DNA from: a virus
Strand: one strand, 5' to 3'
DNA length: 64,000 nt
Virus record (IMG/VR): IMGVR_UViG_3300023184_008416
Coordinates: 97,916 to 161,915 of that record
The notes under the pieces were generated by a model. It worked only from the letters and a program-made list of their open reading frames with translations, was not told the DNA's origin and searched no databases. Both the position numbers and the translations under genes were made by a program. Numbering within the stretch: the first letter of the stretch is position 1; each line of letters begins with the position of its first letter. This document shows, in pieces, positions 1 through 64,000 of this stretch.

Positions 1-1602
1 AACCTCAGCCTCTGTCATCCCCCTGTTTGGGTCGGCTTTAAACTTAAATCGATTGAAGCGATTGTCAAAATCAGTCCACCAAAATCGGGGCGTCGTCTCC
101 CCAATTTTCTGAAATCCCGAAGATTCATAACCCACACCTGTTCCAATCCGCCTATCGACATAAGTCATCAATCCTGCCTTCGAATTTGCTTTTACAAATT
201 GCATGGCAACTTTGGTCAATTTCCTTAACCCCCCTCTCACGTGAGTGTTAACCCTGGTACAAAATCGGGCAACCTCATAATAATCTTCATGTGTCTTGTG
301 AAAGGGCTTCCTGATGCTTAACGCACAAACCAACTCTTTTTCAAGATATAAACCCCAAGCAACTATCGAGGCTGTATCTCCATCGACATGATTTGCATTA
401 AAAAATTTTCTACGTGATTCTACGTCTAATTTTCCCACCCTTAACTGCCGCGCACCGTACTTATTAGGGGTCATTTTTAAACGGTGTAAAATCATGCTCT
501 TGACAATGTCGGACTTGTCTCTCCAATCATCTTCAAAAACATGCATTAACTGAATCCCAACTTCTCCCGCCATCTTCAACTTGTTTTCATGGTAGGCTGA
601 AGACTTGTGCAGATCAGAGTGCCAGTACAATCCATTATATTCGATCGCAAAGTTGTGATCAGGTACCAACACGTCCAACTCAACTCCCTTAAGAACAGAC
701 CGATCATTTCTTTTTAACGTCACTCCCAAAGAAACTATGTAGTCAGCGATTTCCTGCTGTGCGGCAGATCCTGTGGGCTGGCATACGTAACACCGACCAC
801 GTTGCAATCTCCTAAGCGAATCGTGAAATTCAGAACCACAAACATCACACCTCACCTTGATAACAGGCGAAGCATCATTAATGTAATGCTCTGTCCCCCC
901 AATCACCCTTAGGTTTGATCCGATCTCTATCCTACTCTTGATTTCATCGACCTTCAACCTCTTGATCTGATCCAATCTCTTCCTAAGAGATTCTTTCTTC
1001 AGTGACAACGAAACCTTGGTCGCCATGTTCCGAATCCTGACATCAGTATCCTTGTTTAATCCTACAGACCAAGGCACCCGAGAGCCGGTAGAAAATTCTT
1101 CTTTCAATTTATTTGATAACCCCAACAACCTGTCATCTGTATATTTCGTGTGTCCCCTGGACCATGCAACCCTGTCGCCAGATTTGAACTGTTGCGACAC
1201 GGTCAAAGATCTCTTCTGGGAAGCTTTCATCAGTCTGTCGTCTGTCTGCTTCGACAACCCCTTGGCCCAATTAACAACAATCCCCGTTTCCAAAGACTCT
1301 TTCAAAGTATTGTTTCGCTTCTCAACTACTCGTTGAGCCTCACCAGAATCGAGATAACTGTAAATGCTGGCGTTGTGACCGATGATGAAGTCAGAATAAC
1401 CCACCTTCCACCCCACCCACCGTGGAATCTGTCCACACCCACACCTACACAGTCTGCACCCATTGATTTGAATCCACGCACTCTCAACTGTAATCTGATG
1501 TACCTCCCCAAGATGTACCTCAAACGACGTCAATCTTTTGGATTCAAAGTCACAAAAAGGACACCTAACAGGCTCTAACACCCTTCCTTTAATCGCACCC
1601 AT
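1..1602 (-). CDS. Free-standing homing endonuclease (C2H2 Zn finger + CxCGCG module + Vsr/EDxHD-like nuclease + Hef-like C-terminal domain); 3' end runs off window
   Basis: Missing from the ORF track because there is no stop in the window. Manual translation from ATG at 1602: MGAIKGRVLEPVRCPFCDFESKRLTSFEVHLGEVH...CRCGCGQIPRW...ELDVLVPDHNFAIEYNGLYWHS...HVFEDDW...EVARFC...TYVDRRIG...RFNRFKF. Confidence 0.8.
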   Translation of the reverse strand, partial: MGAIKGRVLEPVRCPFCDFESKRLTSFEVHLGEVHQITVESAWIQINGCRLCRCGCGQIPRWVGWKVGYSDFIIGHNASIYSYLDSGEAQRVVEKRNNTLKESLETGIVVNWAKGLSKQTDDRLMKASQKRSLTVSQQFKSGDRVAWSRGHTKYTDDRLLGLSNKLKEEFSTGSRVPWSVGLNKDTDVRIRNMATKVSLSLKKESLRKRLDQIKRLKVDEIKSRIEIGSNLRVIGGTEHYINDASPVIKVRCDVCGSEFHDSLRRLQRGRCYVCQPTGSAAQQEIADYIVSLGVTLKRNDRSVLKGVELDVLVPDHNFAIEYNGLYWHSDLHKSSAYHENKLKMAGEVGIQLMHVFEDDWRDKSDIVKSMILHRLKMTPNKYGARQLRVGKLDVESRRKFFNANHVDGDTASIVAWGLYLEKELVCALSIRKPFHKTHEDYYEVARFCTRVNTHVRGGLRKLTKVAMQFVKANSKAGLMTYVDRRIGTGVGYESSGFQKIGETTPRFWWTDFDNRFNRFKFKADPNRGMTEAEV

Positions 1603-1675
1603 CAATACTAATGTAATCCCCTTACCTCAAATTGTATCCAATTTTTGGTTTACAGGTTGCTCAATTTTCTCATGT

Positions 1676-1701
1676 GATATTTAAGACTGACCCCAAGGAG
1701 G
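1676..1701 (+). promoter_or_regulatory. Putative late promoter (GATATTTAA) and strong Shine-Dalgarno (AAGGAGG) of the tail tube gene
   Basis: ATAnTTA motif recurs upstream of structural genes; AAGGAGG at 1695-1701 lies 7 nt before ATG 1709. Confidence 0.6.
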
Positions 1702-1708
1702 TTTTACC

Positions 1709-2200
1709 ATGGCCGCAGAGACACTTGACGTATCATCAATGATTCCCAATAAATTCGAGCCAAAACGCAAGAATCGGTGGGTACTTATGATTGAAGGCAT
1801 CGACGCCTACATCATCAAGACCGCCGCCCGCCCAACTTTCACGACAGACGAAATCGAAATCCCATTCATCAACTCCCGCCGCTACGTGGCAGGCCTCACC
1901 AAGTTCGAGACCATGAGCGTCACCCTCCACGACCCCATCGCCCCATCCGGCGCACAACAAATCATGGAATGGATCCGCCTCCACTACGAATCGGTCTCCG
2001 GCCGCGCAGGCTACGCTGACTTCTACAAACGCGACATCCAACTCAAACTCCTCGACCCAGTCGGCACAGTCATCGAACTCTGGGACATCAAAGGCGCCTT
2101 CATCACCTCCGCCAACTTCGGCGAACTCGGCTACGACGGCGCAGACGCACAGGAAATCCAACTCACACTTCGTTTCGACAATTGCGTTCTGCAATTTTGA
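1709..2200 (+). CDS. Tail tube protein (T4 gp19-like)
   Basis: 163 aa; FEPKRKNRW, YKRDIQLKLLDPVG.VIELW.IKGAF, EIQLTLRFD motifs; strong SD and strong codon bias; upstream of tape measure. Confidence 0.9.
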   Translation: MAAETLDVSSMIPNKFEPKRKNRWVLMIEGIDAYIIKTAARPTFTTDEIEIPFINSRRYVAGLTKFETMSVTLHDPIAPSGAQQIMEWIRLHYESVSGRAGYADFYKRDIQLKLLDPVGTVIELWDIKGAFITSANFGELGYDGADAQEIQLTLRFDNCVLQF

Positions 2201-2267
2201 CATCAATATTCGACAACTGCACAATTGTCGATTGTACAAGTCATTGGGTCTGTGGTACTTTTTAACC

Positions 2268-3059
2268 ATGGACCCAAAGATTTTTGTGTGCCCTGAGTGT
2301 AAAGGGTATGAGGCGACAAAGTTAGATTCATTGCGTATTCATTATCAAAAGAAACACGGCTTACCTGCCCGTAAACTCTATGCAGACTTGTTTTTGCAAG
2401 GAGGCAAGGAACCACTGTGTGCTTGTGGTTGTGGTGAGCCGACCCGATTTTTGACCTTACAAAAGGGTTTTTCTAAGTATCTTCTGGGACATGCATCCCG
2501 TGTTACCAATAATTGGGGTCACAATAAAATGGCGCAGGAGAAGAGCCTAAAGAAGCGCCGCGATGAAGGGTTGTGGAGTCGGAACCCGTGGAACAAAGGT
2601 AAGACAAAAGAAAGTGATCCAGAGTTTGCTGAAATTGCAGAGAAAGCCTATGCTTCTCAAGCAGAAAAATCTCGTAAATCAAAAATGATGAAAGAACAAT
2701 GGTCAGACGGGACGATAATTCCTTTGTCTGGTTCTGCACACCCTCAGTGGAGAGGGGGTACATCTGCGTTGCAACCTTTGGTTCGTTCTCATTTACACAC
2801 CAGATGGACTTATCCTAAGTTAAGAGAGAGTGGGTTTAAGTGTGTTCAATGTGGTTTGACAAGCGATCTTGAGGTCCATCACAATGGAGAGAGGTTTGCT
2901 TCAATACTTCATCGGGCGATTGAGACCCTTGGCGAGCCTGGAGAAGATTTTCACAAGAAGTTTATCATTGCCGAGTGGGTCGCCGATTACCATGTCGAGC
3001 ACGAGGTTCCGGGAGTTGTCCTGTGTCAGTCGTGTCACGATATTGAGCATGTCCAGTAA
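2268..3059 (+). CDS. Zn-finger HNH homing endonuclease
   Basis: CPEC..H..H finger, CACGCG module, PWNKG motif, C-terminal CVQC...LEVHH...LCQSCH HNH signature; ATG 2268 preferred over TTG 2232. Confidence 0.8.
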   Translation: MDPKIFVCPECKGYEATKLDSLRIHYQKKHGLPARKLYADLFLQGGKEPLCACGCGEPTRFLTLQKGFSKYLLGHASRVTNNWGHNKMAQEKSLKKRRDEGLWSRNPWNKGKTKESDPEFAEIAEKAYASQAEKSRKSKMMKEQWSDGTIIPLSGSAHPQWRGGTSALQPLVRSHLHTRWTYPKLRESGFKCVQCGLTSDLEVHHNGERFASILHRAIETLGEPGEDFHKKFIIAEWVADYHVEHEVPGVVLCQSCHDIEHVQ

Positions 3060-3156
3060 TTGGTATAATATTCCGCTCAGCAGCAAATTTGGGCCGCGTA
3101 GGATATATATACTTAAACACGACCGGCAGATTTTTGGAGAAGAGTGAGATTTTGAC

Positions 3157-5091
3157 ATGAGAAATGATACCTTTTTGTTTGAGTCCAACGTTGATGATTG
3201 TGAGCTCATGACCGAGGCTGGCATTTGGCAATGGGCGAAACACAAGCTTGGAAAGCTTGGTTCTCTCGAGAAAGGTGGTAGCATTTTTGGTTCAGGTGAA
3301 AAGGCTGAGAAAGCGAAGGAGCAATTTGCTGATCAGTTTGAGATCGAGACCAGTAAGATTGGTAATAACATTAATAGCATCATGAAGGAGAAACTCGCTG
3401 AGGCCGATCCTGATCAGGACAAGTCTAATTCCAGGGAGTTCCCTAACGGTCCTGATGGCGAGGCTTTTAAGGCGATGTTGCCTGCCGCGTTTGAGGCTGT
3501 CAACGAATATATTGACGGTCTTGAGGCGGGTGGTGAGAAGCTCGTCGCCCTGGAGGCGTTGCAGAGGTGGATCAAGTATTACATGGACTATTCTCTCTCT
3601 GATGTCTACAAACATTTTGAGTCAATGAGCAGGCGCGATGATGTCATTTTGGAACATAATCTGCTGGTGAAGGAACATGCTAAGTGGGTTCAATCTCTTC
3701 TCAACGAAGATGAAGACTTGCTTGCTGGCAAGTCTGAGACGTGGAAGGGACTCAACAGCAACATGTTACCTGGGATCTTAAGCGGGCTTGCTGCCGTCAC
3801 CGGAATTGTTGCCCTCGCTGCAAAGATAGCGATTGCTGAGGCTGGGAAACAGGGTGTAGAGATTGTAAAAGAGGTTGTGTCAGGCGGTGATGTGAGTTGG
3901 GTCAATGGCAGTCCCTTGAAGTACGTGGTTCAGTCAGGTGATGGATTTGATAGGATCACCTTGGGTTTTATGAAGGCAGGTCACTTTGCAACTCCTCAGG
4001 AGTTGTTCAAGGCTTGTGGGGCTGGTGATGAGCACGCTGGAATTCTTGCTTTTGCAAAAGATCTTGGCATGAAAAGCCCAGAAAAAGTTGCCCAATACGT
4101 TGAGGGTCAGATGAAGGCCGGTAGTATTGATCCTCTCAATTGGGGAGGACCAGGAACGGGTGGTGGATTAGGAGATCCAACGGGTACGACCGCAAAGTCG
4201 TTCATGGCTGCGAATAAACACCCAAAGGACTTGTTGACAATAGGTGCTTTTAAAGCGGTGTTGATTCCAATTGTCAAGTCGACAGTTAAACTTGGAGTTG
4301 CAGGCGGAGCGTCAGCTGCTTTGGTGGCAGCTGCTCCTGCACTTGCCGGAGTCGCAGCTTTTGCAGCTCCTGCGTCATTGGTTTTGGGTTTAGGTGCCAT
4401 GGCGATTAAAGCGTTAAGGAGCAAAGGTAAAAAGTCCAGTCGGGCATCACAATTACAGGCTTTATTTGATGCGTTGGATGAGAAGCTTCGTGATTTGAAA
4501 AAGAAGATAGGAATGGGTGAGAAAGAAGAAAAAGCGATAAAGACCGTGCCTACACCTCCACCTGCCCCTCCGCCCGAGCCTGAGACGAAACCTGGTAGTG
4601 AAGAAGGAGAAGTTAACTTCTTACCTGATGAGGACGTCGTGAGCGTTGAAGACACGCCTCTGTCACAAATTAGGGCAGACATGAAAAATAAGAAGCTTAA
4701 CGCCCGTCTCTTTGACGCGATTATCAAGGCGTTTGATTCCAAGGGACTGGTACGTAACGTCGCCATGAATGAGGCGATTAAATCACGTGATCTTAACGTT
4801 GATGCCGCTATTAATGTTATTGCTGATGATCCTGGGGTTAGAAAATTACTCGGAGCGATGTTGAGGGTTGTTCCACCAAAACGCCTCAGCAGTGACAAGA
4901 TAATCAATAATAAGTCTGTTAGACGGATTGTCGCCATCCTGGTGAAGCACGACTTTATCGTCGCAGGTGGGGGCAAAAACAAAAAACCAGAGTCCAAACT
5001 TAAGAAAAAAGTTACCGCAGAATCCTTCAGCGGTAATGATGATTCTGTTGTGTTGGTTGAGAGATGGCAAAAGATTGCTGGTTTAATTTGA
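3157..5091 (+). CDS. Hypothetical late/virion-associated protein (644 aa) with C-terminal ERWQKIAGLI motif
   Basis: Long ORF, ATACTTA motif at 3109-3115, Ala-rich hydrophobic segments, Pro-rich linker, possible degenerate LysM-like YVVQSGD. Confidence 0.6.
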   Translation: MRNDTFLFESNVDDCELMTEAGIWQWAKHKLGKLGSLEKGGSIFGSGEKAEKAKEQFADQFEIETSKIGNNINSIMKEKLAEADPDQDKSNSREFPNGPDGEAFKAMLPAAFEAVNEYIDGLEAGGEKLVALEALQRWIKYYMDYSLSDVYKHFESMSRRDDVILEHNLLVKEHAKWVQSLLNEDEDLLAGKSETWKGLNSNMLPGILSGLAAVTGIVALAAKIAIAEAGKQGVEIVKEVVSGGDVSWVNGSPLKYVVQSGDGFDRITLGFMKAGHFATPQELFKACGAGDEHAGILAFAKDLGMKSPEKVAQYVEGQMKAGSIDPLNWGGPGTGGGLGDPTGTTAKSFMAANKHPKDLLTIGAFKAVLIPIVKSTVKLGVAGGASAALVAAAPALAGVAAFAAPASLVLGLGAMAIKALRSKGKKSSRASQLQALFDALDEKLRDLKKKIGMGEKEEKAIKTVPTPPPAPPPEPETKPGSEEGEVNFLPDEDVVSVEDTPLSQIRADMKNKKLNARLFDAIIKAFDSKGLVRNVAMNEAIKSRDLNVDAAINVIADDPGVRKLLGAMLRVVPPKRLSSDKIINNKSVRRIVAILVKHDFIVAGGGKNKKPESKLKKKVTAESFSGNDDSVVLVERWQKIAGLI

Positions 5092-5113
5092 TTTTAAGAA
5101 GAGTGGAGTCATC

Positions 5114-6358
5114 TTGAATAATCACAATTTCCAGTACAAAGCATACCAAGGCCTGCTCGAGGGCAAGATCACACGGTTAGAGTACGACACGCTCGTCGAG
5201 AAAGTTGGGTTTCTCAGCAGAGTTGGTTCAACCTTGAAGGGATTGCTCTCGGGCGGCAAGGAATTTAAGAAGGGATATGATGACAAGAAGTACAAAGATC
5301 TCCTTGGTAAGGCGCAGGCTGACCTCAAAGACACTGTTACGCAGATACGAAAGTTTGCAGAAAAGGTCGGTGTCGAAGACGTAGAGGATTTGATTCAGCA
5401 GTCTGTTGCAGGTATTTTAGGTGCCGCGAACGTGCAACCTGCCGCAGTTGCTCGAGCTATCACTCCTGCCGCTGCGGGTGCTTCCGGTGGTGGTGACGGA
5501 GGTGGGGGAGCTACAACGAGAGGTACAGTCGCAGTTGATAATCCGGATGCAGCAGTTGACAAAGGTGCATCTGTGACCAAACCAGAACAGGCAGCTGCGA
5601 GTCTTGCTGTCGCTCAAGGAGCAGATGAAAAGAAGGTTGATGCAGCGGCTAAGAACCCCCAAAAGGTTTTGGATGACTTTGCAAAATACGTTTCCGGCAA
5701 GTCAAAAGTTGATATTGACGTTACGTCAAAAATTTTGAATCTTTTGTTGAAGAACGGGATGTTGAAATCAAACGTTAGTATCACTTCTGAATCTTTAAGA
5801 GCTTCAACACAGAGTCTTATTCTAGAACAGAACGGGGTTGTTTTGGGAGAAATCTCACACAGTGACGTCAGGAGAATGTTGAACCTGTTGAATGAGGCAA
5901 GTAAAAAAAAGCCCGCCGCTTCCGCAACACCCAAGACCGCAACACCCACGACCGTAGCTACCACGACGGCTGTGAAGGCTCCCACGGCCGGCAAGGGCCG
6001 CAGCAGTGGAAAAATGACCGCGCCGCCGCCGAAGGCCGCGAAGCCTGCGCCGCCGCCGAAAGCCGCGAAGCCTGCGCCGCCGCCGAAAGCCGCGAAGCCT
6101 GCGCCGCGCGCCGAACCGAAGAGCGCGCCGCCGCCGAAGGCAAAGCCAGCTGAATCCTCAAGTAAGCAGGTAAATGTTCCAGAGAATCTTAAGACAATTG
6201 TTAATAAGCTCGAAGGACAATTGAAAGAAAAAGGAGTTAATAAGACCAATTTGGTAGCAACTCTTAAGGTGATTGATGATTATTTTCTTGTGAAGGAAGG
6301 AAGAGTTACTCAAGAGGTTTTAGTAGAACGTTGGCAGCGACTTGCTGGTATTCTTTGA
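5114..6358 (+). CDS. Hypothetical late/virion-associated protein (414 aa) with PPPKAAKPA repeats and C-terminal ERWQRLAGIL motif
   Basis: TTG start with GGAG SD; shares C-terminal motif with the upstream gene. Confidence 0.6.
   Translation: MNNHNFQYKAYQGLLEGKITRLEYDTLVEKVGFLSRVGSTLKGLLSGGKEFKKGYDDKKYKDLLGKAQADLKDTVTQIRKFAEKVGVEDVEDLIQQSVAGILGAANVQPAAVARAITPAAAGASGGGDGGGGATTRGTVAVDNPDAAVDKGASVTKPEQAAASLAVAQGADEKKVDAAAKNPQKVLDDFAKYVSGKSKVDIDVTSKILNLLLKNGMLKSNVSITSESLRASTQSLILEQNGVVLGEISHSDVRRMLNLLNEASKKKPAASATPKTATPTTVATTTAVKAPTAGKGRSSGKMTAPPPKAAKPAPPPKAAKPAPPPKAAKPAPRAEPKSAPPPKAKPAESSSKQVNVPENLKTIVNKLEGQLKEKGVNKTNLVATLKVIDDYFLVKEGRVTQEVLVERWQRLAGIL
6020..6106 (+). repeat. 27-bp GC-rich tandem repeat x3 (APPPKAAKP)
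   Basis: gcgccgccgccgaa(g/a)gccgcgaagcct three times, plus a partial copy near 6125-6147. Confidence 0.95.
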
Positions 6359-6389
6359 TTCCTTGTTTTTGTTCTCCTGTGATTGTGAG

Positions 6390-6420
6390 TGCAGTGATCT
6401 TTTGGGTCACTGCGTTTTTA
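6390..6420 (+). terminator. Rho-independent terminator
   Basis: GCAGTGATC-TTTTG-GGTCACTGC stem followed by a T-run. Confidence 0.7.
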
Positions 6421-6506
6421 TTTTAAAAAAAGGTTGTTAAATGTGAGGTAAGGTATTTACTTCTGTTGTCGCAGGACCGTATAATTGACGCAGCAACAGG
6501 AGAATT

Positions 6507-7370
6507 ATGTCAGAAGAAAGAGAACAACGTAACGCAGTGTTTACCAATGTTGGTGTTGATCCACGCATTCCAACAACAACAGCAGCTGATCGAGCGCGGG
6601 CTGATTTTGGTCTTGATATTCCGGTTGAAGTCGTGCCGCTTCCTTCGATGGGTAGAGTGTATCCTGCCAATTCTTCTCTTCACGGGAGAGAGACAGTTGA
6701 CATTCGAGCCATGACGGCGCGTGAAGAAGACATTTTGACAAGTCGAGCCCTGTTGAAAAAGGGAACTGTTATTACAGAGCTTATTAAGTCTTGCCTCACT
6801 GACAAGTCAATTAATACCAGTGAGCTTCTTGTTGGTGATCGAAATGCTCTGATGGTGGCAGTTAGAATCACGGGTTATGGTGCTGAGTATGAGGTTGAAG
6901 TTGATTGCACCGAGTGTGGATCCAAGACGCCTCACGTATTTAACCTTGGTGAGCTTCCGATTCGCAGGTTAGAGATTAATCCCGTTGAAGAAGGAATGAA
7001 TCTTTTTGAGACTGTTTTGCCTGTGTGTAAAAAGACAGTTAGATTTAAGTTTTTGACGGGTCGCGATGAGGAAGAGATCAGTGCAACTTCAGAGAAGCAA
7101 AAGAAGTTAGCGTTGGGAACCGACACTGCTGTGACAACCAATTTGATGTATGCGATTGTTGCTGTGGATGGTGTCACTGATCGTGCAAAGTTGGCTAACT
7201 TTGTTAAGATGATGCCTGCACGTGATTCTCTTGCATTGCGTAATTTTATTCGTGACAATGAGCCTGGAATTATCTTGAAGCAGGAGGCAGCCTGCGAAAG
7301 TTGCGGACATACGGAGGACCTAGACATGCCACTAGGTGTGTCCTTTCTTTGGCCTTCCGTCAGACGCTAA
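6507..7370 (+). CDS. Tail/baseplate hub assembly chaperone (T4 gp26-like)
   Basis: VPLPSMGRVY, IRAMTAREEDIL, LLVGDRNALMVAVRITGYG, two CxxC motifs, ends FLWP; located before the tape measure. Confidence 0.75.
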   Translation: MSEEREQRNAVFTNVGVDPRIPTTTAADRARADFGLDIPVEVVPLPSMGRVYPANSSLHGRETVDIRAMTAREEDILTSRALLKKGTVITELIKSCLTDKSINTSELLVGDRNALMVAVRITGYGAEYEVEVDCTECGSKTPHVFNLGELPIRRLEINPVEEGMNLFETVLPVCKKTVRFKFLTGRDEEEISATSEKQKKLALGTDTAVTTNLMYAIVAVDGVTDRAKLANFVKMMPARDSLALRNFIRDNEPGIILKQEAACESCGHTEDLDMPLGVSFLWPSVRR

Positions 7371-7620
7371 AACGTTATTGATACTTGAACCCGCCTTTCT
7401 GCTCATGTATTACGGCGGGTTCACGTATGCTGAAACGTACATGATGCCGATCTCATACAAGAGATGGTTTTTGGAGCGTATTTCTAAAGAGTTGAAGTCA
7501 GGTTCTGAATCTGGAGAAAATGCGCCTTCAAGAGCAGCTCATGCTGACACAGCAGAAATGAGAGCGATGCAGGGCCGTGTTAGATCTCAAGTTCCTTCAA
7601 GAATGAGACGATTCACGTGA
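7336..7620 (+). CDS. Second tail-assembly chaperone ORF (gp51/GT-like), probably expressed by +1 frameshift from the upstream gene
   Basis: FFGL...FLLMYYGGFTYAETYMMPISYKRWFL; overlaps upstream ORF in the +1 frame; no convincing SD for its own start. Confidence 0.65.
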   Translation: MCPFFGLPSDAKTLLILEPAFLLMYYGGFTYAETYMMPISYKRWFLERISKELKSGSESGENAPSRAAHADTAEMRAMQGRVRSQVPSRMRRFT

Positions 7621-7690
7621 TTGTCGTGTGGTCGTTCTTGAAATCTGTTGATACTTAAGTCCATGTTTTGTTTGGTAATCATGAGGAATT

Positions 7691-10600
7691 GTGGCTGATA
7701 ATAAAGAAAAAGAATTATCAGCCCAATCTGCAGCTGCTACGCAACTTGTTGCTGCAATGATGCAGCTGAATGAAACGTTAAAACAAACGGCGGCATCATG
7801 GGCCTCTGTTTCAGGTGCTGTTCAACAAGTGACTGCTGAGGAACAGAAACATTCAGCAGCTGTTAGTGAAGCAATAAAAAAAGAGGAAGAGTTTAAGACA
7901 GTCACCGGCGAGGTGATGAAGTATATTGAAAACAAAGTAGAATCCGCGACTGGCGCTGTAAAAAAGTATTTTGAGCAGTTTAAAAATCAATCTGCTCCGT
8001 TGTTGGCCATAAAAGGATTGGCCAAAGGTTTTTCTGGATTTTTCTCTACGTTATCTAGCGGATTCACCATACTCTCAGGCGTCGTAGAAGGTCTTTTCAA
8101 CATAGGCGTAGCAATTCTTAAAATTCCGCTCAAAATATTTGAGTCGTTTATTGACATGGCTGGTTCTGCCGGTAGCACTGAATTTGCTCAAGCTTTAGAA
8201 GATATTAGGAAAGAGTTTGGTGCCCTTAACGGACCGACTGCTTCTTCTATCGTTACGACGGCCAAAAATATGCAGGGCTTTACGGCCACTGGTTTGAGTG
8301 TTTATAGAGTTTTTGGTAATACAGCCGAAAGATTAAAAACTGTCGCTGAAGCTGCGGCTGGCATGGGTCCTGCGTTTGATCAGCTGATGGAAGATTTTAA
8401 GGGTGCAGAAGGTCAAGCGTTTGCTTATCAAAAAGGTTTAGGCTTGACCTGGGAACAGATGTCAATCATCACCCAAGGTGCCATGGCCATGGGTAAGAGC
8501 AGTGAGTCTGTCCTGCGTGACATGACCAAGATATCAAATGAATTAGGAGATGCTTTTGGAATTAATGCCAAGGTCATCTCCAAAGACATGGGCAAAGCCC
8601 TCCAAGACGTAGGTCACTTTGCCACGGCGACACAAAAACAATTGGGTCAAGCTGTCGTCTATTCTCGTAAATTGGGTCTAGAGCTGTCCAAAATTACCGG
8701 ATTGATGGATGCCTTCGGAACATTTGAGGATTCTGCAAATGCTGTGTCTGACTTGACGCAGGCAATTGGAATCAATGTTGATGCTTTGAAATTGATGAAT
8801 GCCGCGACGCCCGACGAACAATTGGATTTGTTACGTAAGTCAATGGCCGCCGCAGGCAAGAGCGCAGAAGATTTTAATAGATTCCAATTGAAAGCCGTTG
8901 CATCTACTTTACACCTTGATGAGGGCACTGCAAAGGCTGCTCTGTCAATGAAGAATCAGGGTAAAACACTCGAGGAAATCAAAAAATCAGGTGATAAAGC
9001 CGAAAAGAAAACGATGACCCAAGAAGAGGCAATGAGCAAACTTGCCGACTCTATTGAAAGATTGGTGAAAGCCGGCGAAGACATGAAGGGTGGTTTCTTT
9101 GCTACCTTCATGAAGGGATTTGGAATAGGGTTGCAACAGGCTCCTGAATTCCGCCAAGCTATTATGGCCGTCCGCCAGGCTTTATACGCTACATTCCAGG
9201 CTGGTATTAAATTCGGTAGAATGGTGATGGACACCTTTCCAGGCATCAAGAAAATGTTTTTAGGAATTGCTGAGGCATTCTCCGGACAACGTTTCAGGAA
9301 TTTTTTTAATGAAATCACGCAGTATTTTAGAACTTTCTTCAAAGACCTGTCGTCAGGTAAACACTCGTTTCCCGAATTGATGAAACACTTGAAAGAAAGT
9401 TTTTTTAATTTCTTTAACAAGTCTTCACCGGGCGGGTCAAAATTTCTTGATGGATTAAAGGAAGCGATGAAAGCGATCAGCACTATCGTTGCTGAAGGAA
9501 TAAAGTGGGCGGCCGGTGCTCTGGCCGACGGTTTGCAATACATTACCGATATTATGACAGGTAAGAAAAAGTTGGGCGACCTGGGTAGTGGTACGGAATT
9601 TTTATCGCAAGTTTTAGGACCTATTGCCGAGGCACTTGGACAGGCTGCTGAAAAATTGGGTCCGGTGCTCAAGGATTTCGTGCTTGCGTTGTGGGAAAAA
9701 CTTCAGGAATTGTGGAACAGTGAAGATTTTGCACCCATAAGAAATGCCATCGTCGGTGGATCCATGTTAAAGATGTTCGGTCCGGCAGCGATCAACATTG
9801 GAGGAGGATTGATCGCTAAATTTTTTATGAGCGGAGCCAAAAAGGGAATCGAGCAAGCTGCTCCAAAGATTGCTGCTGATATGGCAACGGCCGGACAAAA
9901 GATTGCCGCCGACGCTCCCAAAGCACTCGAATCTGGCAAGGCTGCCATGTCAGCTGCTGTTCCCAATTCTTCGCAAACGGCCGCTTTAACGGCCGCAGGC
10001 AAAGCTCAAATTGATTGGTCAGGTGTCAAGAAATTCTTGGTAGGATTTGCAGGCGTGGTTGCCATAGGGCTAGTCGCCATGGGAATTGCAATTGCCGCGA
10101 TAAGAACTTTCGATATTACAACCGATGAAATTTTAAAGGCGGGTCTGTTGATGCTAGCTATCGCTGTGACGATGGCACCATTTGTGCTCCTGACCAAATT
10201 TATTTCGTCAATCAAGATTGATGAAAAAACAATGAACAAAACTTTGCTTGCGATGGGAGTTGTTATGGCCGAAGGTCTGGTTGCCTTTGGATTCGCACTC
10301 TTGATGGTGAGCAAGACTGACATGGAGGGTGTTAAAAAGGCGGGAATTGCGTTGGGAATTATCGTTTTGACCATGGCATCTGTAGGTCTGTTGGTTCTTG
10401 AAATGGCTGGTATTGGTTATCTTGTCAAAAAAATGGAAGATAAAATCACAGCAGGTGCGGCTGCGATGGTTGCTACAATAGCAATCATGATTACCACAGC
10501 TACTGTGATAGGTGGAATTACAGCAGCAATGGGTGTGGAGGCAATGAAGGCAGGTGCTGAGTTACTGAGCGTTATATCTAATGTGTTCGTGAAAGTAGGT

Positions 10601-13102
10601 GAAATCCTGTTTGTTGCTGCTGGCGTTGGTGCTATGATTGTTGCAACTGAGGGGATCGGAGCAGGTTTAATGGCGGCAGGCATGGCAGCGTTAGTCTCAG
10701 GTGTTGGAATAATGACAACAACGGCAGTTGGAGTTATGGAGACCTTGTCAACTTTAAAGGAAGACCCGAACACGATTAAGCTGAAGGCACAGGCCTTTGA
10801 ATCAGTGATGAATTCTATCACAAATCTGATGAACGCGATTGGCAATATCTTGGGAACTGTCAAATTTGATCCAACAGATTCTGAAGCCAAGGTCAAAGCC
10901 AAGTTTGGGGGTCTGAATCAATTCATAAAAACTTTGTTGGAGGGTGAAAATGGCAATGCGGGATTGATTGGTGTCGTTCGTTCCATCATCGAAGGTTTAA
11001 AATCTTTGAAACCGTCTGCGATTGAGACGGCAAAGGCAATCGGTGGTATTTTGTCAAGCATCGCTTCATTGATGGACGGCATGGGTAAAAGCATGCAATC
11101 GTTAAATGATGTCGTTAATGGCAGCGGGTTAGCTTCATTTTTGGCTTCGGGCGGTGAAAAAGCTTACAATTTAAATACTGTTCTTACTGGAGCCGGTGAT
11201 TATATAAAAACCGTCACTGGAGCTGCTATCGGTTTAATAAAAGTTATAATTAATGCCTTGAGTGGTATTCCAACGTCTCAGCTTGGTAAATTAAAAGAGG
11301 GAGGTGAGGCGGTCGGTAGTTTGTTGGGAGCTGTTGCGAATTTATTGCATTCAGTTGCCCCCGATCTTTCTGCTTTAACAATGGAGACTCAATCCGGGGG
11401 TACAGTCGCAGGTATTCTTGACGTAGGAGAAAAAAGTAAATATCTTGACATGAGTGCATTAAAAGCAGTTGGTCAACAAATGGGAACGATGTTAGAAAAT
11501 ATTGGAAAATACTTGCCTACTTTAATTGATTCCATGGTTACAGCAATTAATAAAGTTAAATTAAAACCCGAAGACGTCAAAAAAGTAGAGGGTGTTGGAC
11601 ATCTGCTTGGTGCTGTCGGCAGCATTATGTCTGCAATTTCTAGTTCTATCAAACAAGCAAAGTCAACGACAACGACAGATGCAGGTTCAAAACACGAAGT
11701 GGGATTGGCAAGTGCTAGTGTATCCAAAACATCAAAGAACGTTCAAGAGATAGTGAGCGTAGCCCCCAAGTTGTCGGAAATCATAGATTCTATCAAAGAT
11801 TCTTTACCCGATCTTATACGAAGAATAGTGACAGTTGTTGCTTCAATCAGTCTGCCTCCTGGGTTTAAGGAAAAAACTGAGGCGATGGTAAAGTTGTTTG
11901 AGGGTATTTCAGCATTGACTAGCATGTTAGGTAACATGCCACAAATGGGTGCTGAGGGTACTGGTGCTACAGTTGAGCTCGCTCTTCGCCCCTTAACAAA
12001 TTCAATACATCTAGCTCAATGGTTTTTTAAAGGTCTTGCTGACAATAATGAAATTGGAAATTTAATTTCATGGATAGCAGTCGTCCAAGCACAAATTGCA
12101 AAAGGTTCAATTGCGGCCGTTAATTCTACGACAAGTTCATTAACAAAAATGTTTGATGGTATCAAAAATTTGTTTGAAAAATTGAAGGATTTTAAAGATT
12201 TATCAACGAGTGAAGGGAAAACTGATTTCTCTCCAATTCTCGCCGTGCTCGGTGCAGCTACAAGATTTTTACGATCTTTAGCCACCCCCGCCAGCGACAC
12301 AGGTCTTGAAAATCTCAGTTCAGCTCTTAGCAAGGCAAATACAGCAGCTTCAAAAAACAATATGATTGAAAATGCTGCGAATTTGGGTCGCATTTTAAAG
12401 GCTGTTTTTATTGATGGAACTCTGTTTAAAGATGCGTTGCCCAAGATGCAAGGAATGTGGGACGCTGGTAAGAGTGCAGAAGTTGAGACGACAATTTCAA
12501 CAGCAAAGATTTTGTTCACAAATTTATCAACGCAAGGCAATCCTTCTTCTCTTGTTGATTTGAGTCGTTTAATAACAAATGATTTGTCTGTTTCAGCGGC
12601 TTTTTTGGCAAAAGCAACCTTCCCGGACATGAGTTCACTTACAGAAGGTTTAATGACATTCGTAAAGCAATTTGAAAATTTAGGAACTATAATTAAAGAT
12701 TCTGGTGTTGAGCCGACCCTCGAGGCTGTCAATAAGATTATTAATACCTTGAATGAGATGGATGTGGCAATGTCAAAAGCTGTTGACGTGAAATTCCCAG
12801 CCAGATTACAAGCGTTAGCGGGTGGAATAGGTTTAGGCAAAAAAATGACGGTACGTGTTGAGAGGGGAGAAGCAACGATCAATGTTGATCTTGCAGTTGT
12901 GATGGAAGTTGGCAAGGTCGAAAAAGTTTTGTTATCTGGTGAATCTGCGATCAGAAAACGTATAAATTATCTTTTTGATAATGCACAAAAAAAGACAGAT
13001 GACAAAGCAAAAACAGTTGGACAAGACGTTACACAATATGATGGATTTAGTTGGAAGATTGGAGACGATGGTTCTGCTGGCAAAATGCCTCACAATTATT
13101 GA
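7691..13102 (+). CDS. Tape measure protein (1803 aa)
   Basis: Very long Ala/Gly-rich helical protein with a central hydrophobic block, between chaperones and baseplate genes; GTG start with GAGGA SD; ATACTTA at 7651-7657. Confidence 0.85.
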   Translation: MADNKEKELSAQSAAATQLVAAMMQLNETLKQTAASWASVSGAVQQVTAEEQKHSAAVSEAIKKEEEFKTVTGEVMKYIENKVESATGAVKKYFEQFKNQSAPLLAIKGLAKGFSGFFSTLSSGFTILSGVVEGLFNIGVAILKIPLKIFESFIDMAGSAGSTEFAQALEDIRKEFGALNGPTASSIVTTAKNMQGFTATGLSVYRVFGNTAERLKTVAEAAAGMGPAFDQLMEDFKGAEGQAFAYQKGLGLTWEQMSIITQGAMAMGKSSESVLRDMTKISNELGDAFGINAKVISKDMGKALQDVGHFATATQKQLGQAVVYSRKLGLELSKITGLMDAFGTFEDSANAVSDLTQAIGINVDALKLMNAATPDEQLDLLRKSMAAAGKSAEDFNRFQLKAVASTLHLDEGTAKAALSMKNQGKTLEEIKKSGDKAEKKTMTQEEAMSKLADSIERLVKAGEDMKGGFFATFMKGFGIGLQQAPEFRQAIMAVRQALYATFQAGIKFGRMVMDTFPGIKKMFLGIAEAFSGQRFRNFFNEITQYFRTFFKDLSSGKHSFPELMKHLKESFFNFFNKSSPGGSKFLDGLKEAMKAISTIVAEGIKWAAGALADGLQYITDIMTGKKKLGDLGSGTEFLSQVLGPIAEALGQAAEKLGPVLKDFVLALWEKLQELWNSEDFAPIRNAIVGGSMLKMFGPAAINIGGGLIAKFFMSGAKKGIEQAAPKIAADMATAGQKIAADAPKALESGKAAMSAAVPNSSQTAALTAAGKAQIDWSGVKKFLVGFAGVVAIGLVAMGIAIAAIRTFDITTDEILKAGLLMLAIAVTMAPFVLLTKFISSIKIDEKTMNKTLLAMGVVMAEGLVAFGFALLMVSKTDMEGVKKAGIALGIIVLTMASVGLLVLEMAGIGYLVKKMEDKITAGAAAMVATIAIMITTATVIGGITAAMGVEAMKAGAELLSVISNVFVKVGEILFVAAGVGAMIVATEGIGAGLMAAGMAALVSGVGIMTTTAVGVMETLSTLKEDPNTIKLKAQAFESVMNSITNLMNAIGNILGTVKFDPTDSEAKVKAKFGGLNQFIKTLLEGENGNAGLIGVVRSIIEGLKSLKPSAIETAKAIGGILSSIASLMDGMGKSMQSLNDVVNGSGLASFLASGGEKAYNLNTVLTGAGDYIKTVTGAAIGLIKVIINALSGIPTSQLGKLKEGGEAVGSLLGAVANLLHSVAPDLSALTMETQSGGTVAGILDVGEKSKYLDMSALKAVGQQMGTMLENIGKYLPTLIDSMVTAINKVKLKPEDVKKVEGVGHLLGAVGSIMSAISSSIKQAKSTTTTDAGSKHEVGLASASVSKTSKNVQEIVSVAPKLSEIIDSIKDSLPDLIRRIVTVVASISLPPGFKEKTEAMVKLFEGISALTSMLGNMPQMGAEGTGATVELALRPLTNSIHLAQWFFKGLADNNEIGNLISWIAVVQAQIAKGSIAAVNSTTSSLTKMFDGIKNLFEKLKDFKDLSTSEGKTDFSPILAVLGAATRFLRSLATPASDTGLENLSSALSKANTAASKNNMIENAANLGRILKAVFIDGTLFKDALPKMQGMWDAGKSAEVETTISTAKILFTNLSTQGNPSSLVDLSRLITNDLSVSAAFLAKATFPDMSSLTEGLMTFVKQFENLGTIIKDSGVEPTLEAVNKIINTLNEMDVAMSKAVDVKFPARLQALAGGIGLGKKMTVRVERGEATINVDLAVVMEVGKVEKVLLSGESAIRKRINYLFDNAQKKTDDKAKTVGQDVTQYDGFSWKIGDDGSAGKMPHNY

Positions 13103-13113
13103 TAAAAATTCAT

Positions 13114-13344
13114 ATGAAATCGCTTAAAGAACAATTTTTAGAAGATCCAAAATTTTTGAAGATACTTTCACAGGCACGTTCACCCGAAGAACGTCAAAAA
13201 ATTCAATCTGTTGTGTCCAGTTTAATTGGACCACTGTGGTCATCAATGGAAGATCTTTTAAAAGACGTTGAAAACAATCCTGAAAAATTGGAACAAATTC
13301 GCGAAGATATGAATCAAATAATTTCCCAAAAATTTGAGAAGTAG
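13114..13344 (+). CDS. Hypothetical protein (76 aa)
   Basis: ATG 13114 just after the tape measure stop. Confidence 0.55.
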   Translation: MKSLKEQFLEDPKFLKILSQARSPEERQKIQSVVSSLIGPLWSSMEDLLKDVENNPEKLEQIREDMNQIISQKFEK

Positions 13345-13372
13345 TATTTAATTTTTGTAAGAGATTTGTCCA

Positions 13373-16300
13373 ATGCCCCCACCCCCAGATTCCAAGATAA
13401 ATTTAGATACCGGGGATCCGGGATTTGAAATCGATGGTGAAGAATACACATATGATATTGGTGATTCTCAAGATCCGCAGGTACCCGGACCTGGTAAACA
13501 GCGAAAAAAGACTATTGATGTAGATAAATCTTATAATGGTAATTCTGGTCCCAAAGATTTATCTAAAGGTACTCTTTTAACGTTGTCGCAGTACATGAGT
13601 AACCTTACAAATGGTACAAAGGGAACAGCAAAAAGACCTAATTCGTACCCAGTTGATTACAATTCTGCAATAGAAAAATTATCTCTTGAGACCAAAGGTT
13701 ATCCAACAACGCTTTCGCCTACCACAAATTCTCAAAAATTTATCGATTCAGCATCTGCTCCTGGCTTAAATCCCTACGGTAAAAATTATTCATCAATTAG
13801 CGCAACACTAAAAAAGGGTGCTGCGAGCCCAAATAATATTAATGGAAATCTTCTATTACAAAATTTAACACCAACTCCTGTTTCGGATAATGAACCTGGA
13901 TTCCCCATCGAGGGTAAAGTTGGCAGCAAAGATTCCGTTGTTCCTTATGTTTCTGCCATACTAAAAAGAAACAGATTTAAAAATGAAAATGTTTACAATT
14001 CCGGCCAAATGCGTGTGCGTGGAAGTTCATTTAATAATACTTTTGAATACGGCCGCTCCGGCGGCGGCGAATTAGTTAATTCTTCTATAATGAATATGGT
14101 TGGCGTTGAACTCTCTCGCCGTTCGAGCAATGAATTTTTTTCTAATGAATCAAACCAACATCCTAACAATATTGGTAACCAAATTGCTGACGGTCTCACA
14201 CCCAGTTTTAATCAAATAGGGGTACCTCCAGCTACTAAATTTACAACAACATTATTGGAAGCACAGGATGTTTTAAACAAGCTTGCTCGTGATCATCAAG
14301 ACATTACAACGCTCAAATTATCTGATGAAACATGGGGTGCACTGAACAATGTGCATGATACATTCGACGGATTTGACGCCGTAGGCATGGGAATTTTATC
14401 AAGTGTTTTAGTGTTTTCTATTGCTGCTATAATTACAAGCATAAGCCAAATTCTATCATTAATAGGCAGTAAAAACGCAATTTCTGCAAGATATGATAAC
14501 CAGGGCTTGTATAAAAAAGGTTGGTCGCTTATCGATCTTTCACAAAGTTTTAATGGTTCAAAGGGCCTGTCTTACATGGGAATTAGTCCAACTAAGATAT
14601 CTTATTCTGATGCCGTTTTTAATGGAATCATGATCTTTTTTAAAATTAATCCCGAAGATTTATTGAATACTAACAATTTTAAATACAGCGGATTTAATGT
14701 TGTAACTTCTAGGTCGATAGTTAGATCGTCAAAAACATTTTATGATTCTGCTAAAAATTTGTTTACTGTCGCCGGCATACCAAATTTGCTAAAAATAATT
14801 GATATTATAAAATCATCACGCATAATTTTAGCAATCAATACATTCGCGCAATTGGGCGATTTTAACCAGAATGATCGTAAATTTAATTTAGACAAGCAAC
14901 CTGCTATAGGTTTTACTACGACCAAAAATAGAAAAGTTGCAAATTCACCAGGTTTGGCGTGGTCATCTGTAAGTACGCCAAGCGCATTCTTAATACCCAG
15001 TAATATTTTACCATTTTTGAGTCGAGCAAGTACAGATCCTGAAAATTCAATGAAAGGTGTTCACGCTGATCTTGGCGCGTTTTCTTACCAGACGCCAGAA
15101 AATAGGCTTTCCCAAAACGTAGTTGAACGTGTTGAAGAGCAGATGGATTCGGAATACATGCCTTTTTATTTTCACGATTTGCGAACAAATGAAATTATTT
15201 CATTTCACGCATTCCTGTCGTCATTGACAGATGGATTTACCGCAAGTTATGACAGTCATGAATCATTTGGAAGAGTAGAACCGGTAAGAACTTATAAAAG
15301 CGCTGAACGTAAGATAGGGATGTCATTTAGTATTGTTGCGACAGGACCCAAAGATTTTGACGAGATGTACAAAAAGATCAATAAATTGGTGACCCTTGTC
15401 TACCCCCAGTTTACTGCCGGTAAAAAACAACTCTTATCATCGGGTAATAAAACTTTCACCATGCCGTTCAGCCAAATGCCTGCAGGAAGTCCGTTGATTA
15501 GATTAAGGTTAGGCGATATCTTTAGGTCAAATTATACCAAATTTGCACTAACACGCCTTTTCGGCGCAGTGCGTGAGACAAAAGACGTACTAAACGGGGA
15601 CAGAGAGGCAAAAAACAACGATAGTTTAAAAGCGTCAATTCTAGCAAATGAAATGAATGTCATAGATGCAGACCAAAATGTGCGCAAAGTTTTGGGTAAT
15701 CCTGATACTGATGCTCTAGCAATAAAAAACTATACTGATGCTGTCAAGGAGCTAGCAAAGTCCCAAACCTCTTTCAAGAAATCACAACGTAAAATTGTTG
15801 ATATCTCGTCAAGATTAGAACCAAAGCCGCTAAGAAATTCTACCTATGATTCACTTTTCCGCCCGATACCTGGAATTTCTTATGAGGGTAAAGATGCAGA
15901 CAATAACAAGTTTACGCTGCGATCAGATCAATGGAGTTATTTGTACGATCACATCGGTTTTAAGCGTAAGCCAAATGGTAAATTTTTTATAGATGAAGGA
16001 AATACAGCCCCAGATGTGTTTGCATCCCTGAAAGAAGTTGGAGCCGTATTAGTTGAGTATAATATACCCATTAGTTTTTTAAATATAAAGGGTTATAATA
16101 ACATAAGATCACAAAAAGATGACAGTTTTGTTGACCCAGGTGAGTGGACAGAATCGGGGATAGATTTAACCCAGAGAAATAATGCAATTGTAAGATATTT
16201 TGAAGAAACGAGTGGAAAGGGTCTTGCGGGATTCATAGAATCTATGAACTTTAGTTGGCTTGATGGAACCTGGAATACGACCAAGAATTTTGATTCTCGA

Positions 16301-16918
16301 GCACCAATGATTTGTAAAGTCGATATTACATTTGCTCCTGTCCACGATATTACTCCGGGATTGGATCACTATGGTTATAACAGAGCTCCTGTCTATCCTG
16401 TCGGTGCATACATGGCGCAAGTTGGACTTGGAAATGGTGGCGATGTTAGTGGCGACGGTGAAAATGTTAGTCCTGACGTGGTCGGAACCCCACAACTTTC
16501 AGATGAAGAAACTGCAATCGCCGCATCACCCGACGTGGTCGCCGCATCACCCGACGTGGTCGACATGGAGTATGACCCCGATGTGGTCGACATGGAGTAC
16601 GACCCCGAAAATCCCGCCACTAATCCCAAATCCCCCCCTCTCCAAATTCATGAAACTCCCGGTTACAGAACAATCAAGGTTGGAAACACGAGGGTAGTAA
16701 AATTTGAACCTTATAAGTATAATCAAAGTGGAGAGCCAATTTCAGGAAACCCCGGAAATCCAGCCGCGATTGTTGCAGCATACAATCAATACAACCACAC
16801 TAATCTTACTGTTGAAGATCTCTACAATGCAGACCCAAAAACGTCCGATAAAGTTTACAAGGATGCCCGTGCGTATTTTACCCGAACTGGTCAAATAACC
16901 AAAGGATTTCCAAAGTGA
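13373..16918 (+). CDS. Baseplate/tail-tube initiator-like structural protein (1181 aa)
   Basis: Central YMPFYFHDLRTNEIISFHAFL..LTDGF...FGRVEPVRTY...SPLIRLRLGD domain typical of contractile tube-initiator proteins; position after the tape measure. Confidence 0.6.
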   Translation: MPPPPDSKINLDTGDPGFEIDGEEYTYDIGDSQDPQVPGPGKQRKKTIDVDKSYNGNSGPKDLSKGTLLTLSQYMSNLTNGTKGTAKRPNSYPVDYNSAIEKLSLETKGYPTTLSPTTNSQKFIDSASAPGLNPYGKNYSSISATLKKGAASPNNINGNLLLQNLTPTPVSDNEPGFPIEGKVGSKDSVVPYVSAILKRNRFKNENVYNSGQMRVRGSSFNNTFEYGRSGGGELVNSSIMNMVGVELSRRSSNEFFSNESNQHPNNIGNQIADGLTPSFNQIGVPPATKFTTTLLEAQDVLNKLARDHQDITTLKLSDETWGALNNVHDTFDGFDAVGMGILSSVLVFSIAAIITSISQILSLIGSKNAISARYDNQGLYKKGWSLIDLSQSFNGSKGLSYMGISPTKISYSDAVFNGIMIFFKINPEDLLNTNNFKYSGFNVVTSRSIVRSSKTFYDSAKNLFTVAGIPNLLKIIDIIKSSRIILAINTFAQLGDFNQNDRKFNLDKQPAIGFTTTKNRKVANSPGLAWSSVSTPSAFLIPSNILPFLSRASTDPENSMKGVHADLGAFSYQTPENRLSQNVVERVEEQMDSEYMPFYFHDLRTNEIISFHAFLSSLTDGFTASYDSHESFGRVEPVRTYKSAERKIGMSFSIVATGPKDFDEMYKKINKLVTLVYPQFTAGKKQLLSSGNKTFTMPFSQMPAGSPLIRLRLGDIFRSNYTKFALTRLFGAVRETKDVLNGDREAKNNDSLKASILANEMNVIDADQNVRKVLGNPDTDALAIKNYTDAVKELAKSQTSFKKSQRKIVDISSRLEPKPLRNSTYDSLFRPIPGISYEGKDADNNKFTLRSDQWSYLYDHIGFKRKPNGKFFIDEGNTAPDVFASLKEVGAVLVEYNIPISFLNIKGYNNIRSQKDDSFVDPGEWTESGIDLTQRNNAIVRYFEETSGKGLAGFIESMNFSWLDGTWNTTKNFDSRAPMICKVDITFAPVHDITPGLDHYGYNRAPVYPVGAYMAQVGLGNGGDVSGDGENVSPDVVGTPQLSDEETAIAASPDVVAASPDVVDMEYDPDVVDMEYDPENPATNPKSPPLQIHETPGYRTIKVGNTRVVKFEPYKYNQSGEPISGNPGNPAAIVAAYNQYNHTNLTVEDLYNADPKTSDKVYKDARAYFTRTGQITKGFPK
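16520..16608 (+). repeat. Nested tandem repeats (21 bp x2, 27 bp x~2) encoding AASPDVV / DMEYDPDVV
   Basis: gccgcatcacccgacgtggtc x2 followed by gacatggagta(t/c)gaccccga x2. Confidence 0.9.
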
Positions 16919-16924
16919 TTTAAT

Positions 16925-17221
16925 ATGGCACACTCCAGGTACACAACAAACACTCCGGTATTAGGATCTAATCCCTATCGCGGAACTTCACGCACGGTTT
17001 CTATTATACGATCGGCGATTCTTACAGGTGATTTGAGTTATACTCAACGAATTGTGACCGGCGTAGAAAGACTGGACACCGCCGCTGGTCGTGAGTATGG
17101 TGACGGCAGATATTGGTGGATTCTTGCCGCAGCTTCAAATATAGGTTGGGGTTTACAGATTCCCCCTGGAACAATACTGTACATTCCCTCGTTGTCCGAC
17201 GTTTTATTACTGGTGTCGTAA
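16925..17221 (+). CDS. LysM-type baseplate wedge protein (gp53/P2 gpX-like)
   Basis: ERLDTAAGREYGDGRYWWILAAASNI...IPPGTILYIP. Confidence 0.8.
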   Translation: MAHSRYTTNTPVLGSNPYRGTSRTVSIIRSAILTGDLSYTQRIVTGVERLDTAAGREYGDGRYWWILAAASNIGWGLQIPPGTILYIPSLSDVLLLVS

Positions 17222-17222
17222 C

Positions 17223-20200
17223 ATGGATTTACCTGACAAAGAACTTGACAAAAAAATTCGATCAATTTTCTTGAACATGCACAACGGCATGTTCCCGAGC
17301 AATGTGAAATTATTTGAAAAATTCGTAGACGAAAACACGGAAGTCGCACCATGGAACGAAATTGATCCAGACAAATCTGTGTATACTGAAGAATTTCAGG
17401 GTTTTAAACTCGTAAAAATGATAAAACGTTTAATAATCATTGCCCCAGATCCTGATGATGTTCCTGCATTTAAAAACACAAGCTTTGGCTCTGGAAAAGG
17501 AAAACCCGCGCTCGCAAGATTTGATAAGGGTTTCATTAATCTTAGTGGTAATAAAAAAAATTATTTAATTTTTAATGTAAAAGATCAACTTGCATCAACA
17601 CCTGATGATCGTGCAGCCTTTAACACAACTCAATTTATGAATCGAATGCCTTCAACACTGGTATCGTCAATGATGCCCTACGTTGACATAGAATTTGAAT
17701 ACGGCAATCCTCCCGGGTCTCTTAAGTCTGATTTTAAAAACAAGAATGAAAAACCGCCAGGTCTACTGAGATATCTACTCCAGGGTAACGAACTAGGATC
17801 TTTTGACAGATTGATATTACAAAACAGCACGATTTTCCCACCGACCGATTCAACTGCAAACATACGTAGTTATTCCGGAATGGAAACTTTTCTTAAGCCC
17901 GTGACTCTTGCAGATCCTAATTCATCTGGTCCTGATTCTTTGGATCCCTTTGCACCATTTTTATCTGTTGATTCTTTTACGGTTACCAATGTATCGCAGG
18001 GTTCAGGAACTGGTGATCTTCAACGCAAGCGAGGTTCTTTGAATATTACTTTACATGATCGCTCAAGATTACCAGAAATCGCCGATCTAGTAAGACCTGA
18101 ATATATTTCTCAAATTAATGTATGGGTAACATACGGTTGGCGTTGTAATAAATACGGAACTGAGGGTGCTGTTTCTGAAAATGATGTTTATGAAAAATAT
18201 TCTGATTTTATTAATGGCAATTTTTTAGTTAAAGACTGTTTCTATGTCAGCAATTCGTCTTTTTCTTTTGAGGGAAATGGCATTAAGATTTCTTTGACTC
18301 TGACTTGCAGAGGGGGAACGGAATCAGAATATCAATCAATTGATGTTGCCTTATTGGAAGACGCTCCTCTTCTTCGGTCGGAAGATTTAAGTAAAAATGG
18401 TGCAAAAGCGTCTCCAAATCTTCAAAGGATTCAAAACATTGCAACATTACTTGACAGGCTTCGAGCAGAAGAGAAGGGAATTTTAGATTCCCTTGAACGT
18501 TCAAAGAAAAATACGTCGATACTCGGATCTGATATCATTCATAACTTAGATGATTATCCAAATTATGCAGCTATTGACAAAAAAGAATTAAGTTCAAAAC
18601 TCGAAGAGATTGAAAATAAATTAAAAGTAAGTCTTGGCGATGAGTTTAAGTCACAGGGTCAACAATTTATGAAAGATTTAAGGGAGTTGTTGCAACAAAA
18701 TCAACAAAATAACAATAACTACACCAAAGAAACAGAATTATATGAAGGTCTTACTTCTAGGGTTCAAAAAGTTTTTAAGAAATTAAAAGAAAAAAATGAT
18801 GTGTTCATGATTAGCGGTTGGGCTCAACAAACAGGTGCAGCATATGCAGTACCAGATAAAATCAAGGCAGCGGGTGTACCACTTACTCTTAATAATGCTA
18901 AAATACCTGTAAATAATTTTATGTCTTACGGACATATTTTTTCATCAATTGTCGTCGGTGCTGCACTAAAAACACCAAATGTGAGAGAAGTACAGGTGCT
19001 TTTTTATCCAATGAATCCAACATTTAAAAACAATGATCCTCATTATAAAGAACCACAAAATTTCAATATAAGTTCTTTCCCCTTGGAGACAGCTGTATTT
19101 CTTGACAAATACAGGCGTATGGAAATGCAAACTGGATTAAAAAACAACTTAAAAGTGGGCCACATTATCACGATATTAAAACAAATGGTAGAAGACCCCG
19201 CAGCAATACCTTATGATCTGCGTCAATATCTTGAACCTTACGATGCCGAACGCAAAGAAACGGACAAAAAAGACGGACCGTCTTGGCAGAAAACCCTCAA
19301 TGCTGAAGGGAAACTGGCAAAAGCAAGGTACGAAGAGACAATCATAAAGCCTGAAATTAGTGTTGAAATTGAGAGTTATATGATTGACACTGGTGAAATC
19401 ACGGGAGTTCTTAACAACGGATCTGTTGACTTGCTGACACACTTTGAAAAAACGGCGGCTGATTATCGAAGAACGGGTGATGGTCTTGGATTAGGATTAA
19501 GATTTATTGTTTCTGACAAAAGCAGGGGACGTTCTCAATTTAATGAAAAGGGTTTACTACAACAAATCAAACAGTCTAAATCAGAAGACAGAGGCAAGTT
19601 ACTTGATCAAACATTAAATGAAATAAACAGTAGTTTAGAAAGACTAAAAATTTTATCCGGAGATCAAAACAACGGTTCCTCGGTCATAATGATGGACCCT
19701 CAACAGGTTTATAATGATAAAACAAAATCAACAGGCGCTCAATTAAACAAAGATCCCAGTGCAAGGGCAACAGTCTTAAGTGAATATGTCAAATTAATCT
19801 TGAATGGCGGAGTTTCTCAACATCCACCCATGGCAATTTTTAATTCTCCGTCAACTCGATTTGTCAAAGAATTGATATCAATGGGTTATCCAACGATTGT
19901 TTATGGTTCTCAAGGATCGGTGATTAAAACGATTTCAGGAGGTTCCAAGATTAATCCCCTGATCGGCGCGTCTAATATGTACGAAAGTACGACAAAACCG
20001 GGACAACCTCTGGCTTCGTCTGGAAAGAACGGCATACCCGTACAAGTTCAGCCTGGAGAAATTAATGTCACTTGTCTTGGGTGTCCCTTGGTTCGGTACG
20101 GACAATTTTTCTTTATTGACATGGGAACAAACACCCAAACCGATAACGTTTACATAGCCACAGGAGTTACACACAATTTTACACCCGGCGCTTTTGAGAC

Positions 20201-20297
20201 CCAAATCAAGTTCTCACCATACAATAGATATAACGCATTGCAAGGTCCCAGAGAAATAATCGACTTGTTGGATCAGGTACAACAATATCAAAATTGA
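17223..20297 (+). CDS. Baseplate hub-like protein (gp27/gpD family, 1024 aa)
   Basis: Follows the LysM wedge; C-terminal INVTCLGCPLVRYGQFFFID...NVYIATGVTHNFTPGAFETQIKF is typical of hub proteins. Confidence 0.55.
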   Translation: MDLPDKELDKKIRSIFLNMHNGMFPSNVKLFEKFVDENTEVAPWNEIDPDKSVYTEEFQGFKLVKMIKRLIIIAPDPDDVPAFKNTSFGSGKGKPALARFDKGFINLSGNKKNYLIFNVKDQLASTPDDRAAFNTTQFMNRMPSTLVSSMMPYVDIEFEYGNPPGSLKSDFKNKNEKPPGLLRYLLQGNELGSFDRLILQNSTIFPPTDSTANIRSYSGMETFLKPVTLADPNSSGPDSLDPFAPFLSVDSFTVTNVSQGSGTGDLQRKRGSLNITLHDRSRLPEIADLVRPEYISQINVWVTYGWRCNKYGTEGAVSENDVYEKYSDFINGNFLVKDCFYVSNSSFSFEGNGIKISLTLTCRGGTESEYQSIDVALLEDAPLLRSEDLSKNGAKASPNLQRIQNIATLLDRLRAEEKGILDSLERSKKNTSILGSDIIHNLDDYPNYAAIDKKELSSKLEEIENKLKVSLGDEFKSQGQQFMKDLRELLQQNQQNNNNYTKETELYEGLTSRVQKVFKKLKEKNDVFMISGWAQQTGAAYAVPDKIKAAGVPLTLNNAKIPVNNFMSYGHIFSSIVVGAALKTPNVREVQVLFYPMNPTFKNNDPHYKEPQNFNISSFPLETAVFLDKYRRMEMQTGLKNNLKVGHIITILKQMVEDPAAIPYDLRQYLEPYDAERKETDKKDGPSWQKTLNAEGKLAKARYEETIIKPEISVEIESYMIDTGEITGVLNNGSVDLLTHFEKTAADYRRTGDGLGLGLRFIVSDKSRGRSQFNEKGLLQQIKQSKSEDRGKLLDQTLNEINSSLERLKILSGDQNNGSSVIMMDPQQVYNDKTKSTGAQLNKDPSARATVLSEYVKLILNGGVSQHPPMAIFNSPSTRFVKELISMGYPTIVYGSQGSVIKTISGGSKINPLIGASNMYESTTKPGQPLASSGKNGIPVQVQPGEINVTCLGCPLVRYGQFFFIDMGTNTQTDNVYIATGVTHNFTPGAFETQIKFSPYNRYNALQGPREIIDLLDQVQQYQN

Positions 20298-20357
20298 ATT
20301 ATCTTCAGTGTAAAAACAACATGAACACACAGATTTCTTGTTATATCATTTGAATTA

Positions 20358-21563
20358 ATGTCTTTGATTCAAGACGTTTATCTGTGTCCCGATGTCACGG
20401 GTGTTCAGGGTTCAGGTTTGTTGATCTCCACAACGGGAACCTTCACACGTCTATCTCGGCGACCACCTGGAACGTGGTTTTTGCGGTCTGCCTTGCGACC
20501 CAACGATGATTCTCCAAACGTAAACACTGCGTTGCGTCTCGAGGCACGTGATTGTATCGCGGTGCCTTCGCCCAAATTTTCATCAACGCTGACTGGTATG
20601 CCACAAGGAACGTCACCACCGTGGCCCATGTTGATGCCGCGTCGTGAGTATCTGTCGTACATAAATTCAGTGATTGATTGTGTCAGAAGCAGTTTGAATC
20701 TCTCAGACAATTCATATTACTTGAATGCATGGTCTCAGGTGACTCATTTATTCACGTCAATGCAACGTTTGGTCGCTCCCAATCCGGTCATGTTTGATGA
20801 TCAATCGTGTCACGAAGCGGCTTCATTTCGTCCTCGTGGAGGAAAGTGCGACACCATTTCCTACAACAGATTCGGAACACGTACTGGTCGCTTGACCACG
20901 TCGTCAGGTCCACAGATCTTGACACTCAGGAAGGACCACAGAAAATTCTTGAGGTCTCGTTGGGGGGATAATGGTCTGTTATTATCGCTGGATTTTTCTG
21001 CCCTGGAGGTGAGGCTCCTGATGTCAGATATGGCCGGAATTGTGGTACAACAGGATCCGTACCTGGACCTGTCTGGCGCACTGATGGGTGAGTTAAACAG
21101 AGAAAAATCCAAGCTTGCTCTGATCTCAACAGTGTACGGATCAACAACCCACGGCCTGTCACAATCCCTCGGTGTCTCTCTGACTGAGGCCAAACACATT
21201 CACTCGACAATTGCTGAACGGTGTGGGGTGGGAGACCTGCTAAAAAGACTGCGATCAGAACACAACAAAAATGGCTTCATCAGAAATCGGTATGGGCGCC
21301 GGATAGAAACCCCAGATCCAGGCGATGGCCAACTTCTTAACTCTTACTTGCAATCTACTGGTGTCGACGTAGCGCTGCTTGGCTTTTCTGAAATAATCCG
21401 TAGGCTTAATTCCGACCATGCCGTCCCCGTCGCCCTGCTACATGACGCCCTGATTCTGGACACGACCCAAGAGTTTGCAGATAAAATTAGTGTTTCGTTG
21501 TCGATCCCAGTCCCAGGATTCATCGGCAAGTTTCCAATAAAGGTAAGTGCGTTCAACACTTGA
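20358..21563 (+). CDS. Minimal family A DNA polymerase (polymerase domain only)
   Basis: TRTGRL, motif A DFSALEVR, motif B REKSK...YG, LNSYLQST, motif C LLHDAL; 401 aa with no recognisable exonuclease motifs. Confidence 0.85.
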   Translation: MSLIQDVYLCPDVTGVQGSGLLISTTGTFTRLSRRPPGTWFLRSALRPNDDSPNVNTALRLEARDCIAVPSPKFSSTLTGMPQGTSPPWPMLMPRREYLSYINSVIDCVRSSLNLSDNSYYLNAWSQVTHLFTSMQRLVAPNPVMFDDQSCHEAASFRPRGGKCDTISYNRFGTRTGRLTTSSGPQILTLRKDHRKFLRSRWGDNGLLLSLDFSALEVRLLMSDMAGIVVQQDPYLDLSGALMGELNREKSKLALISTVYGSTTHGLSQSLGVSLTEAKHIHSTIAERCGVGDLLKRLRSEHNKNGFIRNRYGRRIETPDPGDGQLLNSYLQSTGVDVALLGFSEIIRRLNSDHAVPVALLHDALILDTTQEFADKISVSLSIPVPGFIGKFPIKVSAFNT

Positions 21564-21595
21564 ACTTTTCTATTTTAAGATAATAAAGTCGATCC

Positions 21596-22189
21596 ATGAG
21601 TTTAACACCTGAACAAATTGAAGAGAATTGGAAGAAGTATTATGGTTTGTGCCAAAAAACTTTAGGAGACAGGTCAGCAGCCGCGACAGCAATGTTGGAC
21701 GCCCTGGAAGACAGGTTGGCTGTTTGTCCTGCTTCTGGAAAGGTAGAATTCCACAATGCATTTTTAGGGGGATTGGTAGAACACTCTTTAAGGGTTCTGT
21801 CAAACGCTTTCACCCTGGTCAAAGCATTTGGGTGGGATGTACCAAAGGATTCTTTGGTAATTGGAGCACTTTTTCATGACCTCGGAAAAGTAGGTGATGA
21901 TAAAGATGATTATTACGTAGCACAGGATTCTGATTGGCATCGTGAGAAATTGGGAGAGATGTACAAGCACAATAAAGAGATTCGTTACATGACAGTACCC
22001 GATCGTGGTGTCTGGTTGTGTCAGCACTACGGTCTTCGTCTCACTCATGATGAATATTTGGCTATCAAGCTTAATGACGGTTGGGTTCTGCAAGAGAACA
22101 AACAATATTGTCTCAAGGAACCAAAGCTCGCTCACGTCATTATGACTGCAGATTACATTGCTACGATGCAGGAGAAAGGACTTTTGTGA
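21596..22189 (+). CDS. HD-domain phosphohydrolase
   Basis: PAS...HNAFLGGLVEHSL, ALFHDLGK, MTAD. Confidence 0.85.
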   Translation: MSLTPEQIEENWKKYYGLCQKTLGDRSAAATAMLDALEDRLAVCPASGKVEFHNAFLGGLVEHSLRVLSNAFTLVKAFGWDVPKDSLVIGALFHDLGKVGDDKDDYYVAQDSDWHREKLGEMYKHNKEIRYMTVPDRGVWLCQHYGLRLTHDEYLAIKLNDGWVLQENKQYCLKEPKLAHVIMTADYIATMQEKGLL

Positions 22190-22209
22190 TCCCTTGATAC
22201 TTAGGGAAC

Positions 22210-22410
22210 ATGGACGTTAACACACTAAAAAATTACATTGTTGAGATTTTACAAGATATCGCTTTAGATGAAGCAATGGTGGTAGGAGGAGCTGGCGGAG
22301 TACCTCAAATACAAGGTTTTAGTGGACCTTTATCTGGTCCTCCACTACCAAAACTTGCATCTAAAACCAAAAAGCGTGCAAAATCAAAAAAGAAAAAGAA
22401 ATCTCAATAA
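22210..22410 (+). CDS. Small basic late protein
   Basis: ATACTTA 6 nt upstream; LKNYIVEIL leader; Lys-rich tail. Confidence 0.55.
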   Translation: MDVNTLKNYIVEILQDIALDEAMVVGGAGGVPQIQGFSGPLSGPPLPKLASKTKKRAKSKKKKKSQ

Positions 22411-22517
22411 AACTTAAAAGATTATTGTGTGAAACACAACGCACCGTGAGGATTAGAATTTAATTACTGATCACAAATTACTTTGAGATCGTTTATTAAA
22501 AAGGAAAGAGGAAATTT

Positions 22518-23348
22518 ATGGCTATTGATCTAGAGGCGATTCGTCGTAAGGTTGCAGAGCTCAACGGAACTGCAAATAAGAGAATGTCAAATGTCCAACT
22601 GTGGAAGCCCACAGTGGGAGAATATCGTGTTAGGTGTCTACCTTGGAAGAATACTCCAGAGGGCCAACCTTTCATGGAACGTTGGTTTTATTACATTGGA
22701 ACCAATCCTGGAATTCTGGCACCAAATCAGTTTGGAAAGCCAGACCCCATCAATGATTTGATGAAAAAGTTGTATTCTACAGGTAAGCCCGCCGATCGTG
22801 AGCAGGCTAAAAAGTTGCAGGCAAAAATGCGTTGTTATGCTCCTGTCATTGTCAGGGGTGAAGAGGACAAAGGAGTTCAGGTCTGGTCATTCGGTAAACT
22901 TGTGTATCAGCGATTGCTAAGCTTCTTCATTGATTCTGAGATTGGCGACATTCTGTCGCCTACGGATGGATTTGATCTGGTTGTTAAGATGTCTCAGCCT
23001 CCTGGCAAGCAATTTATGGATACGACTGTTGACGCAGCTCGTAGATCTTCCAAATTGTCAGATACTTCTGAACAGGCGCAGAAGTGGTTGGATGGAATTC
23101 CAAATATTGATGACATGTATCGTCTTAAGTCAACAGAGGAGATCACATCAGTTCTCAATTCTTGGATCAATGGTGATTCTGCCCCAGAGGTTGTTTCCCC
23201 CGGTCCTGGAACGTCCAAGGGTTCGGTAAAGACAGATGCGTTAGATGATCTGGTTGCCGAGGTAAAGACGACAGCACCAAAGGTAAAGAAGGAAGACGGT
23301 AAGTCTAAGAAATCTTTAGATGAAGCATTTGATGATCTTATGAGCTAA
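22518..23348 (+). CDS. Single-stranded DNA-binding protein (T4 gp32-like)
   Basis: LWKP..G...VRCLP, PVIVRGEEDKGV..WSFGK, G.D, acidic C-terminal tail LDEAFDDLMS; adjacent to recA. Confidence 0.8.
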   Translation: MAIDLEAIRRKVAELNGTANKRMSNVQLWKPTVGEYRVRCLPWKNTPEGQPFMERWFYYIGTNPGILAPNQFGKPDPINDLMKKLYSTGKPADREQAKKLQAKMRCYAPVIVRGEEDKGVQVWSFGKLVYQRLLSFFIDSEIGDILSPTDGFDLVVKMSQPPGKQFMDTTVDAARRSSKLSDTSEQAQKWLDGIPNIDDMYRLKSTEEITSVLNSWINGDSAPEVVSPGPGTSKGSVKTDALDDLVAEVKTTAPKVKKEDGKSKKSLDEAFDDLMS

Positions 23349-23369
23349 TTTAGTTTACAATAATCTGTG

Positions 23370-23412
23370 ATCGCCGGGGCATAAATTAATTGATTAGCTC
23401 CGGCGATTTTTT
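23370..23412 (+). terminator. Rho-independent terminator
   Basis: ATCGCCGGGGC...GCTCCGGCGAT stem followed by a T-run. Confidence 0.75.
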
Positions 23413-23451
23413 ATTTGTCACATGAACCCCTAATGCTGTAGGATAGCGAAC

Positions 23452-24633
23452 ATGGCACGCAAGTTAAACGAAATCACAACAACACAAACCAAATCTCCCG
23501 CTGATGATATTGCTTCACAACTCATCAAAGATTTAAATAAAACATTTGGAACCAGGGTTGCATATAACCTCAGTGAAGATGAAGCTCCCACGGTCGTGAA
23601 GCGTTGGATTGATACAGGCTCAATTCAACTTGATTATGCAATCAGAAACAGCACCGATGGTGGTTACCCAGAAGGAAGAATCATAGAAATTTCAGGCCTA
23701 CCATCATCAGGAAAATCTCACCTCGCTTATCATGCAGCTGCAGTAACACAAAAGTTAGGTGGGTTAGTCGTCTATGTAGACACAGAAAATGCGACTCCTG
23801 TGCAGAAGCTGGCTAACATGGGGATTGATGTTGCGCATAGATTTGTTTATTGCGACACACACTGTACAGAAGAAGTTTTTGCTATCATTGAGTCGACGAT
23901 TCTTAAAGCAAAACAAATCATTGATAAAAACGTTCCAATCTTGGTCATCTGGGACTCTGTGGCAGCGACTTCTCCCAAGGCCGAGTTGGAAGGCGAGTAT
24001 GATCAGAATTCCATGGGTCTGCAGGCTCGAGTCATTTCAAAGGGCATGCGTAAAATTACGGGTGTCATCGGGCAGAATAACGTCACCCTGCTCTGTTTGA
24101 ATCAAATTCGTGATAATATTGGAGTGATGCATGGAGATCCATTGACCACCCCTGGTGGCCGTGCGATTCCCTTTCATGCTTCAGTTAGAATTCGTTTGGG
24201 TTCTGGTAGTCCTGTCAAAGACAAGGCTGGCAATATCATTGGCATTCATACGACTGTGACGATTAAGAAAAATAAGGTCGCTGCACCCTTTCGTAAGTGT
24301 GAGTTTGATATTATCTTTGGGAAGGGTATTGTCGAGGATGAATATCTTTTTGATGAAGTCCGGTCACATTGCAAAGAATCAGGTCCTGTTAAACGAGGAG
24401 GCAAAGACATTAATATTTCCGGCGAAGGTGCATGGAAAGAGTTGGTTGTCACCGACACAAAAACGGGTGAAGTGTTGCTTGAAAAGAAATTTTATAAATC
24501 GGAATTTGGAGAAATGTTAAAGGATGACAAGTACAGGGAATACATAATGTCAGCAATTGATTCAGCACTCACTTTGGTCGGAGGTGAACCATCCGGTGAA
24601 GGCGACGGCGAAGGAGAAACAAGCGATGAGTAA
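23452..24633 (+). CDS. recA: RecA/UvsX recombinase
   Basis: TGSIQLD, GRIIEISGLPSSGKS (Walker A), IWDSVAA, LQAR, NQIR, TPGGRAIPFHASVRI, KNKVAAPF. Confidence 0.95.
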   Translation: MARKLNEITTTQTKSPADDIASQLIKDLNKTFGTRVAYNLSEDEAPTVVKRWIDTGSIQLDYAIRNSTDGGYPEGRIIEISGLPSSGKSHLAYHAAAVTQKLGGLVVYVDTENATPVQKLANMGIDVAHRFVYCDTHCTEEVFAIIESTILKAKQIIDKNVPILVIWDSVAATSPKAELEGEYDQNSMGLQARVISKGMRKITGVIGQNNVTLLCLNQIRDNIGVMHGDPLTTPGGRAIPFHASVRIRLGSGSPVKDKAGNIIGIHTTVTIKKNKVAAPFRKCEFDIIFGKGIVEDEYLFDEVRSHCKESGPVKRGGKDINISGEGAWKELVVTDTKTGEVLLEKKFYKSEFGEMLKDDKYREYIMSAIDSALTLVGGEPSGEGDGEGETSDE

Positions 24634-25081
24634 TTTGAATGAAGCAGCAAATCCTGTATGGGTCAAATATGTTGCATGTGAAGGTGTTACAGTCCCTAAG
24701 TATCAGACTTTAGGTTCCGCGGGGTGTGACTTGCATTCGACAGAAGAGTGTATCGTAAGAGCTAGCGATAGGAGAGTCGTCAACACCGGATTGAGACTGG
24801 AGTTACCTTCAGGTTACCAAGCTCAAGTTTGTTCCAGATCTGGTTTGGCAGCCAAATACGGGATCATGGTTCTAAATGCGCCTGGAATTATTGATCAAGA
24901 CTTTACGGGGGAGATAAAAGTGATCTTGTTTAACTCAGGTAAGGAAGATTTTATTGTCAAAAAAGGCGATAGGATTGCACAACTTGTTTTCCTTCAAACA
25001 TATCAGGCTATCTTTCAGAAGTCAGACGAACTACCCGAAACAACCAGAGGTCATGGTGGATTTGGTAGTACAGGCGTCTGA
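24626..25081 (+). CDS. dut: Trimeric dUTPase
   Basis: SAGCDL, RSGLA, GIIDQDFTGE, RIAQL, RGHGGFGSTG; ATG 24626 overlaps the recA stop. Confidence 0.95.
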   Translation: MSNLNEAANPVWVKYVACEGVTVPKYQTLGSAGCDLHSTEECIVRASDRRVVNTGLRLELPSGYQAQVCSRSGLAAKYGIMVLNAPGIIDQDFTGEIKVILFNSGKEDFIVKKGDRIAQLVFLQTYQAIFQKSDELPETTRGHGGFGSTGV

Positions 25082-26031
25082 TGACAATTGACAAATCAAT
25101 TCTTATAATTGATGGATCAAACATGTTTATTAGGTGTTATAGCGCCTGCCCTGACATGTCATTACATGGTCACCAGGTCGGTGGAACGATAGGCTCTTTG
25201 AGGACATTACGTCGTCTTTTAAATGAATTGCAACCTTCAGCCTTGTATCTTGTTTGGGAGGGTGGAGGTTCGTCTCGACGAAAGAGTCTGTTTTCTGAGT
25301 ACAAAGAAAATCGTCGACCTGAAAAGCTGAATAGATTCTACGAAGATGATATTCCAGATTCAGACGACAATCGTCAACATCAGCTTGTGACTCTGATTAA
25401 TTTGGTTAGGTTTCTTCCAATTAGACAATTATATGTTTCTGACTGTGAGGGAGATGATGTCATTGCTTTTTTGTGCAGAGGACCACTACGAGGTTTAAAT
25501 AAAGTTATTGCATCTTCTGATAAAGACATGTATCAACTTTTAGATCCTTTGACGAGGACATACTCCTTTCACAAGAAACGTTATGTTACAACTCAAGACG
25601 TGTTAGAAGAATTTAGAATATCTTGTGTCAATTTTTCTCTGGCCAAATCACTGTGTGGTGATCCGTCAGACAACATACCCGGTGTTGAGGGATTAGGTTT
25701 TAGGACAGTGGCAAAAAAATTCCCGTTTTTGGGATCAGATAATCCAATTATTTTACAAGATATTTTTGATTATTGTCACTCACGCGCAAAAGAATCTATC
25801 ATTTATCGTCGAGTTTTGGAACACCGTGACGAGGTGGAAAGAAATTGGCGTTTAATTCACCTAGATGTTACATCGCTTGCTCCAGAGCAAATAAAACGTA
25901 TTGAAACACAACTTAGTACATCAATACCCAAGGGGGATAGGATGTCACTAATTCGAGGTCTGGTTCAAGAGGGAATCGGAGATTTTGATGTTGAATCAAT
26001 GTTCTACGCTTTTAACTGTCTAGAACGATAG
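25081..26031 (+). CDS. 5'-3' exonuclease / flap endonuclease (T4 RNase H-like)
   Basis: IIDGSN, EYKENR, EGDDVI, SSDKD..QL, GDPSDNIPGV.G.G. Confidence 0.92.
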   Translation: MTIDKSILIIDGSNMFIRCYSACPDMSLHGHQVGGTIGSLRTLRRLLNELQPSALYLVWEGGGSSRRKSLFSEYKENRRPEKLNRFYEDDIPDSDDNRQHQLVTLINLVRFLPIRQLYVSDCEGDDVIAFLCRGPLRGLNKVIASSDKDMYQLLDPLTRTYSFHKKRYVTTQDVLEEFRISCVNFSLAKSLCGDPSDNIPGVEGLGFRTVAKKFPFLGSDNPIILQDIFDYCHSRAKESIIYRRVLEHRDEVERNWRLIHLDVTSLAPEQIKRIETQLSTSIPKGDRMSLIRGLVQEGIGDFDVESMFYAFNCLER

Positions 26032-26038
26032 GAAAATC

Positions 26039-26833
26039 ATGTCAGAAATTACAGAATCTACAGGTCTTAACAAAGTCAACTTTGGAACCTATGGCAAACA
26101 CTTTCAAGAGTGTGTCATGGCGGGTCTGCTCACAGACAATAGATGGGCAGAGCAAATGATGGAAGTATTTGATACAGAATATTTTGAACTCAAATACCTT
26201 CGATTCTTGGCCGAGAAGTACTTTGCTTATTCTCGCAAATACAAGGTTTTTCCTACCTTACAACTTCTTGCAACAATTATTAGAGAGGATCTAAAGACGG
26301 GATCAGACGCTCTTTTGCGTGATCAGATCATCGATTATTTGACTCGAATCAGAGCCAATCCGATGACCAACGACATGCAATATGCCAAAGAAAAATCTCT
26401 TGATTTTTGCAAGAAACAAGCCTTGAAGCATGCGTTGGAAACTGCAGTGGATCAGATGCAGGCAGAAAAATACGAGTCAATCGTTGAGACCATTCGTCGA
26501 GCAGTCTCTGTTGGAACAGTCCCCGCAGTTGGACATGATTTTTTGAATGACATGGAGGCACGGTTCACTCGACAAAAAAGAGACACCATTCCAACTGGAT
26601 TGGCTGAACTTGACAAGAAAGAAATTTTTAACGGTGGTTCCGGTAAAGGAGAGCTGTACTGTGTGATTGGTTCAACCGGGGCAGGAAAGTGTAGTGTACG
26701 TGATACTTATATTCACGTCAGATACACAACAATCAAAATCAATGGAAAATCCTACAAGCCTTGGGACAAGATCAGAACCCAAAGAGGCGAAATTTTTGTA
26801 AGAGACATCGTCAAATCAGACGAGCTCCTGTAA
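26039..26833 (+). CDS. dnaB: Replicative helicase DnaB/gp41, N-terminal fragment + split intein N part (IntN, aa 218-264)
   Basis: IPTGLAELD...GEL..VIGSTGAGK then CSVRDTYIHVR (intein block A, Cys codon at 26690), stop 47 aa later. Confidence 0.9.
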   Translation: MSEITESTGLNKVNFGTYGKHFQECVMAGLLTDNRWAEQMMEVFDTEYFELKYLRFLAEKYFAYSRKYKVFPTLQLLATIIREDLKTGSDALLRDQIIDYLTRIRANPMTNDMQYAKEKSLDFCKKQALKHALETAVDQMQAEKYESIVETIRRAVSVGTVPAVGHDFLNDMEARFTRQKRDTIPTGLAELDKKEIFNGGSGKGELYCVIGSTGAGKCSVRDTYIHVRYTTIKINGKSYKPWDKIRTQRGEIFVRDIVKSDELL

Positions 26834-27938
26834 CAAATGTGTTTATTGTGATAGGACTTATGTTTCCCACAGCGGATTGGTAAGTCATCTAAGAAAGAAG
26901 CATGGACAAACTTATCGAGATTACAGGACACAAAATGGAATTTTGACAAAACGTCAGCAAAATCCTGCAAAAAACACAGTTAGAGAGAAAATGAAACAAC
27001 GGCAGCAGGAATTATTTCAGCAAGGGCTCGCTGAAGGTTTATCTCCTATGAAGTGTTTAATTTGTGGTTTTGAGTCGATGTTTACGTTGATTAGTCATAT
27101 TTCTATGAAACATCAAATTACTACCGATGTCTATAGGGAAAAATTTGGTATTGAAAAAATACAACAAATTTTGCCATCGCAGAGACAAGTTATAAGATCA
27201 ATTGTAAAAGAAGCAATGAACAGGCCTGACGTCAAGGAGAGAGTTGCTTTGAAAAGGTCGTTTCCATCCGAGAAAAAGCATTGGCTTAATAAAGGTTTTA
27301 CAGATGATGAGGCATCGAAAAAAGTCTCTGAATTTCAAAGAAGCATGGCTCTTCGAGCCGATGAGGAAACAAGAGCAAAATTATCGCAAAAGTCTCGTGG
27401 TAAAAATAATCCAATGTCAATTGAGTCAATCGCAAAAAGACACGGAGTTTCCCACGAAGAAGCGCGGCTTCTTACTCCGGCATGTGGTAGGTCTGGAGAA
27501 TTACATCCAATGTGGGGGAAACGTCACACGCAAGAATCTTTGGAAAAGATTGCCTCATCTCGGCACCTCACAGATCCGACGTGGAGATCAAAACCAGAAA
27601 TTCAGCTTGAGGAATGGTGTAAGTCTGTGTTCGGTGAATCTCAGGTGAAGGCAAACACAAAGATTAGCAGGTGGAATATTGACATCCTCATTCAGGAAAA
27701 AAAGTTAATTGTTGAATTGTTTGGAGATTTTTGGCACATGAATCCTGACAAATTTTTGGAAACTGACGTCAATAAAATCACCAATAAGGTAGCAAAAGAA
27801 ATATGGCAGCACGATCTTAAAAAACTTGAATATCTGAAGACAAATGGTTACAATGTTTTAGTGGTGTGGGAACGTGACTGGAAGTTAAACCAGGAGCAGA
27901 CAAAGGAAAGAATAAAAGATGCTTACAATCGAGTTTGA
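26820..27938 (+). mobile_element. Free-standing homing endonuclease (C2H2 fingers, NUMOD3-like, Vsr/EDxHD-like nuclease) between the split intein halves; start codon uncertain
   Basis: HPMWGKRHTQES, IDILI..KKLIVELFGDFWH...D..K...GYNVLVVWERD; frame is open upstream of TTG 26877 and encodes the CVYC half of the first finger. Confidence 0.85.
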
Positions 27939-29196
27939 CAGTGTGGAAGAACAGATTAAAATCGGTGATTTGTTTGACCAAATTGGATTTGAACAAACAT
28001 CACGTCCCACCGACGATTCTGGTGACTCATTCATCAAGAACGATTGGTCAATTGAAGCGCTTTCACTGGATGGGTATTATCCTGTAGAAGGTTTTCGATG
28101 GACAAAACCGGAACGTAAGATGCAGATCGCTCACAGGAGCATCAACCCATTTATCTTGGAGGATCAAATTCCGACTCTCGACTGCTCACCAGAGCACCTG
28201 CTTTTAAAGAGGGTCTCTGAGACTGAGTTTCAATGGGTGGAAGCCAAGACGTTACTTGAAAATGATGTCATTGTTGGATCCTTTGGTTCTTTAAGAAAAG
28301 TTGTCTGTGCATTACCTCTCGATCAAGCTGATGAACGACTCTGTGATTTGCAGGTGTCAATTGCACACTCGTATATGACAAATGGTATCTTGTCTCATAA
28401 CTCTCACTTTTTGACAATGATTGGGGCCAATGCCCTGCAGGACGGCCGCAATGTTTTGCATTACACCTTTGAATTATCTGAAACTTCTGTCGGAACCCGG
28501 TACGATTCCAACCTTTGTGATATAGATTCCAATGAGGTGATGGATCGTAAAGAAGAGGTCAAATCATCCTATGAGAAGATGAAGTTAGGTCGACTGTTCA
28601 TTAAAGAATACCCAACTAATTCTGCATCCATTTTTACCCTTAGAGCTCACATTGAACGTTTGGATTTGAAAGGATTCAAACCCGATATTATCATTATTGA
28701 CTATGCCGACATCATGAGATCAACACGCCAGTATGATTCTTTGAGACATGAGTTGAAATTGGTGTACGAAGAGTTACGTGCTATGGCAATGGAACTAGGA
28801 GTACCTGTTTGGACAGCGTCTCAATCAAACAAAGAAGGTGCCAATAGCGATGTTATTGATGTTACTAACATGAGCGAGGCATATGGCAAAGCGATGATTT
28901 GCGATGCTATCGTGACAATTTCTAGAAAGGCTCATGAGAAATCAACGGGATGGGGTCGATTATTTGTCGCTAAAAACCGTGCAGGCAGAGATGGATTAGT
29001 TTATCCAGTGCAGATTAACACGGCTCGGTCCAAGTTTACCATTGTGGGTAATGCGGGAAGCCCAGAACAAGTGTCTGCAGAAAATGACGCAGAAATGAAA
29101 AAAGCCTTACGAGATAAATGGAGAGAGTTACAAAGTGAAATGTCTTTTATTCCGTCAACAAAAGGCGAGTTACCTAGAACAGGAACAGATAGTTAA
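27919..29196 (+). CDS. dnaB: Split intein C part (IntC, 161 aa) + C-terminal fragment of DnaB helicase
   Basis: Block B CSPEH, block F/G CDLQV..AHSYMTNGILSHN|S (Ser+1 at 28402); then YTFEL, IIIDYAD (Walker B), WTASQ, AKNRAG. Confidence 0.92.
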   Translation: MLTIEFDSVEEQIKIGDLFDQIGFEQTSRPTDDSGDSFIKNDWSIEALSLDGYYPVEGFRWTKPERKMQIAHRSINPFILEDQIPTLDCSPEHLLLKRVSETEFQWVEAKTLLENDVIVGSFGSLRKVVCALPLDQADERLCDLQVSIAHSYMTNGILSHNSHFLTMIGANALQDGRNVLHYTFELSETSVGTRYDSNLCDIDSNEVMDRKEEVKSSYEKMKLGRLFIKEYPTNSASIFTLRAHIERLDLKGFKPDIIIIDYADIMRSTRQYDSLRHELKLVYEELRAMAMELGVPVWTASQSNKEGANSDVIDVTNMSEAYGKAMICDAIVTISRKAHEKSTGWGRLFVAKNRAGRDGLVYPVQINTARSKFTIVGNAGSPEQVSAENDAEMKKALRDKWRELQSEMSFIPSTKGELPRTGTDS

Positions 29197-29217
29197 GAAC
29201 CTCCGGAGTGTGATACA

Positions 29218-31797
29218 ATGATTACATACACAAGAGATGAAGCATTTGCAACATCATTGAAGTATTTCAATGGTGACGAATTGGCAAGTTCCGTATTCAT
29301 CGACAAATACGCATTAAAAGACTTGTCAGGAAAGCTCTTGGAACTGACTCCATCCGACATGCATCGTCGTTTGGCAAAGGAATTTGCTAGAGTCGAGAAG
29401 AAATATCCCAATCCGCTGTCTGAGAAGGAAATCTTTTGTTTGTTGGCAGATGTCAGCCATCTTGATGCGACCCAAATCGAGAAGATGTCTATCGATGAGT
29501 TGGCCGCCGAGTCTAGAGGATTGGGAGCCGTTATTCCCCAGGGGTCTCCCATGTCGGCGATTGGTAACGATTTTCAATACCAGTCTTTGTCCAATTGCTT
29601 TGTAATTCAGTCACCATACGATTCATACGCTGGCATCCTTAAGGCTGATCAAGAGCAAGCGCAGATCATGAAGCGCCGCGGCGGAGTTGGTTTTGACATC
29701 TCTACCATTCGACCAAAAGGTATCGTCACCGCCAATGCGGCTCGCACCACCGATGGCATCGGCGTATTCATGGAGAGGTTTTCCAATACGTGTCGAGAAG
29801 TTGCGCAAGGTGGAAGAAGGGGTGCTTTGATGCTTACCATCGATGTTCATCATCCCGAGATTCGCACCTTTATTAACATTAAACGTGACCTAAAGAAGGT
29901 TACTGGCGCCAACATCTCCATTCGCCTCTCCGATGAATTCATGCAGGCCGTGAAGGATGGGACCAAAGTTCAACTCAGGTTCCCAGTTGAAAAGGATGTC
30001 AAACACTCCATCGAAGAGATGGTAGACGCCAAGCAACTTTGGCACGAGATTATTGAGGCAGCGTGGGCTTCAGCAGAACCTGGTCTTCTTTTTTGGGATA
30101 CCGTAAAAAAGCGAACACCCACCGAGGCTTATGAAGCGTACAAGTCGCAATCAACCAACCCGTGTGGTGAGATCGTTTTGTCTCCGTATGATAGTTGCCG
30201 ATTGCTTCTCGTCAATCTCTATAAATTTGTAAAGAATCCATTTACATCGGCCGCTGCATATGACAGCAAGGGTCTCAAGGACGTTGTCGTAAAAGCTCAG
30301 CGGTTAATGGATGACCTCATCGACCTGGAGATTGAAGCGGTTGATAAGATCATAGAAAAGATCAAGAATGATCCTGAGCCAGAGGATGTCAAGAGATCCG
30401 AATTGGAGCTCTGGAACAAGATTAAATCGGTAGCTCTTGGTGGTCGTAGAACGGGTCTTGGCATTACGGCTCTTGGGGATGCCATTGCGGCCATGGGTTT
30501 TGTCTATGGTTCCAGCAAATCCATTGAAATGACAGAGTCTTTATATCGGGCATTGGCTCTTTCTGCTTACAAGTCGACAATCAAGATGGCTGAAGAGAGA
30601 GGGTCATTTCCTGCTTTTAAATATTCTTTGGAAAATAATCATCCATTCATTCAGCAGATTTTAGAGGCCGCTCCTGAGTTGAAAGAAGATTATTTGAAAT
30701 TTGGTCGCCGTAATATTGCGCTGACAACAACAGCTCCGGCAGGTTCAGTTTCTGTTCTTACCCAGACAACCTCTGGTATTGAGCCTGCTTTCATGTTGTT
30801 CTACAAACGTCGCAAAAAGGTCAACAGCGAAGATCCTAATGCCAGAGTGGATTTTGTGGATCCCCTTGGCGATAAGTGGCAAGAATACACTGTCTACCAT
30901 CACGCTTTTAAAGTCTGGATGGACGCCACCCATAAGACAGAGTTGGATGCCAAAGAATCGCCATACCATGGTGGAACAGCCAACGAGATTGATTGGCTAG
31001 CCAAGGTAGACCTTCAAGCCGTCGCTCAGCGATGGATCTGTCATTCGATCAGCAACACCACAAATATTCCAAATTCTACTTCCGTGGATGTGGTGAAAGA
31101 GATCTATATGCGTGGATGGGAGACTGGATGTAAGGGAGTTACAATTTATCGCGATGGTTGTCGAGCTGGCGTTCTCGTGGCCGACACCAAGAAAGAAGAC
31201 AAGAAGGCTGATGTTGATGGTCAACCGGAGTCCATGGTAGAAAGTCATGCACCAAAGAGGCCAAAGGAATTGCCATGTGACATTCGCAGAATAAACGTGA
31301 AGGGTTCTGGGGGTCCAGAATCATATCTCGTTCTGGTTGGTAAGTTGGCCGATAAACCATATGAGATCTTCTGCGGTTTGTCACAACACGTGGAGGTTCC
31401 CAAGAAAGCAAAGGTTGGAACCCTTATTAAGAATGGTAAGCGTGATGGAGTCGCAACATATAATCTTAGAATTCCATTGGGTGACGATGATGAGTTAGTG
31501 TTCAAAGATGTTGTAGAGCTGTTTGCAAATCCAACCAACGGTGCTTTCACTCGATCTCTGTCACTATCTTTACGACATGGAATTCCTGTCCAATACATCG
31601 TAGAGCAGTTACAAAAGGACAAACAGTCAGACATGCAAAGTTTTTCAAGAGTTTTGGCCAGAGTCCTTAAGGAATATATTCCTGATGGGACCAAGTCAAA
31701 CTCTGACAAAAAGTGTGATTCCTGTGGAGCTGATGGACTGATTTATAAAGAAGGTTGTGTGTCGTGCGTAAGTTGTGGTACAAGCAAATGCGGGTGA
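29218..31797 (+). CDS. nrdJ: Class II (adenosylcobalamin-dependent) ribonucleotide reductase
   Basis: SNCFV, GGVG, TNPCGEI, RRTGLG, APAGS, KGVTIYRDG, C-terminal Zn ribbon; no small subunit adjacent. Confidence 0.9.
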   Translation: MITYTRDEAFATSLKYFNGDELASSVFIDKYALKDLSGKLLELTPSDMHRRLAKEFARVEKKYPNPLSEKEIFCLLADVSHLDATQIEKMSIDELAAESRGLGAVIPQGSPMSAIGNDFQYQSLSNCFVIQSPYDSYAGILKADQEQAQIMKRRGGVGFDISTIRPKGIVTANAARTTDGIGVFMERFSNTCREVAQGGRRGALMLTIDVHHPEIRTFINIKRDLKKVTGANISIRLSDEFMQAVKDGTKVQLRFPVEKDVKHSIEEMVDAKQLWHEIIEAAWASAEPGLLFWDTVKKRTPTEAYEAYKSQSTNPCGEIVLSPYDSCRLLLVNLYKFVKNPFTSAAAYDSKGLKDVVVKAQRLMDDLIDLEIEAVDKIIEKIKNDPEPEDVKRSELELWNKIKSVALGGRRTGLGITALGDAIAAMGFVYGSSKSIEMTESLYRALALSAYKSTIKMAEERGSFPAFKYSLENNHPFIQQILEAAPELKEDYLKFGRRNIALTTTAPAGSVSVLTQTTSGIEPAFMLFYKRRKKVNSEDPNARVDFVDPLGDKWQEYTVYHHAFKVWMDATHKTELDAKESPYHGGTANEIDWLAKVDLQAVAQRWICHSISNTTNIPNSTSVDVVKEIYMRGWETGCKGVTIYRDGCRAGVLVADTKKEDKKADVDGQPESMVESHAPKRPKELPCDIRRINVKGSGGPESYLVLVGKLADKPYEIFCGLSQHVEVPKKAKVGTLIKNGKRDGVATYNLRIPLGDDDELVFKDVVELFANPTNGAFTRSLSLSLRHGIPVQYIVEQLQKDKQSDMQSFSRVLARVLKEYIPDGTKSNSDKKCDSCGADGLIYKEGCVSCVSCGTSKCG

Positions 31798-31801
31798 TAA
31801 A

Positions 31802-32089
31802 ATGAAATCTAAAAAAATATTAGGTGTAGACACATCAAAACTTTTAAAAGACTCACGACTTGATGAGAACATTTTGGGTCACATACCTGATTTTATGATT
31901 GAACAGGCGGTGGATTCATGCGTCAATCAGCTAGCTCAACATATGAAATCACATATCTTGAAAGACAGATCAAGAGATCCAGTTGAAAAAAGTGAAGCGA
32001 TAAATTCAGCTCAACTTGTTCTTAAAGACATTAGAAATGAATTATTGGAAATGATTCAAGAAAAATTATTTGGGTTTACTCGCCGTTGA
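31802..32089 (+). CDS. Hypothetical protein
   Basis: ATG 31802 right after the nrdJ stop. Confidence 0.55.
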   Translation: MKSKKILGVDTSKLLKDSRLDENILGHIPDFMIEQAVDSCVNQLAQHMKSHILKDRSRDPVEKSEAINSAQLVLKDIRNELLEMIQEKLFGFTRR

Positions 32090-32121
32090 CCAATCCTTAA
32101 TACCTTGTTTAATATACACGT

Positions 32122-32781
32122 ATGCCTTCACAGCCCAACAAGGTCGAGCTCATTGGTGTATACGGGTCCGATGAAACCCATGCTCTTTCAGCATGGACTT
32201 CTACTTCTAGAGATTTAAACGATGACAAGAAAACCAGGATTCCCCAACTATTAAAGATGTTGGCTGAGAATGAGCATCATTCTGTTTTTGAGAAGAGTTC
32301 CTTACACTTTCTTGTCACAACCGATGTTGCTTCACACATCCATCTCGTCAAACATCGCATTGGAGTTTCCGTCAACGCAGAGAGCGCCCGCTATAAAGAG
32401 TTGAAGGATGACAAGTATTATGTTCCTTACGATTGGGATTATGAGGAGCGTGAGAAGTACATCATGCATATGGAAGGATGTCTTCACAAGTATCACGAGG
32501 CTTTGAATAGCTTGGTGGAGAAGGGTGTATCAAGGAAGCGAGCCAAGGAGTCTGCTAGGTTTTATCTGCCGTACGGCAACCAGATCACTGCCGATGTTAT
32601 GTTTAATTTCCGCAGTTTCTATCATTTCGTGAAGTTGAGGTATTCGGTCCACGCTCAGGCCGAGATCAGAAACATTGCGCAAGACATGTTGAAGTTGGTG
32701 CAAGAGACAAAGCAATTCGATCACACACTGACTGCCTTTGGATTGACTGAAGGTGGTGTGTTAAGAGGACCTTTTGCATGA
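32122..32781 (+). CDS. thyX: Flavin-dependent thymidylate synthase
   Basis: H.SVFE, HLVKHRIGVSVNAESARY (RHRx7S-like), E.AR..LP, NFRS..HF..LR...HAQ.EIR. Confidence 0.92.
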   Translation: MPSQPNKVELIGVYGSDETHALSAWTSTSRDLNDDKKTRIPQLLKMLAENEHHSVFEKSSLHFLVTTDVASHIHLVKHRIGVSVNAESARYKELKDDKYYVPYDWDYEEREKYIMHMEGCLHKYHEALNSLVEKGVSRKRAKESARFYLPYGNQITADVMFNFRSFYHFVKLRYSVHAQAEIRNIAQDMLKLVQETKQFDHTLTAFGLTEGGVLRGPFA

Positions 32782-33362
32782 GTAAGATAATCGTATTTGA
32801 AGGGCCGGATCGTTGTGGAAAGAAGACTCAGACCCACTTGCTCCGAGGTTATCTTGCTTCCAAGGCTTATCGTTCCGTGGTAGTAGAGGTTCCAGTCTAT
32901 GGCAATCCGACGTACCACATCATCTATTGGATGCTTGGAAATGGCCTGGCAAAAAAGTTTCCTAAATTGTTCCAATGGTTCCAATATTTCAATAGAAAGA
33001 TTTTTCAGGCCCTAACTCTGCCTTCTCTACTGAGGAACAACGATTATGTGATTTTGGATCGGTGGAGCTTGTCGACTGTGGTGTATGGGACGGCCGAGGG
33101 AGTAGACGCCGAATACTCTGAAATGCTAGCTGACAAGCTCGTATACCCAGACCACACAATATTGTTATTGGGCCAGTCTCACATGGGTCTTGCTGAAGAT
33201 GTGTATGAGGCAGATAACTCTTTGCAAGAAAGAGTCAAACAGTTGTACAAAGACTGGGCTATTATGAATATGTCTGTGTCTTCGATTGTTGATTGTACAC
33301 TTCCTCGTGAAGAGATTTCTCAAAAAGTAAATGCAGCTTTGCAGGCTTCAAATCTTCTGTAA
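32778..33362 (+). CDS. tmk: Thymidylate kinase
   Basis: IVFEGPDRCGKKTQ P-loop, VILDRW..S..VYG, PD.TILL. Confidence 0.88.
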   Translation: MSKIIVFEGPDRCGKKTQTHLLRGYLASKAYRSVVVEVPVYGNPTYHIIYWMLGNGLAKKFPKLFQWFQYFNRKIFQALTLPSLLRNNDYVILDRWSLSTVVYGTAEGVDAEYSEMLADKLVYPDHTILLLGQSHMGLAEDVYEADNSLQERVKQLYKDWAIMNMSVSSIVDCTLPREEISQKVNAALQASNLL

Positions 33363-33397
33363 CACTTATATTCATAAATGAGGGTATAATTAGGATT

Positions 33398-34348
33398 GTG
33401 TATACAGCTCCTAAAAGGATTAGTGAAGGATCAAAGGTTGCCATTGTTGCACCTTCATCTCCAATTGTTACAAAGAGATTGGTCGAAGGATTAGACATAA
33501 TCAAAGAGATTGGTTTAATACCGGTTTTAGGACCTTGTGTCCGTAGGCTACACTCTGATGGTATTCATGCTGCCCCTCTTGAAGAAAGAGTTGAAGAGCT
33601 TAATTGGGCTTTTGGTGATGATGAAATTGAGGCAGTAATCTGTGCGATTGGTGGAAATGGTAGTGCGGGTGTTCTTCCTTACCTCGATTATGATGTTATT
33701 CGTGACAGTAAAAAACCGTTGTTGGGTCGATCTGACATAACAGCATTAAATACGGGATTATTAACTCACGCAGGGTTGATCAGTATTTGTGGTCAAACAC
33801 CAAGCATAAGAGTCGAGGATGGTCCTATTGCTGTGCAATTACAATCCGATTCGTTTATAAAAACGTTGACCATGATGATGTCAGATAACCCGTGGGAATC
33901 TGAACCATTTTCAGTTAATCCTTATTTGCCCCGGACCGTGTCTGAAGGTTCTGCTCGAGGATTTGTGATAGGTGGAAACATTGATACTTTTACTCGTTTA
34001 ATTGGAACCCCCCATTTTCCTGACTGCGAAGGTGCGATTCTGTTCATAGAAGACGTTCATAAGAATGGTAGTTTGTTGGCAAGGGAATTTCTTCACATGA
34101 AACTGGCCGGAATTCTTGACGTAATTTCCGGTGTTGTTATTGGAGAATTTGTAGATTCTGACAAAAAACCTGACGCAAAGACGCCGGCAATTGATGATGT
34201 TATTCAAGAGTATTTTGTTGACGGTCCTCCTTGCGTATATGGGTACCCTTTCTCTCATGGTTCAATTGTTGCACCAGTGCCCATTGGTGCAGAGTGCGAA
34301 ATGAATGCTGACACAGGTGAAGTAAGTTTTAACTTTGCCATGTCCTGA
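33398..34348 (+). CDS. S66 family LD-carboxypeptidase (LdcA/MccF-like)
   Basis: VAIVAPSS, GG.G, GRSDITAL (Ser), GGN, LFIED (Glu), FSHG (His). Confidence 0.9.
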   Translation: MYTAPKRISEGSKVAIVAPSSPIVTKRLVEGLDIIKEIGLIPVLGPCVRRLHSDGIHAAPLEERVEELNWAFGDDEIEAVICAIGGNGSAGVLPYLDYDVIRDSKKPLLGRSDITALNTGLLTHAGLISICGQTPSIRVEDGPIAVQLQSDSFIKTLTMMMSDNPWESEPFSVNPYLPRTVSEGSARGFVIGGNIDTFTRLIGTPHFPDCEGAILFIEDVHKNGSLLAREFLHMKLAGILDVISGVVIGEFVDSDKKPDAKTPAIDDVIQEYFVDGPPCVYGYPFSHGSIVAPVPIGAECEMNADTGEVSFNFAMS

Positions 34349-34391
34349 TACAAATTGACATTTTGTTGTACCCTTTGATCCAGGAGATACT

Positions 34392-34652
34392 ATGAGTTAC
34401 AAAATTGCTGACAGTGTTTGGCACCGTGTCGTGCAGATTGTTCAAGAAGCCATGATAACCGGTGTAGATTGTGCAGACCTTATGAGACAGGTTAGAGTTC
34501 AGGTTGACTCAAATGATGAAACTACGCTCGTTTTGACAACTGAATATGAAGCTCAGGTTTTAAACATGCACAAGAAGTATCTTGAAGAGATCGAGTCTCT
34601 TAAAACACAGGTTGAAACTGCTGAAAATCAAAAGTTAATTCTTGAGAATTGA
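34392..34652 (+). CDS. Hypothetical protein
   Basis: AGGAG SD; 86-aa ORF. Confidence 0.65.
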   Translation: MSYKIADSVWHRVVQIVQEAMITGVDCADLMRQVRVQVDSNDETTLVLTTEYEAQVLNMHKKYLEEIESLKTQVETAENQKLILEN

Positions 34653-34654
34653 AA

Positions 34655-34732
34655 ATGTTTGCAGTAGTCATTGTCTTAACACTAATCCTATTTTTTATTA
34701 GAATTGTTGTTGACATGGATGGAGATGACTGA
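34655..34732 (+). CDS. Small single-pass membrane peptide (25 aa)
   Basis: MFAVVIVLTLILFFIRIVVDMDGDD*; exactly fills the gap, and its TGA overlaps the next ATG (TGATG). Confidence 0.6.
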   Translation: MFAVVIVLTLILFFIRIVVDMDGDD

Positions 34733-35097
34733 TGAACAAGTTGCAAGACATGTGGGATCAACAGAAAAGTTTTATGGATCTTCTTCGGGAACACCGAAAT
34801 TTTCCTGCTTTTCCAGTTGATACGACGACAAAATCAGGACAAAAGATACTCAAAAGTATTACCCATGAATGTATGCATGAGCTTTTTGAAGCCAATCTTT
34901 TATTGAAGAATTCTAAAGAGCATCGGGCAACAAACATTTGTGAATTTGACAGAGAAAATTACGTTGAGGAACTAGCAGACGTTTTACACTATTTTTTTGA
35001 AATTGCAATTTTAAGTGGTATTTCTTTGGAAGAATTGTATTCAACTTATATGAAAAAGGGTGAAACAAATATTGTTCGCATAAAAGAAGGTTATTAA
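34732..35097 (+). CDS. All-alpha dNTP pyrophosphatase (MazG/dimeric dUTPase/dCTPase-like)
   Basis: E..ELFE...K.SK.H, EELADVLHYF, Y.KK...N..R...GY. Confidence 0.8.
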   Translation: MNKLQDMWDQQKSFMDLLREHRNFPAFPVDTTTKSGQKILKSITHECMHELFEANLLLKNSKEHRATNICEFDRENYVEELADVLHYFFEIAILSGISLEELYSTYMKKGETNIVRIKEGY

Positions 35098-35181
35098 AAA
35101 AAGTGTATCATAGGCCTGTCCATTTTTGATAATGGATTTATCATAATCTTGTAACCGACGGTCAACCGTCAAATAAGGAGA

Positions 35182-35553
35182 ATGATAATGTTTACCAGGT
35201 ATTATGATACCACTTCTACACGTTTGCCTATGCTCGATTTGCTTGACGCTTTCAAGGTTTTTGACGATATTGAAAAACCCATTGTTCGTTCCACGTCAAA
35301 TGTCATTGATGATTTTGGTGTGAAAGTTGAACTACCGGGTGTTAAAGTCTCAGATCTTGATATCAGCGTGGAAGGAAAAGTTCTTAAAGTGTCGGGTAAA
35401 TCTCGACATGGTAAAGAGTTTTCATATACCTACACGTTGAAATCTACCGTTGATGAATCTGCAATCACTGCAAATTTCCAAGACGGTTTGCTTGACATTT
35501 CTCTTCCCAAGAAACAAGAATCTGTTGCACGCAAGATTCAAATTAATACTTAA
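35182..35553 (+). CDS. Small heat shock protein (Hsp20)
   Basis: ELPGVK..DLDISVEG..L.VSG, A.FQDGLL.I.LPK, RKIQI. Confidence 0.92.
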   Translation: MIMFTRYYDTTSTRLPMLDLLDAFKVFDDIEKPIVRSTSNVIDDFGVKVELPGVKVSDLDISVEGKVLKVSGKSRHGKEFSYTYTLKSTVDESAITANFQDGLLDISLPKKQESVARKIQINT

Positions 35554-35570
35554 AAGTTGATCAAAACATC

Positions 35571-35608
35571 ATAAGCCCAGAGACAAAAATTCTCTGGGCT
35601 TATTTTTT
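35571..35608 (+). terminator. Rho-independent terminator
   Basis: ATAAGCCCAGAGA / TCTCTGGGCTTAT perfect stem followed by a T-run. Confidence 0.85.
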
Positions 35609-35637
35609 GTCTATGTGTAAATTTCAATTATATATTG

Positions 35638-36057
35638 ATGGATCATATGACTCCCGAGCAAGACAAACATCTTTGTGAAAAGTATCCCAAGATATTCAAA
35701 AATCGAAATGGTTCCATCCAAGAAACCTGCATGGCCTGGGGCTTCGAGTGTGGCTCAGGATGGTTTGATATCATTGATGTGCTTTGCGAAGCCATTCAGG
35801 ACCACGTTGATGGAAAGACAAAACATCTTTCACCGGCAGAACAAGAGACTTTTCAAGTCGTTGCCAATCAAGTGAAAGAGAAATTTGGTGGGTTACGCTT
35901 TTATTGTTCGGGTGATGATGATCAGATTCAGGGAATGGTTGATATGGCAGAGCGAATGTCATACAAGACATGTGAAATGTGTGGACAACCTGGATCGGAA
36001 AGAAATTCTGGGTGGGTTGTTGTGCGTTGCGATGCATGTTATAAGAAAAAACCATGA
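35638..36057 (+). CDS. Conserved phage protein (QVKEKFGGLRFY motif, C-terminal Zn ribbon)
   Basis: GFECG.GW, QVKEKFGGLRFY, CEMCG...CDAC. Confidence 0.75.
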   Translation: MDHMTPEQDKHLCEKYPKIFKNRNGSIQETCMAWGFECGSGWFDIIDVLCEAIQDHVDGKTKHLSPAEQETFQVVANQVKEKFGGLRFYCSGDDDQIQGMVDMAERMSYKTCEMCGQPGSERNSGWVVVRCDACYKKKP

Positions 36058-36875
36058 AAATTGTGTGGTGCACCGACATTCATCTTGATTTTATCGATGA
36101 TTCAACGATCGAAAAAGGCGACCCAAAGTTACAAAGCTTTGCTAAATTGATATTGGGACATGCGCCCGATGCTGTCATGATTACTGGCGACATATCAATA
36201 TCACCTCAGTTAGAGCATCACCTTAACACTCTAGAAAATCTTTTACAGATTCCAATATTATATGTTCTTGGCAATCATGATTTTTATCATGGGTCAATTA
36301 AAGATGTACGTGATCTTGTGGTGAGACTCAATCATTCATCAAAATACTTGAAATGGGTGGGAGGGTTTGACTGTGTTAGATTGACACCAAATGTTGCGAT
36401 GGTCGGTCATGATTGTTGGTATGATGCCCTCAATGGATCTTGGCAATCATCTAGATCGTCCATGTCTGATTGGCAATTGATCAGTGAATTTAACACTTTG
36501 CGTAACATAGATTCAATCATTAATGTTGCTCGAGAGCTTGCGAAAGAGTCCGCAAATCACCTTGAAGCATCGTTGAACAGCGTAGCCAGAGATTTTAAAA
36601 CCGTGATGATTGTCACCCACGTTCCACCCTTCATAGAAGCCTGTTTGCAAGAAGGCAAATGCACCATTCCGAGTAATTTGCCATGGTATACGTGCTTAAC
36701 TGTGGGAAATCTTATTAAACGAATCGCGTCTAGTTATCCACAGACAACCTTTGAGGTGTATAGTGGACATACTCATGGTTTTGGTACGGCAAGATTGGCT
36801 CATAATTTAACTGCTTACGTTGGCAGATCAAGATATGGTAATCCTTCCGTTCAAGGAATTATTAGTCTAAAGTAG
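36054..36875 (+). CDS. Calcineurin-like metallophosphoesterase
   Basis: TDIH, TGDI, GNHD, THVPP, GHTH. Confidence 0.92.
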   Translation: MKIVWCTDIHLDFIDDSTIEKGDPKLQSFAKLILGHAPDAVMITGDISISPQLEHHLNTLENLLQIPILYVLGNHDFYHGSIKDVRDLVVRLNHSSKYLKWVGGFDCVRLTPNVAMVGHDCWYDALNGSWQSSRSSMSDWQLISEFNTLRNIDSIINVARELAKESANHLEASLNSVARDFKTVMIVTHVPPFIEACLQEGKCTIPSNLPWYTCLTVGNLIKRIASSYPQTTFEVYSGHTHGFGTARLAHNLTAYVGRSRYGNPSVQGIISLK

Positions 36876-36902
36876 GCTGATATTTATTAGTGGATTTCAA
36901 TA

Positions 36903-37460
36903 ATGAAAACATTGATGCTTGACTCAACGTGGCGTCCCATCAATTTCGTGAAACAGCACAGAGCTGTCATTATGTTGCTTGCTGGGAAAGTGGAATTGAT
37001 TACAGCTTGGGACGGTGAGGCAATCACTTCTCCGTCTTACAGTATGGAAGTTCCTGCTGTGATTCGTTTGAAACACTATGTGGGTGGTCGATTTGGACGT
37101 CCGAGGTTTAGAAGAAAAATTTTATTTACCCGTGATTCATGGTCTTGTCAATACTGTGCTGCAAAATTAGGTTGGAAGAATATTACAATTGATCACGTGA
37201 TTCCTAGATGTTCTGGTGGTAAAACTACATGGGAAAATTGCGTTGCTGCATGCTGGTCATGTAATGAAAAGAAAGGCAAAAAATCATTAAAAGAGGCGGG
37301 AATGAAATTACTGTCTCAACCCAAAGAACCAAAACCACAACATTTCTGGAATCTATATGATCACATAGATCATGACAGATGGCACCCAGAGTGGTCTGTG
37401 TTTTTAAAGACCGATCCAATCACAGTTGATGTTTTAAAAGATTATTTAGAAAATCCTTGA
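36903..37460 (+). CDS. HNH endonuclease
   Basis: RD..SCQYC, TIDHVIPR..GG.T.WEN.V.AC..CN..K; late-type motif upstream. Confidence 0.9.
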   Translation: MKTLMLDSTWRPINFVKQHRAVIMLLAGKVELITAWDGEAITSPSYSMEVPAVIRLKHYVGGRFGRPRFRRKILFTRDSWSCQYCAAKLGWKNITIDHVIPRCSGGKTTWENCVAACWSCNEKKGKKSLKEAGMKLLSQPKEPKPQHFWNLYDHIDHDRWHPEWSVFLKTDPITVDVLKDYLENP

Positions 37461-37516
37461 TCATAAAATCTTTATAAAATACAACTGAAAGACTATTTAG
37501 TACCTAGGAGTCTCAC

Positions 37517-38608
37517 ATGAGTCTTAAAGTTAGCCAATTACAAGAAATAGCGACTGGTATTAAGAAACAACAAACTTTGCTTGAAACTCTTAAGTCCGAA
37601 GTTTCTCACGTTTTGGGCCAACACATCTCTATTTCGCAAGGTTTAGAAGAGGCCTGTTACCAAGTCAATGATATCCTTGACGCCATGAAAATTAAGGGTG
37701 ATTTAACAGAGGTTCAATTTAAGACGTCCCTAGGCAAGAAATTGTTAGAATCACAATCGTCTGAGGCTCGAAGACTTGCTACTAGAACTTTGCCACGAAA
37801 TTTAATCACGAATCTTCGTTTTGATTCAGACAGATCTGTCAGAATTGAGGCCTGTCGCAGGCTTCCCAAAGATCTAGTTTTTGAAGTCGCAGAAAATTAT
37901 CCACGCGATTTTGAGCTAAAGTATATTGCCGAACAGAAAAAGAAAGAAGCAGACTCTCACCTTCACATGTATGATGAGAAGAGATTAGGTTCTGCCGCAA
38001 AACCCGAATTTCAATCAGAACTTAGTGATGTCTGGTATCGTGATATCGCAGCTAAATTTTTGCAAGATTATGGAACAAACATTGAGTACCAATGGGAAGA
38101 AATTCTGATCAATCGTTTTGTCGCGAGCTTAAAAGATTCAACAAGAGTTTTGGTCGACAAACAACGTCTTTATGATTCTTTGATGGAACTCATTAAAGAA
38201 AAAGAAGATAATGCGCTTCTCAAGGATGAGCAAAAGCACATTAGAAAATTAGTCAAGATGCGTGAAAACCGTGAAATTGAAGACGTTTCAGATACTTTCA
38301 ATTCTCTTTTGCGATCAGAAGCATCACAAGCGCAGTTTGTTTCAATGGTCAACGAGGCATTCAAAGTAAAAAAATCTTCACTGCCACCTGGAATTAGAAA
38401 ATATGCATCGTCTCCAGAAAACGTCCAACTCCCAACTAAGGCGACAATTCCAGGAGGGAAAATAACCTCTTTGGTCGAAAGAGTTCTTGATACCTATGTT
38501 TCCAAATGGAATGAATATCAAGCTCTAAAGGGTGAACCTATCAAAATTTCTTGGTATGAAGATCCCTCTGGAGAAGGTAAGGTTGGATTTAGCGCGGAGC
38601 TACGATAA
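37517..38608 (+). CDS. Hypothetical late protein (363 aa)
   Basis: AGGAG SD; CTATTTAG motif upstream; LKVSQLQEI leader. Confidence 0.6.
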   Translation: MSLKVSQLQEIATGIKKQQTLLETLKSEVSHVLGQHISISQGLEEACYQVNDILDAMKIKGDLTEVQFKTSLGKKLLESQSSEARRLATRTLPRNLITNLRFDSDRSVRIEACRRLPKDLVFEVAENYPRDFELKYIAEQKKKEADSHLHMYDEKRLGSAAKPEFQSELSDVWYRDIAAKFLQDYGTNIEYQWEEILINRFVASLKDSTRVLVDKQRLYDSLMELIKEKEDNALLKDEQKHIRKLVKMRENREIEDVSDTFNSLLRSEASQAQFVSMVNEAFKVKKSSLPPGIRKYASSPENVQLPTKATIPGGKITSLVERVLDTYVSKWNEYQALKGEPIKISWYEDPSGEGKVGFSAELR

Positions 38609-38609
38609 A

Positions 38610-39149
38610 ATGGGATACTACGATAACATGAAGGTGTCACGCCCCACCCTGGCTTTGGTAGAAGCGATGTTGGCGTCTTCAAATGAACCTTATTTTCAGC
38701 TTCATGTAGTGCTTTCTTTTTTGAGATATCTTTACTTGTTGCACCAGACAAATCACTGGACTGCGAGCGGTGATCCTTATTACGGAGATCACCTTCTTTT
38801 TGAAAGATTATATACTGCAACTGTTGAAGAAATTGACGCTATAGGAGAAAAGGCTGTTGGATTAGGATCTCCACATCTGGTTAATTTAGACAGTCAATTA
38901 AAATCAGTTATGCTTATACAAGAGTCAAATCATCGCCACTATGTCATCCCGCGACCTGATGAGTTAGTCGATTCATCGTTGGTTGCTGAGGCTACGTTTC
39001 TTTGTTCCATGAAGTTAATTTGCGATTCGCTGAAATCTGACGGTCTCATGACGCACGGCCTAGATAATTTACTAGCCGGCATAGAAGACAAACACGAGGG
39101 TTCCCTCTATTTGCTAAAGCAAAGAGCACAATCAACTTTCATGGTTTGA
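38610..39149 (+). CDS. Dps/ferritin-like protein
   Basis: HQTNHWTASGDPYYGDHLLFERLY...EIDAIGEK, GLDNLL...D.HE...YLL. Confidence 0.8.
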   Translation: MGYYDNMKVSRPTLALVEAMLASSNEPYFQLHVVLSFLRYLYLLHQTNHWTASGDPYYGDHLLFERLYTATVEEIDAIGEKAVGLGSPHLVNLDSQLKSVMLIQESNHRHYVIPRPDELVDSSLVAEATFLCSMKLICDSLKSDGLMTHGLDNLLAGIEDKHEGSLYLLKQRAQSTFMV

Positions 39150-39177
39150 AGAACCAAAATATAAAGTAGTAAAAACT

Positions 39178-39210
39178 GAAGCCCCTGAGGTTATTTTCTC
39201 AGGGGCTTCT
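39178..39210. terminator. Bidirectional terminator between convergent genes
   Basis: GAAGCCCCTGAG / CTCAGGGGCTTC 12-bp perfect stem. Confidence 0.8.
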
Positions 39211-39223
39211 TATATTCAACAAT

Positions 39224-39783
39224 TCAATTCTTTTTTGAAGGCCACTTGCCAGTAGCCTGTTTTATTCTTTTTGCTACAAGACCTTCTGGGCTTTTGACTT
39301 TAATACCCTTGTCTTTTACCTTTTTTACTTTTCCTGCAAAAGTTTTTGCATCTAAACCTTTTAGGAAATTTTTTGCTGATTGTTTCTCTCCGGTTTTTTT
39401 GCTGTTTTCTTCTTTTTACCTTCGGAAAGTGCGTGCGAGTATCCACAATTTTCGCAAACATCTTCATACATGGTACCGCCACATTCTGAACAACCAACAC
39501 CTTCAGAATAACCACATTCATCACAAACATCTTCATCCATCATTCCACCACATTCAGGGCAACCTAATGCATTATTATATCCACAAATCTGGCAATCATC
39601 ACCCAATAATTGGGTTCCACACTCTGGACACCCACCCATACACGCCTGGCAAGTACCGCAGTTACAAACTTCAACCGCAGGCATTTCTAATTCAGCTCGT
39701 ACATCTGGAACACCGTTAAAAGTAGGCATATCTCCTGCGTGAGATCCCCAGGTTGCTATCATTTCACGTAATGCATTTTTCAT
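39224..39783 (-). CDS. Multi-Zn-ribbon protein with basic C-terminus; -1 frameshift at A7 run (39394-39400)
   Basis: Repeated CxxCG modules; the zero frame stops at 39361, while the -1 frame continues TGEKQSAKNFLKG...KSPEGLVAKRIKQATGKWPSKKN* to just before the terminator. Confidence 0.65.
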
Positions 39784-39837
39784 GTGAATTAATTATCCTG
39801 TACTTTAAGACAAATCTGAATAAGTTATAAAAAACTA

Positions 39838-40794
39838 ATGCGTCATATACTCATCACAGGTTCAGCTGGATTTTTAGGCAGCCATCTTGTTTTGCACCAT
39901 GTTTCGCAGGGTGATCGAGTTTATGGGGTTGACAACTATTCTTCATCAAAACCCTTGTCGCCACATCACAGAAAAATTATCAAAGAATGTGGCGACAAAT
40001 ATCTCTTCTCTGTCGCTGATATTTCAAATCCAGAATTTCCAAGATTGTTCAAGGACATTTCTCTGGATGTCATTTATAATTTTGCATGCCCTGCGTCTCC
40101 ACCACGTTATCAAAACATTCCCATTGAAACAATGATGACTTGTGTTGCTGGAACACGAAACGTTTTAGCAACTGCTCGACACAAGACAACAGTTGTTCAC
40201 GCATCAACTTCGGAAGTTTACGGAGATCCTCAGGTTTCGCCCCAGACAGAAACTTATCGTGGTCAGGTCAATTCCTATGGTCCTAGATCTTGTTACGACG
40301 AAGGAAAACGTGCGGCAGAAGCACTGTGTTATGATTACCGTCACAAACACGGAATTGATGCAAGACTTGTCAGAATTTTTAATACCTACGGTCCACATAT
40401 GGACATTGAAGATGGTCGAGTGGTCACCAATTTTATTGGCCAAGCGTTGAGAGGCGAATCATTGACAATTTATGGTGACGGCTTACAAACACGTTCCTTT
40501 TGTTACGTTGACGATTTAATTCGAGGAATTACTGCACTGGCACAACTACCAGAAAATCCCGGAACCCCTGTTAACGTAGGAAATCCAAATGAATTTACAA
40601 TAGAGGAATTGGCTCTGAAGATACAAAAAATTTTTGGATCTAAAATTGAAAATCGTCCTTTACCGGTGGATGATCCCATGCAACGTAGGCCTGATATTTC
40701 AGTCGCTAAAAAGTTATTCAATTGGGAACCGGTCGTTCAATTAGACGAAGGCCTATATAAGACTATAGAATATTTCAAAAGTATCAACGTTTAA
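39838..40794 (+). CDS. UDP-glucuronate decarboxylase (UDP-xylose synthase)
   Basis: GSAGFLG, ACPASP, STSEVYGDP, RSCYDEGKR, RIFNTYGP, DGRVV.NF, DDP.QR.PDI are UXS-diagnostic. Confidence 0.9.
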   Translation: MRHILITGSAGFLGSHLVLHHVSQGDRVYGVDNYSSSKPLSPHHRKIIKECGDKYLFSVADISNPEFPRLFKDISLDVIYNFACPASPPRYQNIPIETMMTCVAGTRNVLATARHKTTVVHASTSEVYGDPQVSPQTETYRGQVNSYGPRSCYDEGKRAAEALCYDYRHKHGIDARLVRIFNTYGPHMDIEDGRVVTNFIGQALRGESLTIYGDGLQTRSFCYVDDLIRGITALAQLPENPGTPVNVGNPNEFTIEELALKIQKIFGSKIENRPLPVDDPMQRRPDISVAKKLFNWEPVVQLDEGLYKTIEYFKSINV

Positions 40795-40795
40795 T

Positions 40796-41116
40796 ATGTC
40801 AGAACTTATAATCTCCTTGCTTCTTTATTTGACTGCGCTTTTGGTAGGTTTCCTAATTGGAAGAACCACAGCACCAGTTACTGGTTCAAGAACGCAAAAC
40901 AGTGAATCAGAAGTTTCAAATATCGACGCAAAAGGTTCTTTCTTTAAACCTGAAAAACGTGAAAAAAAAGTTGTGAAAATAGATGATTCTACTTTTGTCA
41001 CCAACGTATCCTCAGATTCGTTAGAGAAAAAAGGAAATGATCTAGGGACTGAGTCATCAGTAGAAGATGACGTAGGATCGTCAGTATCTAAACTTGCACA
41101 ATTAAAGAAAAAATAA
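40796..41116 (+). CDS. N-terminally membrane-anchored small protein
   Basis: Hydrophobic LIISLLLYLTALLVGFLIG, disordered linker, C-terminal helix DDVGSSVSKLAQLKKK. Confidence 0.7.
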   Translation: MSELIISLLLYLTALLVGFLIGRTTAPVTGSRTQNSESEVSNIDAKGSFFKPEKREKKVVKIDDSTFVTNVSSDSLEKKGNDLGTESSVEDDVGSSVSKLAQLKKK

Positions 41117-41141
41117 ATTCGAAGGAAACAGGAGAAAAAAC

Positions 41142-42146
41142 ATGGCTAAAGGTCTCGACGTCGGAACATCATTCATCGTCCTCGCATCCGAGGGCGTCAA
41201 AGGTAAAGTCAACTATAAAGATTTTAGAGATGCATTCTATGTCATCAAACCAACAACGCCCATCGCAACCAAAATGATTGAAAAAGGTCTTACCGGAAAA
41301 GTCTTCGTCAAAGACGCTGACGGATCCTTCATCATCCTCGGCAAAGACGCTATTGAAAAAGCAGTTGAACGTAACGATTCCGCAAAACGTCCTATGTTTA
41401 AAGGAGTCGTTTCGTCCAAGGAAAAGGACGCTCGCCGTATCCTCACTTACATCCTTAAAGAAGTTGTTGGTACCCCTTCAGAACCGGGAGAAAAATTGGT
41501 GTTCTGTGTTCCAGCACAACCAGTCGATCAGGAAGACGATGATTTTGATGTCGGTTATCACGAGGACGTCATTGTTAAACTTCTTTCGGAAGTTGGTTAT
41601 TCAGCCCGAGCCATCAACGAGGCCGAAGCACTTTGCTACTCAGAACTTGATAAAGACGATTATACTGGTGTCGCTCTTTCGTGGGGTGCAGGTATGGTCA
41701 ACGTTTGTGTAATGCTCAACGGTGAACCAGTCGTCACCTTCTCCACAACAAAGTCGGGTGATTGGGTCGATCGCATGGCCTCCGTCGCCACTGGTGAACC
41801 TGACTCTATCGTCCAGGCTGAGAAAGAAAATGGAGACTTCACCGTCGGTGAGCCCAACGAAAATCAAGTCCTCTCTGCCGTGGCTTCATACTACGATCGT
41901 CTTATTGATTATACCACGAAGCAGTTGACAGCCGCGATGGACGGTCACAAATCAATTCCCAAATTCAATGATCCTTTGCCAGTCATCGTAGCCGGTGGTA
42001 CCTCGAAGCCCAAGGGATTTGTGGATCTATTCTCCAAGAAATTAGAGGCAAATGGTTTCCCGTTGCCAGTCAAGGAAGTCCGTCACGCCGCCGATCCGCT
42101 ACATGCCGTGGCTCGTGGTTGTCTCATCGCCGCCCAGGTCATGTAA
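41142..42146 (+). CDS. Actin-like ATPase (MreB/MamK/FtsA superfamily)
   Basis: GLDVGTS (phosphate 1), INEAEA, SWGAGMVN (phosphate 2 variant), IVAGGTS (adenosine), DPLHAVARG (connect 2); strong SD and codon bias. Confidence 0.85.
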   Translation: MAKGLDVGTSFIVLASEGVKGKVNYKDFRDAFYVIKPTTPIATKMIEKGLTGKVFVKDADGSFIILGKDAIEKAVERNDSAKRPMFKGVVSSKEKDARRILTYILKEVVGTPSEPGEKLVFCVPAQPVDQEDDDFDVGYHEDVIVKLLSEVGYSARAINEAEALCYSELDKDDYTGVALSWGAGMVNVCVMLNGEPVVTFSTTKSGDWVDRMASVATGEPDSIVQAEKENGDFTVGEPNENQVLSAVASYYDRLIDYTTKQLTAAMDGHKSIPKFNDPLPVIVAGGTSKPKGFVDLFSKKLEANGFPLPVKEVRHAADPLHAVARGCLIAAQVM

Positions 42147-42175
42147 TCAAACTTGAAAATAACTTAGCTTAGGTC

Positions 42176-42205
42176 AAAAGGCTCCTGGTGACGGGAGCCT
42201 TTTTA
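42176..42205. terminator. Bidirectional Rho-independent terminator
   Basis: AAAAGGCTCC...GGAGCCTTTTT between convergent genes. Confidence 0.85.
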
Positions 42206-42220
42206 TTTGTGATTTTTTGA

Positions 42221-42727
42221 CTAACGACGTCGAGATCCCATCGGCAAAGAAGTTTTTGCAGATGAATCCCATTTTGTTCCGCTACCCATTGCACCGGGTC
42301 CACCTCCAAATGACGTAAAAGTGGATCCACCAAAGTCGGAACCAAAACCTGAACCTCCACCACCCATACCTGCAAACGGATTTTTTCCGTGTGGGTTACT
42401 GGTGATTCCTCTGACTTGTTTAATCGGTTGCAACGGTCTGTATAGAAAACCGTAACTTTCTAATTCTTTAATGACAAGCTTCACTTTCTGAGGATCTGAT
42501 GCCGAGATTTTGTTTTTATATTTTCCGAGACTTGATTTCATCATATTTCGTGCAATCGCATGAGCCTCTGCTGTTGAAAAAGCTGTCTCATCATTTTCTA
42601 ACTTAAATTCTGCAAGAGATTCTGTGGATTGGTATTCAGGTTCATCGACAATTTCTTCGACCTGTTGTTCAACGTTTGCATCTAAGGTTTCTCTTATCAG
42701 GCAACGTAGTAAAGATTTTAAATTCAT
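42221..42727 (-). CDS. Hypothetical late protein with Gly-rich tail
   Basis: LKSLLRCLIRETL leader; ATAGTTA 6 nt upstream of ATG. Confidence 0.65.
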   Translation of the reverse strand: MNLKSLLRCLIRETLDANVEQQVEEIVDEPEYQSTESLAEFKLENDETAFSTAEAHAIARNMMKSSLGKYKNKISASDPQKVKLVIKELESYGFLYRPLQPIKQVRGITSNPHGKNPFAGMGGGGSGFGSDFGGSTFTSFGGGPGAMGSGTKWDSSAKTSLPMGSRRR

Positions 42728-42793
42728 GCCAGATAACTATGGTGAAATTTATGTTGTGTAATGTTACACTTTAAGTTGTTAATATGGTGTTAA

Positions 42794-45700
42794 ATGTCTA
42801 CCAAAATTCCTTCTAGATTTGTTGGCTTACACTGTCACTCAGGCCGCAGTGCCTTTGACGGGATGGGTTCTCCTAACCAACACATTGACTTTGTTCTTAA
42901 GAACGGAATGGATGCGTGGTCACTCACAGATCATGGACACATGAATGGATTTGCTGAGGCTTTTCTTTACGGAGAAAAATTGAAGAAGGCTGGCAAAAAT
43001 TTTAAGCTAATTCCTGGTTGTGAAATTTACGTTCATCCTGATCTCGCCCAATGGCAGAAGGACAAGCTACAACAAGAAGAATTGGCAAAAGCTGCAAAAG
43101 CTGCAAAGGTCGCAGCAAAGAAAGCCAAGGAAGGAATTAAGACAAATATTGATCGTGTTGGAGACGAGGATGATGAAACTGTTTCTATAGAAACCAACAA
43201 CGCACTAACAGTTGAAAATGAAGATGAGACAAAATCTGGAAAAGCTTTCAATCCAGTCAATCGACGTCATCATCTCGTCGTCCTTCCAAAGACGACCAGG
43301 GCACTTCAAAAAATCTTTCATCTCGTTTCCAGGGGTTATCTGGAAGGTTTTTATCGATTTCCTAGAATTGACCTGAAGATGCTTAAGGAGGCATCAAATG
43401 GTGAGAATGACATTCTAATTTCCAGCGCATGTCTTGGTGGTGCACTATCATATGAAGTATTGTCACAATTGCGTTATGTTTCATTTGACAAGATGGACGC
43501 AAGATTGTTGGATGATCCGTCCTTGATGGACAAGGTTCTCGCATCAATTTCAAATACGTATGACAAGTATGCTGACGCCGTAGGCCCACACAACGTGATG
43601 TTGGAATTACAGTTCAATCGACTTCCAGCCCAAGACGTTGTCAACCGGGCATTGATTGAATTTGCTCGTCGAAATTCGTTGACCAAACAGCTTGTCGTCA
43701 CGGCTGACTCTCACTATGCAGGTCCTGACCTCTGGTATCACAGGGAGATGTACAAGAAGTTGGGGTATCTCAACTATTCAGAGTACGGTCCAGATTCCCT
43801 TCCTAAGACAAAGGACTCAATCAAGGCCGACCTTTATCCGAAGAATGCATCCCAAATCTGGGACGAGTATCTTGACGCTAAAAAGAGACAGGATTTTTAC
43901 GCTGATTGTGATGACATCGTGTGTGATGCTGTCGAACGCACTCACGACATTGCCCACAGCGTGATCAGCGACATTAACTTTGACACCAACTATCGTTATC
44001 CAAGCAGCATCATTCCGAAGGGCAAGACGCCTCTACAACAATTAGTACAATTGTGTAAGGCTGGCATGAAGAAACGTGGCCTGGACGAAAAAGAAGAGTA
44101 CATCGAACGCATTAAATTTGAGCTTGGTGTCATCAAGAAGATGGACAACGCTGCGTACTTCGTTACACTTGCTAGGGCACTTGAACTTGCTCGGTCTGTG
44201 TGTTTGCTTGGAGTCGCTCGCGGTTCTTCAGGAGGCTCTTTGGTCGCGTATGTTCTGGAAATTACTGACCTTGATCCCATCAAGTATGAATGTCGCTTCG
44301 ATCGTTTTCTCAACCCGTATCGTGTCGGCGCACCAGATATTGACGTCGACGTCGGCGACCGCGACAAGGTGTTGGATGTCCTCCGAAAGGAATTTGGTTA
44401 CAACAATGTTGTTCCAATTTCAAACTACAACCTCTTCAAGGTGAAGTCTCTCGTCAAGGACGTCTCTAAATTCTATGGTATTCCTTTTGAGGAGGTCAAT
44501 GAGGCGACGAAGACGGTCGAACAGGACGTAAGAAAAGCGACTATGAAACATGGTGACGATAAGAACCTCTTTGTCCTCACATTTGACGATGCGTTGAAGT
44601 ACAGCCCATCATTCAAGGCTTTCATTGACAAACATCCGCACGTAGCAGAATCAATCAACATCCTGTTTAAGGAACAACGCTCACTTGGACGCCATGCGGG
44701 TGGAGTCGTCATTCTGGATGATGCACCAAAGATGATGCCTCTCATCACAAACGCTGGTGAACCTCAGACACCGTGGGTTGAGGGTGTTGGTCAAAAGACT
44801 TTGGAACCTCTTGGGTACATTAAGTACGACCTCCTGGGTCTGGAGACCATGAGATTAATTCAACGAACGATTGAATTGATTCTCCAACGTAAGTGCGGAA
44901 AAAAATATCCAACCTTCTTGGATGTTAAGGAATGGTATGACAAGAACCTTCATCCTGATGTCAACGACTACAACGATCAAAAAGTGTATGAGTACGTGTA
45001 CCATGACGGAAGATTTGCAGGTGTATTCCAATTGACTTCATCAGGTGCTCAACGCTTGTTTAAGGCTGCAAAGCCTAGATCAATTGTTGACATTGCTGTG
45101 TTGACGTCAATTTATCGTCCTGGCCCACTTGCAGCAAACGTCGATAAATTGTATCTTAAGGCACGGCAAGGCGAGAAATTTGAGTGGGGTCATCCACTGT
45201 TTGAAAAAGTTCTTGGCAAGACAGACAACCTACTAATTTTCCAAGAGTCAGTCATGGACCTTGCCGAACATGTCGCTGGATTTCCAAAGGAACAGTGTGA
45301 CAACGTTCGTCGAGCAATCATGAAACGCGACCTTTCAAAGGGTGACTCTGCAAAAGCAGAAGCAAAAAGGATGGAAGACGATTTTGTCAATGGTGCTGTC
45401 AACAACGGAGTTCCTGAGGAGACTGCTAGAAAAGCTTACCAACAAATTCTTTGGTTCGCTGGTTACGGTTTCAACAGGGCCCATGCAGTTGCATATGCAA
45501 TTGACTCATACATGTGTGCATGGTTGTTGACTTACTTTGAGGAGGAATGGTTGTGTGCATACCTCGAATCAATGTCAAACAATCCTGATGACAAGGCCAA
45601 GGCATTCGGCGAGATTCGTGAAATAGGATATCAGCTTGTTCCGATTGACATCAACCACGCCACAAAGACCTGGACAATTTTGCAAGGAAGAAAATTCATG

Positions 45701-46414
45701 CCAAGCCTCCTGTCCGTCAAGGGTGTAGGTGAAGCAGCGATTGAAGAGTTGGTTGCAAACAGACCTTATCAGAACATTGAGGAATTTTTGTGGAATGACG
45801 ACGGAACCTGGAAGCATTCAAAATTTAACAAGAGATCACTAGAATCTCTGATCAAAATAGGTGCTTTTGGTTCTCTTGATGTAGTTGGCTGTGGAAAATT
45901 ATTCTCCAGCTACAAGCAAATGCACCATATCTTGGTCGAAAAGAATGATCAAGTGAAGAAGACTTCCAAGAAGGATCCACACCTGGGACGCAAGAATTTT
46001 TATGAAATGTTGCGAAACACCAGCGACACGGTCGAGTGGAATTCACCTGAAAGGGCAGAGAACTACGTAGAATGTTTTGGTTCAGCTGATGTAACGGCGC
46101 TTGTTGATCCACAAATTTTGACCAAGTTTTCTGAGAAGGGCGTGAGACCCATTGAAGAGATTGAGGTCGGTGAGAAAGACATCTGTTGGTTCTGCGTCCA
46201 GGATGTGACGCCTAAAAAGACAAAGAACGGAAAGTCTTATTTGCTGGTCAGTGCAGTTGGGTTAAGCGGCAAGGCACAAAGGTTGAATGTCTGGGGTTGG
46301 GACAATGTAAGAACTTTTAATGCTTATACATTATGTCTTGCCGAAGTAGAAAGAAACGATTTTGGACATTCCACAACCATGTGGAAATTGAAAGAACTTA
46401 ACACGGAGAATTGA
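42794..46414 (+). CDS. dnaE: DNA polymerase III alpha subunit (family C)
   Basis: PHP motifs LHCHS, TDHG, SACLGG, DSHY; RGS..GSLVAY, PDIDVD, HAGG, K.D.LGL, RPGP, YGFNRAHA.AY. Confidence 0.96.
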   Translation: MSTKIPSRFVGLHCHSGRSAFDGMGSPNQHIDFVLKNGMDAWSLTDHGHMNGFAEAFLYGEKLKKAGKNFKLIPGCEIYVHPDLAQWQKDKLQQEELAKAAKAAKVAAKKAKEGIKTNIDRVGDEDDETVSIETNNALTVENEDETKSGKAFNPVNRRHHLVVLPKTTRALQKIFHLVSRGYLEGFYRFPRIDLKMLKEASNGENDILISSACLGGALSYEVLSQLRYVSFDKMDARLLDDPSLMDKVLASISNTYDKYADAVGPHNVMLELQFNRLPAQDVVNRALIEFARRNSLTKQLVVTADSHYAGPDLWYHREMYKKLGYLNYSEYGPDSLPKTKDSIKADLYPKNASQIWDEYLDAKKRQDFYADCDDIVCDAVERTHDIAHSVISDINFDTNYRYPSSIIPKGKTPLQQLVQLCKAGMKKRGLDEKEEYIERIKFELGVIKKMDNAAYFVTLARALELARSVCLLGVARGSSGGSLVAYVLEITDLDPIKYECRFDRFLNPYRVGAPDIDVDVGDRDKVLDVLRKEFGYNNVVPISNYNLFKVKSLVKDVSKFYGIPFEEVNEATKTVEQDVRKATMKHGDDKNLFVLTFDDALKYSPSFKAFIDKHPHVAESINILFKEQRSLGRHAGGVVILDDAPKMMPLITNAGEPQTPWVEGVGQKTLEPLGYIKYDLLGLETMRLIQRTIELILQRKCGKKYPTFLDVKEWYDKNLHPDVNDYNDQKVYEYVYHDGRFAGVFQLTSSGAQRLFKAAKPRSIVDIAVLTSIYRPGPLAANVDKLYLKARQGEKFEWGHPLFEKVLGKTDNLLIFQESVMDLAEHVAGFPKEQCDNVRRAIMKRDLSKGDSAKAEAKRMEDDFVNGAVNNGVPEETARKAYQQILWFAGYGFNRAHAVAYAIDSYMCAWLLTYFEEEWLCAYLESMSNNPDDKAKAFGEIREIGYQLVPIDINHATKTWTILQGRKFMPSLLSVKGVGEAAIEELVANRPYQNIEEFLWNDDGTWKHSKFNKRSLESLIKIGAFGSLDVVGCGKLFSSYKQMHHILVEKNDQVKKTSKKDPHLGRKNFYEMLRNTSDTVEWNSPERAENYVECFGSADVTALVDPQILTKFSEKGVRPIEEIEVGEKDICWFCVQDVTPKKTKNGKSYLLVSAVGLSGKAQRLNVWGWDNVRTFNAYTLCLAEVERNDFGHSTTMWKLKELNTEN

Positions 46415-46415
46415 A

Positions 46416-55779: not shown

Positions 55780-56189
55780 TGTTTGACTACAGAAAATACT
55801 TGACCTTATCAAATCTTTCTATCGTTTTAAACGTAGTTTTAGGTATTGCTCTGTACTGTACTTATAAGATTGCTTCAGTCAAACCCGACCTGTCAAAGGT
55901 AGGTGATGACAGTGTTCTGATCCAACAAATGGCGGACCGCAATCAAAAAAGTATTGATGAACTTGACGTAAAGCTCCAGGCTACCGAATTACAACGCCAA
56001 AAAAACTTAGAAGAATACAGGTCAACTACACAAAAGATCCTTGATTCCTATGCAACTCGAATCAAAGATCTTGAAAAGAAGCGAACAGAAACTGTTAAAA
56101 AAATCTCTGATCAATATAAAGGAAATTTACCCGGGCTAGCACAAGAATTTTCTAGTGCCACTGGAATACAATTGAAAGATAAACCATGA
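55779..56189 (+). CDS. N-anchored coiled-coil membrane protein (i-spanin-like)
   Basis: TM LSIVLNVVLGIALYCTY followed by a long coiled coil. Confidence 0.5.
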   Translation: MFDYRKYLTLSNLSIVLNVVLGIALYCTYKIASVKPDLSKVGDDSVLIQQMADRNQKSIDELDVKLQATELQRQKNLEEYRSTTQKILDSYATRIKDLEKKRTETVKKISDQYKGNLPGLAQEFSSATGIQLKDKP

Positions 56190-56698
56190 AGCATCGAACA
56201 GTTGTGTCATTGTTTTTAATTTGTTCATTTGTTTCACAGATAATTTATGCCGATGAAGTACCTTCCACACCACCTCCACCAACACAAATTTCTCCTTCTT
56301 ATTTAAGTCCTTTAAAATTGGGTGAGCCCGCACCTTTTGATGGATTATTACTGTCAGAATCAGCAGCCGCAGAAATTATTGCTGATAGAAAATTGTTTCC
56401 AGAAAAAATAATCATCGAAACAAATAAAGTTCGTGATTCCGAACGTAACAATTGCAAATTGCAACTTGGCGAAGCAAAGACGACCTGTGATCAAACACGA
56501 GCAATTGATATTGCCAAAATTCAAGAAAAAGATTCTGAAGTTCAGGCTTTAAATAAAAAAATCGGTGATTTAGACAAACAAATTTTAGAGCAGGGTAATA
56601 CAGAGAAGAATTTGCCCAAATACGCTGCAGTGGGATTTTTGACTGGAATAGCAACGACGTTACTTACCGTGTATGCAATTTCTAGCATAACTCACTAA
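56186..56698 (+). CDS. Secreted coiled-coil protein with C-terminal TM (spanin partner-like)
   Basis: Signal peptide ending IYA|D, L..GEPAPFDG.LL motif, coiled coil, C-terminal hydrophobic helix. Confidence 0.5.
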   Translation: MKHRTVVSLFLICSFVSQIIYADEVPSTPPPPTQISPSYLSPLKLGEPAPFDGLLLSESAAAEIIADRKLFPEKIIIETNKVRDSERNNCKLQLGEAKTTCDQTRAIDIAKIQEKDSEVQALNKKIGDLDKQILEQGNTEKNLPKYAAVGFLTGIATTLLTVYAISSITH

Positions 56699-56732
56699 AG
56701 TTACATACATATCTGCATTGGTGGTGAACTTT

Positions 56733-57047
56733 ATGGAAAATGATCCTAATGTATTGACTGATAATGTTGCAAAAGTTATGTCTGTCGACAGTTCAGATCC
56801 CGTGATTCCAAAATCATCATGGTTGTGGCTCAAGGATTCCAAAGGTGTGCCGTCCGTTACATTGACCTTTGCAACAGTCGCTTTTGCAGTGACGACGACA
56901 GCATACATTTTATCAATGTTTGAATCTATCGGTCGTTTTAATGTTAGGACATTTGATGTAGGCGCATGTGGTTCTTATTTTGGAACTGTAATGGCTTTGT
57001 ACTGGGGTCGTCGCTGGACGGAAGCGAAATACAACAATCAGGGTTAA
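56733..57047 (+). CDS. Holin-like two-TM protein
   Basis: DSKG.PS.T motif, two hydrophobic segments, basic C-terminus. Confidence 0.5.
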   Translation: MENDPNVLTDNVAKVMSVDSSDPVIPKSSWLWLKDSKGVPSVTLTFATVAFAVTTTAYILSMFESIGRFNVRTFDVGACGSYFGTVMALYWGRRWTEAKYNNQG

Positions 57048-57048
57048 T

Positions 57049-58689
57049 ATGAAAAAAAGATTTATTTCGCTTAAGGAATCAGTGTTGGGACAGAGTGATA
57101 ACAACTCTATTGTCAACGTTAATCCCGTTGTAGATCCGTCAGCTGCCCTTACTGATCCGATGGATACAAAATTTGTTCCCAAAAATGATTTAGAACTAAG
57201 CGCTGCGCTTGCCGCGGCGGCACAGTCAACCAAACTTTCACCAGAAGAAGCATTTGAAAAAGTTGAAGCAGCACTTAAAGATGACAATGACGAGGGAGAC
57301 ATGAAGACAGAAAAAAGTTTAGAAGAGGCAATCAGACAACAGGTTCGTTCAATTATAAAGGAAGTTACTCTCAGTCAGCTTCCCCCGTCTTTAAGACAAG
57401 ATTATCTTGATGCTGGTGCTCCTGCTACAGGTCAAATTCCACCCGAGGTTTTGGCAAAAGTGCAGGCACGCCCAGAGACTACAAGATTAGGCTCAAAACA
57501 AAGGGCAGAAATGTCTGCCGCTCAAAAATGGGCGCAGCCAGTATCAGGAGATGTGCCTGCTGTAACAAAAGTTCCTGCGTCAGGAACTGCCGCTGGACAA
57601 CAAAAATTTGAAAAAGATCCATCTTTACTCACAAAGCTCGATAAGATGCTCCCTGAAATTCAAGTGTCAAAAAAGACAGGCGAGGAACTTTCAAAAGTTG
57701 CTGAAAAAATAGCGAGCGTCATAGAACCTCTTCACACTGCTACACTTAAAAAGATAGCAAGCATGTTAAAAAAGGTTGTAGACGACTATAACAAAGGAAT
57801 TTCTCCAGATGCCAAATTCAATTTGAAGGACATGAAGTCAGACTTTGACCTTGCAGAACAATATGCAGACTTCCTAGAATATGTGGGAGGCGAAGATTCT
57901 CCAGTTTCAGAAGAAGACTTCAATCTGTTACAACCTGCCCTGGAATCATTACATACTGCGATGATGGATCCATATCAACTTTTGTGGCAAAATGAAAAAC
58001 TCTCACAAATGAAAGTAGCTGATCAAGCACTTCGCGGTTGGATAAATAATGCTGCAAGAGAGATCAAAGACGAGCCATCGTTGCAGAGCGGTGCAGGCGG
58101 GAGATCAAGAATTAATCTGAGTCAAGATTTCTTTTTTAAGATTCTTAAACAACATTTATCTTCTTTAAAGGTTGATGATCAAACAACCTCGGAGATGGCA
58201 GAAGAATTAATGAAGGCATTTAAAGATGAGTCTCCTGCTAACATGACCAATATCATGTCACAAAAGTTGATACAAACTGCATTTTTAAACCTCTGGGATA
58301 AAGAATTTGTCGAACCCTTTGGCATATCAGACCTTTTCGTAGAAAAAGAAACCGGAAGGCATGCTCAGATGACTCGAGGATTTGCTGATCTCGCGGCTGC
58401 GTCCCTTAAAAAGGGAAAAGGTTCACAAGTAGGAAAGTCGGCTGAATATTTGAAAGAACTAGTTTCTAACGTTTTAGAAGCAATGAGAAGTGATTCCGAG
58501 GATGAAGATGAATTTTACGCGATTCAAAGAGGCGACCTATCACCTACACAAATTAAACTTGCCAAGGAGCTTGCTAGTTCGATGGATCAAAATCAATTGA
58601 CGCAAATGATACAAGAAAATCCTGCTTTTGAGGAAGAGATTTTTGGACCTGATGATATTATTGCTGTAATTCGAAATTTGGATGTTTAA
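57049..58689 (+). CDS. Hypothetical late/virion-associated protein (546 aa)
   Basis: ISLKES N-terminus; internal LEEAIRQQVRSIIKE motif. Confidence 0.6.
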   Translation: MKKRFISLKESVLGQSDNNSIVNVNPVVDPSAALTDPMDTKFVPKNDLELSAALAAAAQSTKLSPEEAFEKVEAALKDDNDEGDMKTEKSLEEAIRQQVRSIIKEVTLSQLPPSLRQDYLDAGAPATGQIPPEVLAKVQARPETTRLGSKQRAEMSAAQKWAQPVSGDVPAVTKVPASGTAAGQQKFEKDPSLLTKLDKMLPEIQVSKKTGEELSKVAEKIASVIEPLHTATLKKIASMLKKVVDDYNKGISPDAKFNLKDMKSDFDLAEQYADFLEYVGGEDSPVSEEDFNLLQPALESLHTAMMDPYQLLWQNEKLSQMKVADQALRGWINNAAREIKDEPSLQSGAGGRSRINLSQDFFFKILKQHLSSLKVDDQTTSEMAEELMKAFKDESPANMTNIMSQKLIQTAFLNLWDKEFVEPFGISDLFVEKETGRHAQMTRGFADLAAASLKKGKGSQVGKSAEYLKELVSNVLEAMRSDSEDEDEFYAIQRGDLSPTQIKLAKELASSMDQNQLTQMIQENPAFEEEIFGPDDIIAVIRNLDV

Positions 58690-58695
58690 GCAAGC

Positions 58696-59064
58696 ATGAC
58701 AATTGGCAATTTTAATAAATTATTGATGTTGAATAATCTGTTGATAGAACAAGTGAATAATTCTACAATACAACCGATGGTCCCCGTCAAGCCAGTCCAG
58801 GCTCCGATAAAAGCTGTCAGAGCCTGGAAAGAGCACGAAGGATCTTTGTTCAAGGAATACATGTTTCTTTCTATTGATGAGAGAAACAGGTTTGTGAATA
58901 ATCTCCTTTCTTACGAAGAAGAAAAAGGTCATAATGCAAAGATGTTGATAAATCATCTTAACGTAAGAATTGCTGTTACGACAAAAGATCTTAACAAGGT
59001 GACTGAATTAGATAAAGAGTATTCGAGAGCTGCAGATTTAATTTTTAAGGAAATTAAAGGATGA
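58696..59064 (+). CDS. Pterin-4a-carbinolamine dehydratase (PCD/DCoH)-fold protein with degenerate active site
   Basis: W....GSL.KEY.F....FV.....EEKGH...V.I..TT.D...VTELD fold pattern; HHP is replaced by HNA and THD by TKD. Confidence 0.65.
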   Translation: MTIGNFNKLLMLNNLLIEQVNNSTIQPMVPVKPVQAPIKAVRAWKEHEGSLFKEYMFLSIDERNRFVNNLLSYEEEKGHNAKMLINHLNVRIAVTTKDLNKVTELDKEYSRAADLIFKEIKG

Positions 59065-59456
59065 TTGTTGCCGACGAACCACGAATTTTGATGAGTGATT
59101 CTCTTAAAGATTCATTCGACGATGAGCAAGAATTTGACAACAAAACCATTGGAACAGTTGCTTTCATGGCATCTGATAACTCTTCGCATCTCCTTTCAAT
59201 TTTCAGAGAGATTGAAAGAAAAAAATCATCTATAAAATTTACCGTAGATTGTAGGTGTTCAGATGCCTATTCAATACTCAATAGGATGGAAGATATTTCG
59301 TATGATTTGGTTGTCATTGAGTATTCTGAAAATTTTTATAAAATTGATTTAAAAGAAAAAAAACTTTCTAAATTTAAAATGAAATCTATTAATAACGAAG
59401 ACCAAACTTGTGTTTGTGAAATTAAGTTTGTATCAAAAATCCAACAAGTACCATAG
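59061..59456 (+). CDS. Hypothetical protein
   Basis: ATGA overlap with the upstream gene; 131-aa ORF. Confidence 0.55.
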   Translation: MIVADEPRILMSDSLKDSFDDEQEFDNKTIGTVAFMASDNSSHLLSIFREIERKKSSIKFTVDCRCSDAYSILNRMEDISYDLVVIEYSENFYKIDLKEKKLSKFKMKSINNEDQTCVCEIKFVSKIQQVP

Positions 59457-59472
59457 ATATAGTTGTAACGAT

Positions 59473-59640
59473 ATGTCACAGACCTTCAATTTTGATAAAT
59501 TCATGGATGATTTGCTCATCAAAGAAGCCGAACACCGCGAAAAGAACAAGCAACTTGAAAATGCGGCAGAAACCCCTCAGAGAGAATACATACGTCGATA
59601 TAGTGAAACGCCGCATAACAGGATGAAGGTTAAACCATGA
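59473..59640 (+). CDS. Hypothetical protein (55 aa)
   Basis: ATG 59473; FDKFMDDLLIKE. Confidence 0.55.
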   Translation: MSQTFNFDKFMDDLLIKEAEHREKNKQLENAAETPQREYIRRYSETPHNRMKVKP

Positions 59641-60080
59641 CAAAGTTTAAGACAATTGATGACATCAATCGTTTTTTATTGATCTGTGAAGCAGGTGAAA
59701 ATGAGCCTGTCAACAGTGACAAACAAGTCATGAAGAAGGGTGAAGTTACAGCTGAAAAGATAATAGACAAATTAAATACGATTCGATCTGGCAAGTCATT
59801 TAGGGATGCAGAGATCAAATCATCTTTACAAGAATACATTGATTCTCTTAAAAAACCAGAAAAAATTGCCCTGTTTGCTTTCCTTAAAGGAATCGCTCAA
59901 ATTGTGACCGGCGAAATTATGGGTGATGCCGCCGTAGAGCCTTCAGACCCAGCTCCGGCAATTTCCATGAAAAAAACGACCGTCAAAAAAGTAATTAAAC
60001 CAACGATCATTAATAAGAGAGCCTCAGAAAAAGGTGAAGAAGATACGTCTCCACCTGCTCCAATTAAACCCAAAAAATGA
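59637..60080 (+). CDS. Hypothetical protein
   Basis: IIDKLNTIRSGKSF motif; ATGA overlap. Confidence 0.65.
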   Translation: MTKFKTIDDINRFLLICEAGENEPVNSDKQVMKKGEVTAEKIIDKLNTIRSGKSFRDAEIKSSLQEYIDSLKKPEKIALFAFLKGIAQIVTGEIMGDAAVEPSDPAPAISMKKTTVKKVIKPTIINKRASEKGEEDTSPPAPIKPKK

Positions 60081-60113
60081 TACCTTTTGTAAGGTGTGAA
60101 TTATTATTGGCGC

Positions 60114-60308
60114 ATGCTAAAAAAAATCACTTTGTCTGACGGTTCTGTTTTAGAAGTTGACATGACTGATCGTTTGTTGACACACATTGCCCAACGCAAC
60201 GGCGTAGAAGAGGCAAGAGTTAGTGATGTGATGGTAAAAGATTTCTTGTTAGGAGCCATGAAACAGGCTTCAGATAAAAACGTAGAGATTGTCGATAAAC
60301 TACCGTAA
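60114..60308 (+). CDS. Hypothetical protein
   Basis: ATG 6 nt after a TATTAT -10-like hexamer. Confidence 0.55.
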   Translation: MLKKITLSDGSVLEVDMTDRLLTHIAQRNGVEEARVSDVMVKDFLLGAMKQASDKNVEIVDKLP

Positions 60309-60328
60309 TATCAGGATATCTATTTACC

Positions 60329-61345
60329 ATGAATAAACCAACATCGAAACGCCTATTACGGGAGTATGTACGTAACTTATTGTCAGAAGACGGCGGTGAT
60401 TATGGTGGTGGCGGTGATTATGGTGGAGGTGGATCATTTGGCTCACACGGTTACATGACGTTCGTATCATCGAGCGAATTGTTTAAAGCTTTCACCGGAC
60501 CCATCAAAAACGCAATGGGCGTGATTGGTTCAGAGCTTGGAAAACTTGTTTCTCTTGCAAAATTTACAGCAAAAGCTGTCGTCGGCAGCCTCGCAGATAT
60601 TGTTCCTGGGTTTAAAGCAGATTGGAAAAAAAATTACAAAGAATATTACACCGAAGTTGATCAAATTCAAAAGTCACATCAATCATTTTATGATGGTCTT
60701 GAATTAGGCACAGATTATCACATGGCTGCATTTTTGCTAAATCCCGGTTTATATTTAACGGCAGGAGTATTTGGAAAACTTATTGGTGGCGTAAAAGAAG
60801 TAGAAAAAAATGTTTCTATTAACAATTCAAGGGTACATACGGGTAACTTGATCAGTGAAAGTGTTGAAACAGAGATAGAAGAGATAAAGAAGCTCATTCA
60901 ACCAGCTGGCAAAAGTGCCGGTGAACAAATTAAGACAGATATCATTGGATTAATGAATTTAATAAAAATTTCACCTGATGAATTTGCAAAAAAATATGGT
61001 TCATCCTTAGACGGTAAAACAAAACAAATTATCAAGACACTTGAAGACGCAGAAGAGGCGGAAAAAGCAAAAAAGAAAAATGGGACGCAAGATGAAACCT
61101 CTACACAATCTAAGGCAACGCCTCAACAAATGACTGGTGAGTTTGAGAATAAAAAAGGCGAAATACTTGCGGGAGCAAAAAAAGATTTTATAAAAATAGC
61201 TGTAGATGAAATGTTAAAAAGAATTCAACCTATTTTAACTGCAGATGAAGAAATGCGAAAGCCACTTGGTCTTGGACCCTCAAAAACTGTTATAGAAATA
61301 AAAAAAGGGATCGAGAACCTTAAAAAGGCTATCGGTACCAAATAA
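60329..61345 (+). CDS. Hypothetical late/virion-associated protein
   Basis: RLLREYVRNLLSE leader; GGDYGG repeat. Confidence 0.6.
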   Translation: MNKPTSKRLLREYVRNLLSEDGGDYGGGGDYGGGGSFGSHGYMTFVSSSELFKAFTGPIKNAMGVIGSELGKLVSLAKFTAKAVVGSLADIVPGFKADWKKNYKEYYTEVDQIQKSHQSFYDGLELGTDYHMAAFLLNPGLYLTAGVFGKLIGGVKEVEKNVSINNSRVHTGNLISESVETEIEEIKKLIQPAGKSAGEQIKTDIIGLMNLIKISPDEFAKKYGSSLDGKTKQIIKTLEDAEEAEKAKKKNGTQDETSTQSKATPQQMTGEFENKKGEILAGAKKDFIKIAVDEMLKRIQPILTADEEMRKPLGLGPSKTVIEIKKGIENLKKAIGTK

Positions 61346-61386
61346 ATTATCTAAACAAACTATCATGATAGTTGAATAATACTGTC

Positions 61387-61665
61387 ATGGCAAAAAACTC
61401 AGCTAAAAATTATAATGTTGATCTGATGCAACCTGATGAGATTAATGCTCTCAAGACAGTTGTGAAAGAGTTTATTGGACGTTTGGAGAACGTTGATAAT
61501 GAAATTGAATTGCTCAAGGAAGATCGCAAAGCACTGATCGAAGAGTACAAAGGAAAGCTAGATTTAAAAACGTTGACTGCAGCTTTGAAAGTGATTAAAA
61601 TTCAATCCAGTGTTGCCCACAGAGACACTTACGATCTCTTTCTAGAAGCCCTGGGAGAAGAATAA
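61387..61665 (+). CDS. GapR/DUF2312 (T4 DsbA-like) dsDNA-binding protein
   Basis: VKEFIGRLENVDNEIELLKEDRKALIEEYKGKLDLKTL..ALKVIK matches the DUF2312 pattern. Confidence 0.7.
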   Translation: MAKNSAKNYNVDLMQPDEINALKTVVKEFIGRLENVDNEIELLKEDRKALIEEYKGKLDLKTLTAALKVIKIQSSVAHRDTYDLFLEALGEE

Positions 61666-61666
61666 A

Positions 61667-62014
61667 GTGACTACTAAAAAAAGTAAAGCAGTTGTTGAAA
61701 AGACTTCTCCTAAAAAAACAAAAAAATCAGCAAGCAAAACCCCTGAAGTCAAATATCCACTAGAACTTAGTGTAGGAGAGATCACATTTATTCGCGATCT
61801 TTTATCAATGATGTTGCCTCCTGACGGAGAGTTCACAGTAGCTTCAGTTCTGTCTCAAGTTACCGAGGCTACAGAACATGAAAAAACATTGTGGACAAAA
61901 ATTTGGGATGCTTGCGTAGCAACTGGGGTACCTGTTGGTGAGGATGCTCCTGATTATCTTGTTGCTCAAACGATGAGTCTTGGTGTTTATCAAGTGTCTA
62001 AACAGGAGGAATAA
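61667..62014 (+). CDS. Hypothetical protein
   Basis: GTG start with GGAG SD. Confidence 0.6.
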   Translation: MTTKKSKAVVEKTSPKKTKKSASKTPEVKYPLELSVGEITFIRDLLSMMLPPDGEFTVASVLSQVTEATEHEKTLWTKIWDACVATGVPVGEDAPDYLVAQTMSLGVYQVSKQEE

Positions 62015-62448
62015 TGGAATATTCAGTTGGACAAATATTGTATGTTGTCATGAAAAATGACAATAAAGTTGTTCCAATGCAGGTGTGTGAAGAAATTACA
62101 CGAAAAACGCTGGAAGGATTAAAAATAGATTATGTTGTCAAGGTTGGGTCTGAAGACAAGGGATCTACACTGACTGTAGCTCAGATTGAAGGCGATATTT
62201 TTGACAGTCCCGAACAGGCAATTCAGGTCTTGACAGACAAGGCACATTCTTCTATCGTTCGTTTGGTAAATCTTGCTCAAGAAAAAGCAAAGATCTGGTA
62301 TGAAATGAGACCTGCCAAAATTGAAAGGGTTGCGTTAGAATCAGAAGATGAAGTGATGCACATTAATCAGCAACCTACGGGAGCTATAAAAGTCAGGTTA
62401 TCTGACGGGACAATGGCAAACGTTAAACTTCCAGCAGAATCTGTTTAA
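62014..62448 (+). CDS. Hypothetical protein
   Basis: AGGAGG SD; TAATG overlap; YSVGQILYVV. Confidence 0.65.
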   Translation: MEYSVGQILYVVMKNDNKVVPMQVCEEITRKTLEGLKIDYVVKVGSEDKGSTLTVAQIEGDIFDSPEQAIQVLTDKAHSSIVRLVNLAQEKAKIWYEMRPAKIERVALESEDEVMHINQQPTGAIKVRLSDGTMANVKLPAESV

Positions 62449-62466
62449 ACTCATATTTAACCTGAG

Positions 62467-62994
62467 ATGAAGTTACTTCGGCAATATCTCAGAGAATTTT
62501 TTGGAGCATTTTCGGGTGGTGGGCAACAACACGTTCAATCTGATTTAATGGATCGAGATGTCCAAGTTATCAGCCAGAATACAGGAACACTTGGAACGCC
62601 TCAAAAAAAATTAACTCGTGCTGCCTGTGTGGTTATAAAGGGATCAGGAAAAAAATTTCTAGGTGTCTCTAGAAAGCACGATTATACTGATTTTGGATTT
62701 CCAGGAGGTCACATTGAATCTGGAGAACTACCAGAACAAGCAGCTGCCCGAGAATTGGAAGAAGAAACAGGTTTACAGGCACACGGTTTACAACACCTTG
62801 TCACGGTTGACACCAACGATGGAGGAAGTTGCGTAGTATTCTTGTGTCAAGCGTCTGGAAAAATCCATACCAAAGAAGAAGGGATCGTGAAGTGGGTCAC
62901 AGCTGATGATTTATTAAACGGATCATTTGGCAAACAAAATGCGATTGTTCTTCAACAATTAAATAGTCTGTACAATCCCAAGACAATAGGTTAA
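62467..62994 (+). CDS. Nudix hydrolase with N-terminal leader
   Basis: Intact Nudix box GGHIESGELPEQAAARELEEETGL; MKLLRQYLREFF leader; ATATTTA motif upstream. Confidence 0.92.
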   Translation: MKLLRQYLREFFGAFSGGGQQHVQSDLMDRDVQVISQNTGTLGTPQKKLTRAACVVIKGSGKKFLGVSRKHDYTDFGFPGGHIESGELPEQAAARELEEETGLQAHGLQHLVTVDTNDGGSCVVFLCQASGKIHTKEEGIVKWVTADDLLNGSFGKQNAIVLQQLNSLYNPKTIG

Positions 62995-63005
62995 AATAAT
63001 TTGTA

Positions 63006-63479
63006 GTGGTTAAAAACCGGATTCCTCTTCGTAGTCCTTTTGGATTAATTCAAGAGGACATGTGGCCCAATGAATGGATGATTTTGGTGTGTTGTATGAT
63101 GTTGAATTGTACAACACGCAAACAAGTAGAAAAAATAATGCCATCATTTCTACAATCATGTTCAACACCTGATGCATTATTAAACTGTGATCAGAATAAA
63201 TTAATTACAATAATTTCTCCATTGGGTTTTGGAAACAGAAGAGCTTCTAATCTTATTAAGATGACTCACCATTATCTTAATCTTTCCTGGACACACGCAA
63301 ATCAATTGCCGGGCATCGGACAATACGCATCAACAGCTTGGGAAATATTTTGTAAAGGGATTATAAGAGACGTTGAACCTCAAGATGGTGCGCTAAAACT
63401 ATATTGGAAATGGTACAGGAGACATTATGATCAAAAGAAAATCGTTAGTGCAAGAGAAACCGATCAAGTCGCAGCCTAA
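63006..63479 (+). CDS. MBD4-like HhH DNA glycosylase domain
   Basis: SPFGLIQE..W...W..LV.C.MLN.T, PLG....RA..L.K, LPGIGQY...W.IFC.......P.D..L..Y..W parallels the MBD4 catalytic domain. Confidence 0.8.
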   Translation: MVKNRIPLRSPFGLIQEDMWPNEWMILVCCMMLNCTTRKQVEKIMPSFLQSCSTPDALLNCDQNKLITIISPLGFGNRRASNLIKMTHHYLNLSWTHANQLPGIGQYASTAWEIFCKGIIRDVEPQDGALKLYWKWYRRHYDQKKIVSARETDQVAA

Positions 63480-63735
63480 TATCCTCACCAAAAAGGTTAA
63501 AAAAAGCCTAAAGATTGATGCACTTCCTGATGCAATTGTAGACGGCAAATTTGTGGGCCAAATTGGTACAGAGTTGATTACTCTTCGCTACAGAGACGGA
63601 AAAGAAAAATCTGCCCTTGTGACAGTAAAACAAATTGATACCGATGGATTGGTTCATTCTTGGGATGAAACTTTACATCAATGGTTTCTTTTTTCACTAA
63701 AAGAACCACCCAAGGTTCTCAAAATTTCTCAATAA
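63427..63735 (+). CDS. Hypothetical protein
   Basis: AGGAG SD; 102-aa ORF. Confidence 0.55.
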   Translation: MIKRKSLVQEKPIKSQPNILTKKVKKSLKIDALPDAIVDGKFVGQIGTELITLRYRDGKEKSALVTVKQIDTDGLVHSWDETLHQWFLFSLKEPPKVLKISQ

Positions 63736-63767
63736 GAGGGCCTACTTGTGGTAGGTAGGCCCCTTTA
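63735..63767. terminator. Terminator hairpin between convergent genes
   Basis: GGGCCTAC / GTAGGCCC stem. Confidence 0.7.
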
Positions 63768-63770
63768 TCT

Positions 63771-64000
63771 TTACTTCTTAAATTTGTTCAAGAATTTTAT
63801 TAGTTCGTCGTGATGAATGAAAAATCCAACATTTGGAGCTTGTTTTGTGATCCAAGAGCAGATACCAACCAAGTGGCCCTCTGCATCAAATGCTCCACCA
63901 CCTGAATTACCCATCCAGGCAGGAGATGAAACCTGCAATACTTTTGCAGATATGTCGTGGTCCCCGGCCGATGGACCTTCCATCACTCGGGTTGAAGAGA
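63771..64000 (-). CDS. Trypsin-like (S1) serine protease, C-terminal part; 5' end outside the window
   Basis: GNSGGGAFD..G.LVGI catalytic Ser motif; frame is open to the window edge. Confidence 0.8.
   Translation of the reverse strand, partial: SSTRVMEGPSAGDHDISAKVLQVSSPAWMGNSGGGAFDAEGHLVGICSWITKQAPNVGFFIHHDELIKFLNKFKK

Follow-up and report, generated by a model that had tools for sequence, protein, structure and literature searches.

A 64,000-nucleotide stretch of viral DNA (the window) contains a locus that appears to encode a replicative helicase in two pieces, with an endonuclease between them. Is this a broken or misassembled gene, or could the two pieces be joined into one working helicase? 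The first-pass annotation read it as a dnaB gene with Walker A cut at GSTGAGK, an intein C-terminal half ending SHN-SHFL (a hyphen marks a junction), and three ORFs in three different frames. All of these statements hold in the sequence. The features are as follows.

26039-26833, plus strand: ORF A, frame 2, 264 aa (217 aa of extein and the 47-aa IntN)
26039-26689, plus strand: N-extein, helicase residues 1-217, ending with GSTGAGK at the start of Walker A (from the ORF list and homology)
26690-26833, plus strand: IntN, 47 aa, consisting of CSVRDTYIHVRY and the extension TTIKINGKSYKPWDKIRTQRGEIFVRDIVKSDELL; stop codon TAA at 26831-26833
26802-27938, plus strand: free-standing homing endonuclease ORF, open frame of 378 codons
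26877-27938, plus strand: endonuclease ORF as listed, frame 0, with the frame open from 26802
26838-26903, plus strand: C2H2-like finger 1, endonuclease frame
27054-27113, plus strand: C2H2-like finger 2, endonuclease frame
about 27399-27551, plus strand: NUMOD3 motifs, endonuclease frame
about 27588-27935, plus strand: Vsr-like nuclease, endonuclease frame
27903-27921, plus strand: Shine-Dalgarno-like AAGGA and the ATG of ORF C, both inside the last codons of the endonuclease (20-nt overlap)
27919-29196, plus strand: ORF C, frame 1, 425 aa (161-aa IntC and the helicase C-half)
27919-28401, plus strand: IntC, 161 aa, with strand and helix EEQIKIGDLFDQ, block B LDCSPEH (His93), and blocks F/G LCDLQVSIAHSYMTNGILSHN (His160-Asn161)
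28402-29196, plus strand: C-extein, the helicase C-half, 264 aa, residues 218-481, starting at Ser+1 (SHFLTMIGAN...) and containing DnaB_C

A helicase gene interrupted within its Walker A motif

The three ORFs are on the same strand, and the endonuclease ORF, in the middle, overlaps both intein halves. The 3' part of ORF A reads ...CVIGSTGAGK-CSVRDTYIHVRY...SDELL and then stops. ORF C begins with MLTIEFDSVEEQIKIGDLF, and its blocks F and G are followed directly by SHFL. The lengths first given for the two intein pieces, 47 aa and 161 aa, are borne out by the ORF list and the sequence.

The exteins also agree with the proposal of a fractured DnaB-family helicase. ORF C matched Pfam DnaB_C (PF03796; E 1.3e-14, 54.7 bits versus a cutoff of 27), and this ATPase domain together with a Walker A motif, which is divided between ORF A and ORF C, places the protein in the SF4 DnaB/gp41 family. 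The N-extein gave a partial match to TIGR03600 (phage_DnaB) and was 62-82% identical to N-halves and intein-less helicases of related contigs. In seven intein-less alleles from related viral contigs, the N- and C-exteins are contiguous and read G(A/G)SGSGK-SH(F/W)LTMIG. Because these alleles read GK-SH across the junction, splicing would restore Walker A.

There was no match when the locus was compared with GenBank phages by blastn. A tblastn search of isolated phages found matches to the C-extein only (no more than 40% identity) and no intein, so no cultured phage of that collection carries the element. When the 162-kb genome contig was searched by tblastn with the intein and endonuclease parts, there was no second copy; because this contig covers about 45% of the genome, an intact second helicase gene might be present in the remainder. 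Promoter-like sites were not enriched (7 found versus 7.9 expected in shuffled sequence) and terminator-like sites were somewhat enriched (7 versus 2.9), but none convincingly marks an ORF boundary at the locus. Repeat scans found short two-copy matches only.

IntN and IntC as halves of a class 1 intein

Together, IntN and IntC have the features of a class 1 intein: Cys1, a block B His, a His-Asn end, Ser+1, a predicted HINT fold, and a host motif that splicing would restore. Cys1 directly follows GK and was invariant in 15 of 15 sequences (N-halves plus contiguous alleles). H93, D143, H150, H160, and N161 of IntC were invariant in 103 sequences, as were S162 and H163 of the C-extein. IntC scored just above the cutoff of TIGR01443 (intein_Cterm; 15.8 versus 15.6), and CSPEH of block B aligned to CSEEH of the solved gp41-1 intein. 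Profile comparison with solved inteins matched gp41-1 (E 6e-11), VidaL (3e-10), PolB16 (2e-6), and, weakly, CatC of the engineered Cat intein (6dsl_B; 1.4e-4).

The contiguous allele P0042, in which the IntN and IntC sequences are joined, was predicted by AF2 to fold as one HINT domain (pLDDT 91.7). With this model, the top Foldseek match was VidaL (6vgv; E 3e-8). VIA-align superimposed the model on many solved inteins with Z scores of 18-19 and an rmsd of about 2 Å over 125-157 residues, from Cys1 to the terminal Asn. These profile matches to gp41-1 and VidaL, and the match of the modeled fold, are far beyond chance. We also predicted the IntN:IntC complex, a check that the first-pass annotation had proposed. 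The halves were predicted to associate, with a score of 0.91 versus 0.00 for the best of three controls, at a mark that 58 of 80 solved complexes and 2 of 110 mismatched pairs pass. At least 82% of contacts were shared between runs, with partner pLDDT of at least 80. Such passes are usual for halves of split genes, and because solved split inteins exist, this one may reflect likeness to them.

IntN was 47 aa in 10 of 10 aligned split N-halves, and every split homologue has its stop codon at the matching position. A 15-sequence alignment revealed conserved positions W25 and T30.RG.I..RD, and the extension follows the pattern YKPWD...T.RG.I.ARD...DEL. IntN is made up of a core strand of about 12-15 aa and a conserved extension of about 32 aa.

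The intein was described at first as split ahead of block B. This agrees with the sequence, because IntN contains block A, and IntC contains the first helix and blocks B, F, and G. In the predicted complex, IntN residues 6-11 pair with IntC residues 10-16 and 46-48. Furthermore, the IntC of a VidaL-like recA intein of sister phages (L024), which has a 15-aa IntN, aligns to the helicase IntC from residue 10. By these predicted contacts and the recA comparison, the HINT fold is interrupted at its S1 position, which is also where VidaL and PolB16 are split. Phmmer searches of PDB sequences with the N-terminal 86 residues of the contiguous intein, or with the recA IntC, gave no match and so yielded no residue-level alignment to VidaL or PolB16 for the first strands; the S1 assignment rests on the contacts and the recA intein.

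The endonuclease and its start codon

The ORF between the intein halves had been called a free-standing Vsr-like homing endonuclease, and profile comparison agreed. It matched E. coli Vsr (1vsr/1cw0) with an E value of 1.6e-6, and D...FWH...RD...VWE aligned, including the catalytic D/H/D. The residues expected of a Vsr-like homing endonuclease (the catalytic Asp, the His of FWH, a second Asp, and a Glu seven residues before the His) are all present. D294, E305, F307-G-D-x-W311-H312, D338, and W356-E357 were invariant in eight homologues. Pfam matches were to NUMOD3 (1.2e-9) and ROS_MUCR (7.6e-7). Scores fell below the curated cutoffs of MTES_1575 (25.6 versus 38.2), DUF559 (18.8 versus 20.6), and TIGR00632 vsr (22.3 versus 97.85 bits), and the protein is a distant relative. 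A scan of viral contigs with the endonuclease protein found three distant loci only, and the helicase scan was far richer. The presence of the endonuclease differs between close relatives (P0050 versus P0058), which is an indirect sign of site-specific cleavage and homing.

Zinc finger 1, which is complete in the endonuclease frame and which the first-pass annotation did not mention, is encoded from 26838, upstream of the first canonical start codon of this ORF.

That codon is TTG at 26877, and there is no ATG, GTG, or TTG ahead of finger 1, which makes expression of the endonuclease in this phage uncertain. The codon at 26820, where homologues have ATG, is ACG. L085, a related viral contig, has TTG at the equivalent of 26808, where this phage has TCG, and so the loss of a start here may be recent. 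L088 provides no independent evidence on this point, being 99% identical to L085 and interrupted in the nuclease by a scaffold gap.

Two outcomes seem about evenly balanced. Translation might begin at a noncanonical site, either at ACG 26820 or by reinitiation at the IntN stop, and include finger 1. Alternatively, it might begin at TTG 26877 or later and exclude finger 1, or the protein might not be made. Over the 14 codons that separate the IntN stop from the TTG, this phage differs from L085 by five synonymous changes and one nonsynonymous change (dN/dS 0.05, from a small sample), which is consistent with an upstream start, as is the ACG that L085 has in common with this phage. However, ACG is a poor start codon in bacteria, no good Shine-Dalgarno motif precedes it, and a 5-bp hairpin (26808-26823) covers it. 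Also, the endonuclease of L071 naturally lacks finger 1, which is compatible with a shorter product. Separately, we considered a programmed +1 frameshift that fuses IntN to the endonuclease. We rejected it as the principal explanation, since most homologues carry an ATG of their own within the end of IntN.

Conservation of the split and other explanations for it

The three-ORF, three-frame layout was also found in L002/L003, L005, L006, L007, L013, L043, L071, and L085/L088. The two halves are on separate same-strand ORFs with an endonuclease between them, and this is conserved across alleles, as in the fractured genes described by Dassa et al. (2009). An equivalent of the ORF C ribosome site and start, (A)AAGGAT(A/C)AA(G)ATG, is kept in L002, L004-L007, and L071. 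There are also five contiguous alleles without an endonuclease (P0009, P0016, P0042, P0050, and P0099), in which the end of IntN is joined directly to the start of IntC. The locus is not a one-off, but belongs to a family that is widespread (about 100 clusters) and has contiguous siblings in nature. From the sequences and the modeled complex, we consider it very probable that this is a genuine fractured helicase gene whose split intein halves assemble, splice, and restore Walker A.

One unlikely alternative is that the element is decaying. Its halves would no longer splice, and the helicase would be dead or would work as a noncovalent two-piece enzyme. The endonuclease has lost its usual ATG here, and endonucleases of relatives have decayed (that of L043 is frameshifted and that of L004 is down to 34 aa), as might be expected of such an element. 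However, relative to L085, dN/dS was 0.03 for IntN and 0.04 for IntC, as strong a constraint as on the exteins (0.03-0.08; N-extein, 0.03), and it was 0.10 for the endonuclease. All parts of the locus are under purifying selection (dN/dS 0.03-0.10). Cys1, His93, Asp143, His160, Asn161, and Ser+1 are all invariant. ATP binding needs an intact Walker A P-loop, and the break is inside that loop, which must be rejoined for ATP to bind.

It is highly improbable that one continuous maxi-intein, with the endonuclease as a domain inside it, was broken by assembly or sequencing frameshifts. At least nine independent viral contigs, assembled from other samples and 40-90% identical, repeat these stops, starts, and frame steps. 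About 100 protein clusters of C-halves start with ML(S/T)IE at the same Met. This recurrence argues that the layout is not an assembly artifact, even though the ORFs each step by +1 frame and the endonuclease frame is open ahead of its first canonical start, as a broken maxi-intein might look. There were also no indels relative to L085 over 3.2 kb, and L004, from which the endonuclease has been deleted, retains the IntN stop and the IntC start.

We give almost no credence to joining at the RNA level by a group I or group II intron that carries the endonuclease. Group I introns can contain Vsr-like endonucleases (Dassa et al. 2009, PMC2677866), but no Rfam family matched 25900-29400 at E values up to 1, so no intron was found there. 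On either side of the endonuclease, the coding sequence makes up a full HINT domain that includes both splice-junction residues, and contiguous alleles exist at the protein level.

A model for assembly of the helicase

If the gene is fractured, as we favor, the helicase would be made as two polypeptides, one with residues 1-217 and the 47-aa IntN and the other with the 161-aa IntC and residues 218-481. The stop codon of IntN would come from the endonuclease cassette, whose 3' end also contains the ribosome site and start ATG of IntC. The allele series suggests that invasion of a contiguous intein by such a cassette splits the intein but does not kill it, because the cassette carries both a stop and a start. 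The IntN core strand (intein residues approximately 2-12, block A) is predicted to slot between two IntC strands and complete a class 1 HINT fold. At the tip of the first hairpin, a further 32 or so conserved IntN residues are predicted to come together with the first nine or so of IntC as an accessory beta module. Cys1 would then form a thioester, Ser+1 would attack it, and Asn161 would cyclize with the aid of His93 (block B), Asp143, and His160. This trans-splicing would join GSTGAGK to SHFL and so restore, at DnaB insertion point b, the P-loop of Walker A.

The role of the accessory module is more tentative. The roughly 32-residue extension might act with the first IntC residues as a capture device, or zipper, that makes trans-splicing of this essential helicase efficient. 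This would be a third natural atypical architecture, although we hold that reading as somewhat less than an even prospect.

Implications

To our knowledge, few natural atypically split inteins exist (VidaL, PolB16, AceL-TerL, and GOS-TerL have been characterized), and they are wanted for labeling and semisynthesis. The first-pass annotation put this one forward as a new tool candidate. With this family, a new host site gains an example with Cys1/Ser+1 chemistry. However, an IntN of 47 aa cannot easily be made by peptide synthesis, and the helicase split intein is a modest candidate. About 100 natural variants and five contiguous siblings are raw material for engineering and consensus design. 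The sister recA intein shows that 15 residues of IntN can be enough when the break is at this position, which makes the role of the extension directly testable.

The alleles form a series: intein-less, contiguous, split with an endonuclease, split with a decayed endonuclease, and split without one. This series documents the life cycle of a homing endonuclease inside an essential gene of large uncultured phages. If the capture-module reading is true, natural split and contiguous pairs with less than 10% divergence, together with a cassette that supplies the IntN stop and the IntC start, would be a ready system for studying how endonuclease invasion splits an intein without loss of function.

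Comparison with known systems

The overall layout is of a known kind, and it is the early break and the 47-residue IntN that are unusual; we found no description in the literature of a family with both. Known fractured genes that combine split inteins with free-standing endonucleases of the Vsr-like or GIY-YIG type include gp41-1 to gp41-9, NrdJ-1, IMPDH-1, and NrdA-2 (Dassa et al. 2009, PMC2677866). Like them, this locus has the N-extein with IntN, an endonuclease gene, and IntC with the C-extein on one strand. Again the host gene encodes the replicative helicase of a phage, the Vsr-like nuclease carries NUMOD motifs, and there are endonuclease-free alleles (gp41-7 in that study and L004 here). 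Five of those split inteins, including gp41-1 and gp41-8, were modeled by fitting onto a joined DnaE split-intein structure (PMC2677866). However, those loci have a 27- to 51-nt noncoding spacer before the endonuclease, whereas the endonuclease here overlaps both halves. The insertion sites also differ, being position 356 of P-SSM2 gp41 for gp41-1 to gp41-7 and the P-loop here (PMC2677866).

In the canonical split inteins that have been characterized, IntN is the long piece (about 100 aa) and IntC the short one (about 35-50 aa) (PMC10189870, PMC13014065), whereas the break here precedes block B. In the position of its break, the helicase intein resembles VidaL (6vgv, 16-aa IntN) and PolB16 OarG (8cpn, 15-aa IntN), in which the break also follows the first beta strands and precedes the first helix. 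VidaL aligned to the P0042 model over 144 of 145 residues (VIA Z 18.5), and Cys1 chemistry is common to VidaL and the helicase intein. In contrast to VidaL and PolB16, IntN is 47 aa rather than 15-16 aa, the host site is the DnaB P-loop, and the +1 residue is Ser. The whole intein is about 208 aa, compared with about 145 aa for VidaL. Natural phage-derived AceL-TerL (25-aa IntN) and GOS-TerL (37-aa IntN), and the engineered Cat, also combine a short IntN with a long IntC. The TerL inteins break after the first alpha helix, at S2 (PMC13014065). Here, that helix (GDLFDQ) is in IntC, and so the break is at S1, not S2. Characterized natural atypical split inteins have an IntN of 15-37 aa (PMC13014065). 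Therefore, the 47-aa IntN is longer than all of them, and the conserved extension accounts for the excess.

Finally, Walker A is also interrupted by DnaB inteins at insertion point b, such as mycobacterial DnaBi1 (Novikova et al. 2016, PMC4760082). That survey reported cellular DnaB inteins as parts of single DnaB proteins, some of these inteins being class 3 (Novikova et al. 2016, PMC4760082). In contrast, the intein described here is class 1, naturally split, encoded by a phage, and accompanied by a free-standing endonuclease.

A split intein interrupts the helicase P-loop

The first-pass annotation described a fractured dnaB gene, with the Walker A motif interrupted after GSTGAGK and a separate downstream ORF that carries intein blocks B, F, and G before SHFL. 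Both are seen in the sequence, and the ORF positions bear out its three different frames. The ORFs follow one another head to tail, all on the + strand (hyphens mark intein-extein junctions):

ORF A, 26039-26833, +: 217 extein (helicase) residues, then a 47-residue N-terminal intein piece (IntN); ends ...CVIGSTGAGK-CSVRDTYIHVRYTTIKINGKSYKPWDKIRTQRGEIFVRDIVKSDELL, then stop.
Endonuclease ORF, between ORF A and ORF C, +: 353-378 codons; matches to NUMOD3, ROS/MucR-type zinc-finger, and MTES_1575/DUF559.
ORF C, 27919-29196, +: C-terminal intein piece (IntC) and helicase C-half; starts MLTIEFDSVEEQIKIGDLF; block B LDCSPEH; blocks F and G LCDLQVSIAHSYMTNGILSHN; then SHFLTMIGAN...

A DnaB_C domain follows SHFLTMIGAN in ORF C (PF03796, 54.7 bits). 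Intein-less alleles at L008, L011, L022-L024, L063, and L073 (loci on related viral contigs) read G(A/G)SGSGK-SH(F/W)LTMIG. Therefore, excision would rebuild the Walker A motif, as annotated. In the proposed mechanism, the IntN and IntC fragments would associate and trans-splicing would join the helicase halves across GK-SH. The insertion site is the counterpart of DnaB intein insertion point b, the P-loop (Novikova et al. 2016, PMC4760082).

In five protein clusters (P0009, P0016, P0042, P0050, and P0099) the helicase is contiguous (658-682 aa), and IntN joins IntC directly, without the endonuclease. The P0042 intein, predicted with the family alignment, folded as one confident domain (pLDDT 91.7, pTM 0.87). 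Its best Foldseek match was the VidaL intein (6vgv), and VIA-align against many solved inteins gave Z scores of 18-19 and an rmsd of ~2 Å over 125-157 residues, from Cys1 to the terminal Asn. The family profile also matched the sequences of solved inteins gp41-1 (6e-11), VidaL (3e-10), PolB16 (2e-6), CatC (1e-4), and NrdJ-1. The invariant residues Cys1, His93 (block B), Asp143, His150, His160, Asn161, and Ser+1 (the first C-extein residue) are the class-1 set. The element is an intein whose two halves are together predicted to form one HINT domain. This fold, the conserved residues, and the intein-less and contiguous alleles all support the annotated split intein.

The split layout is conserved and under purifying selection

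One alternative is that the element is decaying. Nei-Gojobori dN/dS between the window and L085, a locus from a different study, was 0.03 in both the N-extein and IntN, 0.04 in IntC, 0.08 in the C-extein, and 0.10 in the endonuclease. The intein halves are constrained as strongly as the helicase, which argues against decay.

An ORF C scan of viral contigs gave 80 loci, and gene order in relatives was checked by tblastn with the five parts and by inspection of the junctions. L002/L003, L005, L006, L007, L013, L043, and L071 have the same order at 40-65% amino acid identity, each with identical +1 frame steps, a stop after the 47-aa IntN, and the IntC ATG within the last endonuclease codons. L085 is colinear with the window locus at 88-90% DNA identity, with zero indels across 3.2 kb. 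In L004 the intein halves are still split, with the stop of IntN and the ATG of IntC both retained, although the endonuclease has shrunk to a 34-codon remnant (L004:3043-3147). An assembly or frameshift artefact was rejected on these grounds. A search with the IntC region among 5.8 billion proteins gave 107 clusters, ~100 of them C-halves of ~410-425 aa starting ML(S/T)IE. No Rfam family matched the locus region, hence no intron.

The intein is broken at the S1 position

In the P0042 model, a long strand (intein residues 7-17) comes after Cys1, and then three short strands and a short helix extend to residue ~47. IntC residues 2-12, where IntC starts in split alleles, form a long strand that pairs back, and the first helix (GDLFD) comes next. 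The first-pass annotation proposed predicting the IntN:IntC complex. With 12 extein residues on the window's IntN and 8 on its IntC, the prediction scored 0.91, against 0.00 for the best of three controls. Among solved complexes 58 of 80 reach this level, as do 2 of 110 mismatched pairs, but because solved split inteins exist, the pass may mirror likeness to them and is no proof of binding. Contact agreement between runs was at least 82% and partner pLDDT at least 80. The most confident predicted contacts pair IntN 6-11 with IntC 10-16 and 46-48, and the IntN tail (38-46) touches the first IntC residues.

The recA orthologue of sister phages L024 and L022 is fractured by an intein with a 15-aa IntN (CVGPSTQLTVRKRVA, then stop; L024:2-1580, L022:1148-2990). 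Its IntC aligns to the window IntC from residue 10 (E 2e-10), and it is an S1-type atypical split intein. This independent comparison, together with the predicted strand order and contacts, places the window break at S1, not S2, before the first helix and block B. The annotated atypical split close to the N terminus thus stands.

The recA locus has a full Vsr-like endonuclease in L022 and a 73-aa remnant in L024. Judged by eye, an ORF directly adjoining the L022 endonuclease gene (L022:1-1164) resembles TnpB/IS605 OrfB.

The endonuclease overlaps both intein halves

Eight aligned endonuclease homologues show a pair of C2H2-like fingers, a pair of NUMOD3 motifs, and, at the C terminus, a nuclease with invariant D294, E305, FGD.WH312, D338, and WE357. 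The profile match to E. coli Vsr (1vsr and 1cw0, E 1.6e-6) spans precisely these motifs, consistent with the annotated free-standing Vsr-like endonuclease. Its nuclease matches in Pfam and NCBIfam stay below the curated cut-offs. Homing activity, and with it a target, is putative.

The usual endonuclease ATG lies in the IntN S-D-E codons (tCAGATGaa), and the AAGGA and ATG of IntC are embedded in the final endonuclease codons. In the window phage and L085, ACG replaces the endonuclease ATG, a synonymous change for IntN. The first canonical start is a TTG at 26877, between the Cys and His pairs of finger 1; L071 naturally lacks finger 1. The 14 codons upstream of this TTG differ from L085 by five synonymous changes and one nonsynonymous change (dN/dS 0.05, purifying selection), so they appear to have been translated until recently, or still are. 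Position 26808 reads TTG in the L085 equivalent and TCG in the window phage. The window product may use a non-canonical start or be shortened or silenced.

A 5-bp hairpin (TCGTC-AAATCA-GACGA, 26808-26823) covers the ACG (stretch 26802-26903).

Contiguous alleles are scattered among split ones

The five contiguous alleles are dispersed in the C-half tree, requiring five changes. P0050 (contiguous, two independent assemblies) clusters at branch lengths of <0.1 with P0058, whose locus shows the complete arrangement of N-half, endonuclease, and C-half. At its fused junction, one contiguous allele (L086:463-2466) reads TCAGATGGGTTTACAATAGAA. AGATG occurs at both ends of the endonuclease cassette (..TCAGATG.. 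at its start, ..AAAGATG.. at the IntC start; L002, L006, and window 26810-26833 and 27910-27925) and may mark its insertion or excision point. The L043 endonuclease is broken by a frameshift (L043:4017-5005). With this, the L004 remnant, and the contiguous, split, and intein-less alleles, the family covers the whole cycle that Dassa et al. proposed, from the intein-less state through the contiguous intein and the split intein with an endonuclease to endonuclease decay and, finally, a split intein that has no endonuclease.

Genomic context

The window makes up the final 64 kb of a 161,915-bp IMG/VR viral contig. CheckV completeness is ~45%, and the source is therefore probably a large uncultured phage. 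A replication module surrounds the locus (RecA-like gene, dUTPase, 5'-3' exonuclease, helicase, and class II-like ribonucleotide reductase). The window's RecA-like gene (23452-24633) is unbroken (...NQIRDNIG-VMHGDP...), and its ribonucleotide reductase (29218-31797) is intein-less. In close relatives L085/L088 and L086, a canonical split intein fractures the reductase gene (L085:5316-9278; L086:2555-4966), with an IntN of ~85 aa and a 41-aa IntC ending FYTSN-C. A 318- to 320-aa ORF separates these halves; judged by eye, its C-terminal end (...FEFWEHD...) resembles a nuclease.

Comparison with known split inteins

Fractured genes (2009) and natural atypical split inteins (2014-2023) had already established both the architecture and the idea. 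Judged against the searchable literature and the GenBank phage set, the helicase P-loop split-intein family, the 47-aa IntN with its conserved extension, the overlapping endonuclease cassette, and the natural split/contiguous pairs are new. The annotation's tool candidate holds as a Cys1/Ser+1 split intein family, although its value is modest, because this chemistry is ordinary and only if the extension can be dispensed with would IntN be short enough for easy synthesis.

The window endonuclease shares the extra invariant Glu of the Vsr-like family of Dassa et al. 2009 (PMC2677866). Their loci have a 27- to 51-nt spacer before the endonuclease, whereas the window endonuclease overlaps both intein halves. 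By published definitions (PMC13014065), VidaL and PolB16 have the same S1 break as the window intein. In contrast, AceL-TerL and GOS-TerL break at S2, with the first helix within IntN rather than IntC. Natural atypical split inteins with available data have an IntN of 15-37 aa (PMC13014065, PMC10189870). The window family has ~32 extra residues, strongly conserved (YKPWD, T.RG.I.ARD, DEL) and without length variation, and therefore its 47-aa IntN is the longest among natural atypical split inteins with findable data.
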